64,000 nucleotides of DNA. Origin: an uncultured Acidobacteriaceae bacterium (GTDB taxonomy: Bacteria > Acidobacteriota > Terriglobia > Terriglobales > Acidobacteriaceae). Below the pieces are notes generated by a model. The model saw nothing but the letters and a program-made list of their open reading frames with translations. It was not told the DNA's origin and searched no databases. The stretch covers positions 9,366 to 73,365 of the forward strand of contig CAXTSB010000001.1 in assembly GCA_964246845.1 (NCBI GenBank). The letters run 5' to 3'. This document shows, piece after piece, positions 1 to 64,000 of the stretch; within the stretch, counting starts at the first letter, position 1; every line of letters begins with the position of its first letter. The translations under genes were made by a program, and so were the position numbers.

Positions 1-614
1 CCGAAGATGCCGACCTGACGATGAACTTGCTTGAAAAGAATTATAAGGTCGTCTACGAGGACCGGGCGCTCGCCTTTACCGAGGCTCCCGTAAACATGCG
101 CGGGCTCATGCGCCAGCGGTTCCGCTGGTCGTTCGGCATTCTCCAGGCTGTGTTCAAGCACCGGCAGGCGCTGCGCACCAACCGTGCCATGGGCCTGTTT
201 GCGCTGCCCAACATCCTGGTGTTCCAAATCCTGCTGCCGCTGGTTTCCCCGTTTATCGACCTTATGTTTCTCGCGGGCGCGGTCAGCTTTCTATGGCAGA
301 AGTTCTTTCACCCGGAAGCCGCGAGCGCGGTCAACTTTGAGAAGCTGGTGGTGTACTTCCTCACCTTCCTGGCGATCGACTTCGTCACCTCGGCGCTCGC
401 TTTCTCGCTGGAGCGCCGCCACCCCAGCAGCAAAGGCGATGCCATGCTGCTGTTCCACATCTGGCTGCAGCGGTTCACTTACCGTCAGGTGTTCTCGCTT
501 GTGTTGTTCAAAACGCTTAAGCGCGCCGTCGACGGGCGCCCGTTCAACTGGGACAAGCTGGAGCGCACCGCGACCATGTCGAAGCAGGCGGAAAGCATCG
601 CGGCGGGCGATTAA
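1..614 (+). CDS. Family 2 glycosyltransferase, C-terminal part (5' end lies outside the window)
   Basis: Frame 3 is open from nt 3 (EDADLT...). Contains QRFRW (QxxRW motif of processive GT2 synthases) followed by hydrophobic TM segments. Stop TAA at 612-614. Confidence 0.8.
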   Translation, partial: EDADLTMNLLEKNYKVVYEDRALAFTEAPVNMRGLMRQRFRWSFGILQAVFKHRQALRTNRAMGLFALPNILVFQILLPLVSPFIDLMFLAGAVSFLWQKFFHPEAASAVNFEKLVVYFLTFLAIDFVTSALAFSLERRHPSSKGDAMLLFHIWLQRFTYRQVFSLVLFKTLKRAVDGRPFNWDKLERTATMSKQAESIAAGD

Positions 615-616
615 AC

Positions 617-1501
617 GTGCGCTTTCTTTGGCTTTCCGTGCTCCTCGCAGTGCCGGCGCTTTCGCAAAGCCTCAACCCTCCGGCGCGGGCGGTGGCCCAA
701 GCCATCGGCGTGAATAACGATTTAGAGCAGCTTGCCGCCCTCGACAGAAAGGCTGATCCGATAAAGGTGCTTGCCCTTCGGCAGTCGATCACCACCCAAG
801 TCCTGCTCGCCTCCTTCGACGCGGACGAAATGCTGGGCCGCATCGATGCGGAAGCCGCGCATGCCGAGGACAGCCGCTACGTGCTCGCGACGGAGGCGGA
901 GAGGCGCGGCAACCGTTTGAATATCGCAACCTTTGTCGCCGGCGGCGCGCTTGGGGCGGCCGGTGCGGCGCTGCAGCTGTCGCCGAACCTGAACGGCCCC
1001 GGCAACTCGCTCGGCATCGCCGCGGGCGCGGCCACGGTTGCGCTTTCCGCGGCGCAGCTGCGCGCGGGCAAAAGCAAAAGCCGTAATTTCCGCTCGCCCT
1101 ACAACATGCTTGCTCAGATCCTCGGTGCCGCGCCCAACGAGACGAGCCGTTATCCACCCGCGGTCGAGGCATACCTGCAAACGCCGGAGGCCGGTGACGG
1201 CCAGCTGCCCGACAATGTTGCCCCGAACGCGTCGCTGCCGGATGTGTGGCGCAGGCTGCACCGCTTGCGGGCGGCGGGCAGCAAGGAGGGTGCGAGCATC
1301 GCAAGCCTCACCAGCGATCCTTCCGAGGGCAGGCAGCTCACGGCCGAGGAGCTGGCGGACCGCGAAGCGATGCTGCGGGATTTACACGGTGCCGTGGCGC
1401 TGATGAAGAACGAGCTGCGGGCCATTCTGCTTGCGGCGAACCGCCCGGCGGGTACGTCATCCGGCTCGGCATCCGCGCCGGCACCAGCGCCTGTGCGGTA
1501 G
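617..1501 (+). CDS. Hypothetical secreted Ala-rich protein
   Basis: GTG start 3 nt after the GT2 stop. N-terminal signal-like MRFLWLSVLLAVPALSQS. No recognisable catalytic motif. Confidence 0.6.
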   Translation: MRFLWLSVLLAVPALSQSLNPPARAVAQAIGVNNDLEQLAALDRKADPIKVLALRQSITTQVLLASFDADEMLGRIDAEAAHAEDSRYVLATEAERRGNRLNIATFVAGGALGAAGAALQLSPNLNGPGNSLGIAAGAATVALSAAQLRAGKSKSRNFRSPYNMLAQILGAAPNETSRYPPAVEAYLQTPEAGDGQLPDNVAPNASLPDVWRRLHRLRAAGSKEGASIASLTSDPSEGRQLTAEELADREAMLRDLHGAVALMKNELRAILLAANRPAGTSSGSASAPAPAPVR

Positions 1502-1510
1502 GCTTGCGGG

Positions 1511-3172
1511 ATGGTCGGTCTTCCGCTCGCCGTTTTCCTGCTCGCTCTGCTTCCATCCGGACCCGGGCAAGCGCAGCCTGCCCCGCTGGCCAAGCCTGAT
1601 CCCGCGGCGGCCCGTTTGCGCGGCGCGTACGGCCCGTTTCGCGCGAACAACGACCTCCTCTCCTACAAGCTGCACGTGCGGGTTGACCCATCCGCCGGGA
1701 CCATTCAGGGCGACAACCAAATCCGCTTCCGCATGCTCGCTCCGGGCCGCCGCGTGCAGGTCGACCTTTACCCCAACCTCCAAGTCGACAAGATCGCGAT
1801 GGGCGGCGCGGAGCTCCACTACACGCGCGAGCTCGGGGCGGTGTATGTGGATTTTCCCGAGGAGCTCCAAGCCGGCACCGAGTACACCATCGACTTCTTT
1901 TACTCCGGGCATCTGGAGGCGGTCGGCAGGTTCGGCGGCATGACCTTCGGCAAGGACCCGTCCGGCAATCCATGGATCGTGACCTCGTGCGAGGACGACG
2001 GCTCCAGCATCTGGTGGCCGTCCAAGGACCAATGGCGCGACGAACCGGACGACGGCATTGAGCTCTCGATTGAGGTGCCGGCCGGGCTTACCGATGTGTC
2101 GAACGGCAAGTTCGCCGCGAAAACCGACCTGCCCGGAGGCTGGACGCGTTGGGACTGGGCTGTGCATTACCCGATCAACAGCTACGACGTGGCCCTCAAC
2201 ATCGGCAAGTACGCGCACTGGTCCGACACGTACTCCGGCGTGCCGGTCGACTTTTACGCACTGCCTGAGAATCTCGAAAAAGCCAAAACACAGTTCGCGC
2301 AGGCAAAGGGCATGCTGGACGCGTTTCAGCACTACCTCGGCGAGTACCCTTTCATCCGCGACGGCTATAAGTTGATCGAGGTGCCGTACACCGGTATGGA
2401 GCACCAAAGCGCGGTCGCCTACGGCAATCACTACGCCAACGGCTACTACGGGCGCGACTGGACCGGAGTCGGCATCAGCCCCAAGTTCGACTTCATCATC
2501 ATTCACGAAAGCGGGCACGAGTGGTTCGGCAACGCCATCTCGGCGCGCGACGTGTCGGATATGTGGATTCACGAAGGCTGGGACACCTATGCCGAAAGCC
2601 TGTATGTCGAGTACCTGTACGGCAAGGCCGACGCGATCCGCTATGTCAACGGCTTCAAGCCCAAGGTGAAGGACAAAGCGCCCATCCTGACCGAGCGCGG
2701 GATCAATGCGATGCCTACTGAGGACCAATACTTCAAGGGCGCGCTGTTCCTTGCGACGCTCCGCAGCGTGGTGGATGACGACCAGAAATGGTTCGCGCTT
2801 GTCCACGACTACTATCAGCGGTTCAAATACAAAACCATCCTGACCGAGGACGTGGTCGCGTTCTTCAACCGGCAAAGCGGCATGGACTTGACGCCGGAGT
2901 TCGACCAGTACCTGCGTCATACAGCCATTCCAATGCTGCAGCTCCGGTTCGAGCCGGGCCGCGTGTCGTACCGCTGGAAGGTCGACGTGGACCCGTTCCG
3001 GATGCCGGTGAAAGTCGGCGACCCGGCGCACCGGCAAACAATCACGCCGACGACCGACTGGCAGGTCATGCCGTGGGCCGGCACGCCGGAGCAGTTCGGG
3101 GTGGCGACGGAGCTGTTTTATATCGATGTGGACCGGGGTGCGGCGCCGACGCAAACTACCGCGGCGAAGTAG
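1511..3172 (+). CDS. M1-family zinc metallopeptidase (aminopeptidase N-like), secreted
   Basis: HESGHEWFGN followed by WIHEG gives HExxH-X18-E, the gluzincin M1 signature. N-terminal signal-like hydrophobic segment. Confidence 0.85.
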   Translation: MVGLPLAVFLLALLPSGPGQAQPAPLAKPDPAAARLRGAYGPFRANNDLLSYKLHVRVDPSAGTIQGDNQIRFRMLAPGRRVQVDLYPNLQVDKIAMGGAELHYTRELGAVYVDFPEELQAGTEYTIDFFYSGHLEAVGRFGGMTFGKDPSGNPWIVTSCEDDGSSIWWPSKDQWRDEPDDGIELSIEVPAGLTDVSNGKFAAKTDLPGGWTRWDWAVHYPINSYDVALNIGKYAHWSDTYSGVPVDFYALPENLEKAKTQFAQAKGMLDAFQHYLGEYPFIRDGYKLIEVPYTGMEHQSAVAYGNHYANGYYGRDWTGVGISPKFDFIIIHESGHEWFGNAISARDVSDMWIHEGWDTYAESLYVEYLYGKADAIRYVNGFKPKVKDKAPILTERGINAMPTEDQYFKGALFLATLRSVVDDDQKWFALVHDYYQRFKYKTILTEDVVAFFNRQSGMDLTPEFDQYLRHTAIPMLQLRFEPGRVSYRWKVDVDPFRMPVKVGDPAHRQTITPTTDWQVMPWAGTPEQFGVATELFYIDVDRGAAPTQTTAAK

Positions 3173-3176
3173 CGGC

Positions 3177-3737
3177 TTATCCGGAACTCGGCTCCGATGC
3201 TCCGGCGAGCCATGTCCGGAGGCCGAACGCGAGGCTGGACCGTGACTGCTCCACGCTCAGGACGCCAGCCTCATGCAGGACGGCCAATCCATGGAGAAAC
3301 GCCCAAAGCGCATGCGAGGCCTCCAGGACGGCTTCGGTGCTGTAAACGCGCGCGACATGCTCAAGGAAGAACTCGGTATTGCGCGCGCACTGCGGCGTTT
3401 TCACGCCGGACCCGGAGGTATGCATATACAGGGCGTACACACGCGGCCGTTCCCGCGCGAACCGGAGATACGTTTCCGAGATGGCCTGGATGGCATCCGC
3501 AGGCTCTTTTCGGCCGGCGGCTTGCTCCATCGCGCACAGCACTTGGCGGCGAGCCTCCTCCGCCAAGGCGGCCTGTAGCTCCGCAAGACTGCCGAAATAG
3601 CGGTAAAGTGCGTTGGGCGCAAGCCCGAGCTTTGCCGCCACGGACCGAATCGCGACATGCTCAAGGCCGCCCTGCTCCACCTCCTCAAGCGCCGCCGTGA
3701 GTATCCCGGCTTGGCTGGTTTTTGCGGGATAGGCCAT
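3177..3737 (-). CDS. TetR/AcrR family transcriptional regulator
   Basis: N-terminal HTH region GLEHVAIRSVAAKLGLAPNALYRYFGS. Start placed at MAYPAKT (CAT at 3735-3737); the longer ORF reaching 3869 would overlap the divergent SDR start (3829) and is not supported. Confidence 0.85.
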   Translation of the reverse strand: MAYPAKTSQAGILTAALEEVEQGGLEHVAIRSVAAKLGLAPNALYRYFGSLAELQAALAEEARRQVLCAMEQAAGRKEPADAIQAISETYLRFARERPRVYALYMHTSGSGVKTPQCARNTEFFLEHVARVYSTEAVLEASHALWAFLHGLAVLHEAGVLSVEQSRSSLAFGLRTWLAGASEPSSG

Positions 3738-3746
3738 GAATGCAAC

Positions 3747-3797
3747 TGTACAGAGAGTTCTGCACAAAGCGCTTACCTGATAGGTGTACACTGTACA
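3747..3797. promoter_or_regulatory. Candidate TetR operator region: three palindromic TGTACA hexamers in the divergent TetR/SDR intergenic
   Basis: TGTACA at 3747-3752, 3785-3790 and 3792-3797 (the last two form TGTACACTGTACA), between divergent starts at 3737 and 3829. Confidence 0.4.
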
Positions 3798-3828
3798 TCT
3801 AAGGGCGAGAACCCTTACTGGAGGTCCT

Positions 3829-4557
3829 ATGGCGGAAGTGGTTTTAATCACGGGAGCAAATAAGGGCATTGGCTTCGAGGTGGCGCGTCAGCTGGGGCAT
3901 GCGGGCTTTACGGTGCTGCTGGGAGCACGCGATGCTTCGCGGGGAGAACAAGCCGCGGCCAAGCTGCGTGCGGAAGGCTCGGATGTCCGCGCCGTCGAGG
4001 CGGACCTCAACCGCGCCACCGAAAGCGGCGCGGCGCTCGCCGGGCAAATTAACGAGGAGTTCGGGCATCTGGACGTGCTGATCAACAATGCAGCCATTTT
4101 CATACAGCAGAAAGACGGGCATGCCAGTGACGTTGATATTGAAATACTGCGGCAAACATTTGAAACGAACTTTTTCGGAACGGTCGCGTTCACGCAGCCG
4201 CTGTTACCCCTTCTGCGCGCGGCCGAGCACGCGCGGATCGTGAACGTGTCGAGTGGGCTGGGCTCGCTCGACATCAACAGTGATCCCGGCTCGCCGTTCT
4301 ATCATGCGAAATCTCTTGCGTATAACGCGTCTAAGGCGGCACTGAATATGTTTACAGTGGGCTTGGCGTATGACCTGCGCGACACCAAGATCAGGATCAA
4401 CTCTGCTTGCCCCGGCTACACCGCAACTGATCTAAACAACCACAGCGGGCCGCAAACGGTTGAGGAAGGCGCGGTCGCCATCGTGCGGCTTGCACAGCTG
4501 CCCGAGGACGGGCCGACCGGCAGTTTTATACATAAGGACGGAACTTATTCCTGGTAG
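3829..4557 (+). CDS. Short-chain dehydrogenase/reductase (SDR) family oxidoreductase
   Basis: MAEVVLITGANKGIGFEVARQL (TGxxxGIG Rossmann motif), NNAA, and YNASK (YxxxK catalytic motif). GGAGG RBS at 3820-3824. Confidence 0.9.
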   Translation: MAEVVLITGANKGIGFEVARQLGHAGFTVLLGARDASRGEQAAAKLRAEGSDVRAVEADLNRATESGAALAGQINEEFGHLDVLINNAAIFIQQKDGHASDVDIEILRQTFETNFFGTVAFTQPLLPLLRAAEHARIVNVSSGLGSLDINSDPGSPFYHAKSLAYNASKAALNMFTVGLAYDLRDTKIRINSACPGYTATDLNNHSGPQTVEEGAVAIVRLAQLPEDGPTGSFIHKDGTYSW

Positions 4558-4674
4558 TCGAGGCAGGCAGCGCGTGTTCCTTCGAAAAACTTCTTAGCTG
4601 GAATGCAATACATTCCCTTGGAGGCAGCCGGTTTTGGAAGAAAAGCGGGTGCGGCGACGGCAGGAGTTGTAGAG

Positions 4675-5361
4675 TCAGGCTGCATGCTGCGGTACGGGCG
4701 CATTGAACTTGCGCTGGTAGTAGGCGGTCGTGGCGATAATCGCAGGCACGCCGACCAGCGTAGGCCAAAGCCATAGGAGCACATGCTGCCCGGCAATCGC
4801 GGCGATCGCCGTGACGCTGAATGCCGACCACGCGGCGATATAGCTGCCGATGAAGTTGCCCAGGTGCGTGTACCACCAGAACAGCTTCTCCTTGGGCTTG
4901 CGGACGAAGCTGCGCATCTCCACGAATGCGAGCCGCATGCCGATCAGGCCGAAGATCACGGGCACGATGCGCGGCATGTGCATGATGTCCGGCCGGAACC
5001 AACCCAGGCCGGCGAGCAGCGCGCTTGTAGCGAAGGTAAGCACGCCGGCAAACCAGTCGATCGGCTTCGCGCTCCCGCCGCGTGCGAGACCCTTGAGCTT
5101 GAGCACGCGCCAACCGGAAAACGCGGCGTAAAAGCTGAACACCGCGACCAGCGCTAGAAAGAGCACCGGCCGGAACAGGGCCATGGGGAATGCCGTCGCC
5201 GCCACCAGCCCCATGGACCACAGATACACCATGCCCCAGCGCTTGTGCTGCTTGCCGCCCTTCGCGGTCACCAGCGCGACCGGAGCCAGCAGGAAGCTCC
5301 CAAAGCCCGCGGCGGTGTGGACGGCGAGCAGCCCGCGCATCCAGACTGGGTCGTGCGTCAT
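4675..5361 (-). CDS. Integral membrane protein, unknown function
   Basis: Several long hydrophobic segments. Start placed at MTHDPVW (CAT at 5359-5361). Confidence 0.6.
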   Translation of the reverse strand: MTHDPVWMRGLLAVHTAAGFGSFLLAPVALVTAKGGKQHKRWGMVYLWSMGLVAATAFPMALFRPVLFLALVAVFSFYAAFSGWRVLKLKGLARGGSAKPIDWFAGVLTFATSALLAGLGWFRPDIMHMPRIVPVIFGLIGMRLAFVEMRSFVRKPKEKLFWWYTHLGNFIGSYIAAWSAFSVTAIAAIAGQHVLLWLWPTLVGVPAIIATTAYYQRKFNAPVPQHAA

Positions 5362-5609
5362 GCTCGCCTCCCCGCTGTATGCAGCCAGTGTGCCGGAAGT
5401 CCCATGCGTACGCAAGATCACGAATGACGAAGCGGCAAGCGTGCTGCGCCGTTCCACCACTCTGTGAAGCTTGCATCATCCTGGATGAACTTTGTATAGA
5501 TTGCCGTCATGACGCCGCGTTGGGCGTCGTTGAGCAGGTCACCTACTAAGCAGTATGCTATTGGAACAAAGCGCAGCCGAGTGGTATCTGTAAAAGTGAG
5601 AGTGCACCT

Positions 5610-6191
5610 ATGGGCAAGCCGGCGAAATCCGAACGGGTGAAGGAGAAGTCGGTCATGGCAGCTTTGGCCGGGATCCTACTGTTGAACTCTGCTGCAGCAC
5701 TTAGTCAACCCGTGGATCAGTGCAAAACCTTCGGTACACCACAAGTCAGTCCTCTTATAAGCTTAGAAATCGACACAACCAGTTCTCTTTACCGGAGAGG
5801 CCGTAGGATTCATGTGACCCTTAGGCTGAAATCCGGGTCTAACGGCGTGTACTTACCGAACTTTTTCGGAGACTTTCAGAGAACATGCAACTACGGCTTT
5901 ACTGCGGAGATTCTGACAAAAGAGGGCAAAACGGCTGGTGCAAATGCAGCAGGCTGCGGTTACGCCGGCCCACCACCTGAAGTCGCTTACTTGAAACTGA
6001 ATACGGGAGAAATCCGTACTTGGACCATCGACTTGTCAACGAAATCGATTGCCCCCGGGAATTACTGTTTATATGCGGAATACTTAAGTCCTGAACATCT
6101 GATCAGCACTGGCGCAACCTTACCAGAGGACGAAGCGCTGGTTGCCAAGGGTCACATAACCGCCGCGCCGTTAAGCATCCAAGTCCGCTGA
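5610..6191 (+). CDS. Hypothetical secreted protein (lower-GC orphan)
   Basis: Signal-like MAALAGILLLNSAAALSQ (alternative start at 5655). Visibly lower GC than the flanks. No recognised motif. Confidence 0.55.
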   Translation: MGKPAKSERVKEKSVMAALAGILLLNSAAALSQPVDQCKTFGTPQVSPLISLEIDTTSSLYRRGRRIHVTLRLKSGSNGVYLPNFFGDFQRTCNYGFTAEILTKEGKTAGANAAGCGYAGPPPEVAYLKLNTGEIRTWTIDLSTKSIAPGNYCLYAEYLSPEHLISTGATLPEDEALVAKGHITAAPLSIQVR

Positions 6192-6506
6192 CCAAAATTT
6201 TGCTGGAATGTCCGGTCAAACTGTCTCAGGCGATACGGTCGAAATTGCTGCCGTTCAGTCGCATTCTCAGGAGCTTCTGAACGAACGTGAGTTTTATTAG
6301 GGTCGTGGCGGCTACGCTTGTCCAGCGGGAGCAAAGCTGATGCTTACGCAGCTAAGAACTGGATTCTTGAATCCGTTTTGCCGTTTTGGAGCCTTGCAGC
6401 GGTCCATTAAGTAGCCACGAAGCCATACACAGCTTTGCAGCCTGCCCGGCGCTACACTATTCCCATGGCCATCGCAGCCGCTCTCACGACCCAAATCCAG
6501 ACCCGG

Positions 6507-8057
6507 ATGCCGCAAGGTGTCTTCCAGAACGAGCCCTTTACCGACTTCTCCCACGGCCGCCATGCGCACGAGATGGAAGAAGCGCTCGCGCTGGTGGCCG
6601 GGCAGCTCGGGCGCGCGTATCCGCTCGTGATCGGCGGGGAGCGCTTCAAAACGGGCGCGACTTTCGAGTCGCGCAATCCCGCGCGGCCGGCCGAGGTCAT
6701 CGGCGTCCCCCCGACGGCGGGCGCGGCGGAGGTCGACCGTGCTGTCCAGGCGGCCCGCCAAGCGTTCGAGGGTTGGCGGTTCGCGCCGCTGGAAGAGCGG
6801 GTTTCGCTCCTCACGGGCGCGGCCGCGCTCATCCGCGAGCGCAAATTTGAGTTCTGCGCCTGGCTCACCTATGAGGTCGGCAAGAACTGGGCCGAGGCGG
6901 ACGCCGATGTCGCCGAGTGCATCGATTTCCTGGACTTTTACGCGCGGGAGGCGGTTCGGCTGGCCGGCGCGGAAACACCGATCCAACTGCCGGGGGAGCA
7001 TGACGAGCTCCAGTACATCCCGCTCGGGGTCGGCGCGGTGATCCCGCCGTGGAATTTCCCGCTTGCGATCGCCATGGGCATGACCGCGGCGGCTATTGTG
7101 ACGGGCAACACCGTTGTGCTGAAGCCCTCGCCGGAAGCGCCGACTATCGCGGCAAAGTTCGTGGACGTGCTGGAAGAAGCGGGGATGCCGCCGGGGGTGG
7201 TGAATCTCCTGCAAGGCGATGCCGTCCCGGGCAACGCGCTGGTCGAGCACCCGCAAGTGCGTTTTATCGCCTTTACCGGCTCGCGCGCCGTGGGCTTGGA
7301 GATCAACGAGAAAGCAGCCAAGCCGCGCCCCGGGCAGATTTGGATCAAGCGCGCCATCCTCGAGCTGGGCGGCAAGGATGCGATCGTGGTGACGGCGGAC
7401 GCAGACGTGGACGAGGCGGTCGAGGGCGTGCTGGCGGCGGCGTTCGGCTATGGCGGGCAAAAATGCTCGGCGGGCTCGCGCGCGATCGTGGAGGATCCGA
7501 TCTATGACGTGTTCCTCGACAAGATTCGGGAAGGTGTCGAGGCGATCAGCGTCCGCGATCCCAAGACCAACCCGCGCATGGGCCCGGTGATCAACGAGGC
7601 CGCGCGCACGCGTGTGCTGGGCTACATCGCCAAGAGCGAGGGCCGCTTAATCGCGGGCGGCAAGGCGATCGACACGCCAGAAGGCGGCTACTACGTCGAG
7701 CCTACCGTGTTTGCCGATGTTTCCCCCGATGCGGCGATCGCGCAGGAGGAGATCTTCGGGCCGGTGCTCGCCATCCTGCGGGTCAAAAACTTTTCAGAAG
7801 CCATGGACGTGGCCAACGGTACGCAGTTCGGGCTCACGGGTGCCGTGTACGCGGGCGCGCCTGAAACGCTCAACCGGGCCAAGCGCGAGTTCCACGTCGG
7901 CAACCTGTACCTGAACCGCAAGTGCACGGGCGCGATGGTCGGGGCGCACCCGTTCGGCGGCTTCAACATGTCGGGCACCGACTCCAAGGCGGGCGGCCCG
8001 GACTACCTCCTGCACTTCACGCAGGGCAAATCAATCGCCGAACGGCTGCGCCGCTGA
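6507..8057 (+). CDS. pruA: L-glutamate gamma-semialdehyde (1-pyrroline-5-carboxylate) dehydrogenase, aldehyde dehydrogenase superfamily
   Basis: ALDH motifs ELGGKDA and FGYGGQKCSAGSR. The N-terminus MPQGVFQNEPFTDF resembles single-domain P5CDH N-termini (from memory). Upstream in-frame ATGs at 6435 and 6465 are alternative starts. Confidence 0.85.
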   Translation: MPQGVFQNEPFTDFSHGRHAHEMEEALALVAGQLGRAYPLVIGGERFKTGATFESRNPARPAEVIGVPPTAGAAEVDRAVQAARQAFEGWRFAPLEERVSLLTGAAALIRERKFEFCAWLTYEVGKNWAEADADVAECIDFLDFYAREAVRLAGAETPIQLPGEHDELQYIPLGVGAVIPPWNFPLAIAMGMTAAAIVTGNTVVLKPSPEAPTIAAKFVDVLEEAGMPPGVVNLLQGDAVPGNALVEHPQVRFIAFTGSRAVGLEINEKAAKPRPGQIWIKRAILELGGKDAIVVTADADVDEAVEGVLAAAFGYGGQKCSAGSRAIVEDPIYDVFLDKIREGVEAISVRDPKTNPRMGPVINEAARTRVLGYIAKSEGRLIAGGKAIDTPEGGYYVEPTVFADVSPDAAIAQEEIFGPVLAILRVKNFSEAMDVANGTQFGLTGAVYAGAPETLNRAKREFHVGNLYLNRKCTGAMVGAHPFGGFNMSGTDSKAGGPDYLLHFTQGKSIAERLRR

Positions 8058-8147
8058 CCGGAAGCCCAACACGGGGTACGTGCTGATGCGAGCTTGACCG
8101 CCGCCATGTGTTTCGGGGGAGGGTAGCCAAGCTCGCACCGGCGCGCC

Positions 8148-8810
8148 CTAGTGAGCGTGCAATGCCAAGTTGTTCACCGACGCCGCGGCATCGGCCAGGA
8201 TCCTGTGATGGATCGTGAACAGGGCCAGTTCCAGCCTATCGGAGACTCCGGTTTTGTCATACACCCCGCGCAGGTAGTTCTTAATCACCTGCTCGGTGGT
8301 GCCGAGCCGGAGGGCGATCTCCTTGTTTTTGCAGCCTTGTACGATGAGCGCGACGATTTTCATCTCCTTGGGAGTGAGCCGGTCGCGTACCCGTGCGCCG
8401 ACCACATCTTCCTCCGGCAAGGCTGTCGGCGCGAGGTGCGCGGAGTGGATCGCCCGCTCGCCGCGTCCCACCCGCCGGACGCAGTCCACCAGCGTGGAGC
8501 CGGTAATGGAACGGAATATCAGGCCATGTACGTGGGCGTTGAGATAGGGCTGCTGGCCTTCGTTATTTTCGAGGATGGCGATGCCCCGGCTGCCCGCCGC
8601 GCTGATCTGGTGCATCAGCTGCGCCGGGTCGAGCTTCAGTGTGGAGCCGAACAGGACGGTGGCGCCCCGAAAGGTGGCCAGCGCGCTTTGCAGCCGGTCG
8701 GCATCGGGGCATTGGGCGATGATGCGGAAGTCGTCTTCCATGGAAAGCACCTTGGCCGTACCGGTGCGGAAGATGGCCTGGTTGTCGGCGAGAATGACCT
8801 TATTCATCAT
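8148..8810 (-). CDS. LuxR/NarL-type DNA-binding regulator with degenerate receiver-like N-domain
   Basis: C-terminal LuxR HTH LTPKEMKIVALIVQGCKNKEIALRLGTTEQVIKNYLRGVYDKTGVSDRLELALF. The N-domain aligns with a receiver but lacks the acceptor Asp. Confidence 0.85.
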   Translation of the reverse strand: MMNKVILADNQAIFRTGTAKVLSMEDDFRIIAQCPDADRLQSALATFRGATVLFGSTLKLDPAQLMHQISAAGSRGIAILENNEGQQPYLNAHVHGLIFRSITGSTLVDCVRRVGRGERAIHSAHLAPTALPEEDVVGARVRDRLTPKEMKIVALIVQGCKNKEIALRLGTTEQVIKNYLRGVYDKTGVSDRLELALFTIHHRILADAAASVNNLALHAH

Positions 8811-9217
8811 GCGAAGATCCTTGTGGCCTGGGGGCTCGTGGGTTCCGCTCCGACTTCCTTTTGAACAGAGGCTCGGACGGGATCAACGGGTGCCTTCGCG
8901 TTCATGCTACGCAGGAATCGCGAAAGACGCACAGAATCTGAGGGAGAAGTGTTTCAATTTGGAACAGAGTACACCCCGAAGGTAATTGCTGTTTCGATTT
9001 TGCGCTAGTGCGGCATTTCCATTTGTGCTTGTTGTGTGAGAAGAGTACCGCAAATTCACAGCAATGCAAGAACTTTTTTCATGGTTCCCGCGCGTACAAC
9101 CTTCGTGGAATTACTATTTTGGAGGCAGCTCGGCTGATTAGCGTAAAAATTACGCATATTGTGGCAGGTATGTGAAACCAGCCTCGGCCCCCGCGCGAGG
9201 CATACAATCAAAAGGCC

Positions 9218-10873
9218 ATGGCAAAGCCGGTCATTCTTGCCGTAGACGATGACATCAGCGTGCTTGAAGCTGTTGTGCAGGATTTGCGGCGGCAGTACGG
9301 GGAAAAATACCGCATCCTGCGCGCCGGCGGCGGTCAGGCCGGTTTGGACCTTTGCGGGCAGCTGAAGCAGCGGGGCGATGCGGTTGCCCTCATCGTTTCC
9401 GACCAGCGCATGCCGGGCATGACCGGCGTGGCGTTTCTTGAAAAAGTGCAGGCGGTCTTTCCGGAGGCGAAGCGCACGCTGCTGACCGCGTATGCCGATA
9501 CAGAGGCCGCGATCCAGGCGATCAACACGGCCCGCATCCACTACTACCTGACCAAGCCTTGGGATCCTCCGGAGCAGCGGCTATATCCGGTTCTGAACGA
9601 CTTGCTGGAAGCGTGGGGCGGCGCGGCCAAGCCCAGTTACGACGGCATTCAGGTCGTCGGAACCCGATGGTCTTCCGAAGATCATCGGGTGCGGGAGTTT
9701 CTCAGCCGCAACCAGGTACCGTTTAAGTGGATCAACCCGCAAACCGCGGCCGAAGACGCGGCGCGGTTACTAGCCTCTTATAAGGTGGATGAAAGTAAGT
9801 TACCCGCTGTCTTATTCGCCGACGGTTCCGCCTTGGCGCAGCCCTCGCTCAACGAACTGGCCGCACGGGTGGGCCTGCGGACGGAAGCACGGAACGAGTT
9901 TTATGACCTGATCGTGGTCGGCGGCGGTCCGGCGGGGCTGGCGGCCGCGGTATACGGCTCCTCCGAAGGCCTCCGCACCTTGGTGCTGGAACCGCAGGCT
10001 CCCGGCGGCCAGGCCGGTTCAAGCTCGCGGATCGAAAACTATCTGGGCTTCCCGGCCGGGTTGAGCGGCGAAGACCTGGCCCGGCGCGCGCTTACGCAGG
10101 CCACGCGCTTCGGGGCGGAGTTTGTGACCCAGTGCGCCACCGGAGTCCACAGCAAGGACGGCTACCATCGGGTGGCGCTCGGCGACGGGCGCGAGGTGAG
10201 CTGCCGCGTGCTGCTGCTTTCAGTCGGGGTGCACTGGCGGCGGCTCGACATCCCGGGCGCGGACCGGCTCTTGAACGCGGGCGTGTACTACGGGGCGACG
10301 CTGAGCGAAGCGCAAACCTGCCTGGACGAGGAAATCTTCATCGTCGGGGGCGCCAACTCAGCCGGGCAGGCGGCCATGCACTTCAGCCAGTACGCCCGCA
10401 AGGTCACCATGCTGGTCCGTGCGCGGTCGCTCGCCCAAGGCATGTCGAAATACTTAGTCGATCAGATTGCCGGCACATCCAAAATAGAAGTGAAGACCGG
10501 CGCTCAAGTTTCCGAGGTTTCGGGCGATACACACCTTGAGTGCATGGAGGTGGAGCAAAACGGTGAGCGGTACCGCTGCCCGGCTTCTTCCTTGTTTATC
10601 TTCATCGGGGCCGCGCCGAAAACCGACTGGCTGCCGGAAGCAGTGCTCCGGGACGAGCGCGGATTTGTGCTCGCCGGCCCGGACCTGAAGCGGGGCGGCA
10701 AGCTGCCTTCGTCCTGGGGTGAGGACCGCGAACCGTACCTGCTCGAGTCCAGCATCCCTGGCATTTTCGTGGCGGGCGATGTACGGCACGGTTCGGTCAA
10801 GCGCGTCGCTTCGTCCGTGGGCGAGGGTTCCATCGCCGTGCAGTTCATGCACCAGTACCTGGCGCAGTTTTAA
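9218..10873 (+). CDS. Fused response-regulator receiver / glutaredoxin-like / thioredoxin-reductase-like flavoprotein
   Basis: Receiver motifs ILAVDDD, IVSDQRMPGMTG and LTKPW. FAD motif LIVVGGGPAGLAAA. Second Rossmann motif IVGGANSAGQAA. C-terminal FVAGDV. Confidence 0.9.
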   Translation: MAKPVILAVDDDISVLEAVVQDLRRQYGEKYRILRAGGGQAGLDLCGQLKQRGDAVALIVSDQRMPGMTGVAFLEKVQAVFPEAKRTLLTAYADTEAAIQAINTARIHYYLTKPWDPPEQRLYPVLNDLLEAWGGAAKPSYDGIQVVGTRWSSEDHRVREFLSRNQVPFKWINPQTAAEDAARLLASYKVDESKLPAVLFADGSALAQPSLNELAARVGLRTEARNEFYDLIVVGGGPAGLAAAVYGSSEGLRTLVLEPQAPGGQAGSSSRIENYLGFPAGLSGEDLARRALTQATRFGAEFVTQCATGVHSKDGYHRVALGDGREVSCRVLLLSVGVHWRRLDIPGADRLLNAGVYYGATLSEAQTCLDEEIFIVGGANSAGQAAMHFSQYARKVTMLVRARSLAQGMSKYLVDQIAGTSKIEVKTGAQVSEVSGDTHLECMEVEQNGERYRCPASSLFIFIGAAPKTDWLPEAVLRDERGFVLAGPDLKRGGKLPSSWGEDREPYLLESSIPGIFVAGDVRHGSVKRVASSVGEGSIAVQFMHQYLAQF

Positions 10874-10881
10874 AGGAGCGG

Positions 10882-12357
10882 ATGCAGGCAGCGGTCCAAA
10901 TCGAAGCGGTGCAGCTCAATGAGCAGACCCTCGCGGAACTGCGCAGGCTGCCCACGTTCGCATCCTTGGAAAGCGGGGACATGGCCCTGCTCGCCGATGC
11001 GCGCTGGGAGCGGCTTGGACAAGGCGAACAGCTTCTGCAGCCTGTTATCGGCGATTTCGCGTTTTGGGCGCTCGTTGAAGGAGAAATCTCGATCGACAAG
11101 CTGCACGATGGGCGCTCGGAGCACCTGATGCGCTACGCGCCGGGCGAAACCTTCGGCGAGGTGCCGCTGCTTTCCGGCTGGCGGGTAAGCTCCGCCCGCT
11201 GCATGGCGATCACCTCCTGCCGGCTGCTGCGCATTCCGCAGGACAGCTTTTGGCGCATCCTTGCGGATTTGCCCGCCGTCCGCGAAAAAATCTTAGCGGA
11301 CCACAGCCGCCGGGCCGAAGCCTACCAAGCGGTCGCGCTGCACCGGGAAAAGCTCATCTCGCTCGGCACCCTGGCCGCAGGGCTCATGCACGAGCTCAAC
11401 AATCCGGGTTCGGCGGCGCGCCGGGCCGCGGCGCACCTGCGGGAGAACGTCGAAAATCTTCAGCAGATTTCCCTTCGCATGTGCCGGGCAGGGTTGAGTC
11501 CGGGCCAGCTGGAGTGCCTAGCCGCTTTGCAGGAGCAGACACTCCACCCGGCGGAGCCGGAGGCGCTCACCGCACTCGAACAGGCGGACAGGGAAGAACA
11601 GCTGGAAGAGTGGCTCCAGGCCTTGGGCATCGCCAACGCCGCCCGCATCGCGCCGACCATGGCGCAGGCCGGCTGGGGCGAGGGCGACCTGAGCTGCGCC
11701 CACAAGTCGTTTCCGCCCGATACACTTTCGGACGCGCTGAACTACCTCCATGCGCTGATGAGCAGCCTGGAGCATGTCCATACGATTGAGCAAAGCATCG
11801 GGCGCGTGACGGACTTGGTGAGCGCGGTCAAGAAATACGCCTACGACGACAAAAACCGCCAAGGTCTGGTGGACGTACGCGAAACGCTCCAAAGCACGCT
11901 GACCATCCTGGGGCATAAGTTCCGGCACAAGGGCATCCATGTCGAAATAGAGGTCGCCCCCGGCCTGTTGCCGTCCGAAACGAAGGTCGTATGCGCGGGC
12001 TCGGGCTTGGCGCAAGTCTGGACCAACCTGCTCGACAACGCCATCGACGCGGCGCCCGAAAACGGCGAGGTCGGCATCCACCTATGGGCGGAAGGCGCGC
12101 ATGTATGCGTGGCCATCCGCGACAACGGCCCGGGGATCGCGCCGGAGCACCAAGGGCATATCTTCAAGCCGTTTTTCACCACCAAGGAGCCGGGCGTGGG
12201 CACGGGCCTGGGACTCGACATCGCCCATCGCATCGTGGCGGGCAACTTCGGGGGCGACATCCGGTTTTCAACCGAACCGGGGCGGACCGAGTTCCTGGTC
12301 CGCCTGCTCAAGAACAACCCCGGCTGCGGCGAAGCTTTCCGTCAAATAGGCGGCTGA
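10882..12357 (+). CDS. Cyclic-nucleotide-binding-domain sensor histidine kinase
   Basis: cNMP-like GETFGEVPLLSG...ARCMAITSCRLLRI. H-box GLMHELNNPGS, N-box NLLDNAIDA, G1 DNGPGI and G2 GTGLGLDI. Confidence 0.9.
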   Translation: MQAAVQIEAVQLNEQTLAELRRLPTFASLESGDMALLADARWERLGQGEQLLQPVIGDFAFWALVEGEISIDKLHDGRSEHLMRYAPGETFGEVPLLSGWRVSSARCMAITSCRLLRIPQDSFWRILADLPAVREKILADHSRRAEAYQAVALHREKLISLGTLAAGLMHELNNPGSAARRAAAHLRENVENLQQISLRMCRAGLSPGQLECLAALQEQTLHPAEPEALTALEQADREEQLEEWLQALGIANAARIAPTMAQAGWGEGDLSCAHKSFPPDTLSDALNYLHALMSSLEHVHTIEQSIGRVTDLVSAVKKYAYDDKNRQGLVDVRETLQSTLTILGHKFRHKGIHVEIEVAPGLLPSETKVVCAGSGLAQVWTNLLDNAIDAAPENGEVGIHLWAEGAHVCVAIRDNGPGIAPEHQGHIFKPFFTTKEPGVGTGLGLDIAHRIVAGNFGGDIRFSTEPGRTEFLVRLLKNNPGCGEAFRQIGG

Positions 12358-13373
12358 AAGGCGCACCCGCAGGAGTGGCGCACCAGCAGCTCCACGGGCA
12401 GGACGGTTTGCGAAGTTTGGTGGAGAGCGACCTGCTTTTTCAGCTTGGCAAATAGGACCCGGCCCGCTGTCTTGCCCAGTTCTTCCGCCGGCTGGCGCAC
12501 CACGGTCAGGGCGGGGTGCAGCAGGTCGCCCAACTCCAAGTCATCGAAGCCGACCAGGGCAATCTCGTCCGGCACCCGGCAGCGGAGGCGCAAAAGCGCG
12601 GACAAAATGCGCCGGGTCGCGAGATTGTTCGCGGCGAACAAGGCCTGCGGACGGTCAGGCCCGGCAAGCGCCTTGCGCAGCACCTGTTCCGTTTCCGCCT
12701 CGGAGCCGCAGCTGAAGTCGCTCCGGGGCGTGAGCCCAGCTGCTTCCATGGCGCGCGCGAAGCCGAGGTGGCGCTGCTCCATGGTGTACAGGTCGGAGCG
12801 GTGCCCGAGAAACAGGATGCGCCGGACGCCGTGTACCTGGAGGAGGTGCTCGGTGGCAAGCCGCGCCCCGGCTTCGTTTTCGGTCACCACGGAGTCGGAG
12901 TCGGCCTCGGCTCCGGGTGAAAGCGGCCGGTCGAGCAGCACCACCGGGATTTCGCGGAACTCCGGCTCATCCAGGCGGCAGCGGGCCGAGCCGGCCGGGA
13001 TGACCACCAGCCCTTCCACGTGCCGCTGGAGCATGCGCTGGGCTTCGCGGTACTCGTGGCCGGAGTCGTCGTTGGTCAGGGTCAGCAGGACGGTGTAGTC
13101 GTGGGCGTTCGCCACCATGTTGAGGGCGTGCGCGCAGGTGGCGTAAAAAGGGTCGTGCAGGTTGGGCAGCAGGAGGCCGATGGTGCGCGACTTGAGGCTG
13201 CGCAAGGCCCGGGCCATCTCGTTGGGGCGGTAGCCCAGCTTGGCCACCGCCTGCCGCACCCGCTCGGCGGTTTCTTCTGTAACGTGATTCGACCCGTTCA
13301 GCACGCGCGACACGGTCATGGTGCCGACCCCGGCGGTCTCGGCGACGTCGTTCATGGTCGGCTTGCGGGTCAT
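12342..13373 (-). CDS. LacI family transcriptional regulator
   Basis: HTH MNDVAETAGVGTMTVSRVLNG plus a periplasmic-binding-protein-like core. Start at MTRKPT (13373) or MNDV (13355). Confidence 0.9.
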   Translation of the reverse strand: MTRKPTMNDVAETAGVGTMTVSRVLNGSNHVTEETAERVRQAVAKLGYRPNEMARALRSLKSRTIGLLLPNLHDPFYATCAHALNMVANAHDYTVLLTLTNDDSGHEYREAQRMLQRHVEGLVVIPAGSARCRLDEPEFREIPVVLLDRPLSPGAEADSDSVVTENEAGARLATEHLLQVHGVRRILFLGHRSDLYTMEQRHLGFARAMEAAGLTPRSDFSCGSEAETEQVLRKALAGPDRPQALFAANNLATRRILSALLRLRCRVPDEIALVGFDDLELGDLLHPALTVVRQPAEELGKTAGRVLFAKLKKQVALHQTSQTVLPVELLVRHSCGCAFQPPI

Positions 13374-13434
13374 GGGGCGGGCTGCGCGGCAGCGAAACCA
13401 GCATACAGGACCGTATGCGGCGCGTGCTTTCGGT

Positions 13435-14430
13435 TCACGGCGCGTAGTGCGGGACCATGGCCGCGCCCAGCAGGCCGGAGTCGGTGCCGAGCACCGCGGG
13501 CAGCACATTGGTTTTGCCCGGGGTGTAGCTGTACTTGTCTTCCGGCATGGTCAGCCGGTACACGTAGCTGGCCCGCTCGAGTTCGCGGAAAAGCGAGGGC
13601 GCAAACAGCTGCCATGCCGCCGATGCCCCTCCGCCGATCACGTAAAGCGGCACGTTCAACGTATTGACCAAGCCGGCGAGCGACAGCCCGAGCGCGCGCC
13701 CGACCGTGTCGTACACAATCAGCGCGCCTTCATCGCCTTCCGCAGCAAACCGGGCCACGTCGCGCGCAGTGACGGGCGAGCCCGCGTCGACCAAGGCGCG
13801 GGTGCGCGGCGAGCGCCCCTCATACGCGGTTTCGCGCGCCATGCGGGCGATGCCGGTGGCCGAGGCGAACAGCTCCAGGCAGCCCCGGTTGCCGCACACG
13901 CAGGGGATGCCGTCGGGCCACACGGAAACATGCCCGGCTTCGCCCGCCATGCCGCGGAAGCCGTGCCAGATCTTGCCGCCGAAGATCAAGCCGTTGCCTA
14001 CCCCGGTGCCGAGCGTGAGCATGCACAGGGAGTCCTCGCCGTGCTGCTCGCCCGCGCCGGCGTGCGCTTCCGCGAGTGCCGCGGCGTTGGCATCGTTTTC
14101 AATGACGACCGGGAGGCCGAGCCGGCGTTCCAGCTCGGTTTTGAGCTCGGTCGAAAAGAAACCCGGAAAGTTCGGCAGCTCCAGCAGGCGGCCTTCCGGC
14201 AGCTCAATCGGGCCCGGTGAGCCGATGCCGACCCCTTCCAGCGCTTCCCGTCCGCCGCACGCGTCGATCACGCGGCAGATGGCATCCGCCATGTCGCCGA
14301 GCACCGCTGCCGGGCCGTCTCCGACGCGGGTCGGGATCGCGATCGAGTGCAGCCGTTCCCATTCGAGTGAATAGCCCGCGATGCGGAGGTTGGTGCCGCC
14401 CATATCTACGCCGACCGTGAACTTCGCCAT
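13435..14430 (-). CDS. ROK family sugar kinase (glucokinase-like)
   Basis: VGVDMGGTNLR ATP motif and ROK zinc motif CVCGNRGCLE. Confidence 0.9.
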   Translation of the reverse strand: MAKFTVGVDMGGTNLRIAGYSLEWERLHSIAIPTRVGDGPAAVLGDMADAICRVIDACGGREALEGVGIGSPGPIELPEGRLLELPNFPGFFSTELKTELERRLGLPVVIENDANAAALAEAHAGAGEQHGEDSLCMLTLGTGVGNGLIFGGKIWHGFRGMAGEAGHVSVWPDGIPCVCGNRGCLELFASATGIARMARETAYEGRSPRTRALVDAGSPVTARDVARFAAEGDEGALIVYDTVGRALGLSLAGLVNTLNVPLYVIGGGASAAWQLFAPSLFRELERASYVYRLTMPEDKYSYTPGKTNVLPAVLGTDSGLLGAAMVPHYAP

Positions 14431-14545
14431 TCGCTCCAGGTGATCCTTCGCAGGGGTGTGAACGCTACCTTCGCAAGCGTACTATGCGCGGCGCGGTTTC
14501 AGCTTCGAAGCGCGCCGGCAGCCTGCTCGCGCGGGTTCGCCGGAC

Positions 14546-15526
14546 TTAGTACGCACCTTCGATGATGTTCTCCGGCTGCTCGCCGTCGAGCAGATGCCGC
14601 GCCTGCCTGCCAATGAAGCGGAACACGCGGTCGAGCACGTGAGGGACCGAGCCGGCGATGTGCGGCGTGAGCAGCAGGTTCGGCGCTTTCCAAAGAGGAT
14701 GCCCTTCGGGCAGCGGCTCCGGGTCGGTGACGTCGAGCGCGGCCCGGATCTTGCGCTCTCGAAGGGCTGCCAGGAGAGCGTCGGTGTCGACCACGCCGCC
14801 GCGCGCCGCGTTCACCAGCAGCGCACCCTTTTGCATGCGCGCGATCTGCGCGGCACCGATCAGATGACGCGTTTCTTCCGTCATCGGCACGATCAAGACA
14901 ACAACGTCGGCTTGGGATAGCAGCGCATCGAGCTCCGCGATCGCCTGCACGCCCTCGCGCGCGGTGCGCGCGACCCGAAGGATGCGCGCGGGCTCAAATG
15001 GCAGCAGCCGCGCCTCAATGGCCTTGCCGATCGCGCCGTAGCCGACAATCAGCACCGTTTTGCCCGCGAGCTCCTCAACCAGAACCGGCGCGAGGCCATT
15101 TAAGGGTTCGCCATGGATCTCGGCCCAGCGGGCTTCGCCCTCCGCCGGAGTACACCAGCGGCCCTTTTGCTGGAGACCCTCATACAAGGGGAGCCATTTC
15201 AGGCTCGCCAGGATAGCGGCGACCGCCCACTCAGCAGTCGAGCTGTCGTGTACGCCGCGGGCGTTCAAGAGAATGGTGCCGGGCGGCAGGTGCTTGCGCG
15301 CGGCTTCAACCCCGGCGGAGAGCGTTTGGAGGTAGCGCGCTTCGAACGGGGGCAGCACGACCGGAATGGTCGGGTTGAAGTTCGGCATCACCATGATGTC
15401 CACCGGGTCCAGCCGGGCTTCCGTCCCGTCATAGTGGACGATCTCGACCCCCTGCGGCATGTGGCGAAGCAGGGCGTCGTCGATGCGGGAAGAAACGGCA
15501 ATGCGGATCGGCTTGCTGGCGGGCAT
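14546..15526 (-). CDS. D-isomer-specific 2-hydroxyacid dehydrogenase family protein
   Basis: NAD motif GKTVLIVGYGAIGKA, followed by NAARGGVVD and TPHIAG. Confidence 0.85.
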   Translation of the reverse strand: MPASKPIRIAVSSRIDDALLRHMPQGVEIVHYDGTEARLDPVDIMVMPNFNPTIPVVLPPFEARYLQTLSAGVEAARKHLPPGTILLNARGVHDSSTAEWAVAAILASLKWLPLYEGLQQKGRWCTPAEGEARWAEIHGEPLNGLAPVLVEELAGKTVLIVGYGAIGKAIEARLLPFEPARILRVARTAREGVQAIAELDALLSQADVVVLIVPMTEETRHLIGAAQIARMQKGALLVNAARGGVVDTDALLAALRERKIRAALDVTDPEPLPEGHPLWKAPNLLLTPHIAGSVPHVLDRVFRFIGRQARHLLDGEQPENIIEGAY

Positions 15527-15583
15527 GGGCGGGCAAAGTTCTCCTTGTGCGGTGGATGAGCGAAAGCTGAACGCTTCGCCGAG

Positions 15584-16420
15584 TCAGTTGCTGTGGAAGA
15601 GGCGCTGGTTGACGTCGGGCCAGAACTCCTGAAACATAAAGGTCGCGCCGTCGATGACCACGTTTTGCAGCCAGCGCTGGCCTGTGTTGGTCCAGTTCTG
15701 CTCGGAGCTGGGATAGTACCAGGTGGAGATGCCGGAAGCCGCGCCCGCGCCGACGATCTCGGAAGCGTTGAAGGCTTCGCCGCCGGAGTCCGTGCGGGTG
15801 ATCAAGGTGCGGTCGAAAGCATAGATCGCGCGGTGCACGACGCTGCCGTGGCCGAGCGTGTAATAGCGCGAGTCCTGGTGGAGCACGGCGGGCAGGATGA
15901 ACTGCACCCAGATGTTCTCGTCCGTTTGGTCGCCGTACGTGTGATAGAGATACTGGCCGTAGCCGGAGATGCCTGTACCGAAACGGGGCTCGGATCCATC
16001 TGCTTGGGTGACCCCGGCGAGGATCGCCGAAAACACGATGGACGAGTAATCAAAGCTTTGCTGCGCGGTGGTCTTGAACTTTTCGCCGACCGACTGAGGC
16101 GGCAACTTGGTGTCGGCTGAAACCGCGCGGAAGTTGGGAACGATGCCCAGGATGCGCTTGGTCTGCTTGGGGCCGCCGTTTGCGGCGTCCACGGGACCTT
16201 GGCCGGTGTTGGCGGTCGGCGTGGCATTTTTCTGGAGCGTATGGGTGCTTTGAGCGCCTGTTTGCGGGTCCAGCGCCGCCAGTACAGCAGACGGGGCGTC
16301 CGGCACGGTCGCGGGCGCATCCTGCGCATGGGACGGGAAAGCGCAAAAGGTGCAAAGCGCGCCGAGCAAGGCAGGGAGCGGCAGGGAAGCTGTTCGCGCG
16401 GTTTGAGGGGTTGGCGGCAT
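15584..16420 (-). CDS. Hypothetical secreted protein
   Basis: Signal-like LPLPALLGALCTFCAFPSHAQ. No recognised domain. Confidence 0.6.
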   Translation of the reverse strand: MPPTPQTARTASLPLPALLGALCTFCAFPSHAQDAPATVPDAPSAVLAALDPQTGAQSTHTLQKNATPTANTGQGPVDAANGGPKQTKRILGIVPNFRAVSADTKLPPQSVGEKFKTTAQQSFDYSSIVFSAILAGVTQADGSEPRFGTGISGYGQYLYHTYGDQTDENIWVQFILPAVLHQDSRYYTLGHGSVVHRAIYAFDRTLITRTDSGGEAFNASEIVGAGAASGISTWYYPSSEQNWTNTGQRWLQNVVIDGATFMFQEFWPDVNQRLFHSN

Positions 16421-16673
16421 GATGCTCCTTAAGATTCAGGAATGTTCCTGGCGGTGCGGGCAATCTGGAGGCGGAACGGCTTGCGCGCCCGGAGCGCGTA
16501 GGGAATGGACGTATTCGGCGGCGGTGTGTTCCGTGCGCGCCTGCTGTCGTCCGCGTCGGAGTACGAGCACGGGAGGCGTAAGACGGGAGGCAGCCGTTCC
16601 ATGGAAGGCGGCCTGCACCTCACAAACATGCCCGACCCACGGGTTCCGTGCTTTTGCTTTAGGCTGGGTACCG

Positions 16674-16850
16674 ATGCGCTTGTGGCTGATCTGGTTCGTG
16701 CTCGCCGTGCTTTGGGCCTTGCAGGCCGGGGCGGCGCTCGTGGTGCACCGGAACCGCTGGGCGGTGATCATGTTTGCCATGGCGGCTTTCTTTGCCTTGA
16801 TCGGCTCCGTCGTGCGGCGGCGGTTGGGTGGGCAGGTCAAGTCGCGATAA
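16674..16850 (+). CDS. Possible small two-helix membrane protein (58 aa)
   Basis: ATG at 16674; MRLWLIWFVLAVLWALQAGAALVV...VIMFAMAAFFALIGSVV. Its 3' end overlaps convergent hisA by 14 nt. No homology support. Confidence 0.35.
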   Translation: MRLWLIWFVLAVLWALQAGAALVVHRNRWAVIMFAMAAFFALIGSVVRRRLGGQVKSR

Positions 16851-17544
16851 GCCCGGTGTACACCGCCATGCCGGCGACCGCATCGATGCCGAGCGCGTCC
16901 AGCCGGTCGATCTCCGCTTGTTCGCGGATGCCGCCGGCGACGATGAGCTGCTTGTGCGTGAGGAGGCGCAAGCGCCGGGCCACGGGAAGCGGAAAGCCTT
17001 GCAGGGTGCCTTCGGTATCGACGTGGGTGTAAAGGAAGCCGCCGCAAAATGGTTCGAGCGCCTGGAGGGCCGCGTCCGGAGTGAGGGCGGTCTGCTCGCG
17101 CCAGCCGCGGACGGCGACGCGGCCGTCCTTGGTGTCGATGCTTGCGAGAAAGTGCTCCGGGCCGATCCGCTCGGCGATGAGCTGCGCCAGCCGGAGGTCC
17201 ACGCCGGCGTCCCCGAATAATGCCGAGCCGAAGATCACCCGGCGTGCGCCCAGCGCAAGCAGCGCTTCGGCGTCCTCGGCGGTGCGGACCCCGCCGCCGA
17301 CCTGCACCGGCAGCTCGCGGGCGATCCGCTCGATCAAGCGCCGGTTGTCGCCTTCGCGCTTGGCCGCGTCCAGGTCGATGAGCTGCACGAGCGGGTAGCC
17401 GCGGAAGCGGTCGATCCAATAAGCAAAGTCGTCGGAAGCGATGCGGAGCTGCTCGCCTTGCACAAGCTGCACGATGCGCCCGCCCATCAGATCGATCGCC
17501 GGAATCAGCAAGGCAGCCTCACCGGCACCTGATCCTGAATGCAT
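16837..17544 (-). CDS. hisA: ProFAR isomerase HisA
   Basis: [20 protein letters not shown] and an overall (beta/alpha)8 HisA-like sequence. An alternative TTG start at 17511 would give the canonical MLIPAIDL N-terminus. Confidence 0.9.
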
Positions 17545-18272
17545 TGCTTTAGGGTTCGGGCATCGGCCACGCCGAAGTGAAAGATGCTCGCGGCGAGCGC
17601 GGCGTCGGCCTTTCCGCGCGTCAGCACGTCCGCGAAGTGCTCCGCCGTTCCCGCGCCGCCTGAAGCGATCACCGGAATCTGCACCGCATCGGAAACAGCC
17701 GCGGTCAGCTCTAGATCGAACCCCGCGCGGGTGCCGTCAGAGTCCATGCTGGTGAGCAGGATCTCGCCCGCGCCGCGTGCTTCCGCCTCGCGGGCCCACG
17801 CGACCGCGCGTTTACCGGTCGGCTTGCGGCCCCCGCTGACATACACCTCGGCGTCCTCCGGGTTGCCGGATCCCCGGCGCGCGTCGATCGCGACGACAAC
17901 CGCCTGCGCGCCGAAGCGCTGCCCGATGCGGTTGATCAGGTCGGGGTCGGCGAGCGCGGCGGAGTTGACGGAAACCTTGTCCGCGCACGCGTCGAATACC
18001 GCCGTCGCATCGTCGGAGGAGCGGACGCCGCCGCCCACCGTGAACGGGATGAACAGCTGTTTGGCGGTCTTCTCGACCGTCGCCAGCAGCGTGCCGCGCC
18101 CCTCGTGCGTAGCCGTGATGTCGAGCAGCACGATCTCGTCCGCGCCCGCGTCGGCGTGTTTGCGGGCGAGCGCGGCGGGGTCGCCCGCGTCGATGATGCC
18201 CTCAAATTGCACGCCCTTGACCACGCGGCCGTCCCGCACGTCGAGGCAGGCGATGATGCGCTTGCTCAGCAT
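17505..18272 (-). CDS. hisF: Imidazole glycerol phosphate synthase cyclase subunit HisF
   Basis: [23 protein letters not shown] plus the conserved HisF core. Confidence 0.95.
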
Positions 18273-18910
18273 GGCAGCCCGAGGAAGTTCGCGAGCACTT
18301 TCAGGCCGGTTTCCCCTGATTTTTCAGGGTGAAACTGCACGCCCATCACGTTTTCGTGCTCGACAGCGGCGGCGAACTTGTTTATGTATGTCGTCAGCGC
18401 GGCGGTCGGATTCACCAGGCTGTCCCGCGTCCGGAAGAACGTCCCGAGCGCCGGAACAAAGTAGGAGTGCGTGAAATACACGGCGGCATCGTCCTCAACG
18501 CCCGCGAACAGCTTTGTATCCCGCGGGGCATGGCGGGGCGAGAGCGTGTTCCAACCCACGTGCGGCACCTTCTCCTCCCCGCTTGGGAACCGCCCGCAAC
18601 GGCCTAGGAAATATCCGAGCCCGGGCTGCTCCGGCGCTTCCTCGCTGCCTTCAAGCAGCCATTGCATGCCCACGCAGATGCCCAGAAAGGGAACGCCGCG
18701 CCCGATCGCCTCGCGGATCGCAGGCGTCAACCCCGCGTCGTCAAGGTAGCGCGTCGCCGCGAAATGGCCCACGCCCGGCAGGATCACTTTTTCGGCGCGC
18801 CGGACCACTTGGGGATCTTCGGTGACCTGGAACTCCGCGCCGCTGACGGCCCGGAGGCTCTTGAGCACGCTCGTGAGATTGCCTGCCTTGTAGTCGACGA
18901 CCGCGATCAA
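18266..18910 (-). CDS. hisH: Imidazole glycerol phosphate synthase glutamine amidotransferase subunit HisH
   Basis: [21 protein letters not shown] (catalytic Cys) and FHPEKS. The TTG start at 18910 forms a TTGA overlap with the hisB stop; the track ORF extends to an ATG at 18964. Confidence 0.88.
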
Positions 18911-19599
18911 AGCAGGCCTTTGGTCGAAGGCAGCATCTCGCCGAGCTGCGGGTCGCGCGAGCACGCCCCGCGCAGCGCCCGGGCAAACGCCTTGAAAAGC
19001 GCTTCAAGTTTGTGGTGGTTCGACCGGCCGTACATGATTTTCAGGTGGACATTGGCGCGCGCTCCCCGGGCGAAGCCGTCGAAGAAATCTTCCACCAGCT
19101 CGGCCTGAAGATCGCCCACCAAGCGTGTGTGTACCTTGGTTTTGACCTTGCACGCCGTACGCCCGGACAGGTCGACCGCCGCCACCGCCAAGGTTTCATC
19201 CATGGGCATCACGAAGTAGCCCGCGCGATGGATGCCCTTTTTGTCGCCCACGGCACGCTCGAACGCCTCACCGAGCGCGATGCCGACGTCCTCCAGCGTG
19301 TGGTGCTGGTCCACATCGAGGTCGCCCTTGCAGGTGAGCTGCAGGTCAAACGCGCCGTGGCGGGTGAACAGTTCCAGCATGTGATCGAAGAACCGGATGC
19401 CGGTCGTTACCTTATATTCGCCCCGGCCTTCAAGCGTCAGTTGAAGGTTGATCTGCGTTTCCGTCGTGTTTCGGTCCAGAGCCGCTGTCCGCTTCGGGCC
19501 CGCTTCCGCGGGCTTGGGCGCGGGATGGGCCGCAACTGCTTTCTTGGGGGCGGCCCGCTTCGCGGGTGCTTTCACAGGGTGGGCGGGAGCTTCCGGCAT
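18907..19599 (-). CDS. hisB: Imidazoleglycerol-phosphate dehydratase HisB (monofunctional) with Ala/Pro/Lys-rich N-terminal extension
   Basis: [12 protein letters not shown]...[16 protein letters not shown] plus the conserved IGPD core. About 40 aa of AKP-rich sequence precedes it. Confidence 0.9.
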
Positions 19600-19656
19600 C
19601 GTCCTTATCCTACCGCTTTTGAAGCGGTATGCAGGCTTGCGCGATTAGAGGAAAGT

Positions 19657-19759
19657 GTCATCCTGAGTGCAGCGAAGGATCTGTTGTTTGCCCGCATCGT
19701 GAAGAAAGCGGATCCTTCATTTCATTCAGGGTGACACCTACGTATGGGTTCAGGATGAC
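19657..19759. repeat. Nested palindromic REP-like element in the hisC-hisB spacer
   Basis: GTCATCCTGAG (19657-19667) pairs with TCAGGATGAC (19750-19759) and imperfectly with TCAGGGTGAC (19726-19735). GAAGGATC (19674-19681) pairs with GATCCTTC (19711-19718). Confidence 0.7.
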
Positions 19760-19791
19760 CCCTTGCAAGCCCAGGACGACACCGCTTCCGT

Positions 19792-20880
19792 TCAGCTTTT
19801 TTGGGAACCATGCAGCGCGGCCCGGAGCGCGTCGTGCGCCGCGCGCATCTGTTCGCGCGTGCCCACGGTGACGCGCACGCAGCCGTCGCAGCCGGGGTCG
19901 GCGGAGCGGTCGCGGACCAGCACACCGCGATCGTGCATCGCCCGGGTAAACTCCCGATGCGCGGGACCGACCTCAAGCAGGACAAAGTTTGCCTCCGAAG
20001 GCCAAGCGTGGATGCCGAGTTCGTCGCAGACGGCATGAAGCTCGGCGCGGGCGGCCCGCACCTCACCGACATACCAGTTCAAATACTGCGTATCTTCAAG
20101 CGCGGCGGGCAGGCAGGCCAGCGCGAGTGTGTTGACGCTGTACGGCGAGATCACGCGCCGAAGCCAGCGCATCACGTTTTCGCCCGCGGCGAGCAGGCCC
20201 AAACGCAGCCCGGCCAATCCGTAGGCTTTTGAGAAGGTGCGCGCGACCACCAGGTTCGGAAACGCGCTGAGATCGTCCACAACCGTTTCGCCGTGGAAAT
20301 GAAAGTAGGCTTCGTCGGCCAGCACGATACTGTGCGGGGCTTGCTTGGCGATGGTGAGGATTTGCCCGCGCGGGACAGCGGTCCCGGTGGGGCTGTTCGG
20401 GTTGGCGAGCGCGATCAAACGGGTGCGCGGGGTAACGGCTTTGAGGACTTGCTCAAACGGAAAGGCCCAGTCCTTGCGCGAAGCCTGCACGGAAACGATG
20501 CGCGCATCGGCGGATGACGCGTACACCTCGTACATGGAGTACGTGGGCACCGGCAGCAGGATCTCATCGCCAGGGTCGAGAAACGCCTGGCACAGCACGT
20601 GGATGGCCTCATCGACGCCGTTGGTGAGCAGGGCCTGCTCGGGCCGGAGGCCCAGGTGCCGGGCGGCGAGCGCTTCCACGGGGCCGCGCTCGGGGTAGCG
20701 GGTCAGCGCGCCCGCGGTAACGGCTTGGAGCGCTTCAGCCACGCGCGGCGAGCAGGCCAGGGTGTTCTCGTTGAAGTCGAGCCGGAGCCCGTCGCGGCAG
20801 CCGAGCGGCGGGTGGTATTCCTTCATGCGTTCCACCGCCGGGCGGGGTCTCGGAGCGCTTCCGTATGGTGGTCCGCTCAC
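19792..20880 (-). CDS. hisC: Histidinol-phosphate aminotransferase HisC
   Basis: NPNSPTG and TFSKAYGLAGLRLG (PLP lysine motif). GTG start forms a GTGA overlap with the hisD stop. Alternative ATG at 20826. Confidence 0.9.
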   Translation of the reverse strand: MSGPPYGSAPRPRPAVERMKEYHPPLGCRDGLRLDFNENTLACSPRVAEALQAVTAGALTRYPERGPVEALAARHLGLRPEQALLTNGVDEAIHVLCQAFLDPGDEILLPVPTYSMYEVYASSADARIVSVQASRKDWAFPFEQVLKAVTPRTRLIALANPNSPTGTAVPRGQILTIAKQAPHSIVLADEAYFHFHGETVVDDLSAFPNLVVARTFSKAYGLAGLRLGLLAAGENVMRWLRRVISPYSVNTLALACLPAALEDTQYLNWYVGEVRAARAELHAVCDELGIHAWPSEANFVLLEVGPAHREFTRAMHDRGVLVRDRSADPGCDGCVRVTVGTREQMRAAHDALRAALHGSQKS

Positions 20881-22142
20881 GCCATCACGCCCCGCGCGCG
20901 CACAGCTTCAGCGTGGCCGGTCAGCCCTTCGGCTTCGGCGATGCGGACCGCGGCGGGCCCAAGCGTTTGCAGCCCGGCCTCGGTGTACTCCTGCACGGTA
21001 ATGAGCTTGAGGTAGTCGTACACGCTCAGGCCGCCGCGCAGGCGCGCCTCGCCGCTTGTGGGCAGGGTGTGGTTGGGGCCGGACACATAGTCGCCCATGG
21101 GCTGCGGGCTCCAGCGGCCGATGAACACCGAACCGGCGTGCCGCACCCAGGCGAGGTCCTCGGCGGAGTCGACGGTCAGGTGCTCGCCGGCCAGATCGTT
21201 TGTGATTGCGCGCGCTTCATCGAGCGAGCCCGCGACGACGGCCACCCCGGCGCGTTCGAGCGAAAGTGCCGCGGTCGGGTTCGCCTTGGCCTGCCGCTTG
21301 GTTTCAGCAACGACGCGCCGGGCGAGCTCTGCTTTGGTCGTGACAAAGATCGCGACCGCGTCCGGGTCGTGCTCGGACTGCGCAACCAGGTCGGCGGCGA
21401 TCTCTTGAGGCAAGCCGATTTCGCTCGCGACCACGATCTCGGTGGGACCAGCCAGCATGTCGATCGAGGCGTCGAAAGCGACCAGCTTTTTCGCGGCCGT
21501 CACATAGGCATTGCCCGGCCCGACGATCTTGTCCACGCGCGGGATCGTGTCGGTTCCGTAGGCCAGCGCCGCCACGGCCTGCGCGCCGCCCACCCGATAG
21601 AACTCGGTAATGCCGAGCAGGGCGGCGGCAGCCAGCACTTCCGGCGCGGGCTTGGGACTGACCGCGACGATCCGATGCACGCCCGCGACCTGCGCGGGAA
21701 TTGCGGTCATCAGCAGCGTCGAGGGCAGGGGATGGCGGCCCGACGGCACATAGCAGCCGACCGAGTCGAGCGGGCGCACCCGCTGGCCGACCCGCAACCC
21801 AAGCGAGGGCTCGAAATCCCAATCCCGCGGCATCTGCTTTTCCGCGAACGCGCGGATGTTCGCCGCCGCGGTTTCGAGCGCATTGCGCATGCCGGTGGGC
21901 AGGGCGGCCAGCGCCATCCGCATGTCTGTTTGCTCAATTCGCAAGGCGGCTTTTGCGGGCAGGCCGTCGAGCTTCGCGGCCCAAGTGCGGAGGGCCTTGT
22001 CGCCGTCCTTGCGGACCGCGCGCACGATGCGCTCGGCCGCGGGCGCAACGCGAGCATCCAGCGCCGTGCCGCGCCGCGCCAATTGCGCCACCCGAGCGCG
22101 GCCCCGTCGGCCGCCTAGGCCTGTGGTGCGGAGGATTTCCAT
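20877..22142 (-). CDS. hisD: Histidinol dehydrogenase HisD
   Basis: Conserved HisD core (AGPTEIVV, SEHDPDA). Start set at MEILRTTGL (CAT at 22140-22142), giving 421 aa. The track ORF reaching 22448 is an unsupported extension. Confidence 0.9.
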   Translation of the reverse strand: MEILRTTGLGGRRGRARVAQLARRGTALDARVAPAAERIVRAVRKDGDKALRTWAAKLDGLPAKAALRIEQTDMRMALAALPTGMRNALETAAANIRAFAEKQMPRDWDFEPSLGLRVGQRVRPLDSVGCYVPSGRHPLPSTLLMTAIPAQVAGVHRIVAVSPKPAPEVLAAAALLGITEFYRVGGAQAVAALAYGTDTIPRVDKIVGPGNAYVTAAKKLVAFDASIDMLAGPTEIVVASEIGLPQEIAADLVAQSEHDPDAVAIFVTTKAELARRVVAETKRQAKANPTAALSLERAGVAVVAGSLDEARAITNDLAGEHLTVDSAEDLAWVRHAGSVFIGRWSPQPMGDYVSGPNHTLPTSGEARLRGGLSVYDYLKLITVQEYTEAGLQTLGPAAVRIAEAEGLTGHAEAVRARGVMA

Positions 22143-22909
22143 GCGTGCTCCTGCATTCGAAGAAAGTCGGCGATCATGCTGTTGATCTGCTCCGGCACTT
22201 CGACGGTCGCGAAGTGTCCGGAACCCAGGGTTTGCGCGCTGAGGAGCTGCGGCGTGAGCTCGCTGAAACGCTCGAGGTCGAGCAGCGGCATGTGCGCATG
22301 GATATACGCCGCGGGCACACGGCACCGGGCGGCGGCGGGGGCCGCGTCCCAGCGTGTCACATGGTGCGGCCAGGCTGAGGCCAGTACATGCCGCGGACAG
22401 TGCAGCGAGGCAATCAACCGCGATGCATGTTTGTCCATCGGCAGGCACAAAGGCGCGAGCGCCGCTTGCCAGGCGGAACGCCAGTCTTCCCCTTGCAAGG
22501 CTTGCTCAAGCGCGAGCAGGGAAGCGCGGGCGGACTCGGGCGGGAACAGGCACGAATCGATCAGCACGAGCAAGGACAACAGCCGCGGATGCCGGGCGGC
22601 AAGCTCCAGCGCTGCATTGCCGCCCATGCTGTGGCCCACCACGACCGGCTTCTTGAGGGCGAGCTCCGCTGAAAGCCACGCAAGGTCATCCGCGAAGCCG
22701 GCCATCGTATATTCCTGGTGCGGCGCATCGCTTTCACCATGGCCGCGCAGGTCGACCGCAAACACGCGGTGTGTACGTCGGAACCGCTCAACCTGCGGTG
22801 CGAACACCGTATGGTCGAAGCCGCACCCGTGAACCAGCAGCATCGGAGGGAGATCCCCTCCTGTGTCTTCAAACGCCAAGGCTATGCCGTCGTGCTTCAA
22901 CGACAGCAT
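22115..22909 (-). CDS. Alpha/beta-fold hydrolase embedded in the his operon
   Basis: LLVHGCG, nucleophile elbow GHSMGG and C-terminal GSGHF. Start at MLSLKHDG (22909). The 3' end overlaps the hisD start by 28 nt. Confidence 0.85.
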   Translation of the reverse strand: MLSLKHDGIALAFEDTGGDLPPMLLVHGCGFDHTVFAPQVERFRRTHRVFAVDLRGHGESDAPHQEYTMAGFADDLAWLSAELALKKPVVVGHSMGGNAALELAARHPRLLSLLVLIDSCLFPPESARASLLALEQALQGEDWRSAWQAALAPLCLPMDKHASRLIASLHCPRHVLASAWPHHVTRWDAAPAAARCRVPAAYIHAHMPLLDLERFSELTPQLLSAQTLGSGHFATVEVPEQINSMIADFLRMQEHAWKSSAPQA

Positions 22910-22928
22910 GGTAAGCACCCTTTCGGCA

Positions 22929-23801
22929 CTATAAAACCACCTTATTGAGCGGATACTCCACAATCCCTGTTGCCCCGGCGGCTTTGAGCTTCGGGATCAC
23001 ATCGCGCACCGTGCCCTCTTCCAAGATCGTATTCACCGCCGACCAGCCTTGCTCGCTGAGCGAGGACACGGTAGGCGAGTTGAGCGCGGGCAGCACGGCG
23101 AGCACCTCCGCGAGCCGGTCGCGGTGGACGTTCAGCATCAGCCCCACCTGGCCTTGCGCGTCGATCGCGCCGCGCAGCATCAGGGCGAGCGTGTCGACCT
23201 TGGCGCGCTTCCACCCGTCCCGCGCGGCGGCGGAGTTCACGATCAGCCGCGTTTCCGACTCCATGACGGTATCCAGAATGCGGAGCCGGTTGGCGCGCAG
23301 GCTGGAGCCGGTTTCGGTGATTTCGACGATGGCGTCGGCCAGCATGGGCGGTTTCACCTCGGTCGCGCCCCAGGAAAATTCCACCTTCACGGGCACGTTC
23401 TTGCCCGCGAAGTAGCGCTTTGTGACCTCGACCAGCTCGGTCGCGATCGTCTTGCCGGCCAGGTCTTCGGCGCGTTGGTAGGGCGAGTCCTCGGGCGCGG
23501 CCAGCACCCACTTGACCCGGCGGCGGCTTTGCTTCGCGTACACCAGCGCACAGATGCTTTCCACCTCCAGCCCGCTTTCGACCACCCAGTCAATGCCGGT
23601 CAGCCCCGCGTCGAGCACGCCCCCATGCACATAGCGCGCCATCTCCTGCGCGCGGATCAGCATGCACTCAATCTCGGGGTCGTCGATCTCGGGGAAGTAC
23701 GAGCGGCCGTTCGCATAAATGTTCCAGCCGGCCTTGCGGAACAGGTCGATGGTCGCGTCCTGGAGCGAACCCTTGGGAATGCCGAGCCGCAGCTTGCTCA
23801 C
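22929..23801 (-). CDS. hisG: ATP phosphoribosyltransferase HisG (long form)
   Basis: [28 protein letters not shown] start at 23801 forms a GTGA overlap with the hisI stop. Length is about 290 aa. Confidence 0.9.
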
Positions 23802-24133
23802 GCGGGTACCTCCAGCGGCCGCGTGAAGCAGCTCACCGTACCCTCGTGGCACACCAGGCCGTCGCCCTCCACCTGGACGCGGAACAAGAGTGTATCCCGG
23901 TCGCAGTCGGTCGCGGCGGTGACGACGCGGAGGCGGTTGCCGCTGGTTTCCCCCTTGGCCCACAGCTTTTGCCGGGTGCGGCTCCAAAACGTGACATAGC
24001 CGGTTTCCCGGGTGCGGCGCCAGCTTTCCTCGTTCAGGAAGCCGGTCATCAGGACCTCGCCTGTGTGCGCGTCCTGCACGATGCCGGGCACGAGGCCGTC
24101 CATTTTGCCGAAGTCGAGCGTTGCGTCCTGCAT
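23798..24133 (-). CDS. hisI: Phosphoribosyl-AMP cyclohydrolase HisI (monofunctional, no HisE domain)
   Basis: GLVPGIVQD...[20 protein letters not shown]...DCDRDTLL...CH. Confidence 0.9.
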
Positions 24134-24156
24134 CCAAGCCTTTCACACAAATAGGA

Positions 24157-24182
24157 AAGCCCGCCTTGTCCGGGGCGGGCTT
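24157..24182 (-). terminator. Terminator/attenuator-like hairpin immediately upstream of hisI
   Basis: 9-bp stem AAGCCCGCC/GGCGGGCTT with an 8-nt loop. On the minus strand it is followed by TTTCCTATTTGTGTG and lies about 24 nt before the hisI ATG. Confidence 0.5.
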
Positions 24183-24206
24183 CGGTCCTGCTTTGCTTGC
24201 GCAGAC

Positions 24207-24290
24207 TTACCGGGCCGCCGGGATGTGCAAGCGCGCATGATGACGGTAGGACATGGCCCTACGCTAACGGGCAAGCGCGGGGGGTGTCAA
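24207..24290 (-). promoter_or_regulatory. Candidate his leader: TTGACA -35 (24285-24290), TAGCGT -10-like (24261-24266) and a 15-codon ORF MSYRHHARLHIPAAR (24207-24254)
   Basis: Read directly on the minus strand. 3 of 15 codons are His. Only weak resemblance to classical His-rich leaders. Confidence 0.3.
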
Positions 24291-24348
24291 GAACGCGCGG
24301 GGAGCCGAATCGGATAGCATCGCGTATGCCCCCGCGGCGACCCGCACG

Positions 24349-24924
24349 ATGAGCCAGCTTCGCGCAGCGCCCAACCAGTTGACCTTCCTGCGCCTGTGCC
24401 TGGTGCCGTTTCTGCTGCTGGCGGTGCTGGAAAGCCACTGGATCGCGGCGTTCACGCTGTTGGTCATCGCCGGCATATCCGACGGACTGGACGGCCTTCT
24501 GGCGCGGGTGCTGAAGCAGCGGACCACCCTTGGCATGTACCTGGACCCGGTTGCGGACAAGCTGCTGCTTTCTTCCCTGTTCCTCACCTTGACGCATGTC
24601 GGCCTGGTTTCGCGGCGGGTGACGCTGCTGGTGTTCGCGCGCGACTTCGGGATTTTGGTGATCGGCGCGCTCCTGTTCGCGACGGTGGGCTTGCGCAACT
24701 TCCGGCCGAGCGTTTTCGGCAAAGCCAATACGCTGGTGCAGATCATCGCGGTCATTGCCGTGCTCCTGGCGCAGATCGCCCCTTGGATGCCCGTGCTGTG
24801 GCTGCGGCACTGGGCATTGGCGGGCACGGCCGCGCTGGCCTGCGTTTCCGGCTTTGACTACGCGCTTAAAATGGCGCGGCGTCTCAACGGGGCCGCCGCC
24901 CAGGCTCCGGCACCAGGAGATTAG
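24349..24924 (+). CDS. pgsA: CDP-alcohol phosphatidyltransferase (PgsA-like)
   Basis: Motif DGLDGLLARVLKQRTTLGMYLDPVADK, matching D-x2-DG-x2-AR-x8-G-x3-D-x3-D. Multiple TM segments. Confidence 0.85.
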   Translation: MSQLRAAPNQLTFLRLCLVPFLLLAVLESHWIAAFTLLVIAGISDGLDGLLARVLKQRTTLGMYLDPVADKLLLSSLFLTLTHVGLVSRRVTLLVFARDFGILVIGALLFATVGLRNFRPSVFGKANTLVQIIAVIAVLLAQIAPWMPVLWLRHWALAGTAALACVSGFDYALKMARRLNGAAAQAPAPGD

Positions 24925-25094
24925 TCCGCCTCGGCATCCTCGGGCTTCGCCGCGAGGCCGGTTTTCTCCTCGATCTCCATATCTCGGAACTCGTCGGAGT
25001 CGAAAACCTCGCCGCAATCCTGGCACTCGACAAACTCCGCATCGTCCTGGCGGGAAACGACGCGCACGTGGGGGTGTTTGCACGGTATCGGCAT
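24921..25094 (-). CDS. Small acidic zinc-ribbon-like protein (57 aa)
   Basis: MPIPCKHPHV...ECQDCGEVF (C-x-H-x-H ... C-x2-C) with an acidic tail. Start CAT at 25092-25094. Confidence 0.45.
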   Translation of the reverse strand: MPIPCKHPHVRVVSRQDDAEFVECQDCGEVFDSDEFRDMEIEEKTGLAAKPEDAEAD

Positions 25095-25278
25095 GGCGTT
25101 CTGAGCGCGGGACGAGCCTCCATCCGCTGCGGGCCCGCTTGCTCGTGATTGTAGCGCCAGGGCTGTTCCGGTCCAAGAGCCTTTCCGCCGGGCCCGTGTC
25201 GGAGCTTGGATAAGAATTATCAACAAAACGGCCGGGGAGCATTGCCGGGCCCGGAAGCGGCTCCTATACTGGAAAAAC

Positions 25279-25725
25279 ATGCTGCGGCTGACCAAAAAAG
25301 CTGATTACGGGTTGATGGCGCTCAAGTACCTGGCCGAGCACCCCGCGTCTCCCGCCGTGAGCGCGAAGGATATCGCGGAGGCGTACCATATCCCGCCGCA
25401 GCTGCTCGCGAAGATTCTACAGCGGCTGGCCAAGGTGGGGCTGGTGCGGTCTTCGGCCGGCACCAACGGCGGCTACGCGCTGGTGCGCGCCGCGGGCGAG
25501 ATCAGCGCGTTCGAGGTCATCCGCGCGGTGGACGGCCCCTTGTTTTTGACCGCGTGCAGCTCCGGCCCGCGCCCTTGCGACTTGAACGACAGCTGCACCA
25601 TCAAAGAACCGATGGCGCGGGTGAACGAGTCGATCACCGAACTGCTTCAAAACATCCGCATCGGCGACCTGGTCGACAGCACCCCCAAACCCATGCCGGA
25701 AGCCCTGGTGTCCATCCGGATGTAG
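25279..25725 (+). CDS. iscR: Rrf2 family transcriptional regulator (IscR-like)
   Basis: MLRLTKKADYGLMALKYLAEH, plus three Cys in LTACSSGPRPCDLNDSC. Sits at the head of the isc operon. Confidence 0.88.
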   Translation: MLRLTKKADYGLMALKYLAEHPASPAVSAKDIAEAYHIPPQLLAKILQRLAKVGLVRSSAGTNGGYALVRAAGEISAFEVIRAVDGPLFLTACSSGPRPCDLNDSCTIKEPMARVNESITELLQNIRIGDLVDSTPKPMPEALVSIRM

Positions 25726-25754
25726 CGCCCGAGTTTCGGTTTCCCTCTTGAGAA

Positions 25755-27098
25755 GTGGAGAGCAAGATGAGCACAGCAACAGTCAACCCGATGGTCGAAA
25801 ACCCGCCTCTCAACGCGCCCGAAGGCGATCAGATCGTCCCGGCGGTCACAGGTTTTGCCGGAACAACCCCGCACGGCGTCAAGCTGCCCATTTACATGGA
25901 CAACCACGCGACAACCCCCATGGACCCGCGCGTGCTTGAGGTGATGACGCCTTACTTCACGGGCAAGTTCGGCAATGCCGCGAGCCGCAATCACGGCTTC
26001 GGCTGGGAAGCCGAGCAAGGCGTGGAGCACGCCCGCGAGCAGATCGCGAAGTTGATCGGCGCGACCGCGAAGGAGATCATCTTCACCTCCGGCGCGACCG
26101 AGTCGAACAACCTGGCGATTAAGGGCATCGCCGAGATGTACCGCGAGCGCGGCAACCACATCATCACGCAGGTGAGCGAGCACAAGGCGGTGCTGGACAC
26201 CTGCAAGCGCCTGGAAAAGTCCGGCTACAAGGTGACGTACCTGCCGGTGCAGGCCGACGGGCTCGTCTCGCTCGACGACCTGAAAGCCGCGATGACGGAC
26301 AAAACCATCCTGGTCACCATCATGTGGGCCAACAACGAGATCGGCGTCATGCAGCCGATCCGCGAAATCGGCGCATTGTGCCATGAGCGCGGGGTGATCT
26401 TCCACACGGACGGCGTGCAGGTGTTCGGCAAGGTGCCGGTGGATGTGGTGAAGGACAATGTGGACGTGATGTCGTTCACGGCGCACAAGATTTACGGGCC
26501 TAAGGGCGTGGGCGCGCTCTATGTGCGGCGGCGCAACCCGCGCGTGCAGATCTCCGAGCAGATCAACGGCGGCGGGCACGAGCGCGGGATGCGTTCGGGC
26601 ACCCTGAACGTGCCGGGGATCGTCGGCTTCGGCAAGGCGGCCGAGATCGCCGGGCAGGAGATGGCGGCCGAGGCTTCGCGCCAGCTTGCCTTGCGGACGA
26701 AGCTGCAGCACAAGTTGGAAGCGGCGCTTGACTACGTCCACATCAACGGCACGATGGAGCCCGGCAAGCGTTTGCCCGGCAACCTGAATATGAGCTTTGT
26801 GTACGTCGAGGGTGAGAGCTTGCTGATGGGCATCAACGATATCGCGGTTTCGAGCGGTTCGGCCTGCACCTCGGCGACGCTTGAGCCATCGTATGTGTTG
26901 AAGGCGCTCGGGTTGGGTGACGACGTGGCGCACTCCTCCATCCGGTTCGGTCTGGGGCGGTTTAACACGGAGGCCGAGGTGGACTACGTGGCCGACAAGC
27001 TGATCGACGTAGTGTTGAAGCTGCGGGAGCTGTCGCCGCTGTACGAGATGGTGAAGGAAGGGATTGACCTGACCAAGATTGAGTGGGCGGCGCACTAG
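25755..27098 (+). CDS. iscS: Cysteine desulfurase IscS/NifS family
   Basis: [31 protein letters not shown] (PLP Lys) and SSGSACTS (catalytic Cys). The N-terminal extension of about 40 aa makes the start uncertain (25755, 25770 or 25791). Confidence 0.93.
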
Positions 27099-27107
27099 AA
27101 GGACAGC

Positions 27108-27245
27108 ATGGCAGGTTCAAGTAAGCGGGCTGCCGGCGCGTTTCCGGCATTTCTGGCAGGTGTGGGTTTGATCGTAGCTGCTGAGTTGTTCCGGATCGGC
27201 CTGGGGCGGCTCGCAAAACAAAAGTTCGGCACCAAGGGAGAGTGA
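27108..27245 (+). CDS. Possible 45-aa single-TM protein filling the iscS-iscU spacer
   Basis: ATG at 27108 preceded by GAAGGA. Sequence MAGSSKRAAGAFPAFLAGVGLIVAAELFRIGLGRLAKQKFGTKGE. Stop at 27243-27245, 1 nt before the iscU ATG. Below the ORF-track size cutoff. Confidence 0.4.
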   Translation: MAGSSKRAAGAFPAFLAGVGLIVAAELFRIGLGRLAKQKFGTKGE

Positions 27246-27246
27246 C

Positions 27247-27672
27247 ATGGCATACAGCGATAAGGTAGTGGATCACTACAGCAATCCCCGCAATGTGGGC
27301 ACGCTTGACAAAAGCTCGACCGAGGTCGGTACGGGCCTGGTGGGCGCGCCGGAGTGCGGCGACGTGATGCGCCTTCAGATCAAGGTGAATCCCGAAACGC
27401 AGGTCATCGAGGAAGCCAAGTTCAAGACCTTCGGCTGCGGCTCGGCGATCGCATCGAGCTCGCTCGCGACCGAGTGGGTAAAAGGCAAGACCGTGGCCGA
27501 GGCGCTGACGATCTCGAACACGGACATCGTAAAGGAGCTCGCGCTGCCGCCCGTGAAGATTCACTGCTCGGTGCTGGCAGAAGATGCGATCCGCGCGGCG
27601 ATTGGGGACTGGAAGGCGAAGAACGGCGTGAGCGAGGGAGCCGAGGCGGCGCAGCCGGTCGCGACCGCGTAG
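27247..27672 (+). CDS. iscU: Fe-S cluster scaffold IscU
   Basis: YSDKVVDHYSNPRNVG, GAPECGDVM, FKTFGCGSAIASSS and IHCSVLAEDAI. Confidence 0.95.
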   Translation: MAYSDKVVDHYSNPRNVGTLDKSSTEVGTGLVGAPECGDVMRLQIKVNPETQVIEEAKFKTFGCGSAIASSSLATEWVKGKTVAEALTISNTDIVKELALPPVKIHCSVLAEDAIRAAIGDWKAKNGVSEGAEAAQPVATA

Positions 27673-27679
27673 GAAGCGC

Positions 27680-28033
27680 ATGAAGGAAGAAAAGGGCACA
27701 AGTTGGGTCGCGGACGCACGCAAACTCCTCCAGGATTTTGTGGCACCGGAGTTGCGCGCGATTTCCGCGCGCCTGGATGCAGCTGACAGGCAAGACATAG
27801 AGCGCGACAAGGTCGCGGCGGAACGGCATTCCGCACTGCTCGACATGCTGGCGCAGCGCGACAAGGTTGCGGAAGAGCGGCATGCCCTTCTGCTTGAGAA
27901 AATAGAGGGCGGGCGTCGTGAACTGGAAAGCGCCCGCCGCGAAATTCTTTTGCAAGTAGAGCTTGCCATCGCGAAAGCCCGGCTGGGCGAGCAGCCGGTG
28001 AGCCGCAGCGAAGCACCTCCACCTACCCAATAG
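27680..28033 (+). CDS. Small coiled-coil protein (117 aa), paralog of 31367-31681
   Basis: AGGAAG RBS. Heptad-like charged sequence. N-terminal motif ARKLLQDFVAPELRAISARL. Packed between iscU (7-nt gap) and iscA (13-nt gap). Confidence 0.65.
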   Translation: MKEEKGTSWVADARKLLQDFVAPELRAISARLDAADRQDIERDKVAAERHSALLDMLAQRDKVAEERHALLLEKIEGGRRELESARREILLQVELAIAKARLGEQPVSRSEAPPPTQ

Positions 28034-28046
28034 ATACGAGAACTTA

Positions 28047-28430
28047 ATGGCCACACTTCCCGCGACACTTCAACCCGAAAACCTGCCCGCCAACCAGAAG
28101 GGCATCGAAGTCACTCCGCGCGCCCTCGGGCGTATCCGCGCGGCCATGGCGAAGGAGGGCATCGCGCCCACCGAGGGCGGTCTGCGGCTCGGCATCCAGG
28201 GCGGCGGCTGCTCGGGACTTTCCTATAACATTCGCTTCGATACCCAGCCTCGTGAGCGCGATCGGATATATCAATTTGACGATATCCGCATCTTTGTCGA
28301 CCCCAAATCCTTCCTGTACCTGCACGGCATGATCCTGGACTACGAGGAAACGCTGATGCGCCAGGGCTTCAACTTCATCAACCCGCACTCGACCAAGTCC
28401 TGCGGGTGCGGGTCGTCGTTTTCAGCTTGA
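28047..28430 (+). CDS. iscA: Iron-sulfur cluster insertion protein IscA/HesB family
   Basis: LRLGIQGGGCSGLSY and C-terminal CGCGSSF. Confidence 0.92.
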   Translation: MATLPATLQPENLPANQKGIEVTPRALGRIRAAMAKEGIAPTEGGLRLGIQGGGCSGLSYNIRFDTQPRERDRIYQFDDIRIFVDPKSFLYLHGMILDYEETLMRQGFNFINPHSTKSCGCGSSFSA

Positions 28431-28996
28431 TGGCGGACGCGACACAACCGGCTTCCGCCGACTTCTTCTCCGTTTTCCAGCTTCCGCACAAGCTGGCGCT
28501 CGACGTCAAAGCACTGGAAAAGGCCTTCTACCGCCGCAGCCGCGAGGTCCATCCGGACCGCTTCGCGCAAGCCGGGGCAGACAAACAGCAGTGGAGCCTG
28601 GAGCAGACTTCCCTCCTGAACGACGCTTACCGCACGCTCAAGGACCCGATCAGCCGGACGGAGTACCTGCTTCTGCTCGAAGGCGTGACGCTTGCCGATG
28701 AGAAATCCCCGGCGAAGACCCCGCCCGAGTTGCTTGAAGAGGTCTTCGAGCTGAACATGCAGCTTGAAGAAATGCGTATGGGCGACAACGACCCACAGCT
28801 GCGCGCGGACCTGGAAAGGGCTCGCCTACAGTTTGAGCAGCAGTACGCCACACTGGGCAGTGACATCAAACGCGAGTGGGTCACGTGGGATGACGCTGAA
28901 GACAGGCAAAGCCTGGGGCGCATGGCCGCGCTGCTCGACAAGCGCCGCTACGTACGCAATCTCGTGCGCGATGTGCGCGAAGCGCTCGGCAGCTGA
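28430..28996 (+). CDS. hscB: Fe-S co-chaperone HscB (J-domain)
   Basis: FFSVFQLPHKLALDVKALEKAFYRRSREVHPDRF. ATG at 28430 overlaps the iscA TGA. Confidence 0.85.
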   Translation: MADATQPASADFFSVFQLPHKLALDVKALEKAFYRRSREVHPDRFAQAGADKQQWSLEQTSLLNDAYRTLKDPISRTEYLLLLEGVTLADEKSPAKTPPELLEEVFELNMQLEEMRMGDNDPQLRADLERARLQFEQQYATLGSDIKREWVTWDDAEDRQSLGRMAALLDKRRYVRNLVRDVREALGS

Positions 28997-29011
28997 AACT
29001 GAAAGGAAACA

Positions 29012-29419
29012 ATGCCGCTGGTTAGAATTTCCGTCCTTCAAAGCATGGCTCCTGAACGGCGCGGAAAACTGCCGCGCCTGGTGTATGGAGCCATGCGCTC
29101 CGCGATCGGCATTCCGGACGGCGATCTTTTCGTCGCTCTTACGCCGCATGCCGAGAACGAGCTGGTGTTCGATCCCGGCTTCATGGGCATCCGGCGCACC
29201 TCCGATTTCACGCTGATTCACATTACTTTGCGGGCCGGGCGGCCGCAGGAGTTGAAGCAAACCCTCTACCGCGAGGTCGCACGGGCGCTTGAAGAGCAGG
29301 CCGGGATTGCTCCGGCGGATGTGATGATCGTGCTGGCGGAAAACAGCAGCGCGGATTGGTCGTTCGGCAACGGGGAAGCGCAGTACCTGCTGAACTCTCC
29401 CGCGCAAGGGAAGAGTTGA
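29012..29419 (+). CDS. Tautomerase-family (4-OT-like, Pro1) protein embedded in the isc operon
   Basis: MPLVRISV... with Pro at position 2 and a tandem beta-alpha-beta-like layout. The stop abuts the hscA ATG at 29420. Confidence 0.6.
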   Translation: MPLVRISVLQSMAPERRGKLPRLVYGAMRSAIGIPDGDLFVALTPHAENELVFDPGFMGIRRTSDFTLIHITLRAGRPQELKQTLYREVARALEEQAGIAPADVMIVLAENSSADWSFGNGEAQYLLNSPAQGKS

Positions 29420-31357
29420 ATGAGCAATGAAGCGCAAGACCGTGTTGTCGGCATCGATCTCGGTACGACCAATTCACTGATCGCTTTCATGCAGGACGGG
29501 CAGCCGGTGGTCATTCCCGGCGAGGACGGGCTGAATCTCGTTCCCTCCGTCGTGGCATTTCCTCTGAGCGGCGAAAAGCGGGTGGTGATCGGAAACGGCG
29601 CGCGCCGGTATCTGAGCGAGTCCGCAGACCGCGTGGTGTATTCGGCCAAGCGCCTGATGGGGCGCGGGCTGGAAGATGTCGCGGACGAACTCAAGCTGTT
29701 TCCTTTCCGCGTGGCCGGGAATGTATCGCCGGGCGAGGTGATCCGGCTTCAAGTCGGCGATCACGAGTACACCCCGCCCGAGATCGGCGCGCAGGTGCTG
29801 CGGCAGCTCAAGCGCAATGCGGAGCGGTACTTCGGCGCGTCCGTCTCGAAGGCGGTGATTACCGTCCCTGCATACTTCAACGATGCGCAGCGCCAGGCGA
29901 CCAAGGACGCGGGGCGCATGGCGGGCTTGGATGTGCTGCGATTGGTGAACGAGCCGACCGCGGCCGCGCTGGCCTATGGCCTCGACCGCGCGAAGGAAGG
30001 CCTGGTCGCGGTGTACGACTTCGGCGGCGGAACCTTCGATATCTCGATCCTGCGATTGCAGGACGGGATCTTCGAGGTGGTCGCAACCGGCGGCGACACC
30101 CACCTGGGCGGGGACGACATCGACAACCTGCTGCTCGCGATCGCGCTGGATGATATTGCCGGTTCGACCGGGACGGACGTGCGCGGAAATCCTGAGCTGG
30201 TTCAGGCCGTGCGCAAGGCGGTCACCGACGCGAAGATCGCGCTTTCCTCCGCAGACAGCACACGCATTGTTGTTGAGCTGCCGGAACAGGAACCGTATGC
30301 GCGTGAGCTGACCCGCGAACAGTTTGAAGGGCTGATCCGGCCGATTGTGGACCGCACGCTCGCGCCCGTCCGGCAGGCGCTCCAGGACGCGCAGGTCACC
30401 CCCGAGCAAATCGACGAGGTCGTGATGGTTGGGGGCTCGACCCGCATCCCTCTTGTGCGAAATCTGGTGGGGAAGGTTTTCCAGGTAGACCAGCGCGGCC
30501 GCAAGCTTCATACCGAGCTCAACCCGGACGAGGTGGTGGCGCTCGGCGCGGCGGTGCAGGCCGACATCTTGGCCGGCGGCTCCGCGGCGACCGCGGACAT
30601 GCTGCTGCTCGATGTGACCCCGCTTTCGTTGGGCATTGAAGCGCTGGGCGGCGTGGTCGCGAAGATCATTCAGCGTAACTCGACTATCCCGGCAAGCGAG
30701 ACCGAGCACTTCACCACAGGAGTGGACGGGCAGCTGAACGTGGCGGTGCATGTAGTGCAGGGCGAGCGGGAGCTTGCCAAGGATTGCCGGTCGCTCGCGC
30801 GGTTCGACCTGAAAGAAATTCCGCCGATGGCCGCCGGACTGCCCCGGATCGAGGTCAAGTTCCTGATCGATGCGAATGGGATTCTGCAGGTGTCCGCGCG
30901 CGAGCAGAGGTCCGGCAAGGAAGCGCAGATCGAGGTCAAGCCGACCTACGGGCTGACGGACGAGCAGGTCGAGACGATGATTCTCGATTCCTTCGACAAT
31001 GCCGAGGCGGACTTCGAACAGCGGCAGTTGATCGAGGCGCGGGTGGAGGCGGACGACATTTTGGCGCGGGTGGAGAAGGCAAAAACACACCCGGCCTGGT
31101 CGCAGCTTGGGTTTGAAGAGCAGACCGAGATCGGGTCTGTTTCGGACGAACTGCACGTGCTGAAGCAAGGTGAGGACCGCAAAGCCATCCGGGGCAGCAT
31201 CGAGGCGCTTGACAAAGCCACGCGGCGGTTGGCCGAGTTGATGATGGACCAGACAGTTTCGGCTGCGCTGGGCGGGAAGACCATGGAGTCGGCGGGTGAA
31301 AACCTGGGCGAAGGACCGTCCGCGCCGCATCCATTCGCGAAGGCGGAGATCGAATAG
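29420..31357 (+). CDS. hscA: Fe-S chaperone HscA (Hsp70 family)
   Basis: [26 protein letters not shown] and [10 protein letters not shown]. Confidence 0.95.
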
Positions 31358-31366
31358 GATGAGGCT

Positions 31367-31681
31367 ATGAGCGCGAGCGAGAAGCTGTCGATCGTCGGCG
31401 ATGTGCGGAAAGCACTGCAAGATTTTCTTGCACCGGAGCTGGGCGAGCTGAAGGCAAAACTGCAAGCTTTGTCAGATGAAGTACGTCAGGGTTTTGCAGC
31501 ACAAACCGAGAGCCGGCAAGAGATGGAGACACGACTCATCCGAGAGATTAAGAACTCCGAGGAGAAGCTTTTGCTCCGCATCCAGCTTTCCGAGGCAAAT
31601 ACAAAGATGGAGCAGGCAATGCGTACCGCCGACGCTGCGCTGCGCGAGAACGAGCAACTCAAGCGGGAGAAAACACAATGA
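31367..31681 (+). CDS. Small coiled-coil protein (104 aa), paralog of 27680-28033
   Basis: VRKALQDFLAPELGELKAKL N-terminal motif and charged heptad-like sequence. ATGA overlap with the fdx start at 31678. Confidence 0.65.
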   Translation: MSASEKLSIVGDVRKALQDFLAPELGELKAKLQALSDEVRQGFAAQTESRQEMETRLIREIKNSEEKLLLRIQLSEANTKMEQAMRTADAALRENEQLKREKTQ

Positions 31682-32133
31682 GCTTGAGCGAAAGCCATGC
31701 TTTGGACGTGCGGGAGCAGCAGGAGTTTGACCTGTCGAAGCCCCCGTCGGAAAATATAGTGCGCGTCACATTCGCGCCGGAAGGCAAGACGGTTGAGTTT
31801 CCCTTCGGTACCCTGCCGTATGACCATCACGGGCTGCCCATGTCGTTTCTCGACGTGGCGGAGAACTACGGCATCTTCCTCGACCACGCCTGCGGCGGCG
31901 TGTGCGCCTGCACTACGTGCCATATTCACGTGAAGGAAGGCGAGCGGGGGTTAAACGAGCCGACCGAGGAGGAGCAGGACCGGATGGAGAAGGCGCCGGG
32001 GCTCCAGTTGAACTCGCGCTTGGGCTGCCAAGCGGTGATCGAGCGGCCGGGAACCTATGTCGTGGAGATTCCGAGCTGGAACAAGAACTATGTTTCCGAG
32101 GGCAAGCCGTTGACCCTCAGCCAAAGCAAGTAG
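31678..32133 (+). CDS. fdx: ISC-type [2Fe-2S] ferredoxin
   Basis: HACGGVCACTTCH ... LGCQ cluster ligands. Carries an N-terminal extension of about 25 aa. Confidence 0.9.
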   Translation: MSLSESHALDVREQQEFDLSKPPSENIVRVTFAPEGKTVEFPFGTLPYDHHGLPMSFLDVAENYGIFLDHACGGVCACTTCHIHVKEGERGLNEPTEEEQDRMEKAPGLQLNSRLGCQAVIERPGTYVVEIPSWNKNYVSEGKPLTLSQSK

Positions 32134-32143
32134 AGGAGCCTGG

Positions 32144-32362
32144 ATGGCGCAGGAAATTTTGTGGAACGATGCCGAAGAGATCGGGATCCAGCTTCAGGAA
32201 AAGTACCCGGATTTGGACCCGCTCAAGGTCCGGTTCACCGAGCTGCACACTTTTGTGACCAAGCTGGACGGCTTCGCGGATGATCCAGGCAAGTCGACCG
32301 AGTCGAAGCTGGAGGCAATCCAGATGGCGTGGTACGAGGAGTGGCAGGACGCAAATAAATAA
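32144..32362 (+). CDS. iscX: Fe-S assembly protein IscX (YfhJ-like)
   Basis: 72-aa acidic protein with W-x-D-x-EEIG...YPDLDP. Last gene of the isc cluster. Confidence 0.75.
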   Translation: MAQEILWNDAEEIGIQLQEKYPDLDPLKVRFTELHTFVTKLDGFADDPGKSTESKLEAIQMAWYEEWQDANK

Positions 32363-32827
32363 TTACCGTTCCGTCCAGCCGAATGCATCGCGGAAGTGCT
32401 CAAACCCCGGTTTGCGGCTGCGCTCGAGGTACACGGACAGCACATCGAAGCGCGACAGAGTGCCGTCGGGAAACTGACGGAGGTAGTAGCCCGCGAGCCG
32501 GCGCAGGCTCCGGCGCTTTTCGCGGTCGACAGCGGACTCAGGCGCGGCGAAGTCGCGGGCCGTGCGGGTTTTCACTTCCACAAAGCAGAGCGTGTCGCCT
32601 TCCCAGGCGACCAAGTCCAGGTCGCCCGGCGCGCGGCCTGACCGCCAGCCAAAGGCAATCACCGTAAGCCCGCTGCGGCGCAGATGAAAGAATGCGGCCT
32701 CTTCACCGGACCGGCCGACCTCAAGATGCTCCGCTTGGCGTCGCCGCTTCGGGACGGGCAAGCAATCCAGAAGCGCAAGACTCGATTCCCAGGCAGCCGT
32801 ACGCCACACTGCAGGCAGAACGCTCAT
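32363..32827 (-). CDS. yraN: YraN family (UPF0102) endonuclease-like protein
   Basis: GEEAAFFHLRRSGLTVIAFGWR...GDLDLVAWEGDTLCFVEVKTR. Confidence 0.8.
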   Translation of the reverse strand: MSVLPAVWRTAAWESSLALLDCLPVPKRRRQAEHLEVGRSGEEAAFFHLRRSGLTVIAFGWRSGRAPGDLDLVAWEGDTLCFVEVKTRTARDFAAPESAVDREKRRSLRRLAGYYLRQFPDGTLSRFDVLSVYLERSRKPGFEHFRDAFGWTER

Positions 32828-32899
32828 ACCGTCACGCTATGCTCCGGTTTCGGTTCCCGCAACGGTACCGAAGTCATGCGGCACGGCTATGGGGTTTAG

Positions 32900-33313
32900 C
32901 TACGAACCGCTTTCCGCCTTCTGCTCAACATAATGCTGAATGTGCTCGTATACATGGTCGGGGAAGTTCAGGTCTTTGTAGACATTCCCCGAATCAGGAT
33001 CATCAGGATTAGGAATGATCGGGAACTCCTGTTCCTTTTGCCAGGCCAAGATGCGCTCGCGCTTAGGCGGGTTATAGTCCTTGCCCTGCACCTGCCGGAT
33101 CAGCAGGTCGGCTTTCTCTTCGGAAACGTCCTTGTCCTTGGTCATCAACGCTTTCAGCTCGTCTTCCGGCAGGAAATGCCGGGCGACCATGGCAAAGGTC
33201 AGGCGGCCGTAGTGTCCGATGTCCTTGCCCGCTTCCAGCGACTCGATCAGGTGCGCCATCATGCCGTTCTTCTTCAACTCGTCTAAACCGGGGCTGCTCT
33301 TGGTTTTCGCCAT
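32900..33313 (-). CDS. Hypothetical protein (137 aa), lower GC than surroundings
   Basis: Clean ORF that is Lys/Glu/Asp-rich, with no recognised motif. Confidence 0.55.
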   Translation of the reverse strand: MAKTKSSPGLDELKKNGMMAHLIESLEAGKDIGHYGRLTFAMVARHFLPEDELKALMTKDKDVSEEKADLLIRQVQGKDYNPPKRERILAWQKEQEFPIIPNPDDPDSGNVYKDLNFPDHVYEHIQHYVEQKAESGS

Positions 33314-33398
33314 ATGTTCTCCTGTGATGCAGAAAGGGACCGGTGCCGTTGCAAAAGAAAAGCCCGCCGTGGGCGGCGGGCTTTCCAGGGGAGGCAGC

Positions 33399-35852
33399 TT
33401 AGGAGGTCGGCCGCGCCCGGGTTTGAATGAATTGCGCCGGCACTGTTCTGCCGGTTGAGTCGGTCAGCTGCGGGTTGAGCTGCTGCTGGTCTGTCGAGTT
33501 GGCCGCGTTCACGATATGGATCAGGTTGTCGCCGGTCGTGCTGGCGAAAAACAAGGTCGCATCCGGGCTCCAAGCACCGGCGATGGGAGCCTGCGCGCCG
33601 GAAGCAAGCTGCACATTTTGGAGCGTCCCCGTGCCGCCCAAGTTGGAGGAGGGCAGGTAAAGCGGAAGCAGTCCGGACGCGCCGGCCGCAGTGTAGGTGA
33701 TGAAGGCGCGGGATGAGTCCGGCGAGGACAGCACCTGGTCGATCTGCGTCGGGCTGATGCCGGTGAGCGCGAGCTGCCGCAGGGTGGTTTGGATCGCGAG
33801 CGGGCCTGCCGGAGCCGTCACGCCCGGGCAAGCGCCGATGGGGGCGACGAACCGGGTCGTGTCGCCGACCGGGCCGTGCTCCACATCGAAGAGCTGTGTG
33901 GTGTTCGCGCCCAGGATGTGTGTGCCGTCCGAGGTCGCGGCCAAGTGATCGGCGGCCGCGCCCGTCACCGTTGCCGCGTTCGGGTAATACGTGACCGGGG
34001 TTGCGGTCGTGTCGGGGCAGAAGGAGCGGGCTGTCAGGTCCGTGCCGGTCGTAAACACCGCGACCGAAGGCACGGTCAGCGCGAGGTCGGGCGAGCAGAA
34101 CGGGTTGGATTGCGTATTATCGAGCGCGCAGGATACGGTCGCGTTGGGGTTGGCGATGGGGTATTGGCTGAAGCCGGTGACGATATTGTGAACAGTCAAC
34201 GTGGTCGGCCCGACGATGTAGACGTTTTTGCCGTCGGGGGAGAACTGCGCATGTGTGGCGAGGCCGCCGGTGCTGATGACCGACGAGGCCGTGGTGGAGC
34301 TTTGCGTGGTCGCGGTCGCCGCCGTGCGCGTCGCGGGAGTGTACAGGTAGATCACCTGGCGAAGCTGGTCGGCGATGACGACCTGGCTGTTGGACGGCGA
34401 TACGGCGAGCACCACGCCGGGCACGGTTGTGTCCTCGGTGGTGAGGGTGTTGGTTGATGCGGTATAGATCATCAACTCGCGGTAAGAGCCGAAATAAAGA
34501 TTCAACCCAGTGGGGTCCAGCACCATCGAGTTCGGCGGAAAGGGCAGCAGGACGGGGGAGCCCGATGAACCGAGCGCGAGGTCGAACGGCGTGAACTGGC
34601 GCGAGTTGGGCGCGGCGGTCCACAGCTGCGTGTTGTTGACGCCCGGCGCGCGGACCACCAAGGGGTTGCCGGTGATCGGCAGGCCGGTGCCGAAGGTGCC
34701 GAGCTGGTTCAAGGGGGTTGGGTTGCAGCTGTTGCCGGTGGCGGTGGAGGAGGTGCTGGCCGAGGTCGTCGTGGTCGAGGTGGGCGCGCCCGGCTGGCAG
34801 ATGCCGGTCACCGTGGCGGTGCCGCTCAGGTTGGTGGTGACCGTGCCGGACGTACTGACGGACACCTGCTGGGGCAGGGTGGAGTTGTAATCCGGACCGG
34901 AGCCGGAAAGCGGCGTGATGGCGACTCCGTTGGTATCGGTCAACACGGCATTGATGGTTTGCGGATTGCCGGCGGTGACGGTAATGGAACCGTCCGGGTT
35001 GACTGGGACGCCGGTGCTGGAGTTGAGCTGCAGGGCGAGCGAGCGCGGCGGACAGGTATAGAAGTAGCCCGCGGCGGAGCTGGTGGCGGTCGCATTGCCG
35101 CCTTGGCCGGAGATGCTGGCGGTGATCACCGTGCCGCCCGGCTGGTTGGCGGTCGCGGTGCCGTTCGGTTCGCCGTTGCTCGGGGTAGCCGTTGTGGCGT
35201 TGGTGGTGTTGGTGTTGGTGTTGTTGATGGTGACGATGTTGGGCGTGTTCGGCGTGTACGTAATGGTGCCGACGTTCGCGCCGTTGATCAGCGCGCCCGC
35301 TTGGTCAAAGACGCTGGTCTGCTGCACCAGGTTGCCGCCCGGCTGCTGAGTGGAGACACAGGCAGTCGGCTGCGCCACCGTGATGGCCGAGATCGGCGGG
35401 TGGACGTAGATCGACAGCGGGTTACTGGTGATGCCGCCGATGCTCGCGGTCACCGTCGCGGTGGTCGCGGTGCTGGACGGCGTGCAGATAGTGTAGACCG
35501 GGATGCCGCCCGCGCTTTGGCGGTTCCACGTGCCCGCGCACACCTGGCCGGTGGGGCTGATGTCGGCGTGCAGGAGGTCGGAGGAGCCGTAGGTCGCGGC
35601 ACCGCTGGAAAGCGTGGTGCCGCGGCAGTTGGTGACCGTAGCCGTGCCCACCTGCGCGGACTGCCCATAAGCAAGCGAGATGCCGATTGCCGAGGCCGCC
35701 GGGGTAAACCGGACCGAGTAGATGTCGGTCAGCTTTGCGCCGTAGCCCGCGCCGTTGCAGAAGGCGGCGACGTTGGTGGTGCAGCCCGTAACCGAAAGTC
35801 CGACGGGCAGCGCGAACAGGAGCAGTGCGACAAGGGTGAAAAACCGCTGCAT
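33399..35852 (-). CDS. Large Thr/Ser/Asn-rich surface lipoprotein with Ig-like and beta-propeller-like repeats
   Basis: Start at MQRFFTLVALLLFALPVGLSVTGC (lipobox L-S-V-T-G-C). Long low-complexity T/S/N/G tracts. C-terminal repeats such as SPDGKNVYIVG. Confidence 0.75.
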   Translation of the reverse strand: MQRFFTLVALLLFALPVGLSVTGCTTNVAAFCNGAGYGAKLTDIYSVRFTPAASAIGISLAYGQSAQVGTATVTNCRGTTLSSGAATYGSSDLLHADISPTGQVCAGTWNRQSAGGIPVYTICTPSSTATTATVTASIGGITSNPLSIYVHPPISAITVAQPTACVSTQQPGGNLVQQTSVFDQAGALINGANVGTITYTPNTPNIVTINNTNTNTTNATTATPSNGEPNGTATANQPGGTVITASISGQGGNATATSSAAGYFYTCPPRSLALQLNSSTGVPVNPDGSITVTAGNPQTINAVLTDTNGVAITPLSGSGPDYNSTLPQQVSVSTSGTVTTNLSGTATVTGICQPGAPTSTTTTSASTSSTATGNSCNPTPLNQLGTFGTGLPITGNPLVVRAPGVNNTQLWTAAPNSRQFTPFDLALGSSGSPVLLPFPPNSMVLDPTGLNLYFGSYRELMIYTASTNTLTTEDTTVPGVVLAVSPSNSQVVIADQLRQVIYLYTPATRTAATATTQSSTTASSVISTGGLATHAQFSPDGKNVYIVGPTTLTVHNIVTGFSQYPIANPNATVSCALDNTQSNPFCSPDLALTVPSVAVFTTGTDLTARSFCPDTTATPVTYYPNAATVTGAAADHLAATSDGTHILGANTTQLFDVEHGPVGDTTRFVAPIGACPGVTAPAGPLAIQTTLRQLALTGISPTQIDQVLSSPDSSRAFITYTAAGASGLLPLYLPSSNLGGTGTLQNVQLASGAQAPIAGAWSPDATLFFASTTGDNLIHIVNAANSTDQQQLNPQLTDSTGRTVPAQFIQTRARPTS

Positions 35853-35954
35853 GAAACCTCCCCGTCCGCCGGAGATGAGGCGCGGACGGTGAAACACTCG
35901 CCTTCTTTGCTTGAGATCGTGCGCGCGAAGGGTGATGGGTGGATTTTAGCTGAA

Positions 35955-36135
35955 GAGCGAGGGAAGAGGGTACAGGGCGGAGAGGAGAGGGCAGGGCAAA
36001 ACCTGTGACGAAGTTGATAGCTACCCTCATAGGCTTAGTGATTCCGGATGCATAGAGAGCACTCCGTAAGCAGCGAGCGTTCCTACAACAAGAACGGTTC
36101 CGCCGAACCCTCTACCCTGAACCTTCTACCCTTGC
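35955..36135. repeat. G/A-rich and C/T-rich heptamer-type repeats (GAGGGAAGAGGGTACAGGG ... CCCTCTACCCTGAACCTTCTACCC)
   Basis: Opposed purine-rich (35955-36000) and pyrimidine-rich (36108-36133) arms. Same family as 56546-56615 and 59626-59770. Confidence 0.55.
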
Positions 36136-36136
36136 C

Positions 36137-38152
36137 TCACTTCAGGTATTCCCCAAACCAAGCGATCGACCGCTCAATTACGTTCCTCTGGTGCTCGGGG
36201 TCCACGAAGCCGTGGCCTTCGTTTGGGTAGACGACCAGCTCGGTGGGTACGTTGAAGGCCTTCAGGGCATGCCAGAACTCGAAGGATTGTGGGGCGGGGC
36301 ACTCGCCGTCGCGGTCGCCGACCACTACCAGCGTCGGCGTTTTCACTTTGTCGATGGACTGGATGGCCGAGCTCTTCGCGTACACCGCGGGCTCCTTATA
36401 TACGCTCGCGCCGAAAAACGAGGTCATCCATTGGTCGATCGAGTTTTCACCGTAGTAGGAAAGCCAGTCGGAGATGCCCGCGCCGGCGACCGCTGCCTTG
36501 AAGCGCGCGGTTTGCGTAACGCCGAACATGGTCATAAAGCCGCCGTAGCTCCAGCCCGTCAAGCCCAGACGCGCGTCGTCGACGGCCGGGATACGCTTCT
36601 CAACCGCATCGACCCCGGCGAGGATGTCGCGAAGGTCGCCGTAGCCGAAATCCTTGCGATTTGCCTGTGTGAAGCTTTCGCCTTGTCCATACGACCCGCG
36701 CGGGTTGGGCTCGAGAACAAAGTAGCCGGAAGCGGCCAGCGGCGCGGCCCCGAAGCCGGCGCGGGGCCAGCGCGGCGTGACCGCCGATGACGGGCCGCCG
36801 TGGACAAACGCGATCAGCCCATACTTCTTCGCGGGGTCGTAGTTTGCCGGGTACAGCAGCCAGCCCTGCACGTGCAAGCCCTCGTTGGTCCAGTCCACGG
36901 ACTCGACCTTGCCCCAGCTCGGTTTTGCATCGGCATTCAGGTGCGTGACGGCCGTCAAGGGCGCGGTGAGCGGCCCGGCGTACACCTCAGGTGCTTGCGC
37001 GTAGCTGGAGCCGGCCCACGCCGCGACGCTCCCGTCCGCGGACACGCTGAACGACCCGGCGAGCCGGCCGTCGCCGACCGAAACGGGCAACGTTTGCACG
37101 CCATGGTCGGCGGGCCGGTTCGTGACGCCGACTTTTGTATTGCCCGGAGCTTTGAAGTCCTGCGGGAAGGTCAAGCTCAGTTCATCCACCCGCTCTGAGC
37201 CTCCGACAATCTCGGTCGCGAGCAGATGGCCGTTCGGGAGAAAGTGGATCCACTGAACGGTCGTTTGGGCGCTTTCGGTCAGGTTCACGGGCGGGCCGCC
37301 GCCATCTGCGGGAAGGAGGTACAAATCACCCCCGGTCGCACCTTGGTCGCTCATCAGTCCGCCGATCAGCGCGATCTTCGACCCGTCCGGCGACCAGCGC
37401 GGGACGGCGATCTGCAAGCCGTGCAAAGGTCCTTCCATGGTGCCGGGGTCGAGGATGACTTTGGGCGCGCCCGCGGCGGCTTGCGTGTACAGCTTGGCCA
37501 CCCACCAATTGTTCTCGCCCGGCGGCGCGGCGGCGACGTAGGCGAGATCGTGGGAGTCCGGCGACCACGCGAACTCGTATACGTGCAGGTCTTTTGGGGT
37601 CAGGGCGGTGAGCGCGCCCGTCGCACTGTCGATGGAGGCGACGCGCTGCACCTCTAACCCTTCCACCCCGATCACCCCGGACGGCGGCTTCATAGCGGCC
37701 AGTGCGCCTGAGGGCCGGGTCGCGCCTTCGACGTACAGGAGGGCCAGCGAGCGCCCGTTCGGTGCGTACTCCAACGCCTGGGCGTAGCCGTGCAGCATTG
37801 CAAGGACGCGCGGCTTCACGCCGGGCCCGGTCAGGATCACCTCGTTTGCCCCGCCGCACTCAGCCAGGACCGCGAGAGTGCGCGCGTCCGGAGACCAGGC
37901 GAGTGACGCAATATGCGCTTTGCCGTTTTCGCAAACCGCAATGGGCCGGCCCGCGTCCGTCTTGCCGACAGGCGCGATGGTGAGGCCGTCCGGCAGGTCC
38001 ATGGCCACGAGCTTGCCGTCCGGCGAAACCGCGACCGGGCCGATATGCCTGGTGGCGCGCAGCCCGGCGAGCACCTGCGCCGTGGTGGGCTGCTGGGCAT
38101 GAAGGCAGGGGGCAAGCAGCAGGGCGGCGAAGGCGGCGAGGGCGCGCGGCAT
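36137..38152 (-). CDS. S9 family serine peptidase (prolyl oligopeptidase/DPP-like) with N-terminal beta-propeller, secreted
   Basis: Signal-like N-terminus, WSPDG-type propeller repeats, nucleophile motif GWSYGGFMT and C-terminal NEGHGF. Confidence 0.9.
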
Positions 38153-38576
38153 AAGATGGAGGATAGCAGCGGGCTTTGCCGCGGCGAAAAACCGCGCCGA
38201 AGCTTGCCTTGCGCGGTTTGACGCGGCCCCTGCTCCTTGCTACTCTAAGAAGGTTCTGGACAGGAGCGGTGCGGCTCGCGCCCTGTTTCGGATCAGGGCT
38301 TGCAGGACAAAGCCCGCCGGCCGCGCAGCAGCAGCGGCAAACTATTTTGGATCTGCGACACCCTTCACCTTTGTCGGGCTATGCGGTTCCGGGATTCGCG
38401 AAACGGAGCGGGCCTTGCCTCCACGGAAGCGCCGGCCACCGTCGGAGTCTTTACCCAAGGATTCTGTTCCGCCCCGCTGCAACGCGGGTGAGATCAACCC
38501 CGGGAGCGATTCCGGTTGCGCGCGAAGCCGCTGTGGGCGGCTTGGGGCGCGTATGTTCGGCGAAGGAGCAAGTGGA

Positions 38577-38981
38577 GTGCCTACATTCAGCCAGTTAGTT
38601 CGGAAAGGGCGCACCGCGCCGCGATATAAGACCGCCTCGCCGGCGCTGCAAGGCTCGCCGCAGCGGCGCGGCGTGTGCACGCGCGTATACACGCAGACCC
38701 CGAAAAAGCCGAACTCGGCGCTGCGCAAGGTCGCGCGCGTCCGGCTCACCAATGGGATTGAGGTCACGACCTATATTCCCGGCATTGGTCATAATCTCCA
38801 GGAGCACTCGATTGTGCTGATCCGCGGAGGCCGCGTGAAGGATCTCCCCGGGGTGCGCTACCACGTAGTGCGCGGCACGCTCGACTCAGTCGGGGTCGCC
38901 AATCGGAAGCAGTCGCGGTCGAAGTATGGGGCCAAGCGCGCCAAGGGCGGCGCGGCGGCGACCACGGGCAAGAAGAAGTAA
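38577..38981 (+). CDS. rpsL: 30S ribosomal protein S12
   Basis: [12 protein letters not shown]...[19 protein letters not shown] at 38577 with AAGGAG 9 nt upstream. Alternative ATG at 38553. Confidence 0.97.
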
Positions 38982-39002
38982 GCAGGGACAAGGAACAGGA
39001 CC

Positions 39003-39473
39003 ATGCCGAGAAAAGGACATATCGCCAAGCGGGAAGTCGCGCCGGACCCGGTGTACGACTCAACCCTCGTAACCAAGTTCGTGAACTCGATGATGTGGGG
39101 CGGCAAGAAGTCGACCGCCCAGGGCATCTTCTACACCGCCATGACCAACCTGGAGCAGAAGGGCGGCGACGAGGCGCTCAAGCTGTTCAAGAAGGCGGTC
39201 GAGAACTGCAAGCCGATGCTGGAAGTCAAGAGCCGGCGCGTGGGCGGCGCGAACTACCAGGTGCCGATCGAAGTGAACCCGGAGCGCCGGACCTCGCTCG
39301 CCATCCGTTGGCTGGTGAGCTACGGCCGGGCCCGCGGCGAAAAGGGCATGGTCGACAAGCTGTCGAATGAGCTGCTGGACGCGGCGAACGGCCGCGGCGC
39401 GGCGATGAAGAAGAAGGAAGACGTCCACCGGATGGCCGAGGCCAACAAGGCATTCGCCCACTACCGCTGGTAA
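39003..39473 (+). CDS. rpsG: 30S ribosomal protein S7
   Basis: [18 protein letters not shown]... Confidence 0.98.
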
Positions 39474-39510
39474 ACGCTGTTCAACTGTTTGCATTAAAAG
39501 AGAGAAGCAC

Positions 39511-41592
39511 ATGCCACGCCAAGTACCGCTCAATCGTTGCCGGAACATCGGAATCATGGCGCACATCGACGCCGGGAAGACCACGACGACCGAGCGTATC
39601 CTGTTTTACACCGGCATCACCCACCGCATCGGCGAAGTGCACGAAGGCACCGCGACGATGGACTACATGGAGCAGGAGCAGGAGCGCGGCATCACCATCA
39701 CCTCCGCCGCGACCACCTGCACCTGGAACAACATCCGGATCAACATCATCGATACGCCCGGCCACGTGGACTTCACGGCCGAGGTGGAGCGGAGCTTGCG
39801 CGTGCTCGACGGCGCGGTCGCGCTGTTTGATTCCGTGTCGGGGGTGCAGCCGCAGTCTGAAACCGTGTGGCGTCAGGGCGATAAGTACAAGGTCCCGCGC
39901 ATCTGCTTCGTGAATAAGATGGACAAGGCCGGGGCGGACTTTGAGTACGTCATCGACACCATCCGCAAGCGGCTCGGGGCCAAGCCGGTCGCGATCCAGA
40001 TTCCGATCGGGGCGGAATCCAAATTCGCGGGCGTGATCGACCTGGTCGAGATGCGTGCCATCGTTTGGCACGACGAAACGATGGGCGCGAAGTACTCAAT
40101 CGAGGAAATTCCGGCGGACCTCCAGAAGAAGGCCGAAGCTTTCCGGATGCAGCTGATCGAGTCGGTCGCCGAACATGACGACACCATGCTGGCTCAGTTC
40201 CTCGAGGGCGAAATCCCGACCGCGCCCGAGCTGAAGGCCGGCCTGCGGAAGGCGACGATCGGAATGCACGTATTCCCAGTCATGTGCGGCTCGTCTTTCA
40301 AGAACAAGGGCGTACAAACGCTGCTGGACGCGGTGGTCGATTACCTACCGAGTCCGCTGGATCTGCCGTCGGTCGAGGGCATCGACCCGAACGACCCCTC
40401 GCACACCTTGGTGCGCGAGACTACGGATGCCGCGCCCCTTGCGGCGCTTGCGTTCAAGCTGATCAACGACCCGTTCGGCAAGCTCGGGTTCATCCGGGTG
40501 TACTCGGGCGGCTTGAAGACCGGCGACACGATCCTGAACCCGCGCACGGGCAAGACCGAGCGTGTGGGCCGCCTTGTGAAGATGCACGCGAACAAGCGTG
40601 AGGACATCACGGAAATCTACGCGGGCGACATCTGCGCGTGCGTGGGCCTGAAGGACATTAAGACCGGCGACACCTTGTCCGCGCCGACGGCTCCGATCGC
40701 GCTCGGTGCGATCGACTTTCCGGAAACGGTGATTTCGGTCGCGATCGAGCCGAAGACCAAGGCGGATCAGGAAAAAATGGGCGTCGCGCTCGCGAGGCTG
40801 GCCGACGAGGACCCGACGTTCAAGGTGCGGACTGACCATGAATCCGGGCAGACCATCATCTCCGGCATGGGCGAGCTTCACCTCGAAATCCTGGTCGACC
40901 GCATGAAGCGCGAGCACAAGGTCGAGGCGAATGTAGGCGAGCCGCGTGTGGCCTTCCGTGAGACGATCCGCAAGACCGCCGAGGCCGAGGGCAAGTACAT
41001 CCGGCAGACCGGCGGCTCGGGCAACTACGGGCACGTCAAAATTCGGCTGGAGCCGAACGAGCCGGGCCTCGGCTTCGAGTTTGTCGACGCGATCAAGGGC
41101 GGCGTGGTGCCGAAGGAATACATCAAGCCGACCGAGCAGGGCATCCGCGAGGCGCTCACGGGCGGCGTACTGGCCGGCTACGAGATGGTGGACTTCAAGG
41201 CCGTGCTTTATGACGGCAGCTACCATGACGTCGACTCGAACGAAATGGCGTTCAAGATCGCCGGGTCCATGGCGTTTAAGGAAGCGGCGCGGAAAGCCTC
41301 GCCGGTGTTGCTCGAGCCGATGATGGCCGTCGAGGTGACGGTGCCCGAGGAGCACATGGGCACCATTATCGGCGACATCAACTCCCGCCGGGGCCGCATC
41401 GAGGGCATGGAGCATGTCGGCGGCTCGCAGGTGGTCAAGGCGATGGTGCCGCTCAAGGAGATGTTCGGGTACGTGAACGACATCCGGTCGTCCACGCAGG
41501 GCCGGGCCAGCTACTCGATGCAGTTCGCGCGCTACGAGGAAGCGCCCCGGATGATCTCGGAAGAGATCATCGGGCGCAACCAGGGCAAGTAA
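39511..41592 (+). CDS. fusA: Elongation factor G
   Basis: [20 protein letters not shown] and DTPGHVDF. Confidence 0.98.
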
Positions 41593-41631
41593 AGTTCAGC
41601 AGCAAAGCTTTCTGAGGAGACGAGGAGAATC

Positions 41632-42819
41632 ATGGGCAAGGAAAAGTTTGACCGCTCGAAGCCGCACGTCAATGTGGGGACGATCGGGCACATCGACCAC
41701 GGCAAGACGACGTTGACGGCCGCGATCACGAAGGTGCTGAGCAAGCACAACCCGAACAACAAGTTCCGGTCCTTTGATACGATCGACAACGCCCCCGAAG
41801 AGCGGGAGCGCGGCATCACGATCGCGACCGCGCACGTGGAATACGAGACCAAGAACCGGCACTACGCGCACGTTGACTGCCCGGGCCACGCCGACTACAT
41901 CAAGAACATGATCACCGGCGCGGCGCAGATGGACGGCGGCATCCTGGTGGTGGCGGCCACCGACGGCCCGATGCCCCAGACCAAGGAGCACGTGCTCCTG
42001 GCGCGTCAGGTCGGCGTACCGTACCTGGTGGTGTTCCTGAACAAGTGCGACGCGGTCGATGACGGCGAGCTGATCGATCTGGTCGAGATGGAAGTGCGCG
42101 AGCTCCTGTCCAAGTACGACTTCCCGGGCGACGATGTGCCGGTGATCCGCGGCTCCGCGCTCGGCGGCTTGAACGGCGAGGCGCAGTGGGAAGCCAAGAT
42201 CGACGAGTTGATGCAGGCAGTCGACGACAGCGTGCCCTTGCCGGCGCGCGCGATCGATCAGCCGTTCTTGATGCCGATTGAGGATATCTTCTCGATTTCG
42301 GGCCGCGGCACGGTCGTCACGGGCCGCATCGAACGCGGCAAGGTCAAGGTGGGCGAGGAAGCTGAGATCGTCGGGTTCCGCGACACGCGCAAGACCGTCG
42401 TCACCGGTGTCGAAATGTTCAAGAAGCAGTTGGATGAAGGCATGGCGGGCGACAACGCCGGTCTGCTGCTGCGCGGCGTGGCCAAGGAAGATGTGGAGCG
42501 CGGCATGGTGCTGGCGAAGCCGGGCTCGATCAAGCCGCACACCAAATTCAAGGGCGAGATTTACGTCCTGTCAAAGGAAGAAGGCGGGCGGCACACGCCG
42601 TTCTTCAATGGCTACCGGCCGCAGTTCTACTTCCGCACCACCGACGTGACCGGCACGGCGAAGCTGCCGGAAGGCACGGAGATGGTGATGCCGGGCGACA
42701 ACATCCAGCTTGAGATCGAGCTGCACACGCCGGTGGCGATGGAAAAGGGTCTGCGGTTCGCGATCCGCGAGGGCGGCCGCACCGTCGGCGCGGGCACGAT
42801 CTCGGAAATACTCGCCTAG
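41632..42819 (+). CDS. tuf: Elongation factor Tu
   Basis: [26 protein letters not shown] and NKCD. Confidence 0.99.
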
Positions 42820-42831
42820 CTTGTACCTATG

Positions 42832-42860
42832 CGGCGGAGGTTTTCAAAGCGCCTCCGCCG
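42832..42860 (+). terminator. Hairpin downstream of tuf (partial terminator/attenuator candidate)
   Basis: 9-bp stem CGGCGGAGG/CCTCCGCCG with an 11-nt loop and no clean U-run. Confidence 0.45.
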
Positions 42861-42928
42861 ACATTCCGCTCTTTGCGTGCGAACGTTCGAACGGCTTCCG
42901 GCTGTTCTGAAGAAAGATTGGCTTTGCG

Positions 42929-43246
42929 ATGGTAGGGCAGCGAATCCGCATCCGGTTGAAGGCATATGACTACCGGGTGCTTGATACATCCACGGGCGAG
43001 ATCGTCGATACGGCCAAGCGCACGGGCGCGCAGGTAGCCGGGCCGATCCCCTTGCCCACGGTCAAGAACAAATATTGCGTGCTGCGTTCGCCGCACGTGG
43101 ACAAAAAATCGCGTGAAGCGTTTGAGATCCGCACGCACAAGCGGCTGATCGACATACTCGAACCGACGCAGCAGACAGTGGACGCGCTGATGAAGCTCGA
43201 CCTGCCCGCGGGCGTGGACGTCGAGATCAAGGCTTTCGAGAAGTAG
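42929..43246 (+). CDS. rpsJ: 30S ribosomal protein S10
   Basis: [11 protein letters not shown]... Confidence 0.98.
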
Positions 43247-43298
43247 TGCCGGCAGTGCGTTCCGCCTGTAAGGCGGCGCATGATGAGGAAGGGAAATA

Positions 43299-44042
43299 AT
43301 GGCGGTAACAGGCATTCTGGGTAAAAAGATCGGCATGACGCAGGTGTTCGACGAGAAGGGTGAAGTTCACCCGATCACCGTCCTGCAAGCCGGGCCGTGC
43401 GTGGTGACGCAGCTGAAGACGATGGCGAAGGACGGTTACGAGGCCGCGCAGATCGGGCTCGTCGAGTTCGTTAAGGCGTCCAAGCTGACCAAGCCGCAGC
43501 AGGGCCATTTCGCCAAGCACAGCGTCGCGCCGGTGCGGCTCATCAAGGAAGTCGGGCTCGAAGTCGCGAAGCCGACCGCGGACGGCGAAGCGCCGGAGGC
43601 GGGCGTGAAGGCGGGTGACCGGGTGCTGGTCGACATCTTCTCGGACGAGAAGTTTGTCGATGTGGTCGGGACGAGCAAGGGCCGGGGTTTCTCGGGCGTG
43701 GTGCGCCGGCACAACTTCGGCGGCGGCCCTAAGTCGCACGGCCATATGTTTCAGGTGCAAGGCTCGATCGGCGCGTCCAGTTTCCCGTCGCGGGTGTTTC
43801 CGGGTCAGCGTATGCCGGGCCATTACGGCACGGACCGCACGACCGTGCGCAACCTGCGTATCCGCGGCATTGACCTCGAAGAGAACCTCATCATGGTCGA
43901 GGGCGCAGTGCCGGGCCATAAGGATGCGACGGTGCTGATCACCAAGCCCAAGGCTCCGCCCCGCGAGCGCCGCGGTTTCGCCGGTTCGTCCACGGTCGAC
44001 CCGCTGAAGGCGTCCAAGAAGGCCTCCTCCAAAAAGAAGTAG
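43299..44042 (+). CDS. rplC: 50S ribosomal protein L3
   Basis: [13 protein letters not shown]... Confidence 0.98.
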
Positions 44043-44083
44043 TCCGGCATCGCATATGCGCTTGACGCGCGAGAAAGATAGAA

Positions 44084-44767
44084 ATGGCAACGATCGATGT
44101 ACATAACCTGAAAGGCGAGACGGTCGGTCGGTTTGAGTTGGCCGATGAGGTGTTCGCGCCGGATTCAGTGAACGAAGGCCTGGTCTGGGAGGCGGTCAAG
44201 CACTTCCGCGCCGCCCTGCGCCAAGGTACGGCCGCGACCAAGAACCGCAAGCTGGTGTCGGGCTCGGGCAAGAAGCTGTGGAAGCAAAAAGGGACGGGGC
44301 GGGCCCGCGTGGGTTCTGTGCGGTCTCCGCTGTGGCGCCATGGCGGCACGGTCCACGGGCCGCAGCCCCGCTCCTATGATTACGCGTTCCCGCGCAAGAA
44401 GGTGATCGGTGCGCTGCGTTCGGCGCTCGCGGCCAAGCACGCGGAAGGCAAGCTGACCGTAGTGGATTCGCTCGTGCTGGAGCAGCCGAAAACCAAGCTG
44501 TACCGCCAAGCGCTCGACACGCTCGATGCGAAGCGGACGGTGCTTCTGGTCGAGTCGGCGAACGAGCTCGTGCCGAATACGATCCTGGGAGCGCGCAACC
44601 TTGACCGGGTGGAGCTGCTCCTGTCGACCGAGGTGCACGCCTATGACGTGTTGAAACATGATCGGGCGGTGTTTTCCCGCTCCGCGCTCGAAACCTTGCA
44701 GGAATCGCTGAAAAAGACAGTTTCCAAGCGCCGGAAGATCACGGCGGAAAGGGTAAAGGCGAGCTGA
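44084..44767 (+). CDS. rplD: 50S ribosomal protein L4
   Basis: Conserved L4 sequence (KQKGTGRARVGS) and S10-operon position. Confidence 0.97.
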   Translation: MATIDVHNLKGETVGRFELADEVFAPDSVNEGLVWEAVKHFRAALRQGTAATKNRKLVSGSGKKLWKQKGTGRARVGSVRSPLWRHGGTVHGPQPRSYDYAFPRKKVIGALRSALAAKHAEGKLTVVDSLVLEQPKTKLYRQALDTLDAKRTVLLVESANELVPNTILGARNLDRVELLLSTEVHAYDVLKHDRAVFSRSALETLQESLKKTVSKRRKITAERVKAS

Positions 44768-45060
44768 TGCCGACTTTATACACAACCATCCGGCGGCCTG
44801 TAATCACGGAAAAGGGTTTGCAGGTGAAAGAAGCCGAATCCACCCTGGTGTTCGAAGTGGCGCACGAGGCGACCAAGACCGAGGTCAAGCAGGCGGTCGA
44901 GGTGCTGTTCAAGGTCAAAGTCGCGGCGGTCCGCACGGCGAACTACCTGGGCAAGGAGCGCCGCCGGGGTAAGTTCTCCGGCTACCGTCCTGACTGGAAA
45001 AAAGCCTACGTGAAGCTGCTGCCGGGCGAAAAGATGCCGGAGTACCTGGACGCTGTTTAA
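44767..45060 (+). CDS. rplW: 50S ribosomal protein L23
   Basis: IRRPVITEK... and operon position. Confidence 0.97.
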   Translation: MPTLYTTIRRPVITEKGLQVKEAESTLVFEVAHEATKTEVKQAVEVLFKVKVAAVRTANYLGKERRRGKFSGYRPDWKKAYVKLLPGEKMPEYLDAV

Positions 45061-45078
45061 GCGCTGAGGATTAGGAAT

Positions 45079-45903
45079 ATGCCGATCAAAACATACCGTC
45101 CGCTGACCCCGACGCTGCGCTTCAAGACGACGCTGGTCAACGACGACATTACGACCGACAAGCCGTACAAGCCCCTGACCGCGGTCAAGCAGCGCACCGG
45201 CGGCCGCCGCAACGCGGGCGACCTGACGATGCGCCACCAAGGCGGCGGCCACAAAAAGATGCTGCGCTTGATCGACTTCAAGCGCGACAAGGCGGGCATC
45301 CCCGGCAAGGTCGCGACTATCGAGTACGACCCGAACCGCTCGAGCCGGATTGCCCTCATCAGCTACGCCGACGGAGAAAAGCGGTATATCATCCAGCCGG
45401 TCGGGCTTAAGGTCGGGCAAACCATCATGAGCGGGCCGGAAGCGGACATCCTGGTCGGCAATGCGCTGCCGCTTCAAAACATTCCGGCGGGCACCACGGT
45501 CCACAACGTCGAGCTGCGTCCCGGCAAGGGCGCGCAGATGGTGCGCTCGGCGGGCGCATCCGCGCAGCTGGTCGCCAAGGAAGGCGAGTATGCGCTCTTG
45601 AAGCTGCCTTCGGGCGAGACCCGGCGGGTGCTGACCGCGTGCATGGCGACGATCGGGCAGGTCGGGAACACGGACCACGAGAACGTGACGATCGGCAAGG
45701 CGGGGCGCAACCGTTGGAAGGGCATCCGCCCGGCGAACCGCGGCGTGTCGATGAACCCGGTCGACCATCCGCACGGCGGCGGCGAGGGCAAAACCTCGGG
45801 CGGCCGGCATCCGGTCACCCCGTGGGGGCAGCCGACCCGCGGCTTCAAGACGCGGAACAACAAGCGGACGGATGTATTCATCGTGAACCGCCGCAAGAAG
45901 TGA
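45079..45903 (+). CDS. rplB: 50S ribosomal protein L2
   Basis: [15 protein letters not shown]...[12 protein letters not shown]. Confidence 0.99.
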
Positions 45904-46002
45904 TCCTGGCCGGCTCGGGCGATGCTTCATGTGGTACGCGCCTCTGTCGCTGATCTGGATTGTGAGTACGGAAACGGCGCGGGGCGCCGGTGGGGGAACA
46001 GG

Positions 46003-46290
46003 ATGGCACGCAGCACGAAGAAAGGCCCGTTCATCGACGCGCACCTGATGGTCAAGGTGGAAGCGATGAACCAGGCCAATGATAAGAAGGTGATCAAGAC
46101 CTGGTCGCGCCGGTCGACGATCTTTCCCGAGTTCGTCGGGCACACAATCGCCGTGCACAACGGGAAAAAGTTTATCCCGGTGTATGTGACGGAAAACATG
46201 GTGGGGCACAAGCTGGGCGAGTTCTCAGCCACCCGGACCTTCAAGGGCCACACCGCGAAATCGAATGAGGCCGCCGCGAAGGCGCGCTGA
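46003..46290 (+). CDS. rpsS: 30S ribosomal protein S19
   Basis: [12 protein letters not shown]...HNGKKFIPV. The upstream in-frame extension in the track is not supported. Confidence 0.97.
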
Positions 46291-46303
46291 CCAGGAGTTG
46301 CCG

Positions 46304-46804
46304 ATGCAGTTCAGCACACAAGAGTTCCGGGCCGAAGCGCGCTTTCAGCGGGTGAGCCCCCAAAAAGCGCGGCTGGTGCTCGACTTGATCAAGGGTCTGC
46401 CCGTGGAGCAGGCGCTCAATACGGTCATGTTCACTAAGAAAGGCGTTGCGCCGCTGGTTGAAAAGGTGCTGCGCTCGGCTTTGCAAAACGCCAATCATTT
46501 GAGCGACGAACGCGGGCTGGACTTGGACGTCGATCAGCTGTATGTCAAGTCGGCCGTGGCCGACGACGGGCCGCGCATGAAGCGGATCCGCCCCGCGCCG
46601 ATGGGTCGGGCGTTCCGCTACCAGCGCAGGATGGCGCACATCCGCATCGCGGTCGCCGAGCTGGGGGAGAACGCGGGCGTGGGCGGCGGGGAGCCGGGCG
46701 AGGAAAAGCGGGTGCGCGGCGGCAAGAGTTCTGCGGGCAAGCCTGCCCGCACGGTCGGCGTGACAGACACAAAATCAGGCAAGCGCAAGGCCGTGAAAGC
46801 ATAG
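46304..46804 (+). CDS. rplV: 50S ribosomal protein L22 (with Gly/Lys-rich C-terminal extension)
   Basis: ARFQRVSPQKARLVLDLIKG... Confidence 0.96.
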   Translation: MQFSTQEFRAEARFQRVSPQKARLVLDLIKGLPVEQALNTVMFTKKGVAPLVEKVLRSALQNANHLSDERGLDLDVDQLYVKSAVADDGPRMKRIRPAPMGRAFRYQRRMAHIRIAVAELGENAGVGGGEPGEEKRVRGGKSSAGKPARTVGVTDTKSGKRKAVKA

Positions 46805-46836
46805 CGCCGACGGCGTAAAGGGAAGCAGAGGAAACG

Positions 46837-47511
46837 ATGGGTCAAAAAGTTCATCCGTATGGGTTCCGCCTGGGCGTGAACAAACCTTGGCGCTCGCGTT
46901 GGTTCGTGGAGCGCGACTACGCGAAGCTGCTGGTCGAGGACGTACACCTGAAGCGCGAGCTCAAGGAAAAGCTCAAGGCGGCGGGCGTGAGCTCGGTCGA
47001 AATCGAGCGGCCCGGCAACAAGCTGCGGCTCATCATCCGCACCGCGCGTCCGGGCATCATCATCGGGCGCAAGGGCGCGGAAATCGACAAGCTCAAGGCT
47101 GAGCTCGCCAAGCGTACCAACCGGGATGTATTTATCGACATTCTGGAGGTGAACAAGCCGGAGCTTGACGCGCAGTTGGTGGCTGAGTCGATCGCGCTGC
47201 AACTGGAAAAGCGGGTAGGCTTCCGGCGCGCGATGCGCAAGGCCGTCGATTCGGCCCTGCGGTTCGGCTGCAAGGGCATCAAGGTGCGCGTGTCGGGCCG
47301 CTTGAACGGCAACGAGATTGCACGGTCGGAATGGTACCTGCAAGGCCGCCTGCCGCTCCACACCTTGCGTGCCGACATCGATTACGGCTTCGCCGAGGCG
47401 CACACCACCTATGGGATTATCGGGGTGAAGACCTGGGTGTACCGCGGCGACATCTACCAGCAGCGGCGCGGAGCGCAGCAGGGAGCCGGGGCCGGCCAGC
47501 CGGTATTCTAG
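46837..47511 (+). CDS. rpsC: 30S ribosomal protein S3
   Basis: [13 protein letters not shown]... Confidence 0.99.
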
Positions 47512-47535
47512 GAGCGCGACTCGCAGGGAGAAGCC

Positions 47536-47769
47536 ATGGTCGGCCAGAACGGAAAAGGTGATCTGGCGACGAAGGCGGATATCGTTGCTTCTGAGGAACG
47601 AACTGCGGAACGTATCGAGGACATGGAAACCAAGCTCTTCAAGGAGTTCCGCAAATGGGCTATCAGCTTCGAGTCCCGTTTCAAAGCCAACGAGGCGTTG
47701 GTGGTCGGCTTTAGCGAGCGCATGACAAACCTGGAAGAGCGCGTCGGCGATCTCGAACGCAAAGAGTAA
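47536..47769 (+). CDS. Hypothetical 77-aa coiled-coil protein inserted between rpsC and rplP
   Basis: ATG at 47536 preceded by GGGAGAAG. Charged heptad-like sequence ([30 protein letters not shown]...[13 protein letters not shown]). Visibly lower GC than neighbours. Fills the rpsC-rplP gap (24-nt and 21-nt spacers). Confidence 0.6.
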
Positions 47770-47790
47770 AGATAGAAAAGGAATTCAGCC

Positions 47791-48225
47791 ATGTTGATGC
47801 CGAAACGAGTCAAATACCGCAAGCAGCAGCGCGGCCGCATGAAAGGCAAGGCTTGGCGCGGCGCCGAGCTCGCTTTCGGTGAGTACGGCCTGAAGGCGAT
47901 GGAGTGCGGCTATATCACCGACCGTCAAATCGAGGCGAGCCGCATCGCGATGACCCGGTTCATTAAGCGCGGCGGCAAGATCTGGCTGCGGCTGTTTCCC
48001 GATAAGCCGATCACCAAGAAGCCGGCGGAAACCCGTATGGGCAAGGGCAAGGGCGCGCCGGACCACTGGTCGGCCGTGATTCGCCCGGGCAAGATGCTGT
48101 TTGAGATGGAAGGGGTTGCGCCGGATGTCGCCGAGGAAGCCATGCGCCTTGCGGCTAACAAGCTTCCGCTCAAAGTGCGTTTTGTGCAGCGCCACGATGT
48201 GAAGGCGGCGGCGCCGGCGAAGTAA
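47791..48225 (+). CDS. rplP: 50S ribosomal protein L16
   Basis: [15 protein letters not shown]... Confidence 0.99.
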
Positions 48226-48375
48226 TCCGGCGCTGCCGTGGAAAATACTGTAGACTAATGGAATTGCGCCGCGAGGCGCTCGCCCGGAGGCTGGAGGGCG
48301 AGGTGAACGGGAGACCCTGATTCCCAGCCGCTCGTGCGGCTCCGGCATCCGGCGTCCCGGGATGGGATCTGAGGA

Positions 48376-48636
48376 ATGGAAGTCAGTCAGGTACGTGAGC
48401 TCGGCCCCGCCGAGCTCCGGGAAGAAGCGCGGAAAGCGGCCGAGCAGCTGTTTCGGATCCGCTTCAACATCAAGCTTGGACAAACCGAAGGCGTAAAGCG
48501 GGTTCGGTCGCTGCGCAAGGACATCGCGCGGCTGAAAACGATCGAGCGCGAACGCACGCTGGGCATCCGGGGCGCGTCCGCGGCGGACGGCGGCGCACCG
48601 CAAAAAAGGCGCAAGCGCGCCGGGGAAGCGAGCTAG
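48376..48636 (+). CDS. rpmC: 50S ribosomal protein L29
   Basis: ELREEARKAAEQLFRIRFN...VRSLRKDIARLKT. Confidence 0.95.
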   Translation: MEVSQVRELGPAELREEARKAAEQLFRIRFNIKLGQTEGVKRVRSLRKDIARLKTIERERTLGIRGASAADGGAPQKRRKRAGEAS

Positions 48637-48639
48637 GGC

Positions 48640-48972
48640 ATGGCGGAAGGCTTGGAAACGCAGGTAGGGGAAGCAGCGCCGACATCGCGCCGCAATGAGA
48701 AGGTCGGCGCGGTGGTTTCGACCAAGATGGCCAAAACCATCGTGGTCAAAGTCGAGATGGCCAAAGCGCACCCGAAATACAAGCGGGTCGTGCGGCGGAG
48801 CAAGAAGTTTTACGCGCACGATGAAACGGGCGCGGCGCATGTGGGCGACGTCGTGCGGATCCGGGAGTGCCGGCCGTTGTCGAAGCTGAAGCGGTGGCAG
48901 CTGGAAGAGGTAGTCCGGCGCTCGGCGCTCGCGGGCATCGAGGAAGCGCAGCCGGCAGCGGCGGGAGCATAG
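48640..48972 (+). CDS. rpsQ: 30S ribosomal protein S17
   Basis: [19 protein letters not shown]...HPKYKRV. Confidence 0.97.
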
Positions 48973-48981
48973 GAGCAGGCG

Positions 48982-49353
48982 ATGGCAGTGCAGATGAGAA
49001 CGATGCTTGAGGTGGCCGACAACTCCGGCGCCCGCAAGCTCCAGGTGATTCTTCCGCTCGGCGGCGGCGTGGGCAAGATCGCTTCGCTCGGCGACGTGGT
49101 GACGGCGGCGGTCAAGGAAAGCTCGCCCGACGGCCAAGTGAAAAAAGGCAAGGTGGTCAAGGCGGTGGTGGTGCGGACGCGCAAGGAGGTTCGGCGCAAG
49201 GACGGCACCTATATCCGGTTTGATTCCAATGCCGGCGTGTTGATCAACGAGGCGGGCGAGCCGGTCGGGACGCGCGTGTTCGGGCCGGTTGCGCGCGAGC
49301 TGCGGGATAAGAAGTTTCTAAAAATCGTTTCGCTCGCGCCGGAAGTGATCTAG
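48982..49353 (+). CDS. rplN: 50S ribosomal protein L14
   Basis: [19 protein letters not shown]... Confidence 0.99.
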
Positions 49354-49377
49354 CAGCGAGTTGGGAAAGGTACAGCA

Positions 49378-49710
49378 ATGCCGGGTTTGAAGATACAGCG
49401 CAACGATACCGTCCAGGTGATGACCGGGTCCCAAAAGGACCGCGGCCGCCAGGGCCGGGTATTGCGGGTGTTTCCGGGCGAGGAAAAGCTCCTGGTGCAG
49501 GGCATCCGCCTGGTCAAGAAAAATGTAAAGCCGAATCCGCAGCGCAACATCAAGGGCGGCGTGGCGGAGCAAGAGGCCAGGATTCACATCTCCAATGTGA
49601 TGCTGGTGTGCCCGGACTGCGGACCGTCGCGGATCGGCTTCCGTTTCGAGGGTGAAACCAAAGTACGGGTGTGCCGGAAGTGCGACAAGCCGCTTCCGGC
49701 GAAGAGGTAG
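49378..49710 (+). CDS. rplX: 50S ribosomal protein L24 (Cys4-containing C-terminal hairpin)
   Basis: [19 protein letters not shown] (KOW motif) and operon position. Cys residues at 78, 81, 99 and 102. Confidence 0.97.
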
Positions 49711-49717
49711 AAGCGAC

Positions 49718-50266
49718 ATGGCTGCACGTTTGAAAGAAAAGTACTTGGCCGAGCTGAAGCCAGCGCTCCAAAAAGAGCTGGGCCTGAAGAACACAATGGC
49801 GGTGCCGCGCATCGAGAAGATCGTGCTCAACATGGGTCTGGGCGAGGCGACGCAGAACTCGAAGCTGCTCGACCCGTTGGTGGCCGATCTCGCGCAGATT
49901 GCGGGCCAAAAGCCGGTGACCACGCGCGCGAAAAAGTCCATTGCGGCCTTCAAGGTGCGCGAAGGAATGCCGATCGGTGCGATGGTGACCCTGCGCGGCG
50001 ATACGATGTATGAGTTCCTGGATCGGCTGATCCAGATCGGCCTGCCTCGGGTGCGCGATTTCCGCGGCGTCTCGACCAAGAGCTTTGACGGGCGCGGCAA
50101 CTACACGCTCGGCATGCGCGACCAGCTGATCTTCCCGGAGATCGACTACTCCAAGGTCGAAAAGCTGAAGGGCATGAATATCACGATCGTGACCACGGCG
50201 CCGGACGACAACCAGGCGCGGGCGCTTCTGCGCGCTTTCGGCATCCCGTTCCGCGCGGCGGCATAA
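49718..50266 (+). CDS. rplE: 50S ribosomal protein L5
   Basis: [17 protein letters not shown]... Start at the internal ATG of the track ORF. Confidence 0.98.
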
Positions 50267-50278
50267 AAGGACAATGAG

Positions 50279-50464
50279 ATGAGCACAACAGCAAAGCGCG
50301 TCAAGGACGAGCGGAAGCCGAAGTTCAAGTCGCGGCAGCATAACCGGTGCAAGCTGTGCGGACGCCCCCGGGCGTTTCTGCGCAAGTTCGGCATCTGCCG
50401 CTTGTGCTTCCGGCAGCTCGCGCACCAGGGCGACATTCCGGGCGTCGTCAAATCGAGCTGGTAA
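50279..50464 (+). CDS. rpsN: 30S ribosomal protein S14, type Z (zinc-binding, 61 aa)
   Basis: [22 protein letters not shown]. Confidence 0.98.
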
Positions 50465-50530
50465 GCCCAACCGTTCCCGCTGGTTCTCTCGGGCATAGGC
50501 CGGGAGCGAACGGGGAATGAGGAGATCTGA

Positions 50531-50929
50531 ATGAATCTGACCGATCCAGTAGCCGACTTTTTAACCCGCATCCGGAACGCCATCCGGGCGCGCCATCAAA
50601 AGCTCGATGTGCCCGCCTCCAAGCTCAAGGCCGAGATCGCCCGCATCCTCAAGGAAGAGGGCTATATCGCGAACTACAAGGCCGCCGAGGAGAACGGGCA
50701 CCAGGTGCTGCGGGTGTACCTCAAGTACGGCGCGAACAATGAAGCAGCGATCCGCGACCTGCACCGGGTGTCGCGGCCCGGTTGCCGCGTGTATCTCGGC
50801 CGCGACGAGATCAAGCGGGTGCAGGGCGGCCTCGGCATCGCGATCCTGACCACGCCGCGCGGGGTGATGACGGGTCGGCAGGCCAGGCGCGAAGGTGTGG
50901 GCGGCGAGCTGCTCTGCGAAGTCTGGTGA
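50531..50929 (+). CDS. rpsH: 30S ribosomal protein S8
   Basis: DPVADFLTRIRNA... Confidence 0.98.
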   Translation: MNLTDPVADFLTRIRNAIRARHQKLDVPASKLKAEIARILKEEGYIANYKAAEENGHQVLRVYLKYGANNEAAIRDLHRVSRPGCRVYLGRDEIKRVQGGLGIAILTTPRGVMTGRQARREGVGGELLCEVW

Positions 50930-51076
50930 GTCCTGGCCGGGCGGGCGGAAGCGGCCTCGCCGCGGTGCCTGTGGCTGATGCAAGCGCGGCGTTGCCGCGT
51001 GGGAAGTAAGGGCTGCAGTGGAACGAATGTCTCCAGAAGGCATTCGGGACTCGCAAGCCGCAGGAAAGGTACATAG

Positions 51077-51616
51077 ATGTCACGTATCGGTAGACAGCCG
51101 ATCCCGCTTCCGGCGGGGGTGAAGTACGCAGTGGAAGGAAATACGCTGCGGGTGGAAGGACCCAAGGGCAAGGTGGAACAGGCCATTCCTTCGGGAATCG
51201 CGCTCGAAACCCGCGACGGCCATATTATCGCCGAGCGGCAGGACGATTCACAGGCAGCCATCCACGGACTGACGCGCGCGCTTGTGTTCAACGCAGTGCA
51301 GGGCGTCACCAAGGGCTGGTCGAAGGACCTGGACATCGTTGGCATCGGCTACCGCGTGGAGCTGAAGGGCAAGAACACGGTTGTGTTCACGCTCGGCTAC
51401 TCGCACCCGATCGAGTTTCCGCTGCCCACCGGCATCACGGTTACGATCGACCCGAAGCAGACCCGCATCACCGTTTCCGGGATCGACCGGCAAAAGGTCG
51501 GTCAGGTGGCGGCCGACATGCGCTCACTGCGCAAGCCCGACCCGTATAAGAACAAGGGCGTCCGCTACGCGGGCGAGAAGCTGAAGAAGAAGGCCGGCAA
51601 GACCGGCTCCAAGTAA
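51077..51616 (+). CDS. rplF: 50S ribosomal protein L6
   Basis: [15 protein letters not shown]... Confidence 0.98.
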
Positions 51617-51684
51617 CCGAAAAACGACAACCCCGAACGCGGCCGACCCACAATCTGAACCGGCTGCGCTGTTAGGACACGAGC

Positions 51685-52041
51685 ATGATTCCGCAGGTGA
51701 AGCGCAACAAAATTCGACAAAAGGTGCATGCCCGCATCCGCAAGCATCTTCAAGGCACCGCGGAGCGGCCGCGCCTGAATGTCTACCGCTCCTTGAACCA
51801 CATCTACGCGCAGGTGATCGACGACGTGCAGGGCAAGACCTTGGCCGCTGCTTCGAGCGTCCATGCCAAGCTCCCGACCGGCGGCAACATCCAAGCGGCC
51901 GAGGAAGTGGGCAAACAGGTCGCCGAGCGCGCGCAGGCTGCCGGCATCAAGCAAGTGGTGTTCGACCGCGGCGGCTACCTCTATCACGGCCGCATCAAGG
52001 CGCTCGCGGACGCGGCGCGCGCGGCCGGACTCGACTTTTAA
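51685..52041 (+). CDS. rplR: 50S ribosomal protein L18
   Basis: [18 protein letters not shown]...[17 protein letters not shown]. Confidence 0.98.
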
Positions 52042-52065
52042 CGGTTCAGGGAAAAGAGAGCACAC

Positions 52066-52575
52066 ATGGCGCTGCAAGGAAGAAAACTCGACGCGGGGCA
52101 CTACAACCTGAAGGATCAGGTGGTGGCGATCAACCGCGTCACCAAAGTCGTCAAGGGCGGCAAGAACATGAGCTTCGCGGCGCTGGTGGTGATCGGCGAC
52201 CCGGGTTCGGGCGTGGTCGGCTACGGCTCCGGCAAGGCGAAGGAAGTGCCGCAGGCGATCCGTAAGGGCATCGAATCGGCCAAGAAGAATCTGGTGCGGG
52301 TCAACCTGACCGAGACCACGATCCCGCACCAGGTGCTGGGCCGGTTCGGCTCGGGGCAGGTGCTGCTCAAGCCCGCGCCCGAAGGCACGGGGGTGATCGC
52401 GGGCGGCGCGGTGCGCGCGGTGATGACCTCGGCCGGCGTGCAAAACGTGCTTACAAAGAGCTTAGGGACGGCCAACCCGCACAATGTGATCAAGGCGACC
52501 TTTGACGCGCTGGTCCAGCTGCGCGACCGCGCCGAAGTCGCCGCGCTGCGCGGCAAATCGGTGGAGGAGCTGTAG
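52066..52575 (+). CDS. rpsE: 30S ribosomal protein S5
   Basis: [27 protein letters not shown]. Confidence 0.98.
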
Positions 52576-52577
52576 CC

Positions 52578-52769
52578 ATGGCGGAGACCGCACAGAAGCT
52601 GCGTATTCAGTATTACCGGTCGATGATTCAAGCACCGGTCAAGCATAAGACGGTCGTCAAGGGCCTGGGCTTTACCCGGCTCCAGCAGGTCGTCGAGCGG
52701 GAAGACACGCCGTCGATTCGGGGCATGGTGAAGAAGATTCCGCACCTGGTGCGGATACTCGAAGCATAA
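52578..52769 (+). CDS. rpmD: 50S ribosomal protein L30
   Basis: 63 aa with LRIQYYRS...KGLGF, in the expected spc-operon position. Confidence 0.93.
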   Translation: MAETAQKLRIQYYRSMIQAPVKHKTVVKGLGFTRLQQVVEREDTPSIRGMVKKIPHLVRILEA

Positions 52770-52857
52770 GACGAGAACACGTCCCGAAGGGACCGCGCGC
52801 CGCGTAGGCGGTTTTACAAAAGCGAGTCGGGGGAACCCGGCGTTCAGCGAGGGAAGT

Positions 52858-53298
52858 ATGAACTTATCGAATCTCCGCGCGCCCGCGAAGGCGAACCGGA
52901 ATAAAAAGCGTGTGGGCCGGGGCATGGGCTCCGGTACCGGCAAGACCTCGGGGCGCGGCCACAAAGGCCAAGGATCCCGTTCGGGCTCAAGCCTGATGCG
53001 CGGCTTCGAGGGCGGCCAGATGCCGCTCCACCGCCGCCTGCCGAAGCGCGGCTTCACCAACATCTTCCGCACCGAGTACACCGTGCTGAATCTCCAGCGC
53101 ATTGCCGAGATGGGTGAGCAGGAGTTGACGCTCGACCGCCTGCTCGCGCTCGGATTTCTCAAGCGTCGCGGCGAGCTGTTGAAGATCCTCGGCAACGGCG
53201 AGCTCGCGGCCGCCGTGACCATCCACGCGCACAAGTTCTCCAAGGGCGCGCAGGAGAAGATTGAGGCAGCCGGAGGCAAAGCCGTCCTGATCGCCTAA
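52858..53298 (+). CDS. rplO: 50S ribosomal protein L15
   Basis: RVGRGMGSGTGKTSGRGHKGQ. Confidence 0.98.
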   Translation: MNLSNLRAPAKANRNKKRVGRGMGSGTGKTSGRGHKGQGSRSGSSLMRGFEGGQMPLHRRLPKRGFTNIFRTEYTVLNLQRIAEMGEQELTLDRLLALGFLKRRGELLKILGNGELAAAVTIHAHKFSKGAQEKIEAAGGKAVLIA

Positions 53299-53371
53299 GA
53301 AGCGTTCGAGGGCCGAAGCCAACTGAGGTCCTCACGCTGTATGCTGGCAATCACCGGAGTTTGCTCACCCC

Positions 53372-54766
53372 ATGCTTGAAAAGCTTGCCAATATCTTTCG
53401 CGTTCCCGAGCTGCGCGTGCGCGTTCTGTTCACGCTCGGCATGCTGGCTGTGTACCGGCTCGGCGCGCACATCCCGACGCCGGGCATTGACGCGCGCGCG
53501 CTCACGAGCTTCTTTTCGCAGCAGGGCGGCTCCCCGCTCGGGCTGGTGGATCTGTTCAACGGCGGCAACCTGCGCCGCATGACGGTGTTCGCGCTCGGCA
53601 TCATGCCGTACATCACCGCGTCGATCATCTTTCAGCTGTTAACGGTGGTGTATGAGCCGCTCGCGAAGCTGCAAAAAGAGGGCGAGGCAGGGCGGCGCAA
53701 GATCACGCAGTGGACTCGCTATGTCACTGTTCTTTTAGGGATAGTGCAATCGACCGCCATCGCGCTCGCGTTGTCGCACGGCTCGGGCGGGCAGCAGATC
53801 GTGCTCCATCCCGGCTTCGGTTTCGTGTTTACCACGGTCGTGACGTTGACGACCGGCACAGCCTTCATCATGTGGCTGGGTGAGCAGATCACCGACCGCG
53901 GCATCGGCAACGGTATGAGCCTGCTGATCTTCGCGGGCATCGTGGTCGGCTTGCCGCGCGGCATTGCCGAGATCATCCAAACCGCGCGCGGGGAGAAATT
54001 CGGCGCGCTCACCATCCCGGCGCTGATCCTGCTGATCGCGGCCATGGCGCTGCTGGTGGCTTTCATCGTCTATGTGGAGCGCTCGGAGCGGCGCGTGCCG
54101 GTGCAGTATGCCAAGCGCATCGTGGGCCGGCGCATGATGGGCGGCCAATCCACTCACCTGCCGCTCAAGGTCAACTCCGGCGGCGTGATGCCGGTCATCT
54201 TCGCATCCTCGGTTCTGGCCGCGCCGCTCTTGTTCTCGCAGGCGCAGTTTGTGAAGAACTCAGCCTTCCTATCCCGCATCTTTGAAGGGCTGCGCGCGGG
54301 CGAGCCTTGGTATGAGCTGCTCTATATTGTCGCGATCATCTTCTTCGCGTACTTTTACATCTCGATCGTGTTCCGTCCGGACGATATCGCCGACAATATG
54401 CGCAAGTACGGCGGCTTTATTCCAGGCATCCGACCGGGTAAGCGCACGTCCGATTACATCAACGACATCCTGACCCGGCTCACGCTGGCGGGTGCGCTGT
54501 ACCTGATCCTGATTTCGCTGGTACCGCAGATCCTGATCTCCGGCATCCACCTGAATCACCTGCCGCTGCTGGGGGGCGTGTTCGAGCACCTGCCGCTGTG
54601 GATGACGAACGGCCTGGGCTTCAACTTTTACTTCGGCGGCACGTCGCTGCTGATCGTCGTCGGCGTTGCCATGGATACGGTGAACCAGGTCGAGTCGCAA
54701 CTGATTATGCGGCACTACGACGGCTTTTCCGCGAAGAACCGTGTGCGGGGAAGGCGGTCCTGGTAG
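53372..54766 (+). CDS. secY: Preprotein translocase subunit SecY
   Basis: ELRVRVLFTLGMLAVYRLGAHIPTPG and a 10-TM layout. Confidence 0.98.
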   Translation: MLEKLANIFRVPELRVRVLFTLGMLAVYRLGAHIPTPGIDARALTSFFSQQGGSPLGLVDLFNGGNLRRMTVFALGIMPYITASIIFQLLTVVYEPLAKLQKEGEAGRRKITQWTRYVTVLLGIVQSTAIALALSHGSGGQQIVLHPGFGFVFTTVVTLTTGTAFIMWLGEQITDRGIGNGMSLLIFAGIVVGLPRGIAEIIQTARGEKFGALTIPALILLIAAMALLVAFIVYVERSERRVPVQYAKRIVGRRMMGGQSTHLPLKVNSGGVMPVIFASSVLAAPLLFSQAQFVKNSAFLSRIFEGLRAGEPWYELLYIVAIIFFAYFYISIVFRPDDIADNMRKYGGFIPGIRPGKRTSDYINDILTRLTLAGALYLILISLVPQILISGIHLNHLPLLGGVFEHLPLWMTNGLGFNFYFGGTSLLIVVGVAMDTVNQVESQLIMRHYDGFSAKNRVRGRRSW

Positions 54767-55487
54767 CTTGCCTATCCCCGATACGCAGTTTCACCCGGGA
54801 CCGATCCTGTTCATGGGCGCGCCCGGCGTCGGCAAAGGAACGCAGGCCAAGGCGTTGATGCGCTGCTGGTCCGTCCCGCAGATTTCAACCGGCGACCTCC
54901 TGCGCGCGCATGTGGCCGCCGGCTCCGAGTTAGGTACGACGGCCAAGGCCATCATGGACTCCGGACGGCTTGTTCCGGATGAGGTCGTGAACCGTATGGT
55001 GGAGCAGCGCCTGACCGAGCCTGATACCCGTCGGGGTTACCTGCTGGACGGGTTTCCGCGGACTCTGGCGCAAGCCGAGTGGCTGGACGCCGAGCTTGCC
55101 CGGCACGGCGGGGCGGGCAGGGGTTCCGAGGACGACGCGCCGGTGATCGCGGTGTCCATCCGGGTGGAGCCGTCGCTATTGGTGCGGCGCGTCACCGGCC
55201 GGCGGGTTTGCCCGGTCTGCGGCTGCATCTACAACGTGCATTTCCAGCCGCCGAAAATCGCGGGCATCTGCGACCGCGAAGGCGCGGCGCTGATGTGCCG
55301 CGACGACGACGCTGCGGCGGTGTTTGAGGGCCGTTTACAGGCCTACGAGGCGCAAACCGCGCCGGTGGTGGCGCATTACCGCAAGCAGGGCCGGTTGCTG
55401 GAGGTGGACGGGGAGCGCGCGCCGGAAGAGGTGACGCAGGCGCTGGTCGGCGCTGTCGAGGAGCAAAGGACGCGGCAGTGGCGGTAA
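54741..55487 (+). CDS. adk: Adenylate kinase (zinc-lid type)
   Basis: P-loop GAPGVGKGTQA and lid CPVCG...ICD. Start is either GTG 54741 (26-nt overlap with secY) or TTG 54768. Confidence 0.93.
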   Translation: MCGEGGPGSLPIPDTQFHPGPILFMGAPGVGKGTQAKALMRCWSVPQISTGDLLRAHVAAGSELGTTAKAIMDSGRLVPDEVVNRMVEQRLTEPDTRRGYLLDGFPRTLAQAEWLDAELARHGGAGRGSEDDAPVIAVSIRVEPSLLVRRVTGRRVCPVCGCIYNVHFQPPKIAGICDREGAALMCRDDDAAAVFEGRLQAYEAQTAPVVAHYRKQGRLLEVDGERAPEEVTQALVGAVEEQRTRQWR

Positions 55488-56245
55488 ACCTGAAGTCCCG
55501 CAATGAGATTGAACGCATGCGCCGCGCGGGTGAGGTGGTTCGCGAGCTGCTCGAAGCCGTGCGCCCGCTGGTGAAGCCCGGCGCGACGACGATGGATCTG
55601 GAAGCGGCCGCCGACGCGAAGGTGCGGCAGCTCAGGGTCATGCCCGCGTTTAAGGGTTACCGGGGCTCGGCCAACGTGCCATACCCGTGCGTGCTCTGCA
55701 CCAGCATTAACGACGAGGTGGTGCACGGCATCCCGTCCAAGCGCCGGGTGCTGCGCGAGGGCGATATTGTATCCATCGATACGGGCGTGATCGTGGACGG
55801 GTTTTACGGTGATACAGCGACCACGATCGCGGTCGGAACCAAGCTTGATGAACGGACGGCAAAACTGCTCGCGACCACAGAGGACTCGCTCAAGATCGGA
55901 ATCGAAGCGGTGAAGAAGGGCGGCACGCTGGGTGACGTCGGTGCCGCGGTGCAGCAAAGGGTGGAGCGGGACGGCTTCTCGATCGTACGTGAGTTTGTCG
56001 GGCACGGCATCGGAACGAGCCTCCACGAAGACCCGCAGGTGCCGAACTACGGACGGCGCGGCCGCGGCATGAAGGTGCGTGAGGGCATGGTGTTCTGCAT
56101 TGAGCCGATGGTGAACGCGGGCAAGCCCAAGGTGCAGGTGCTCAACGACGGGTGGACGGCGGTGACGGTGGACGGAAGCCGCAGCGCGCACTTCGAGCAC
56201 ACGATCGCGGTGACCGCGAATGGGATCGAGATTCTGACACGCTGA
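55478..56245 (+). CDS. map: Type I methionine aminopeptidase
   Basis: VHGIPS, DIVSIDTG, GHGIG and FCIEPM. Confidence 0.97.
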   Translation: MAVNLKSRNEIERMRRAGEVVRELLEAVRPLVKPGATTMDLEAAADAKVRQLRVMPAFKGYRGSANVPYPCVLCTSINDEVVHGIPSKRRVLREGDIVSIDTGVIVDGFYGDTATTIAVGTKLDERTAKLLATTEDSLKIGIEAVKKGGTLGDVGAAVQQRVERDGFSIVREFVGHGIGTSLHEDPQVPNYGRRGRGMKVREGMVFCIEPMVNAGKPKVQVLNDGWTAVTVDGSRSAHFEHTIAVTANGIEILTR

Positions 56246-56325
56246 CCCGGTTTCGGGAGAGCAGGCGTGGCACACTAAGAGATGGAGAGCGGGGCTGATG
56301 CAGGCCCAAGCGGATCGGGAGACGG

Positions 56326-56544
56326 GTGTCGAAGGAAGATGCGATTGAGGTCATGGCGACGGTGCTGGAAACACTGCCCAATGCCATGTTCAAGGTGGAG
56401 CTGGAAAACAAGCACCAAGTGCTGGCGCACGTATCGGGCAGGATGCGGAAGAACTTCATCCGCATCCTGCCCGGCGACCGCGTCGCCGTGGAGCTGAGCC
56501 CGTACGACCTGACCCGCGGGCGGATCGTGTACCGGTACAAGTAA
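56326..56544 (+). CDS. infA: Translation initiation factor IF-1
   Basis: [52 protein letters not shown] start. Confidence 0.98.
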
Positions 56545-56545
56545 C

Positions 56546-56615
56546 AGGGTAGAGGGTAGAGGGTAGAAACAACGACAAGCGGCTTTGCCTGCTCTACCCC
56601 TCACCCTCTTCCCTC
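56546..56615. repeat. (GGGTAGA)n heptamer repeat hairpin in the infA-rpmJ spacer
   Basis: AGGGTAGAGGGTAGAGGGTAGA (56546-56567) faces the imperfect complement CTCTACCCCTCACCCTCTTCCCT (56592-56615). Confidence 0.7.
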
Positions 56616-56629
56616 CGAAAGGAGATATA

Positions 56630-56743
56630 ATGAAGGTTCGTGCTTCGGTAAAGAAGATTTGCGACAAGTGCAAGGTCATTCACCGCAGGGGCGTGGTTCG
56701 CGTCATCTGCGAGGTTTCCAAGCACAAGCAGCGCCAGGGCTGA
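56630..56743 (+). CDS. rpmJ: 50S ribosomal protein L36 (not in ORF track, 37 aa)
   Basis: Translated by hand: [44 protein letters not shown] at 56621-56624. Confidence 0.95.
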
Positions 56744-56878
56744 GCGCCGGGCGTTCCAAATATGGTTCTCAGGCGAGTTCGCTCCGGCACCAATGAGCGT
56801 GCGATGAACCTGAGCGATCCATCCACAATCAGCGGCTTCGGGCGGAGCAGACACCGCGCCGGGCATTAGGAAAGCACC

Positions 56879-57259
56879 ATGGCACGTATCGCCGGCGTCG
56901 ACCTGCCGAACAACAAGCAGACCCGCATCGCGCTGACCTACATCTACGGCATCGGGAACTCGCGCGCGCTGCGCGTATTGACCAAAGCCGACATCGACCC
57001 ATACCGCAAGCTCGCCACCTTGAGTGAAGACGAGATCAACCGCATCCGTCAAGCCATTGAGCAGGAAGGCGGCGTGGAAGGCGATGCGCGCAAGGAAGTC
57101 GCAATCAACATCAAGCGGCTGATCGATATCCAGAGCTACCGCGGACTGCGCCACCGGCGCAACCTGCCGGTGCGCGGCCAGCGCTCGCACACCAACGCGC
57201 GCACCCGGAAAGGCCCGCGCAAGGGCACCGTGGCCGGAAAGAAGAAGGCGACTAAGTAA
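56879..57259 (+). CDS. rpsM: 30S ribosomal protein S13
   Basis: [14 protein letters not shown]... Confidence 0.99.
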
Positions 57260-57687
57260 TGGCGAAGGCGCAAAAGAAAGCATCCGGCTCGGCTGCGAAG
57301 GCGGGCAAGGGCAAGAAATTCAAGAAGCGCGAACGAAAGAATGTCCCGTTCGGGCTCGTACACATCCAGGCCACGTTCAACAACACGATCGTGACCATCA
57401 CCGACGGGCAGGGCAATACGCTCTCCTGGAAGAGCTCCGGCTCGCTCGGCTTCCGCGGTTCGCGCAAGGGCACGCCCTTCGCGGCGCAGCAGGCAGCGCA
57501 GAACGCGGCCAACCAAGCGCGCGATCACGGGCTGCGCTCGGTCGATGTGCGTGTGTCCGGGCCGGGTTCGGGCCGTGAGTCGGCGGTGCGCGCGCTTGCC
57601 GCCGCGGGCATTGATGTGCGGTCGATTCGGGACGTCACGCCGATTCCGCACAACGGCTGCCGGCCTCCGAAGCGGCGTCGTGTCTAA
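57259..57687 (+). CDS. rpsK: 30S ribosomal protein S11
   Basis: [16 protein letters not shown]... Confidence 0.98.
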
Positions 57688-57692
57688 GAGCG

Positions 57693-57735
57693 AGGGACAA
57701 GGAACAGGGACCAGGGGGAGCCTGATCCCTGTTCC
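57693..57735. repeat. Hairpin repeat in the rpsK-rpsD spacer sharing a 16-mer with the rpsL-rpsG spacer
   Basis: AGGGACAAGGAACAGG occurs at 57693-57708 and identically at 38984-38999. Arms GGAACAGGGACCAG (57701-57714) and CTGATCCCTGTTCC (57722-57735) form a hairpin with one mismatch. Confidence 0.65.
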
Positions 57736-57814
57736 CTGATCCCTGCCTCACCACCCCCGGACCGGGATGAAGCTCACGCGTAAACCGGTCGACACTTGAA
57801 CCACGAGGAGAACC

Positions 57815-58444
57815 ATGGCACGCTACACCGGCGCTGTTTGCCGCCTTTGCCGCCGCGAAGGCATGAAGCTGTTTTTGAAGGGCACCCGCTGCTTCGGCGA
57901 GAAGTGCGCAATTGAAAAGCGCAATTTTGCTCCCGGCCAGCACGGGCGCGACCGCAAAGCCAAGATTGTCGGCTACGGCCTGCAGCTGCGCGAAAAGCAG
58001 AAAGCCAAGCGCATCTACTTCGCGCAAGAGTCGCAGTTCCGCGCGTACTACGAGAAGGCCAACACCGCGACCGGCGTCACCGGCGAGCTCCTTCTACAGC
58101 AGCTGGAGCGCCGTTTGGACAATGTCGCGTACCGGCTGGGCTACGCCACCTCGCGCCGACAAGCCCGGCAGATCGTACGTCATGGCCATGTTGAGGTGAA
58201 TGGCCGCAAGGTCAACATCCCATCGTTCCAGGTATCGGTCGGCGATACGATCAAGGTCCGCCCCGCGGCGTCCAAGTTCGGTGTGATCGAAACGGCGCGG
58301 GAGTTTGCCTCGCACCAGCCCACGCCGAACTGGCTGCAGATTGACGCGGCCGAGCTTGCGGGCAAGATCGTCGCGCTTCCCACCCGCCAGGATATTCAGC
58401 TGCCGGTCAACGAACAGCTGATCGTCGAGTTGTACTCGAAGTAA
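57815..58444 (+). CDS. rpsD: 30S ribosomal protein S4 (Cys4 N-terminal form)
   Basis: [31 protein letters not shown]. Confidence 0.98.
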
Positions 58445-58511
58445 TCAAGTGTTGTAGGAGCGCGGACCGCCGCAGAATGCTTCGCGGCGGCGCGCACAAG
58501 GAGAAGCACCT

Positions 58512-59612
58512 ATGTTGTGGAGAGGATTTCAGCGCCCCAAGCGCCTCCAAGTCGATACCGAAACCCTGACCGACCGCTACGGCAAGTTCAGCGCGCAGCC
58601 GTTTGAACGCGGCTTCGGCACCACGATCGGCAACTCGCTGCGCCGTACGCTCTTGAGCTCGATTGAAGGCGCGGCCGTCACCGCCGTCAAGATCGAGGGT
58701 GTGCTGCACGAGTTTCAGTCCATCACCGGCGTGGTGGAGGATGCGACCGACATCATCCTGAACCTCAAACAGATCCCGTTCAAGCTGAACGGCGACGGCC
58801 CGAAAGCGTTGTATCTTCGGGTCGACGAGCCCGGCGTAGTCACGTCCGGCATGGTCGAAGCGGATGGCGATGTCGAAATCTTGGACAAGGACGTGTACAT
58901 CGCGACGGTGAGCGAGGGCGGACGGCTCGACATGGAAATGCGCTTGAAGCGTGGACGCGGCTACATCTCGGCCGACCGCAACTTCGACGGCGACCTGGGC
59001 CTCGGCTTTATGCCGATCGACTCCGTTCACTCGCCGGTGCGCAAGGTGAACTACGCGGTGGAAGCGGCGCGTTTGGGCCAGATCACCGATTACGACAAAC
59101 TGACGCTCGAAGTGTGGACCAACGGGTCTGTCGTGCCGGCCGACGCGGTCGGGCTCGCGGCGAAGCTGCTCAAGGACCACATGAGCATCTTCATCAACTT
59201 CGAGGAAGAAATCGAGCTTGACGGGCGTTTGGATGACCGCGGCGGGCTGCTCCGCAACGACAACCTGAACCGTTCGGTAGAGGAGCTGGAACTGAGCGTC
59301 CGGTCCTACAACTGCCTGAAAAACGCGAACATTCAGACGATCGGCGAGCTGGTGCAGAAGACCGAAGCCGAGATGCTGAAGACCAAGAACTTCGGCCGCA
59401 AGAGCCTGAACGAGATCAAGGAAATCCTCGCGCAGATGGGGCTCTCGCTCGGCATGAAGATTGACGACCAAGGCAATGCCGTTCCAGGCCCGACCTCGGT
59501 TCTGCCCTCGCAGCAGCTTGCGTCCAGCCAGTACACCCGGTTCGAGGACGATGAGGATGACATCATCGACGATGAATCGGACCTGCAGTACCAGGAGCCG
59601 GAGAACTTTTAA
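58512..59612 (+). CDS. rpoA: DNA-directed RNA polymerase subunit alpha
   Basis: [20 protein letters not shown] and C-terminal domain [17 protein letters not shown]. Confidence 0.98.
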
Positions 59613-59625
59613 AGGCAGGGTAAGG

Positions 59626-59770
59626 GGGGAAGGATAGAGGGTAGAGAAGACCCGCTCCCCATCCCTCCGACTCGCGCTGAAACTTGCTCTAGGGTTCAAG
59701 GGCCGAGGGAGGTTTCACTCTCCCCTCCACCCTCTACCCTCTACCCTCTACCCTTTTTTTGAAGAGAGAC
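59626..59770 (+). repeat. Long imperfect inverted heptamer-repeat structure ending in T7, between rpoA and rplQ
   Basis: Purine-rich arm CAGGGTAAGGGGGGAAGGATAGAGGGTAGAGAAG (59626-59659). Pyrimidine-rich arm CTCTCCCCTCCACCCTCTACCCTCTACCCTCTACCC (59728-59763). Followed by TTTTTTT (59764-59770). Confidence 0.65.
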
Positions 59771-59777
59771 CCGAACC

Positions 59778-60269
59778 ATGCGCCATCGCAAAGCAGGCTT
59801 CAAACTCGGACGCAAAACCCCGCACCGCCGCGCGCTCCTGCGCAACCTGACCACGTCCATTCTGATGGAAGACCGGGTCGAGACCACGGTGACCAAGGCC
59901 AAGGCTGTGCGGCCCCATGTGGAAAAGATGATCACGCTCGCGAAGCGCGGCGACCTCCACTCCCGCCGCCAAGCGCTTGCCTTCCTGATGACGCGCGAGT
60001 CGGTCACGCGGCTGTTCGACACGGTCGGGCCCCGCTATGGAGACCGTCAGGGCGGCTACCTGCGCATCGTCCGCACGGGTTTCCGCAAGGGCGACGGCGG
60101 CGAAACCGCGCTGATCGAGCTGCTCGGGGCTGAGCAGGTGCTGGACGAGAAGCGCCAAAAGCGCGCCGCCGCCCGGGAAAAGCGTCGGGAAGAGATGCAG
60201 GCCGCCCTCGCCGCGAACGGCCCCACGCCGGGGACGGAAGGCGCGGAGCCGGAGCAAGAACAGGGGTAG
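59778..60269 (+). CDS. rplQ: 50S ribosomal protein L17
   Basis: MRHRKAGFKLGRKTPHRRALLRNL... Confidence 0.98.
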   Translation: MRHRKAGFKLGRKTPHRRALLRNLTTSILMEDRVETTVTKAKAVRPHVEKMITLAKRGDLHSRRQALAFLMTRESVTRLFDTVGPRYGDRQGGYLRIVRTGFRKGDGGETALIELLGAEQVLDEKRQKRAAAREKRREEMQAALAANGPTPGTEGAEPEQEQG

Positions 60270-60282
60270 CTGTTTACTTGGG

Positions 60283-60309
60283 GAAGGCAGTGGCTTCGCC
60301 ACTGCCTTC
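60283..60309. terminator. Bidirectional terminator hairpin between convergent rplQ and the PRTase::propeller gene
   Basis: 11-bp perfect stem GAAGGCAGTGG/CCACTGCCTTC with a 5-nt loop. Confidence 0.7.
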
Positions 60310-60320
60310 TTATGGAAAGA

Positions 60321-62012
60321 TCAGAAAGTACTTTCCCTGAAACAGCTTAAAACGCCGTCATTGGTTAGTGCAAAGAATCGATGGGCATGTTCCGGATCTA
60401 TACCAATTGGCGTCGTCAGTCGCTCATGCAACTGGATATACGACACAACCTCCGACGTCACTGCATCCAGACAATACAACCGGCCTGAAGTTGCGCCCAC
60501 ATACAACTTGTCCCTGATTTTGCGAATCCCGCCAAAGAACTTGCCCAGCAGCTCGGTCCGGCGAAGCAAGACTCCGTCGTCCGCGCTGAACGTGTAAAGG
60601 TGCTTATCCGTAGCCGGCACAAATACCTTATTTCCATCGATCAAGGGCTGAGAGTAGACGGCGTCTTCCGCCTGAGCCGTCCATCGCACACGCGCCTCAG
60701 CCAGTGAATAGGAATAAACCCTGCCGGACAAGTCGCCGAAGACGACCGCATCACGATCGGCATCGTAAGCGGGCGACGACTTTAACGCGCCTTTAAGCCG
60801 AAGGATCGCGCGAATGTACCCGGTATCGGCTTCCAAAATCAGCAGTTCCGCATCATTTGTCCCGCAGCAAACCTGGTTATGCTTCTCAACGTACAAAGGC
60901 GTTCCATGCACCATTCCCGGTACGGCGCACTCCCAGACGCGCTCTCCGGTCTTGAGGTCGAGCGCCACGATACTGCCCTGCTTCGTACCCAAGCTATGCT
61001 CAAGCCCAATCACGATGCGATTGGAAGGTTTAATCCAAGCCGGCGAGGAGCCTACCCAGTCCGCTTCCATAAACTCCCAGTGTAAGTTGCCTGTGGCTTG
61101 GTCCAAGCAATACACATTTCCGTCATAAGCCCCGAAGATCACTGTCCCCTCAGCGAGCAGAGGCGAGGAAAAAATTCCTTTGTCCGACGGAACGGTCTGG
61201 AAAGACCATAGCTCTTGCCCATTCTCGGCATCGACGGCGTAAAAACACCCATTCTCCGCGCCGAAGTAGACAGTACCTTGGTTGACTGCGGGTATTGACT
61301 TCGGGATCACATGAGGACTCCGAACCGGCGTCCCCGGACGAAACTGCCATGTACGATGCCATGAAAAATTTCCCATTTGATCGGTACTCGCGTCATCGAG
61401 AGTAATCCCAAGCTCCTCAAGAGCGAACTCCGTCATCAGAGAGCATCCGGTGTTGATAACCCGTTGCGCGCCGAGATCTCTGTGGAAGTCGACAAGCGCC
61501 CAAAAAAGCGGAACCTGCAATCCGTTGAAGCGCAGGACTTCCATCCCTTGGACAAAGGTTTCGGCACTGTTCAGGATGTCATCGACGAAGATAACCGGCA
61601 GGCCGTTTGGCTCACCCTCGATCGCGCGCATGCGACCGCTGCCCTTGCGCTCTTTACGAATGATAAGCCCGTTAAGAACGGTACCTTCCGCAAACGCGGT
61701 ATGCTGGATGCCCGCCATGAGCGGGATGCCGGTCATCTCCAGGCATGCGAGCTGAAACGGACCGAAGTCTCTGACGGCATCCAGGAAAAGACGACCGACT
61801 CGCTGCATCGACACAGGGTCAAGGAGCAGAACCCTTGTATCGACTAGCCATTGAAGTGCTCTTCCATTTGTACCTGTGAGACATTCTCGATTTTGCCTGA
61901 CTACGCTCCTGCCGATCAGCGAAGCCAGCAAGGCTTCGCGATCGGCAGAAAGGTCATCTTGAGTCAGGTAAGGCGGTGCATCTTGCTTGAAAGACACACT
62001 GGTCTCCTTCAT
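60321..62012 (-). CDS. Phosphoribosyltransferase-like domain fused to a PQQ/BamB-like beta-propeller (563 aa, no signal peptide)
   Basis: N-terminal OPRT-like layout (TGTNGRALQWLVDTRVLLLDP, LEMTGIPLMAG, PRPP-loop-like VIFVDDILNSAET). C-terminal seven to eight repeats of the type YAVDAENGQELW and YCLDQATGNLHW. About 50% GC by eye. Confidence 0.8.
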   Translation of the reverse strand: MKETSVSFKQDAPPYLTQDDLSADREALLASLIGRSVVRQNRECLTGTNGRALQWLVDTRVLLLDPVSMQRVGRLFLDAVRDFGPFQLACLEMTGIPLMAGIQHTAFAEGTVLNGLIIRKERKGSGRMRAIEGEPNGLPVIFVDDILNSAETFVQGMEVLRFNGLQVPLFWALVDFHRDLGAQRVINTGCSLMTEFALEELGITLDDASTDQMGNFSWHRTWQFRPGTPVRSPHVIPKSIPAVNQGTVYFGAENGCFYAVDAENGQELWSFQTVPSDKGIFSSPLLAEGTVIFGAYDGNVYCLDQATGNLHWEFMEADWVGSSPAWIKPSNRIVIGLEHSLGTKQGSIVALDLKTGERVWECAVPGMVHGTPLYVEKHNQVCCGTNDAELLILEADTGYIRAILRLKGALKSSPAYDADRDAVVFGDLSGRVYSYSLAEARVRWTAQAEDAVYSQPLIDGNKVFVPATDKHLYTFSADDGVLLRRTELLGKFFGGIRKIRDKLYVGATSGRLYCLDAVTSEVVSYIQLHERLTTPIGIDPEHAHRFFALTNDGVLSCFRESTF

Positions 62013-62350
62013 TATCTATGACCCAACTGAATACCCATTGCGAAAGCGATACCGATTCCCGCAATTGAGGTGATTGCAGCAAAATTCATCTCCTGCCGCA
62101 ACCGTACGAATTTACTTCGGCTGGTTTCATCAAGATTTGCTTCGATCAGAAAGCTTTTCTTGTTGAGAACAAGAAAGCTGTGCCACGTGGAGATGAGAAA
62201 AAGATAGGCAACAGTAAATGAAACCCATCCTAGAACTCCCGCGTGACTGTGGATCATGCTGATCGGCATGAGAATCCCGATCAGCATGAAGATGCCATTG
62301 CGACCCGTTGTGTTAGTCATGTCGTTCTTATCCGAGGCATTTTTATCCAC
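62012..62350 (-). CDS. Small membrane protein (112 aa, three hydrophobic helices)
   Basis: IFMLIGILMPISMI, VLGWVSFTVAYLFLISTW and AAITSIAGIGIAFAMGI. The stop shares one nt with the downstream ATG (TAATG at 62012). Confidence 0.65.
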   Translation of the reverse strand: MDKNASDKNDMTNTTGRNGIFMLIGILMPISMIHSHAGVLGWVSFTVAYLFLISTWHSFLVLNKKSFLIEANLDETSRSKFVRLRQEMNFAAITSIAGIGIAFAMGIQLGHR

Positions 62351-62388
62351 GGTTCCTCCTGCTTTGGTGAACGATTCTGAATCCTGGT

Positions 62389-63315
62389 CTAAGAAGAAGA
62401 TGTACTTGAGCAGAAAATAGCCTGGTAAGCGGCGATGGCACCTATTCCAGCAATGAAAGCAAGGAGAACCTCAGGCGACAATGATAGGGAGGCCGCCAGA
62501 GCAGCGTAGGTTTTTGGGTCAGCATTCTTAAGGAATTGGTAGCTTAGAGAGGCACCCAAAGCGATGAGCCCATCGATCGCGCGGCATGTATTCACTTGCG
62601 AGATGTAGAGGACATTCTCATAAACTATGTCCCCGTATTGATCTTCGCTCGTATCGGGATCACCCAGCTCGCCCGGTGTTTCACCGCCGTCGCCGCTATA
62701 GCCATCGTCGCCGCCGTTCCCATCGCTGTTCGGAGGCATTGGGCCACCGCAATCGGGAGAAACGGCCATAGCTTCCAAGCGACTACTTGCGACAGGATTG
62801 GTTGCTGCGTCATTGGCGGTGGATAGAAGGCTAGGATGGACTAACAAGCTTTCACTGCTCGTGTAGAGGGCTGGTTCGATATCCCCGCTTTGGGTGGCCT
62901 TTAAAATAGCAAGAGGCTTGACCGGACTGGTGATCTTTACGAGGGGATCCGCTGACCGCCTCTTCATCAAGTTATAAAGACCCACATTGAAAGCTTCGTA
63001 GCCGTATGTGGAATTGAACCGCACCATCATCGCTGACGCAGCTTCGCCGCTCGTCACTTTATTTGCAAGTAGAGCTTGCATCTGTCCGGCGGAGAGACTG
63101 ACGCCTGCCTTGGTGAGGGTATCAAATTCAGACTGGAAGTTGCTCGGATTGTAAGGTGGCAGACCGCTTGTCTTGACTTGGTCCGACGCTAGAGTGTTGA
63201 TCCCCCCTTGCTGCATTTGTTCGAAGATGAATCGCGTTGATGTGGCGAGTTCGCCAGACACGAATGGGTCGTAGTTGGGCGTTTTCTGGAGCTTTGCCAT
63301 TTTCTGGGCGACCAT
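62389..63315 (-). CDS. Hypothetical protein (308 aa as read) with acidic Gly/Asp-rich linker and C-terminal hydrophobic anchor; probably the body of a frameshifted Tat-exported protein
   Basis: Clean low-GC ORF. DGNGGDDGYSGDGGETPGELGDPD linker. C-terminal LLAFIAGIGAIAAYQAIF. The upstream Tat-signal ORF is in another frame. Confidence 0.65.
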   Translation of the reverse strand: MVAQKMAKLQKTPNYDPFVSGELATSTRFIFEQMQQGGINTLASDQVKTSGLPPYNPSNFQSEFDTLTKAGVSLSAGQMQALLANKVTSGEAASAMMVRFNSTYGYEAFNVGLYNLMKRRSADPLVKITSPVKPLAILKATQSGDIEPALYTSSESLLVHPSLLSTANDAATNPVASSRLEAMAVSPDCGGPMPPNSDGNGGDDGYSGDGGETPGELGDPDTSEDQYGDIVYENVLYISQVNTCRAIDGLIALGASLSYQFLKNADPKTYAALAASLSLSPEVLLAFIAGIGAIAAYQAIFCSSTSSS

Positions 63316-63332
63316 AGCGAGAGCTGTCGTCG

Positions 63333-63473
63333 CTATCGTGTTCTGCTTATTCGGGGGGTGGGGGCAGAAGCGTGGGCGAGATTCTGCGCCGAACCCTTTT
63401 CAAGCGCGGCGGGTAGGGTGGAGGCGGCGGCTGCGAAAGCAGTCGCGGAGACAAAGCGGCGACGAGAGATCAT
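63333..63473 (-). pseudogene. 46-codon ORF encoding a twin-arginine signal peptide, out of frame with 62389-63315 across a C5-A-C6 tract
   Basis: Hand translation: MISRRRFVSATAFAAAASTLPAALEKGSAQNLAHASAPTPRISRTR*. The plus-strand tract GGGGGGTGGGGG lies at 63353-63364. One extra C/G would fuse it to the 308-aa ORF. Confidence 0.55.
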
Positions 63474-63714
63474 GGCGCGTGTTCCTCAAGGGGGTTGAGT
63501 GCACTCCGTGGTCTTCATGTATTCATCGTGCCCTGACAAAGGGTCTGGCAATTGCGGGTCAACCGGCGGAGCGTGCTGCGAACAGCGGAGCCAAGTTCTT
63601 CAAAAGCGGGGGAAACAGGCTCTTGCAAAAGTGAAAGAACAATTGCACGTTGCTCGCGGGGCTGTCAAGCCCTGTTTGCGAAACGATGTAGCTCTACGTC
63701 ACTGAAGGCACCCG

Positions 63715-64000
<286 letters not shown>

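Follow-up and report, generated by a model that had tools for sequence, protein, structure and literature searches.

What is a reading frame of 77 codons doing between rpsC and rplP, and how did it come to lie there? Few gene orders in bacteria are as well conserved as that of the S10 operon, and in model bacteria the genes for S3 and L16 are tightly adjacent. In the window (the whole stretch of Acidobacteriaceae DNA analysed here, 64 kb in length), the end of rpsC at 47511 and the start of rplP at 47791 are separated by a gap of 279 nt, which holds the frame on the same strand. The locus is laid out as follows, all features lying on the forward strand.

46837-47511, + strand: rpsC (S3), the upstream neighbour (PF00189 at 3e-36, PF07650 at 3e-20); its product is 94-99% identical within the clade that carries the insertion
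47512-47535, + strand: spacer of 24 nt between S3 and the ORF, in which the Shine-Dalgarno-like stretch GGGAGAAG is read from the sequence at 47526-47533
47536-47769, + strand: the 77-aa ORF, whose product is a small acidic coiled-coil protein from an Acidobacteriota family without annotation (homologs, pN/pS, codon-position bias, pI)
47572-47763, + strand: region predicted as a single long α-helix, residues 13-76 (AlphaFold2 with a 43-sequence alignment)
47608-47757, + strand: conserved family module, residues 25-74 (invariant or near-invariant columns in two alignments, A1 and A2)
47770-47790, + strand: spacer of 21 nt between the ORF and L16, in which the ribosome-binding region of L16, AAAAGGAA, is read from the sequence at 47776-47783
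47791-48225, + strand: rplP (L16), the downstream neighbour (PF00252 at 3e-53)

The Shine-Dalgarno-like stretch ends 2 nt ahead of the ATG of the ORF, and GC content drops from 0.62-0.66 in the flanks to 0.52-0.55 over the ORF; at third codon positions it is 0.69 against 0.77-0.89 in the ribosomal protein genes. The first-pass annotation had described exactly this picture, an extra, translatable gene on the operon's own strand that nearly fills the gap, follows a plausible ribosome-binding site and is lower in GC than its neighbours, and all of these points are borne out. The arrangement is also no assembly chimera, since the low-depth run X1 yields two raw unitigs of 151 nt, covering 47453-47603 and 47646-47796, that agree with the window letter for letter over both junctions; in a search of sequencing runs, the exact window sequence was found only in low-depth runs of DNA type, and no run with RNA of this organism turned up. 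The junction shows neither a σ70-like promoter nor a site resembling an intrinsic terminator, the covariance models of Rfam 15 give nothing at E≤1 over 47512-47790, and neither TBLASTN nor a profile search of the 64-kb window finds a second copy of the family.

The way in which the frame has changed among relatives marks 47536-47769 as a genuine, selectively maintained protein-coding gene. Among 5.8 billion proteins searched, 84 are homologous to its product. Among six orthologs from the same junction, pN is 0.08-0.33 and pS 0.64-0.92, with synonymous sites saturated; in the closest pair, the window and locus L001, dN/dS is 0.026 and the differences fall 9, 5 and 37 on codon positions 1, 2 and 3. 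The ratio is thus far below the value of one expected if the peptide did not matter, and it is the ORF itself, over and above its spacer, that is kept at the junction in relatives. A GGAGG-type site lies 5-9 nt 5' of the start in six of the eight junction copies (the window, L001, L002, L003, L130 and L131), the two copies with unclear starts, L009 and L013, standing outside this count; the spacers around these sites have diverged among the junction copies. The distance from the ORF to L16 ranges among orthologs from 17 to 99 nt, and this variability argues that there is no fixed translational coupling between the two.

That the frame might be no gene at all, either a frame open by chance within a non-coding spacer or the shadow of a real antisense ORF at 47508-47849, has two things to recommend it: spurious ORFs are plentiful in high-GC genomes, and the antisense frame, 113 aa long, does overlap the 77-aa ORF. 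It is nevertheless already refuted by the pN/pS values in the 77-aa frame, where pN lies far below pS, and by the concentration of changes at the third codon position; the conserved Shine-Dalgarno site and the protein homologs, which number from 84 to 744 depending on the search and include stand-alone genes, point the same way, and the probability left to it is very small. A leader peptide or regulatory upstream ORF was considered separately and does not fit the conserved peptide sequence, the stand-alone homologs and the variable distance to L16.

The encoded protein belongs by its predicted structure to the class of small coiled coils. AlphaFold2, run on the monomer with an alignment of 43 sequences, yields one uninterrupted helix over residues 13-76 with a mean pLDDT of 90.7, and the module carries a regular heptad pattern whose a/d positions (35, 38, 42, 45, 49, 52, 56, 59, 63, 66, 70 and 73) are all occupied by conserved hydrophobic residues, except for a conserved Asn at 52; a long α-helix and a conserved hydrophobic a/d pattern, by which this class is recognized, are thus both found, in agreement with the heptad-like character originally read from the charged sequence. 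The core is rich in phenylalanine (positions 38, 45, 49 and 59). Invariant or nearly invariant residues are E31, T32, L34, L35, E37, F38, R39, K40, W41, A42, G58, R62, L66, E67, E68, R69, V70 and E74. The protein, of roughly 9 kDa, is acidic, with a pI of 5.10 (4.8-5.6 in 11 orthologs) and a net charge of about -3 by a hand count from the sequence. On the model, the Phe-rich core and the invariant residues would suit a coiled coil that forms homo-oligomers and presents a specific binding surface, and the protein is most likely such an oligomer, working through protein-protein contacts. A Foldseek search against the PDB returned nothing, a single helix being uninformative as a query.

Small homo-oligomeric coiled-coil proteins built from a single helix are familiar in bacteria, ZapB and SlyX among them. 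Like these, the 77-aa protein falls in the range of about 70-80 residues, consists of one long heptad helix, is acidic and lacks any enzymatic motif, and proteins of this kind work by contacts with other proteins; the likeness is one of structural class only, as profile searches against Pfam, NCBIfam and the PDB reveal no sequence similarity, and the module EFRKW...G-F-x-E-R...LEERV is peculiar to the family of the 77-aa protein.

This family is large and unannotated, and its members occur chiefly in Acidobacteriaceae and other Terriglobia. At E≤1e-3, a profile search of 1.84 billion cluster representatives finds 744 proteins, of which 119 reach E≤1e-10; all 744 are free-standing proteins of 43-167 aa, with no fusions. 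They share an architecture in which variable coiled-coil repeats run along the N-terminal part and a conserved module of about 50 residues, with the consensus ETxLLxEFxKWA...G.xERL...EERVxxLE, makes up the C-terminal part. Named members come nearly all from MAGs of Acidobacteriaceae or Bryobacteraceae, and a motif scan of GTDB contigs, at one genome per species, gives 35 loci, nearly all in uncultured Acidobacteriaceae MAGs, together with single MAGs of Bryobacteraceae, Korobacteraceae, Acidisarcina, Ktedonobacteraceae and Verrucomicrobia; by record name, there is no cultured strain among the family matches. Genomes hold a main-type copy together with at least one distant paralog (L007 with L027, L017 with L035), and in one case the two occur on a single contig of 2.65 Mb (P0005 with P0208).

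In cluster look-ups, the members are called 'hypothetical protein' at their source or bear automatic names that are clearly spurious. Pfam and NCBIfam, searched both with the protein by itself and with two alignments, gave scattered generic coiled-coil matches, mostly below threshold and with any one model covering at most 15 of 55 members; the window protein itself has no Pfam match at E≤1 and no NCBIfam match. The best match in a PDB profile search has E=0.2, PHROGs give no family-wide match, and PADLOC gives three isolated, sub-significant matches among 43 members, so that across Pfam, NCBIfam, PDB, PHROG and PADLOC no curated model covering the conserved C-terminal module was found. Some longer members do carry precomputed or weak matches to PF10805 (DUF2730), PF01442 (Apolipoprotein), PF23991 (DUF7310), PF10779 (XhlA) and SpiroCoCo; in the per-protein scans, the matches lie in the variable N-terminal repeats and score below the curated cut-offs. 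Membership in PF10805, the precomputed label, was rejected after rescans gave only sub-threshold generic coiled-coil matches. A component of a toxin-antitoxin or defence system was likewise rejected, the neighbours differing in each context and the PADLOC matches being isolated and sub-significant.

How narrowly the gene is bound to the S3-L16 junction becomes clear from its relatives. The synteny comparison proposed at the outset finds it there in the window and in seven further loci (L001, on a contig shared with L007; L002; L003/L004; L009; L013; L130; L131), and only where S3 is at least 94% identical to that of the window. A scan of metagenomes by relatedness of S3 gave 80 loci at 84-92% S3 identity, 72 of which also hold L16; at these 72 junctions the gene is absent, and a six-frame profile search of the spacers detects no remnant of it. 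Peat runs of DNA and of RNA that abound in relatives of S3 and L16 have zero depth over the ORF, and their contigs pass directly from S3 to L16. The 72 gaps range from 20 to 271 nt (median 121.5 nt); 46 of them reach 100 nt or more. The initial premise that S3 and L16 are normally adjacent therefore needs qualifying: a break by a gene is indeed unusual, but in Acidobacteriaceae the two are parted by a spacer of about 121 nt in the median, often a long hairpin.

Outside this clade, members of the family sit elsewhere, at sites that differ from lineage to lineage.

Between nuoA and nuoC-nuoD: L015 and L020-L022
3 nt upstream of glmS: L016
Upstream of ppx/gppA: L017, L024 and L126
Between an ABC permease gene and a UPF0014 gene: L011
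Adjoining rmuC: L014
Between ftsY and ribD: L034
Between an amylase gene and a NUDIX gene: L036
Solitary, with divergent neighbours on both sides: L005, L006 and L122

No partner gene recurs across these contexts. On the large contigs of the insertion-carrying clade (2.65, 4.5 and 1.7 Mb), the sole main-type copy among the matches listed is that at the junction, which implies that the function of the family is supplied there from the S10 operon. The residues ETK and SERM are common to the junction copies, while most other members differ at them. In a neighbour-joining tree built on 57 residues, too weak to tell one insertion from two, the junction copies fall into two groups.

The spacers of the relatives that lack the gene have a structure of their own. 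Of those at least 60 nt long, 38 out of 61 fold end to end into a long hairpin, whose arms are tandem heptamers: (CAGUGAU)n/(AUCACUG)n, (CAGGGAA)n/(UUCCCUG)n, (CAGUUGU)n/(ACAACUG)n or (AGUUCAC)n/(GUGAACU)n. The heptamer unit varies between loci, with the complementarity of the arms kept throughout. Similar arrays occur elsewhere in the loci of the relatives, outside the S3-L16 spacer, and the window has its own.

57688-57750: heptamer hairpin
56546-56567: heptamer array
59718-59754: heptamer array
36105-36132: heptamer array

The S3-ORF-L16 junction of the window was found to contain neither hairpin nor array of this kind. Among known repeats, the heptanucleotide STRR repeats of cyanobacteria come closest, and one paper reportedly concerns TAACTGA repeats in Beggiatoaceae. 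The S3-L16 hairpins match nothing in Rfam. Hairpins of this kind are usual at this junction and apparently in other ribosomal-operon spacers of the group, and they may matter for the processing or stability of ribosomal protein mRNAs.

A different account of the ORF would have it act in cis: as a translated stretch that replaces the ancestral hairpin spacer, it would set, through the ribosomes passing over it or through mRNA structure, the stability or processing of the mRNA, or the ratio of S3 to L16, and the function of the peptide would be secondary. The long structured spacers at the corresponding junctions (38 of 61 folding end to end), the mutual exclusion of gene and hairpin at this site and the short distance from the ORF to L16 (17-99 nt) would all fit such a role. 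It does not explain, however, why the peptide is so well conserved at the amino-acid level when synonymous changes have reached saturation, nor why the same module is conserved in stand-alone genes elsewhere, from which it follows that the protein itself must have a function; the varying distance to L16, in turn, speaks against a fixed coupling. A role in cis is therefore improbable as the main explanation.

The location of the gene first brought to mind a ribosome-associated or assembly factor. Such a lineage-specific protein, acting in assembly or hibernation or as an accessory subunit at S3/L16, would have been recruited to this site for synthesis in step with the ribosome. It lies between two ribosomal protein genes, has no transcription signals of its own, keeps its Shine-Dalgarno site, is under strong purifying selection, has held its position in eight loci and is the only main-type copy among those listed on the large contigs of the clade. 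The properties of the protein and of its relatives argue the other way. It is acidic across orthologs; its codon adaptation index, calculated against the 19 ribosomal protein genes of the window, is 0.53, below every one of these genes (0.60-0.74) and below EF-Tu (0.78), a low value that may in part be owed to a composition rich in Glu, Lys and Arg; and in each of the seven genomes checked its GC3 is lower than that of S3 and that of L16. Furthermore, its closest relatives in sister lineages are found at the nuo operon, glmS, ppx and other sites, never near ribosomal genes, the gene is absent from 72 related S10 operons, and Pfam, NCBIfam and the PDB reveal no similarity to a family of ribosomal proteins or ribosome factors. 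The acidic pI, the low CAI and GC3 and the non-ribosomal contexts of the sister copies together argue against a stoichiometric component of the ribosome. The initial suggestion, which location alone recommends, thus fares poorly, and a ribosome-associated factor in this broad sense is unlikely. Membership among the ribosomal proteins proper was rejected, as basic RNA-binding composition, codon adaptation at the ribosomal level and constant linkage to translation genes are all missing.

A more specific form of the idea would have the protein serve as a clade-specific coiled-coil adaptor, bound to the ribosome near S3/L16 or to an assembly intermediate, its gene having been recruited into the S10 operon in place of the ancestral structured RNA spacer. 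The sole main-type copy listed on the large contigs and the strong purifying selection may lend it some backing, but this form is distinctly unlikely; if true, it would represent the recent addition of a new component to the core gene cluster of the ribosome.

The contexts of the family also bear on the proposal that a small selfish or mobile element, or what is left of an addiction module, inserted here and is tolerated because it rides on a highly expressed operon. The gene does turn up in many unrelated contexts, often wedged between housekeeping genes of the same strand, its GC3 is below that of its neighbours, several family copies look frameshifted, and the L029 copy is flanked by a direct repeat of 20 nt. 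Yet BLASTN of 150-nt flanks detects similarity only within the same context and never across contexts; the window copy has no terminal inverted or direct repeats beyond one weak match (34 nt, 71%), and there is no transposase, integrase or partner gene nearby; neither PHROG nor PADLOC has a family that the aligned members match as a whole; and the apparent frameshifts may be errors of sequencing or assembly in MAGs. With no mobile-element signature to be seen, and with a stable position and purifying selection maintained over a divergence that saturates synonymous sites, a selfish insertion conflicts with the evidence and is quite improbable.

The window contains two further small ORFs, both in the isc operon.

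27680-28033, same strand as its neighbours: ORF of 117 aa, between iscU and an iscA-like gene
31367-31681, same strand as its neighbours: ORF of 104 aa, between hscA and fdx

The two have an N-terminal motif in common, with 59% identity over 27 residues (E=2e-8); 25 homologs are known for the second, and both positions are kept in three relatives. They resemble the 77-aa ORF in being small, charged and helical, with a low GC3 (0.61-0.64) that lies below that of their neighbours and a low CAI (0.46), in lying on the same strand between housekeeping genes and in the conservation of their positions, but they belong to a different family: hhalign between the family of the 77-aa ORF and an isc-operon ORF gives a probability of 0.4%, that is, no relation. 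The first-pass annotation had taken the three insertions for a possibly recurring phenomenon in this genome; small coiled-coil ORFs are indeed fixed in its housekeeping operons, but the three are not of one family. As judged from sequence, the fixation of small coiled-coil genes inside housekeeping operons is a lineage trait, drawing on at least two unrelated families.

Taken together, the evidence leans to the capture of a gene into the operon over a ribosomal role. The account that has somewhat the better chance of being right is that a relocating, lineage-specific coiled-coil gene was captured into the rpsC-rplP spacer and has remained there as a passenger expressed from the S10 transcript. 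The main-type gene of the family would occupy different chromosomal sites in different lineages, as the contexts above suggest, and would have entered the rpsC-rplP spacer once, probably in a single event, in the ancestor of one narrow clade of Acidobacteriaceae; what received it would have been a site that in related lineages is a long non-coding stretch, often a heptamer-repeat hairpin. Having no promoter or terminator of its own and having kept its Shine-Dalgarno site, the captured gene would be transcribed with the polycistronic S10 mRNA and translated independently, and expression of the 77-aa protein would thereby be coupled to growth rate. The product would be a retained passenger, functional and under selection, with a role presumably outside the ribosome and not as one of its stoichiometric components. 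Some points tell against this account: the tree splits the junction copies into two groups, retention for long enough to saturate synonymous sites, in an operon among the most highly conserved, is also compatible with a function linked to translation, and the presence of the sole main-type copy in the S10 operon is not expected of a dispensable passenger.

Comparable events have been described in other bacteria. In the portions available, the literature on Gammaproteobacteria and Bacilli reports unrelated genes inserted into conserved clusters of translation genes, mostly between operons and in one case inside the rpoBC operon. As far as these portions go, the published insertions resemble that of the window in that a few unrelated genes enter a deeply conserved cluster of translation genes in one lineage and are then inherited vertically; they differ in that none of them is described inside the S10 operon, whereas here that operon has taken in, between rpsC and rplP, a single gene of 77 codons that lacks its own promoter. 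Literature searches for genes at the rpsC-rplP junction, or for insertions into the S10 operon in Acidobacteria, turned up no such report.

Because the gene order of the S10 operon is so conserved, a gene that has been fixed between rpsC and rplP over a long time constitutes a rare natural experiment, which bears on what this operon will tolerate and on how new genes gain growth-coupled expression. Should the protein prove to be associated with the ribosome, it would be a new lineage-specific ribosome factor; if it is not, the locus would offer a clean example of a neutral or mildly beneficial capture by a core operon. In either case it belongs to a family of small coiled-coil proteins that comprises hundreds of clusters without a name in curated libraries, and that typifies the unexplored small proteome of soil Acidobacteria.

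The 77-aa coiled-coil gene between rpsC (S3) and rplP (L16) (47536-47769, + strand) belongs to a family whose members also occur outside the S10 operon: in another Acidobacteriaceae lineage (loci L015, L020, L021 and L022; approximately positions 2080-4850), nuoA is followed by the family gene and then by nuoC-nuoD, and nuoB was not found at this site in any of these loci. The nuo copies are a second case of the family gene within a core operon. A TAGAAT box lies about 6-15 nt 5' of the presumed start in L015, L021 and L022, with no Shine-Dalgarno sequence there, and probably also upstream of the family gene in L014 (next to rmuC) and L017 (upstream of ppx); the S10 junction copies, in contrast, are preceded by GGAGG, not by TAGAAT. 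The box suggests that the copies outside the S10 operon would be served by a promoter of their own and that their mRNAs are possibly leaderless or carry a very short leader.

In the window, the 3' end of rpsC (47466-47499) recurs in the spacer and ORF start (47514-47547) as an imperfect direct repeat of 34 nt with 71% identity, which may be the trace of an insertion junction, or else may have arisen by chance in GC-rich sequence. In L003, another junction copy, GCAGGGATTA is tandemly duplicated at the stop codon of the ORF (4275-4294) and is similar to the sequence with which the hairpin arm of relatives begins; L029 has a perfect direct repeat of 20 nt, one copy on each side of the family gene. 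The family match is frame-split or truncated in L019, L026, L030, L033, L037, L038 and L041, these copies being either pseudogenes or products of indel errors in MAG assembly; the upstream genes of L033 are the same as those of the intact L016 copy in the same MAG. Between the window and the junction copy L001, pS of the ORF is 0.74, well above that of S3 (46837-47511; 0.46) and L16 (47791-48225; 0.48), and this could reflect either weaker constraint on codon usage or an evolutionary history that the ORF shares only in part with its neighbours.

Where Acidobacteriaceae lack the ORF, the rpsC-rplP spacer has a median length of 121 nt and usually holds a long hairpin with arms of tandem heptamers.

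Spacer hairpins: L050, L055, L057, L060-L062, L064, L066, L069, L077, L082-L085, L089, L090, L094, L097, L099, L100, L103, L107 and others
Example: L060, 2170-2330, S3-L16 spacer

Counting only spacers of at least 60 nt, 38 of 61 fold end to end, and most of the 22 that form a sequence cluster have folding z-scores of -3 to -8; the hairpins have no match in Rfam. The heptamer unit varies from locus to locus while the arms remain complementary, a pattern of compensatory covariation. Elements of the same kind also occur in other spacers of the window.

57688-57750, hairpin separating ORFs 57259-57687 and 57815-58444; AGGGACA AGGAACA GGGACCA paired with CCTGATC CCTGTTC CCTGATC
56546-56600, 59700-59754 and 36105-36132, further heptamer-element sites

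Tandem arrays in the window comprise AGGGTAG (x3), CTCTACC (x5.3) and GAACCCTCTACCCT (x2), and the relatives' loci have similar heptamer arrays at further places.

The isc operon of the window contains additional genes.

27680-28033, small charged helical ORF, in the order iscU-ORF-iscA
31367-31681, small charged helical ORF, in the order hscA-ORF-fdx
29012-29419, gene of the tautomerase family (PF14552, E=3e-29), with the hscB-like gene on one side and hscA on the other

The two helical ORFs have an N-terminal motif in common, show low GC3 and low CAI, and occupy the same places in relatives L132-L134; neither matches a Pfam family or is related to the S10-operon ORF, and 25 homologs were found for the ORF at 31367-31681. 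In L132-L134 the hscB-like gene is separated from hscA by 14-18 nt and no gene intervenes; the tautomerase-family gene is thus a further insertion into the isc operon, specific to the sub-lineage of the window.

Follow-up and report, generated by a model that had tools for sequence, protein, structure and literature searches.

A horizontally acquired, GC-poor cassette between rplQ and guaB of an acidobacterium, encoding a Tat-signal protein, a small membrane protein and a phosphoribosyltransferase-propeller fusion

Background

Among the closest described likenesses to the exported protein of the locus reported here is ProC8 of the haloarchaea, in which a HalI immunity domain is joined to a C-terminal halocin C8 (bioRxiv 10.64898/2026.07.27.741052). 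Like ProC8, the product of gene A is a single polypeptide in which a Tat signal and an N-terminal domain of about 200 aa are followed by a Cys-containing hydrophobic C-terminal peptide of about 60-80 aa, and both proteins are encoded in small loci of conflict type. There is, however, no sequence similarity between the two, the halocin models PF22862 and TIGR04449 do not match A, and A has two conserved cysteines, a Gly/Asp linker, and a separate membrane protein, B, encoded downstream. Halocin loci carry ABC transporters and are without a phosphoribosyltransferase (PRTase)-propeller protein of the kind encoded by the third gene of this cassette, C. The resemblance of A to the halocin C8 precursor is one of layout alone.

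Modification in the cytoplasm before export, as proposed below for this cassette, is an idea common to the TOMM/microcin B17-type RiPP clusters, which encode YcaO, SagB and a Gly-rich precursor. Relatives of C follow YcaO/SagB genes in CPR, where exported Gly/Cys/Asp/Ser-rich precursors adjoin them, but there is no YcaO or SagB in 60310-63714, and A, of about 360 aa, is not a short precursor and lacks a Cys/Ser-rich core. Beside C relatives, precursors with a Cys/Ser/Thr-rich core were found only in CPR loci. The combination of YcaO, phosphoribosyltransferase and propeller was not found in a full-text literature search, and a TOMM landscape paper leaves phosphoribosyl, PQQ and propeller unmentioned.

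With PyrE, C shares the RKExK…G…EG flexible loop and the VDD…(S/T)(G/A)xT PRPP loop, but it scores below the pyrE equivalog cut-off (TIGR00336, E 4.5e-10, 39.6 bits against 106.8), is fused to an eight-bladed propeller of 340 aa, and lies outside a pyrimidine operon. Its repeats are of the family found in BamB/PQQ-like propellers, including those that act as sensors in Ser/Thr kinases such as AfsK. Unlike BamB, C has no lipobox and no signal peptide, its N-terminus being the hydrophilic PRTase domain, and it is therefore predicted to be cytoplasmic; it is also far below the BamB equivalog cut-off (TIGR03300, 102 bits against 285). No PQQ-dehydrogenase context is present around C. In the RHS/YD polymorphic toxin-immunity cassettes, too, the gene for an exported protein precedes that for a small, fast-evolving one, at variable sites in the genome. 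Pfam finds no RHS, pre-toxin or known toxin domain in A, however, and the presumed effector part of A is not an enzyme but a helical, hydrophobic domain.

Location, composition and origin of the cassette

The window, which is the whole stretch of 64,000 nucleotides that was analysed, contains the three genes on its minus strand (Table 1), between rplQ, identified as Ribosomal_L17, and an ORF ending at 63715 that is identified as IMPDH (guaB). The GC content of 60310-63714 is 53.6%, against 63.6% in the remaining window, and this is the minimum among all 3.4-kb windows along it (mean 63.3%, sd 2.4%). GC3 is 0.57 in gene A, 0.53 in gene B and 0.61 in gene C, compared with 0.84 in both rpoA and rplQ and 0.87 in the 3' end of guaB. 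An earlier note on this DNA, made by reading the sequence, had described the two flanks and the hairpin between rplQ and the cassette, the three co-oriented genes with their domains, the loss of third-position G/C bias and the drop in composition. These descriptions were all correct, except that its GC figure of about 50% was slightly low.

Table 1. Features of the cassette and its edges, in positions of the window
Feature	Coordinates	Strand	Description	Source
Hairpin	60283..60309	.	Perfect 12-nt arms, 60283-60294/60298-60309	Inverted repeat I13
Gene C	60321..62012	-	563 aa; OPRT-like type I phosphoribosyltransferase and PQQ/BamB-like beta-propeller	
PQQ-like beta-propeller domain of C	60333..61355	-	About aa 220-560	
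OPRT-like domain of C	61398..61940	-	About aa 25-205	
Gene B	62012..62350	-	112 aa; small membrane protein	Hydropathy
Gene A body	62389..63315	-	308 aa as ORF	Alignments A3, A9 and AF2 model
A C-terminal hydrophobic domain	62410..62586	-	Cys244 to Cys302; three predicted helices	
A acidic Gly/Asp-rich tract	62620..62748	-	…GGPMPPNSDGNGGDDGYSGDGGETPGELGDPDTSEDQYGD…	
A signal-peptide ORF	63333..63473	-	46 codons; twin-arginine signal MISRRRFVSATAFAAAASTLPAAL…AHA	
Frame-loss site	63353..63364	-	C5-A-C6 tract	Alignment A1
Upstream region of A	63474..63668	-	Conserved	Alignment A1

The hairpin lies between the convergent rplQ and gene C; it probably acts as a bidirectional terminator, and it forms the cassette's downstream edge. 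DNA similarity to four other loci (L001, L002, L003, L039) stops at the stop codon of C. The upstream edge of the cassette is the region 5' of A, made up of a TTGACA -35-like hexamer at 63663-63668 and a leader of about 190 nt, which is conserved at the DNA level in L001 and L002 despite the different upstream genes there. A consensus scan found no minus-strand promoter, the region matches no Rfam family, and RNAalifold on three sequences gave no convincing covariation.

In relatives, taken as genomes whose L17 shares the same 90%-identity cluster, the cassette is absent from the rplQ-guaB junction and is replaced by a mannitol dehydrogenase and an MFS gene, or by two CarboxypepD_reg genes. 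A, B and C are found in the same order at five other loci (L001, L002, L003, L039, L175), with different flanking genes in at least four other contexts, and the GC content of the cassette is 6-12 points under that of its flanks in every host. Since close relatives have other cargo at this junction and GC-poor copies are present in at least four other contexts, the cassette is an operon acquired by horizontal transfer, and the rplQ-guaB gap around it is hypervariable, in agreement with the suggestion of the earlier note that it is an acquired, uncharacterised system. Its deviant composition and its presence or absence at one junction are features of genomic islands; there is no integrase or other mobility gene within 60310-63714, no tRNA as a target in 50000-64000, and no meaningful repeat on either side of the cassette.

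The A and B proteins

In the A protein a helical N-domain is followed by an acidic Gly/Asp linker that is disordered. The C-terminal domain is hydrophobic and rich in Gly/Ala; two conserved cysteines bracket it, and the second of these is the last residue in several homologues. AF2 pLDDT is 60-80 for the N-domain, about 72 for the C-domain and below 50 for the linker. The ORF 5' of the body encodes MISRRRFVSATAF..., a twin-arginine signal whose SRRRF is conserved throughout the A family. The Gly/Asp tract in this genome is weaker than in other loci and fails the strict tract criterion used here; purer (GD)n or (GDGG)n tracts are at the equivalent place in homologues from L003, L039 and P0140, and such tracts are also found in unrelated proteins adjoining C relatives.

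No match to A was found in Pfam or NCBIfam at E<=1 or in PADLOC, nor to segments of A in Pfam at E<=10, and there is no sequence or fold match between A and bacteriocins. Only 14 relatives of A are present among 1.84 billion representative proteins. B, in which hydropathy indicates three hydrophobic helices and a charged loop, is likewise without a family match in Pfam, NCBIfam or PADLOC, and the two are orphan families. B starts with GTG, 5 nt downstream of an AGGAGG, and the stop codon of B overlaps the start of C in the sequence TAATG at 62010-62014, the translational overlap that had been noted before.

In every homologue examined, a B-like protein of about 100 aa with three helices is encoded directly after A, with or without C, and at L162-L167, which include four distant A homologues, A and B are present without an adjacent C. 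A and B are therefore the core pair of the cassette, and the three genes are not an obligate trio. The co-occurrence of the three families raised in the earlier note holds, in the same order, at the five other loci. Within this one operon, non-synonymous change in A (dN 0.33) and B (dN 0.50) is 3-4 times faster than in C (dN 0.12). B may be the cognate membrane partner or the immunity protein of A.

In this genome the signal-peptide ORF is not in frame with the body of A, and the frameshift reported previously is real in this sequence. The frame is lost at a C5-A-C6 tract, where a -1 shift would rejoin it. The homologous tract is about C13 in L001, where it is off by the opposite sign, is a long C run in L003, and is short and in frame in L002, where the homologue is intact, with the signal in frame with the body in a 380-aa protein. 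A is split also in L001, L039 and L175. The L039 assembly is described as a long-read MAG and that of L175 has a coverage of 4x, and for this reason the splits in these two may be errors. Since A has lost its frame in this genome and is split in the majority of assemblies, it may be silent or dead here.

The C protein and its relatives

A profile search of the PDB with C found OPRTs at about 1e-18 and propellers at 1e-25 to about 1e-41. The Pfam matches are PQQ-like propeller domains, PF13570 (157.9 bits, cut-off 133) and PF13360 (116 bits, E 2e-33). The N-terminal 200 aa align end to end with solved OPRTs and contain the motif SG..W..D.R, the flexible loop IRKERKGSGRMRAIEG and the PRPP loop VIFVDDILNSAET, the last of which aligns to the IDDLVSTGET motif of the solved enzymes. 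Across 32 members of the C family, W55, D58, R60, R119, K120, E132, G133 and D144 are invariant and D145 is nearly so, and dN/dS relative to L001 is 0.09, which indicates purifying selection. The invariance of the flexible-loop and PRPP-loop motifs, with this constraint, makes C a plausible active PRTase. Its score below the pyrE cut-off and its fusion to a propeller argue against a role in plain pyrimidine metabolism. Spacing at the B-C junction was read in five loci (the window, L001, L002, L003 and L039), in all of which there is a stop/start overlap or a gap of <=38 nt; the fragmented C ORF of L175 also overlaps B.

The C family is widespread and uncharacterised. In 22-24 CPR loci, genes for a SagD-type YcaO and SagB are immediately upstream of C relatives, and in 12 loci these clusters are adjoined by signal-anchored 'AHADAP' + Gly/Cys/Asp-rich precursors. 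C relatives in Bryobacterales and Terriglobia have a fused N-terminal Asp/Asn-hydroxylase domain and adjoin Soli_cterm proteins ending in (GDGG)n, and fusions of this kind are found beside secreted (GDGG)n-tailed proteins in Acidobacteriota and Proteobacteria. In other phyla, C adjoins GD-tract proteins with CHAP, metzincin or hydrophobic C-domains, which are accompanied by a sulfotransferase or a radical SAM enzyme. Strict GD tracts are present <=4 kb from C in 30 of 94 loci, at about four times the density in control DNA, an association that covers less than half of the C loci, many of these being mutually related. There are many further neighbourhood types in the family. The C family is associated with exported Gly/Asp-rich proteins and with peptide maturases.

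Possible function of the cassette

Since members of the C family lie beside secreted Gly/Asp-rich proteins in many bacteria, the cassette looks like a module for the maturation of a secreted protein or for competition, not one for anti-phage defence. The reading tentatively preferred, at somewhat less than an even chance, takes A to be a bacteriocin-like or membrane-active protein exported by the Tat pathway, B to be the membrane partner of A or its immunity protein, and C to be a maturation enzyme in the cytoplasm with the Gly/Asp tract as its target. With the poly-C tract in frame, folded A would be exported via the Tat pathway. The flexible acidic Gly/Asp tract would join its N-terminal helical domain to the Cys-bracketed Gly/Ala-rich C-domain, and this hydrophobic domain could insert in a membrane, where it would serve as an anchor or, once released, act as a bacteriocin-like peptide, against whose presumed toxicity B, as a fast-evolving three-helix membrane partner, may give immunity. 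C would be a cytoplasmic enzyme joined to the A and B pair in this clade. Its propeller may dock the Gly/Asp-rich segment of the exported protein, the predicted substrate, and the chemistry envisaged is that, before export, the OPRT-like domain would use PRPP to modify either this segment or some small molecule that is bound. Against this, type I PRTases are not known to act on proteins. C may be dispensable for A and B, since these occur without an adjacent C.

This occurrence at L162-L167 would also suit an arrangement in which A and B are a self-contained exported protein and membrane partner, either a toxin with its immunity protein or a structural pair of the envelope, and C is a functionally separate passenger, such as a nucleotide-salvage or regulatory enzyme, that shares the operon in a single clade. 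The many other neighbourhoods of the C family and the much stronger constraint on C than on A and B point the same way. The close B-C spacing kept in five loci, the overlap in L175, the recurrence of C relatives beside exported Gly/Asp-rich proteins in several phyla, and the sub-threshold pyrE score with propeller fusion all argue against C being a passenger, however, which is considered rather unlikely. That the cassette is a decaying remnant here, with A a pseudogene and the module without current function, would account for the two frames of A and for the splits in L001, L039 and L175, although those in the latter two may be errors. Against this, each part of A is, apart from the break, intact and conserved, B and C have their full length, and purifying selection acts on C. 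The break is at a homopolymer tract that varies in length among relatives, and slippage, whether as phase variation or as transcriptional or ribosomal -1 slippage, or an assembly error, would fit equally well; decay is judged unlikely.

Acidic Gly-rich tracts are similar to calcium-binding repeats, and with the Tat signal and terminal hydrophobic helices of A, and the BamB-like propeller of C, this might indicate that A is a Tat-exported, C-tail-anchored periplasmic protein binding Ca2+ or another metal, for the envelope or for metal handling, with B as partner and C as a BamB-like assembly factor whose PRTase domain senses only nucleotide or PRPP. Catalytic OPRT motifs that are invariant across the family would be unexpected in a mere sensor, though, the rapid divergence of A and B is more in keeping with conflict proteins than with housekeeping components of the envelope, and A is extremely rare, so that such a role is quite doubtful. 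The earlier note had seen in the layout a signalling, nucleotide-modifying or defence-like module. On such a reading A and B would be a surface or membrane sensor and C a cytoplasmic nucleotide-type effector. PRTase domains are present in some defence systems, the cassette is acquired, GC-poor and in a variable location, and at L004 a distant C relative adjoins a type I restriction system and a ParD antitoxin. That is, however, the one restriction system beside C in about 90 loci, whose neighbourhoods consist mainly of genes for peptide maturases and secreted proteins rather than for defence. PADLOC, which returned nothing for A or B, matched C only to DpdD and at chance level (E 0.005), and the only PHROGs match is of a phosphoribosyl-transferase family to the PRTase domain of C. 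Plasmids and viral contigs yielded no full-length copy, and the viral contigs gave only two weak matches (22% identity). With no credible match to a defence-protein model and no defence-island, phage or plasmid location, the defence, signalling and nucleotide-modifying interpretation is unsupported, and a function in anti-phage defence or nucleotide signalling is very improbable.

The maturation or competition module preferred here has, in common with toxin-immunity loci, a small gene directly downstream of A, with both genes fast-evolving. At L092 the same layout is found, with a Tat-signal YD/RHS protein, a small membrane protein, and then C.

Composition and gene layout

The segment 60310-63714 has a GC content of 53.6%, versus 63.6% in the remainder of the window, and is the GC minimum among all 3.4-kb windows (mean 63.3%, sd 2.4%). 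It holds gene A (a predicted exported protein with a Tat signal and an acidic Gly/Asp linker), gene B (a three-helix membrane protein), and gene C (a phosphoribosyltransferase (PRTase)-propeller fusion). The GC3 is 0.57 in A, 0.53 in B, and 0.61 in C, versus 0.84 in rpoA, 0.84 in rplQ, and 0.87 at the 3' end of guaB. An earlier note on this DNA had estimated by eye that composition drops and the third-position G/C bias is lost between rplQ and guaB, and both are borne out, the first by the windowed profile, which is not flat, and the second by these GC3 values. The flanking genes are likewise as that note had named them, as are the three minus-strand genes and the TAATG in which the TAA stop of B overlaps the ATG of C.

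Features of the rplQ-guaB region and of related loci of the gene C family
Feature	Location	Strand	Remarks
rplQ	59778-60269		family Ribosomal_L17
Perfect hairpin	60283-60309		between rplQ and gene C
Gene C	60321-62012	minus	563 aa
Gene B	62012-62350	minus	112 aa; GTG start preceded by AGGAGG
Gene A body	62389-63315	minus	308 aa
Gene A signal ORF	63333-63473	minus	46 codons; twin-arginine signal (MISRRRFVSATAF…)
guaB	ORF ends at 63715		IMP dehydrogenase C-terminus
CPR AHAD(A/V)P precursor candidates	L018, L022, L045, L049, L051, L054, L062, L065, L068, L070, L075, L080	minus	upstream of YcaO
PF05118 + OPRT-like + propeller triple fusion	L008, L009, L012, L016, L019, L024, L027, L030, L034, L036, L043, others

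Upstream of A (63474-63668), a TTGACA box and a ~190-nt leader are conserved at the DNA level with two other loci carrying the cassette, L001 and L002, where the upstream genes differ. There is no Rfam family for this leader, the Rfam scan of 60000-64000 gave chance-level matches only, and the covariation in an RNAalifold alignment of only three leader sequences is unconvincing. A scan for promoter and terminator consensus sequences found none on the right strand. In L039, a further host of the cassette, TTGACA-N17-TATAAT is present ~340 nt upstream.

Acquisition of the cassette

In three contig sets the L17 protein falls in the same 90%-identity cluster as that of the window, and all three retain the block of ribosomal-protein genes, rpoA, and rplQ, with the convergent guaB. 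The rplQ-guaB gap contains a mannitol dehydrogenase and an MFS transporter in L087-L090 and two CarboxypepD_reg-domain genes in L091. This gap (60270-63714 in the window; L087-L091) is an insertion hotspot in this lineage, with three different cargoes.

The cassette is also found elsewhere. In L002 it lies after guaB, but a TPR gene then follows; in L001 and L003 it is behind a sigma-like gene; in L039 it is between two lepB genes; and it is present as A-B-C in L175 as well. The GC content of the cassette, or of A-B where these stand alone, is 6-12 points under that of the flanks in all hosts, and the DNA similarity between hosts extends from the TTGACA box to the stop codon of C. The segment contains no integrase and no tRNA, and there are no direct or inverted flanking repeats marking an insertion. 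The cassette is an acquired operon, as the earlier note had proposed from composition, since A-B-C occurs at other sites and is of low GC in every host; nor is it universally conserved at the rplQ-guaB junction among relatives, where other cargo is found. Should the functional reading given below prove wrong, the region remains a clear case of an acquired cassette that is small and has no mobility genes.

Genes A and B

Neither A nor B has a usable match in Pfam, NCBIfam, PADLOC, or PHROGs, B giving only noise below the cut-off in Pfam and NCBIfam. B has three hydrophobic segments, and in a word-indexed search it matched only itself. For A, there are 3 relatives in a word search of 5.8 billion proteins, 14 in a full HMMER scan of 1.84 billion representatives, and none in the JGI metagenome contigs scanned. 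Conserved in the A family are the RR signal, an N-domain motif (N/Y-D/N-P-F-x-S-G-E-L-A), the acidic Gly-rich linker, and two Cys that bracket a Gly/Ala-rich hydrophobic stretch of ~60 aa, the second of which is often the very last residue. The AlphaFold 2 pLDDT of A is 34 with 3 sequences and 56 with 14, and in the latter model a helical N-domain (pLDDT 60-80) and a three-helix C-terminal domain (pLDDT ~72) are joined by a disordered acidic Gly/Asp linker; a Foldseek search against the PDB found no match, with a best E of ~5.

Wherever the surroundings of an A homologue can be read, it is directly followed by a protein of ~100 aa with the same three-helix build. This includes four distant A-like loci (L162-L167), in which the gene after the B-type protein is not C. 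A and B are therefore a conserved pair and belong together. Among the loci searched by tblastn with A and B, relatives beside C were present only in L001, L002, L003, and L039; L175, outside that set, was located through an A relative. In all, A-B-C is found together in six loci, within the clade of the window only, and at the five B-C junctions read, C overlaps B or begins no more than 38 nt after it. Within the operon dN is 0.33 for A, 0.50 for B, and 0.12 for C. A and B accumulate nonsynonymous change at 3-4 times the rate of C, as is typical of conflict proteins that interact, without being proof of it.

A protein of about 140-190 aa consisting of sigma-70 region 4 only is encoded upstream of the cassette in L001 (1447-2016) and L003 (41-460), the two being 66% identical. 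This sigma-like (ECF-type) gene is absent from the window and from the loci with A and B only, and was dropped as a component of the system.

The frameshift in gene A

The signal and body of A lie in different frames, the break falling at a C5-A-C6 tract (63353-63364) where a -1 shift would rejoin them, in agreement with the frameshift seen in the earlier note. The homologue in L002 is a single protein of 380 aa with the same signal in frame, so the frameshift is a real feature of the window sequence rather than a mis-reading of it. The poly-C tract, just after the Tat signal, differs in length among relatives, being C5-A-C6 in the window, ~C13 in L001 (about 2900-2925), a long run in L003 (about 1040-1060), and short and in frame in L002; the frame errors of the window and L001 are in opposite directions. 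This variable tract might be a switch for phase variation or a site of slippage, or it might be an artefact of assembly.

A is also split into two ORFs in L039 (6631-9506), where the split is inside the (GD)n repeat, and in L175 (475-3736). In L175 C is split into two ORFs as well, while in L039 it ends early (509 aa). L039 is presumably a long-read MAG, and L175 has a coverage of 4x. Errors of assembly probably explain these splits, a warning not to read too much into any single frameshift in this family.

Gene C

Residues ~25-205 of C align lengthwise with solved orotate phosphoribosyltransferases (OPRTs), and residues ~220-560 form a PQQ/BamB-like propeller that scores over the Pfam cut-off, which upholds the two domains assigned to C in the earlier note. 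The flexible-loop motif (IRKERKGSGRMRAIEG) and the PRPP loop (VIFVDDILNSAET) are retained, and the key residues are invariant in 32 family members. The score against the pyrE equivalog is 39.6 bits, versus a cut-off of 106.8 bits. With a dN/dS of 0.09 against L001, C is under strong purifying selection. C is a two-domain protein, predicted to be cytoplasmic, and its sequence identifies it as a putative OPRT-like enzyme in which the catalytic motifs are intact.

In the public gene call (P0001), C has 495 aa and covers 88% of the window ORF, which is 68 residues longer. The missing residues appear to be N-terminal, and the late start would remove the invariant W55/D58/R60 motif. An alternative GTG start is present 15 nt downstream of the ATG, behind AAGGAG.

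The gene C family and its neighbours

The C family is large and is found in Acidobacteriota, many Patescibacteria (CPR bacteria), Gamma- and Alphaproteobacteria, one Nitrospirae MAG, and one Bathyarchaeia MAG. Where its members are named, it is in generic terms, as 'PQQ-binding-like beta-propeller repeat protein' (NCBI) or BamB/orotate phosphoribosyltransferase (JGI). Neighbouring genes were clustered for 80 genome loci of the family.

In CPR genomes, a SagD-type YcaO cyclodehydratase is directly upstream of C in 24 loci and a SagB peptide dehydrogenase in 22. Twelve CPR loci encode, near C, small proteins that begin with a signal anchor, carry an AHAD(A/V)P motif, which may be an AxA-type cleavage site, and end in a tail rich in Gly, Cys, Asp, and Ser. 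These look like candidate precursors resembling that of microcin B17, and would be an undescribed TOMM precursor family. They adjoin the trio of YcaO, SagB, and PRTase-propeller genes and a conserved TPR membrane protein, and in L045 there are two tandem copies.

In Bryobacterales and Terriglobia, C has an extra N-terminal Asp/Asn beta-hydroxylase domain (PF05118). This triple fusion adjoins a Soli_cterm (TIGR03437) protein with a long terminal (GDGG)n tail, with a conserved secreted protein of 360-450 aa nearby and a gene of 360-430 aa on the other strand. In the alphaproteobacterial locus L063 (243-13359), two giant proteins of 1685 and 1383 aa, with Gly/Asp/Tyr tracts and then an HExxH metzincin-like C-terminus, flank a sulfotransferase and a hydroxylase-PRTase-propeller gene, which suggests several modifications of one acidic tract. 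Elsewhere C is beside a CHAP-domain protein with a GD linker (L053), a Tat-signal protein together with a (GD)n protein whose C-domain is hydrophobic (L077), a Gly/Asp/Cys-rich ORF of 93 aa that is hydrophobic at its N-terminus (L020), or a radical SAM enzyme (L097). The A-B-C order recurs in L092 (2910-7635), with a YD/RHS-repeat protein bearing a Tat signal, then a multi-helix membrane protein of 124 aa, then a member of the C family.

In 30 of 94 loci, fewer than half, a strict Gly/Asp tract is found no more than 4 kb from C; the loci are not independent. A looser rule gives 57 tracts in the 728 kb near C, versus 16 in 868 kb elsewhere. The feature recurs in at least six unrelated gene contexts, in several phyla. 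The recurrent partner of C is a predicted exported Gly/Asp-rich polypeptide, usually with peptide- or protein-modifying enzymes. As judged from gene neighbourhoods, the C family tracks such putatively exported proteins together with predicted peptide maturases. Nothing in the literature searched links the PRTase-propeller to YcaO clusters or to Gly/Asp-rich proteins, and no described system contains the components A, B, and C.

Possible function of the cassette

The best-supported reading is a variation on a known theme, namely a toxin-like protein that is exported, together with a small partner and a maturation enzyme. A would be exported folded through Tat, and its Cys-bracketed hydrophobic C-domain would act in a membrane, where it would serve as an anchor or, once cleaved off, as a bacteriocin-like peptide. 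B may be the membrane partner or immunity protein of A. C would act in the cytoplasm before A is exported, the propeller holding the Gly/Asp tract while the PRTase domain modifies it with PRPP. The overall picture of a bacteriocin-like A, a partner or immunity protein B, and a maturation enzyme C is a serious possibility, if somewhat short of an even one, while that C is a PRPP-dependent protein modification enzyme is in itself unlikely. Function is drawn here from genomic context alone, and A is out of frame in this genome. The halocin C8 precursor, which combines a Tat signal with an N-terminal immunity domain and a C-terminal peptide of 76 aa, has the known layout nearest to that of A (bioRxiv 10.64898/2026.07.27.741052). 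A was rejected as a halocin C8 homologue, as only the layout matches and there is no sequence relationship; the likeness is one of analogy, not membership.

That A and B exist without C would fit C being a passenger, functionally unrelated to the pair, but the tight arrangement of B and C is conserved and the association with Gly/Asp tracts crosses phyla, which leaves this fairly unlikely. The out-of-frame A might mean that the cassette is dead in this genome, yet the break is in a homopolymer tract that varies in length among relatives and fits phase variation, slippage, or assembly error equally well, and a dead cassette is considered distinctly unlikely. A role in the envelope or in metal binding, with C as an assembly factor, is quite improbable. 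The defence-like or signalling module suggested in the earlier note finds no support and is very improbable: PADLOC matched neither A nor B, and C only once, at chance level, PHROGs matched only the PRTase domain of C, no full-length plasmid or viral copies were found, and a restriction system is beside C in one locus only.

The cassette is genuine, rare, and experimentally tractable, and exposes a wide, uncharacterised enzyme family. If the reading of an exported toxin-like A with its partner and maturation enzyme is right, the A family, with its dedicated membrane partner, would supply candidate bacteriocins from soil Acidobacteriota, and the cassette would open a route into the widespread PRTase-propeller enzymes, whose company of YcaO/SagB, Asp hydroxylase, radical SAM, and sulfotransferase enzymes, and of exported Gly/Asp-rich polypeptides, hints at a modification of proteins or peptides that is not yet described. 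The chance that C stands for new chemistry is real, if unproven. It is conceivable, if doubtful, that the OPRT-like/propeller proteins, often with a fused Asp/Asn hydroxylase, form a novel class of enzymes for post-translational modification, using PRPP to phosphoribosylate or activate residues in the Gly/Asp tracts of exported proteins and RiPP-like precursors, of which the cassette would be a minimal example with substrate A, partner B, and enzyme C. In that case it would be the first type I phosphoribosyltransferase directed at proteins, with a novel RiPP or post-translational modification chemistry common to CPR, Acidobacteriota, and Proteobacteria.
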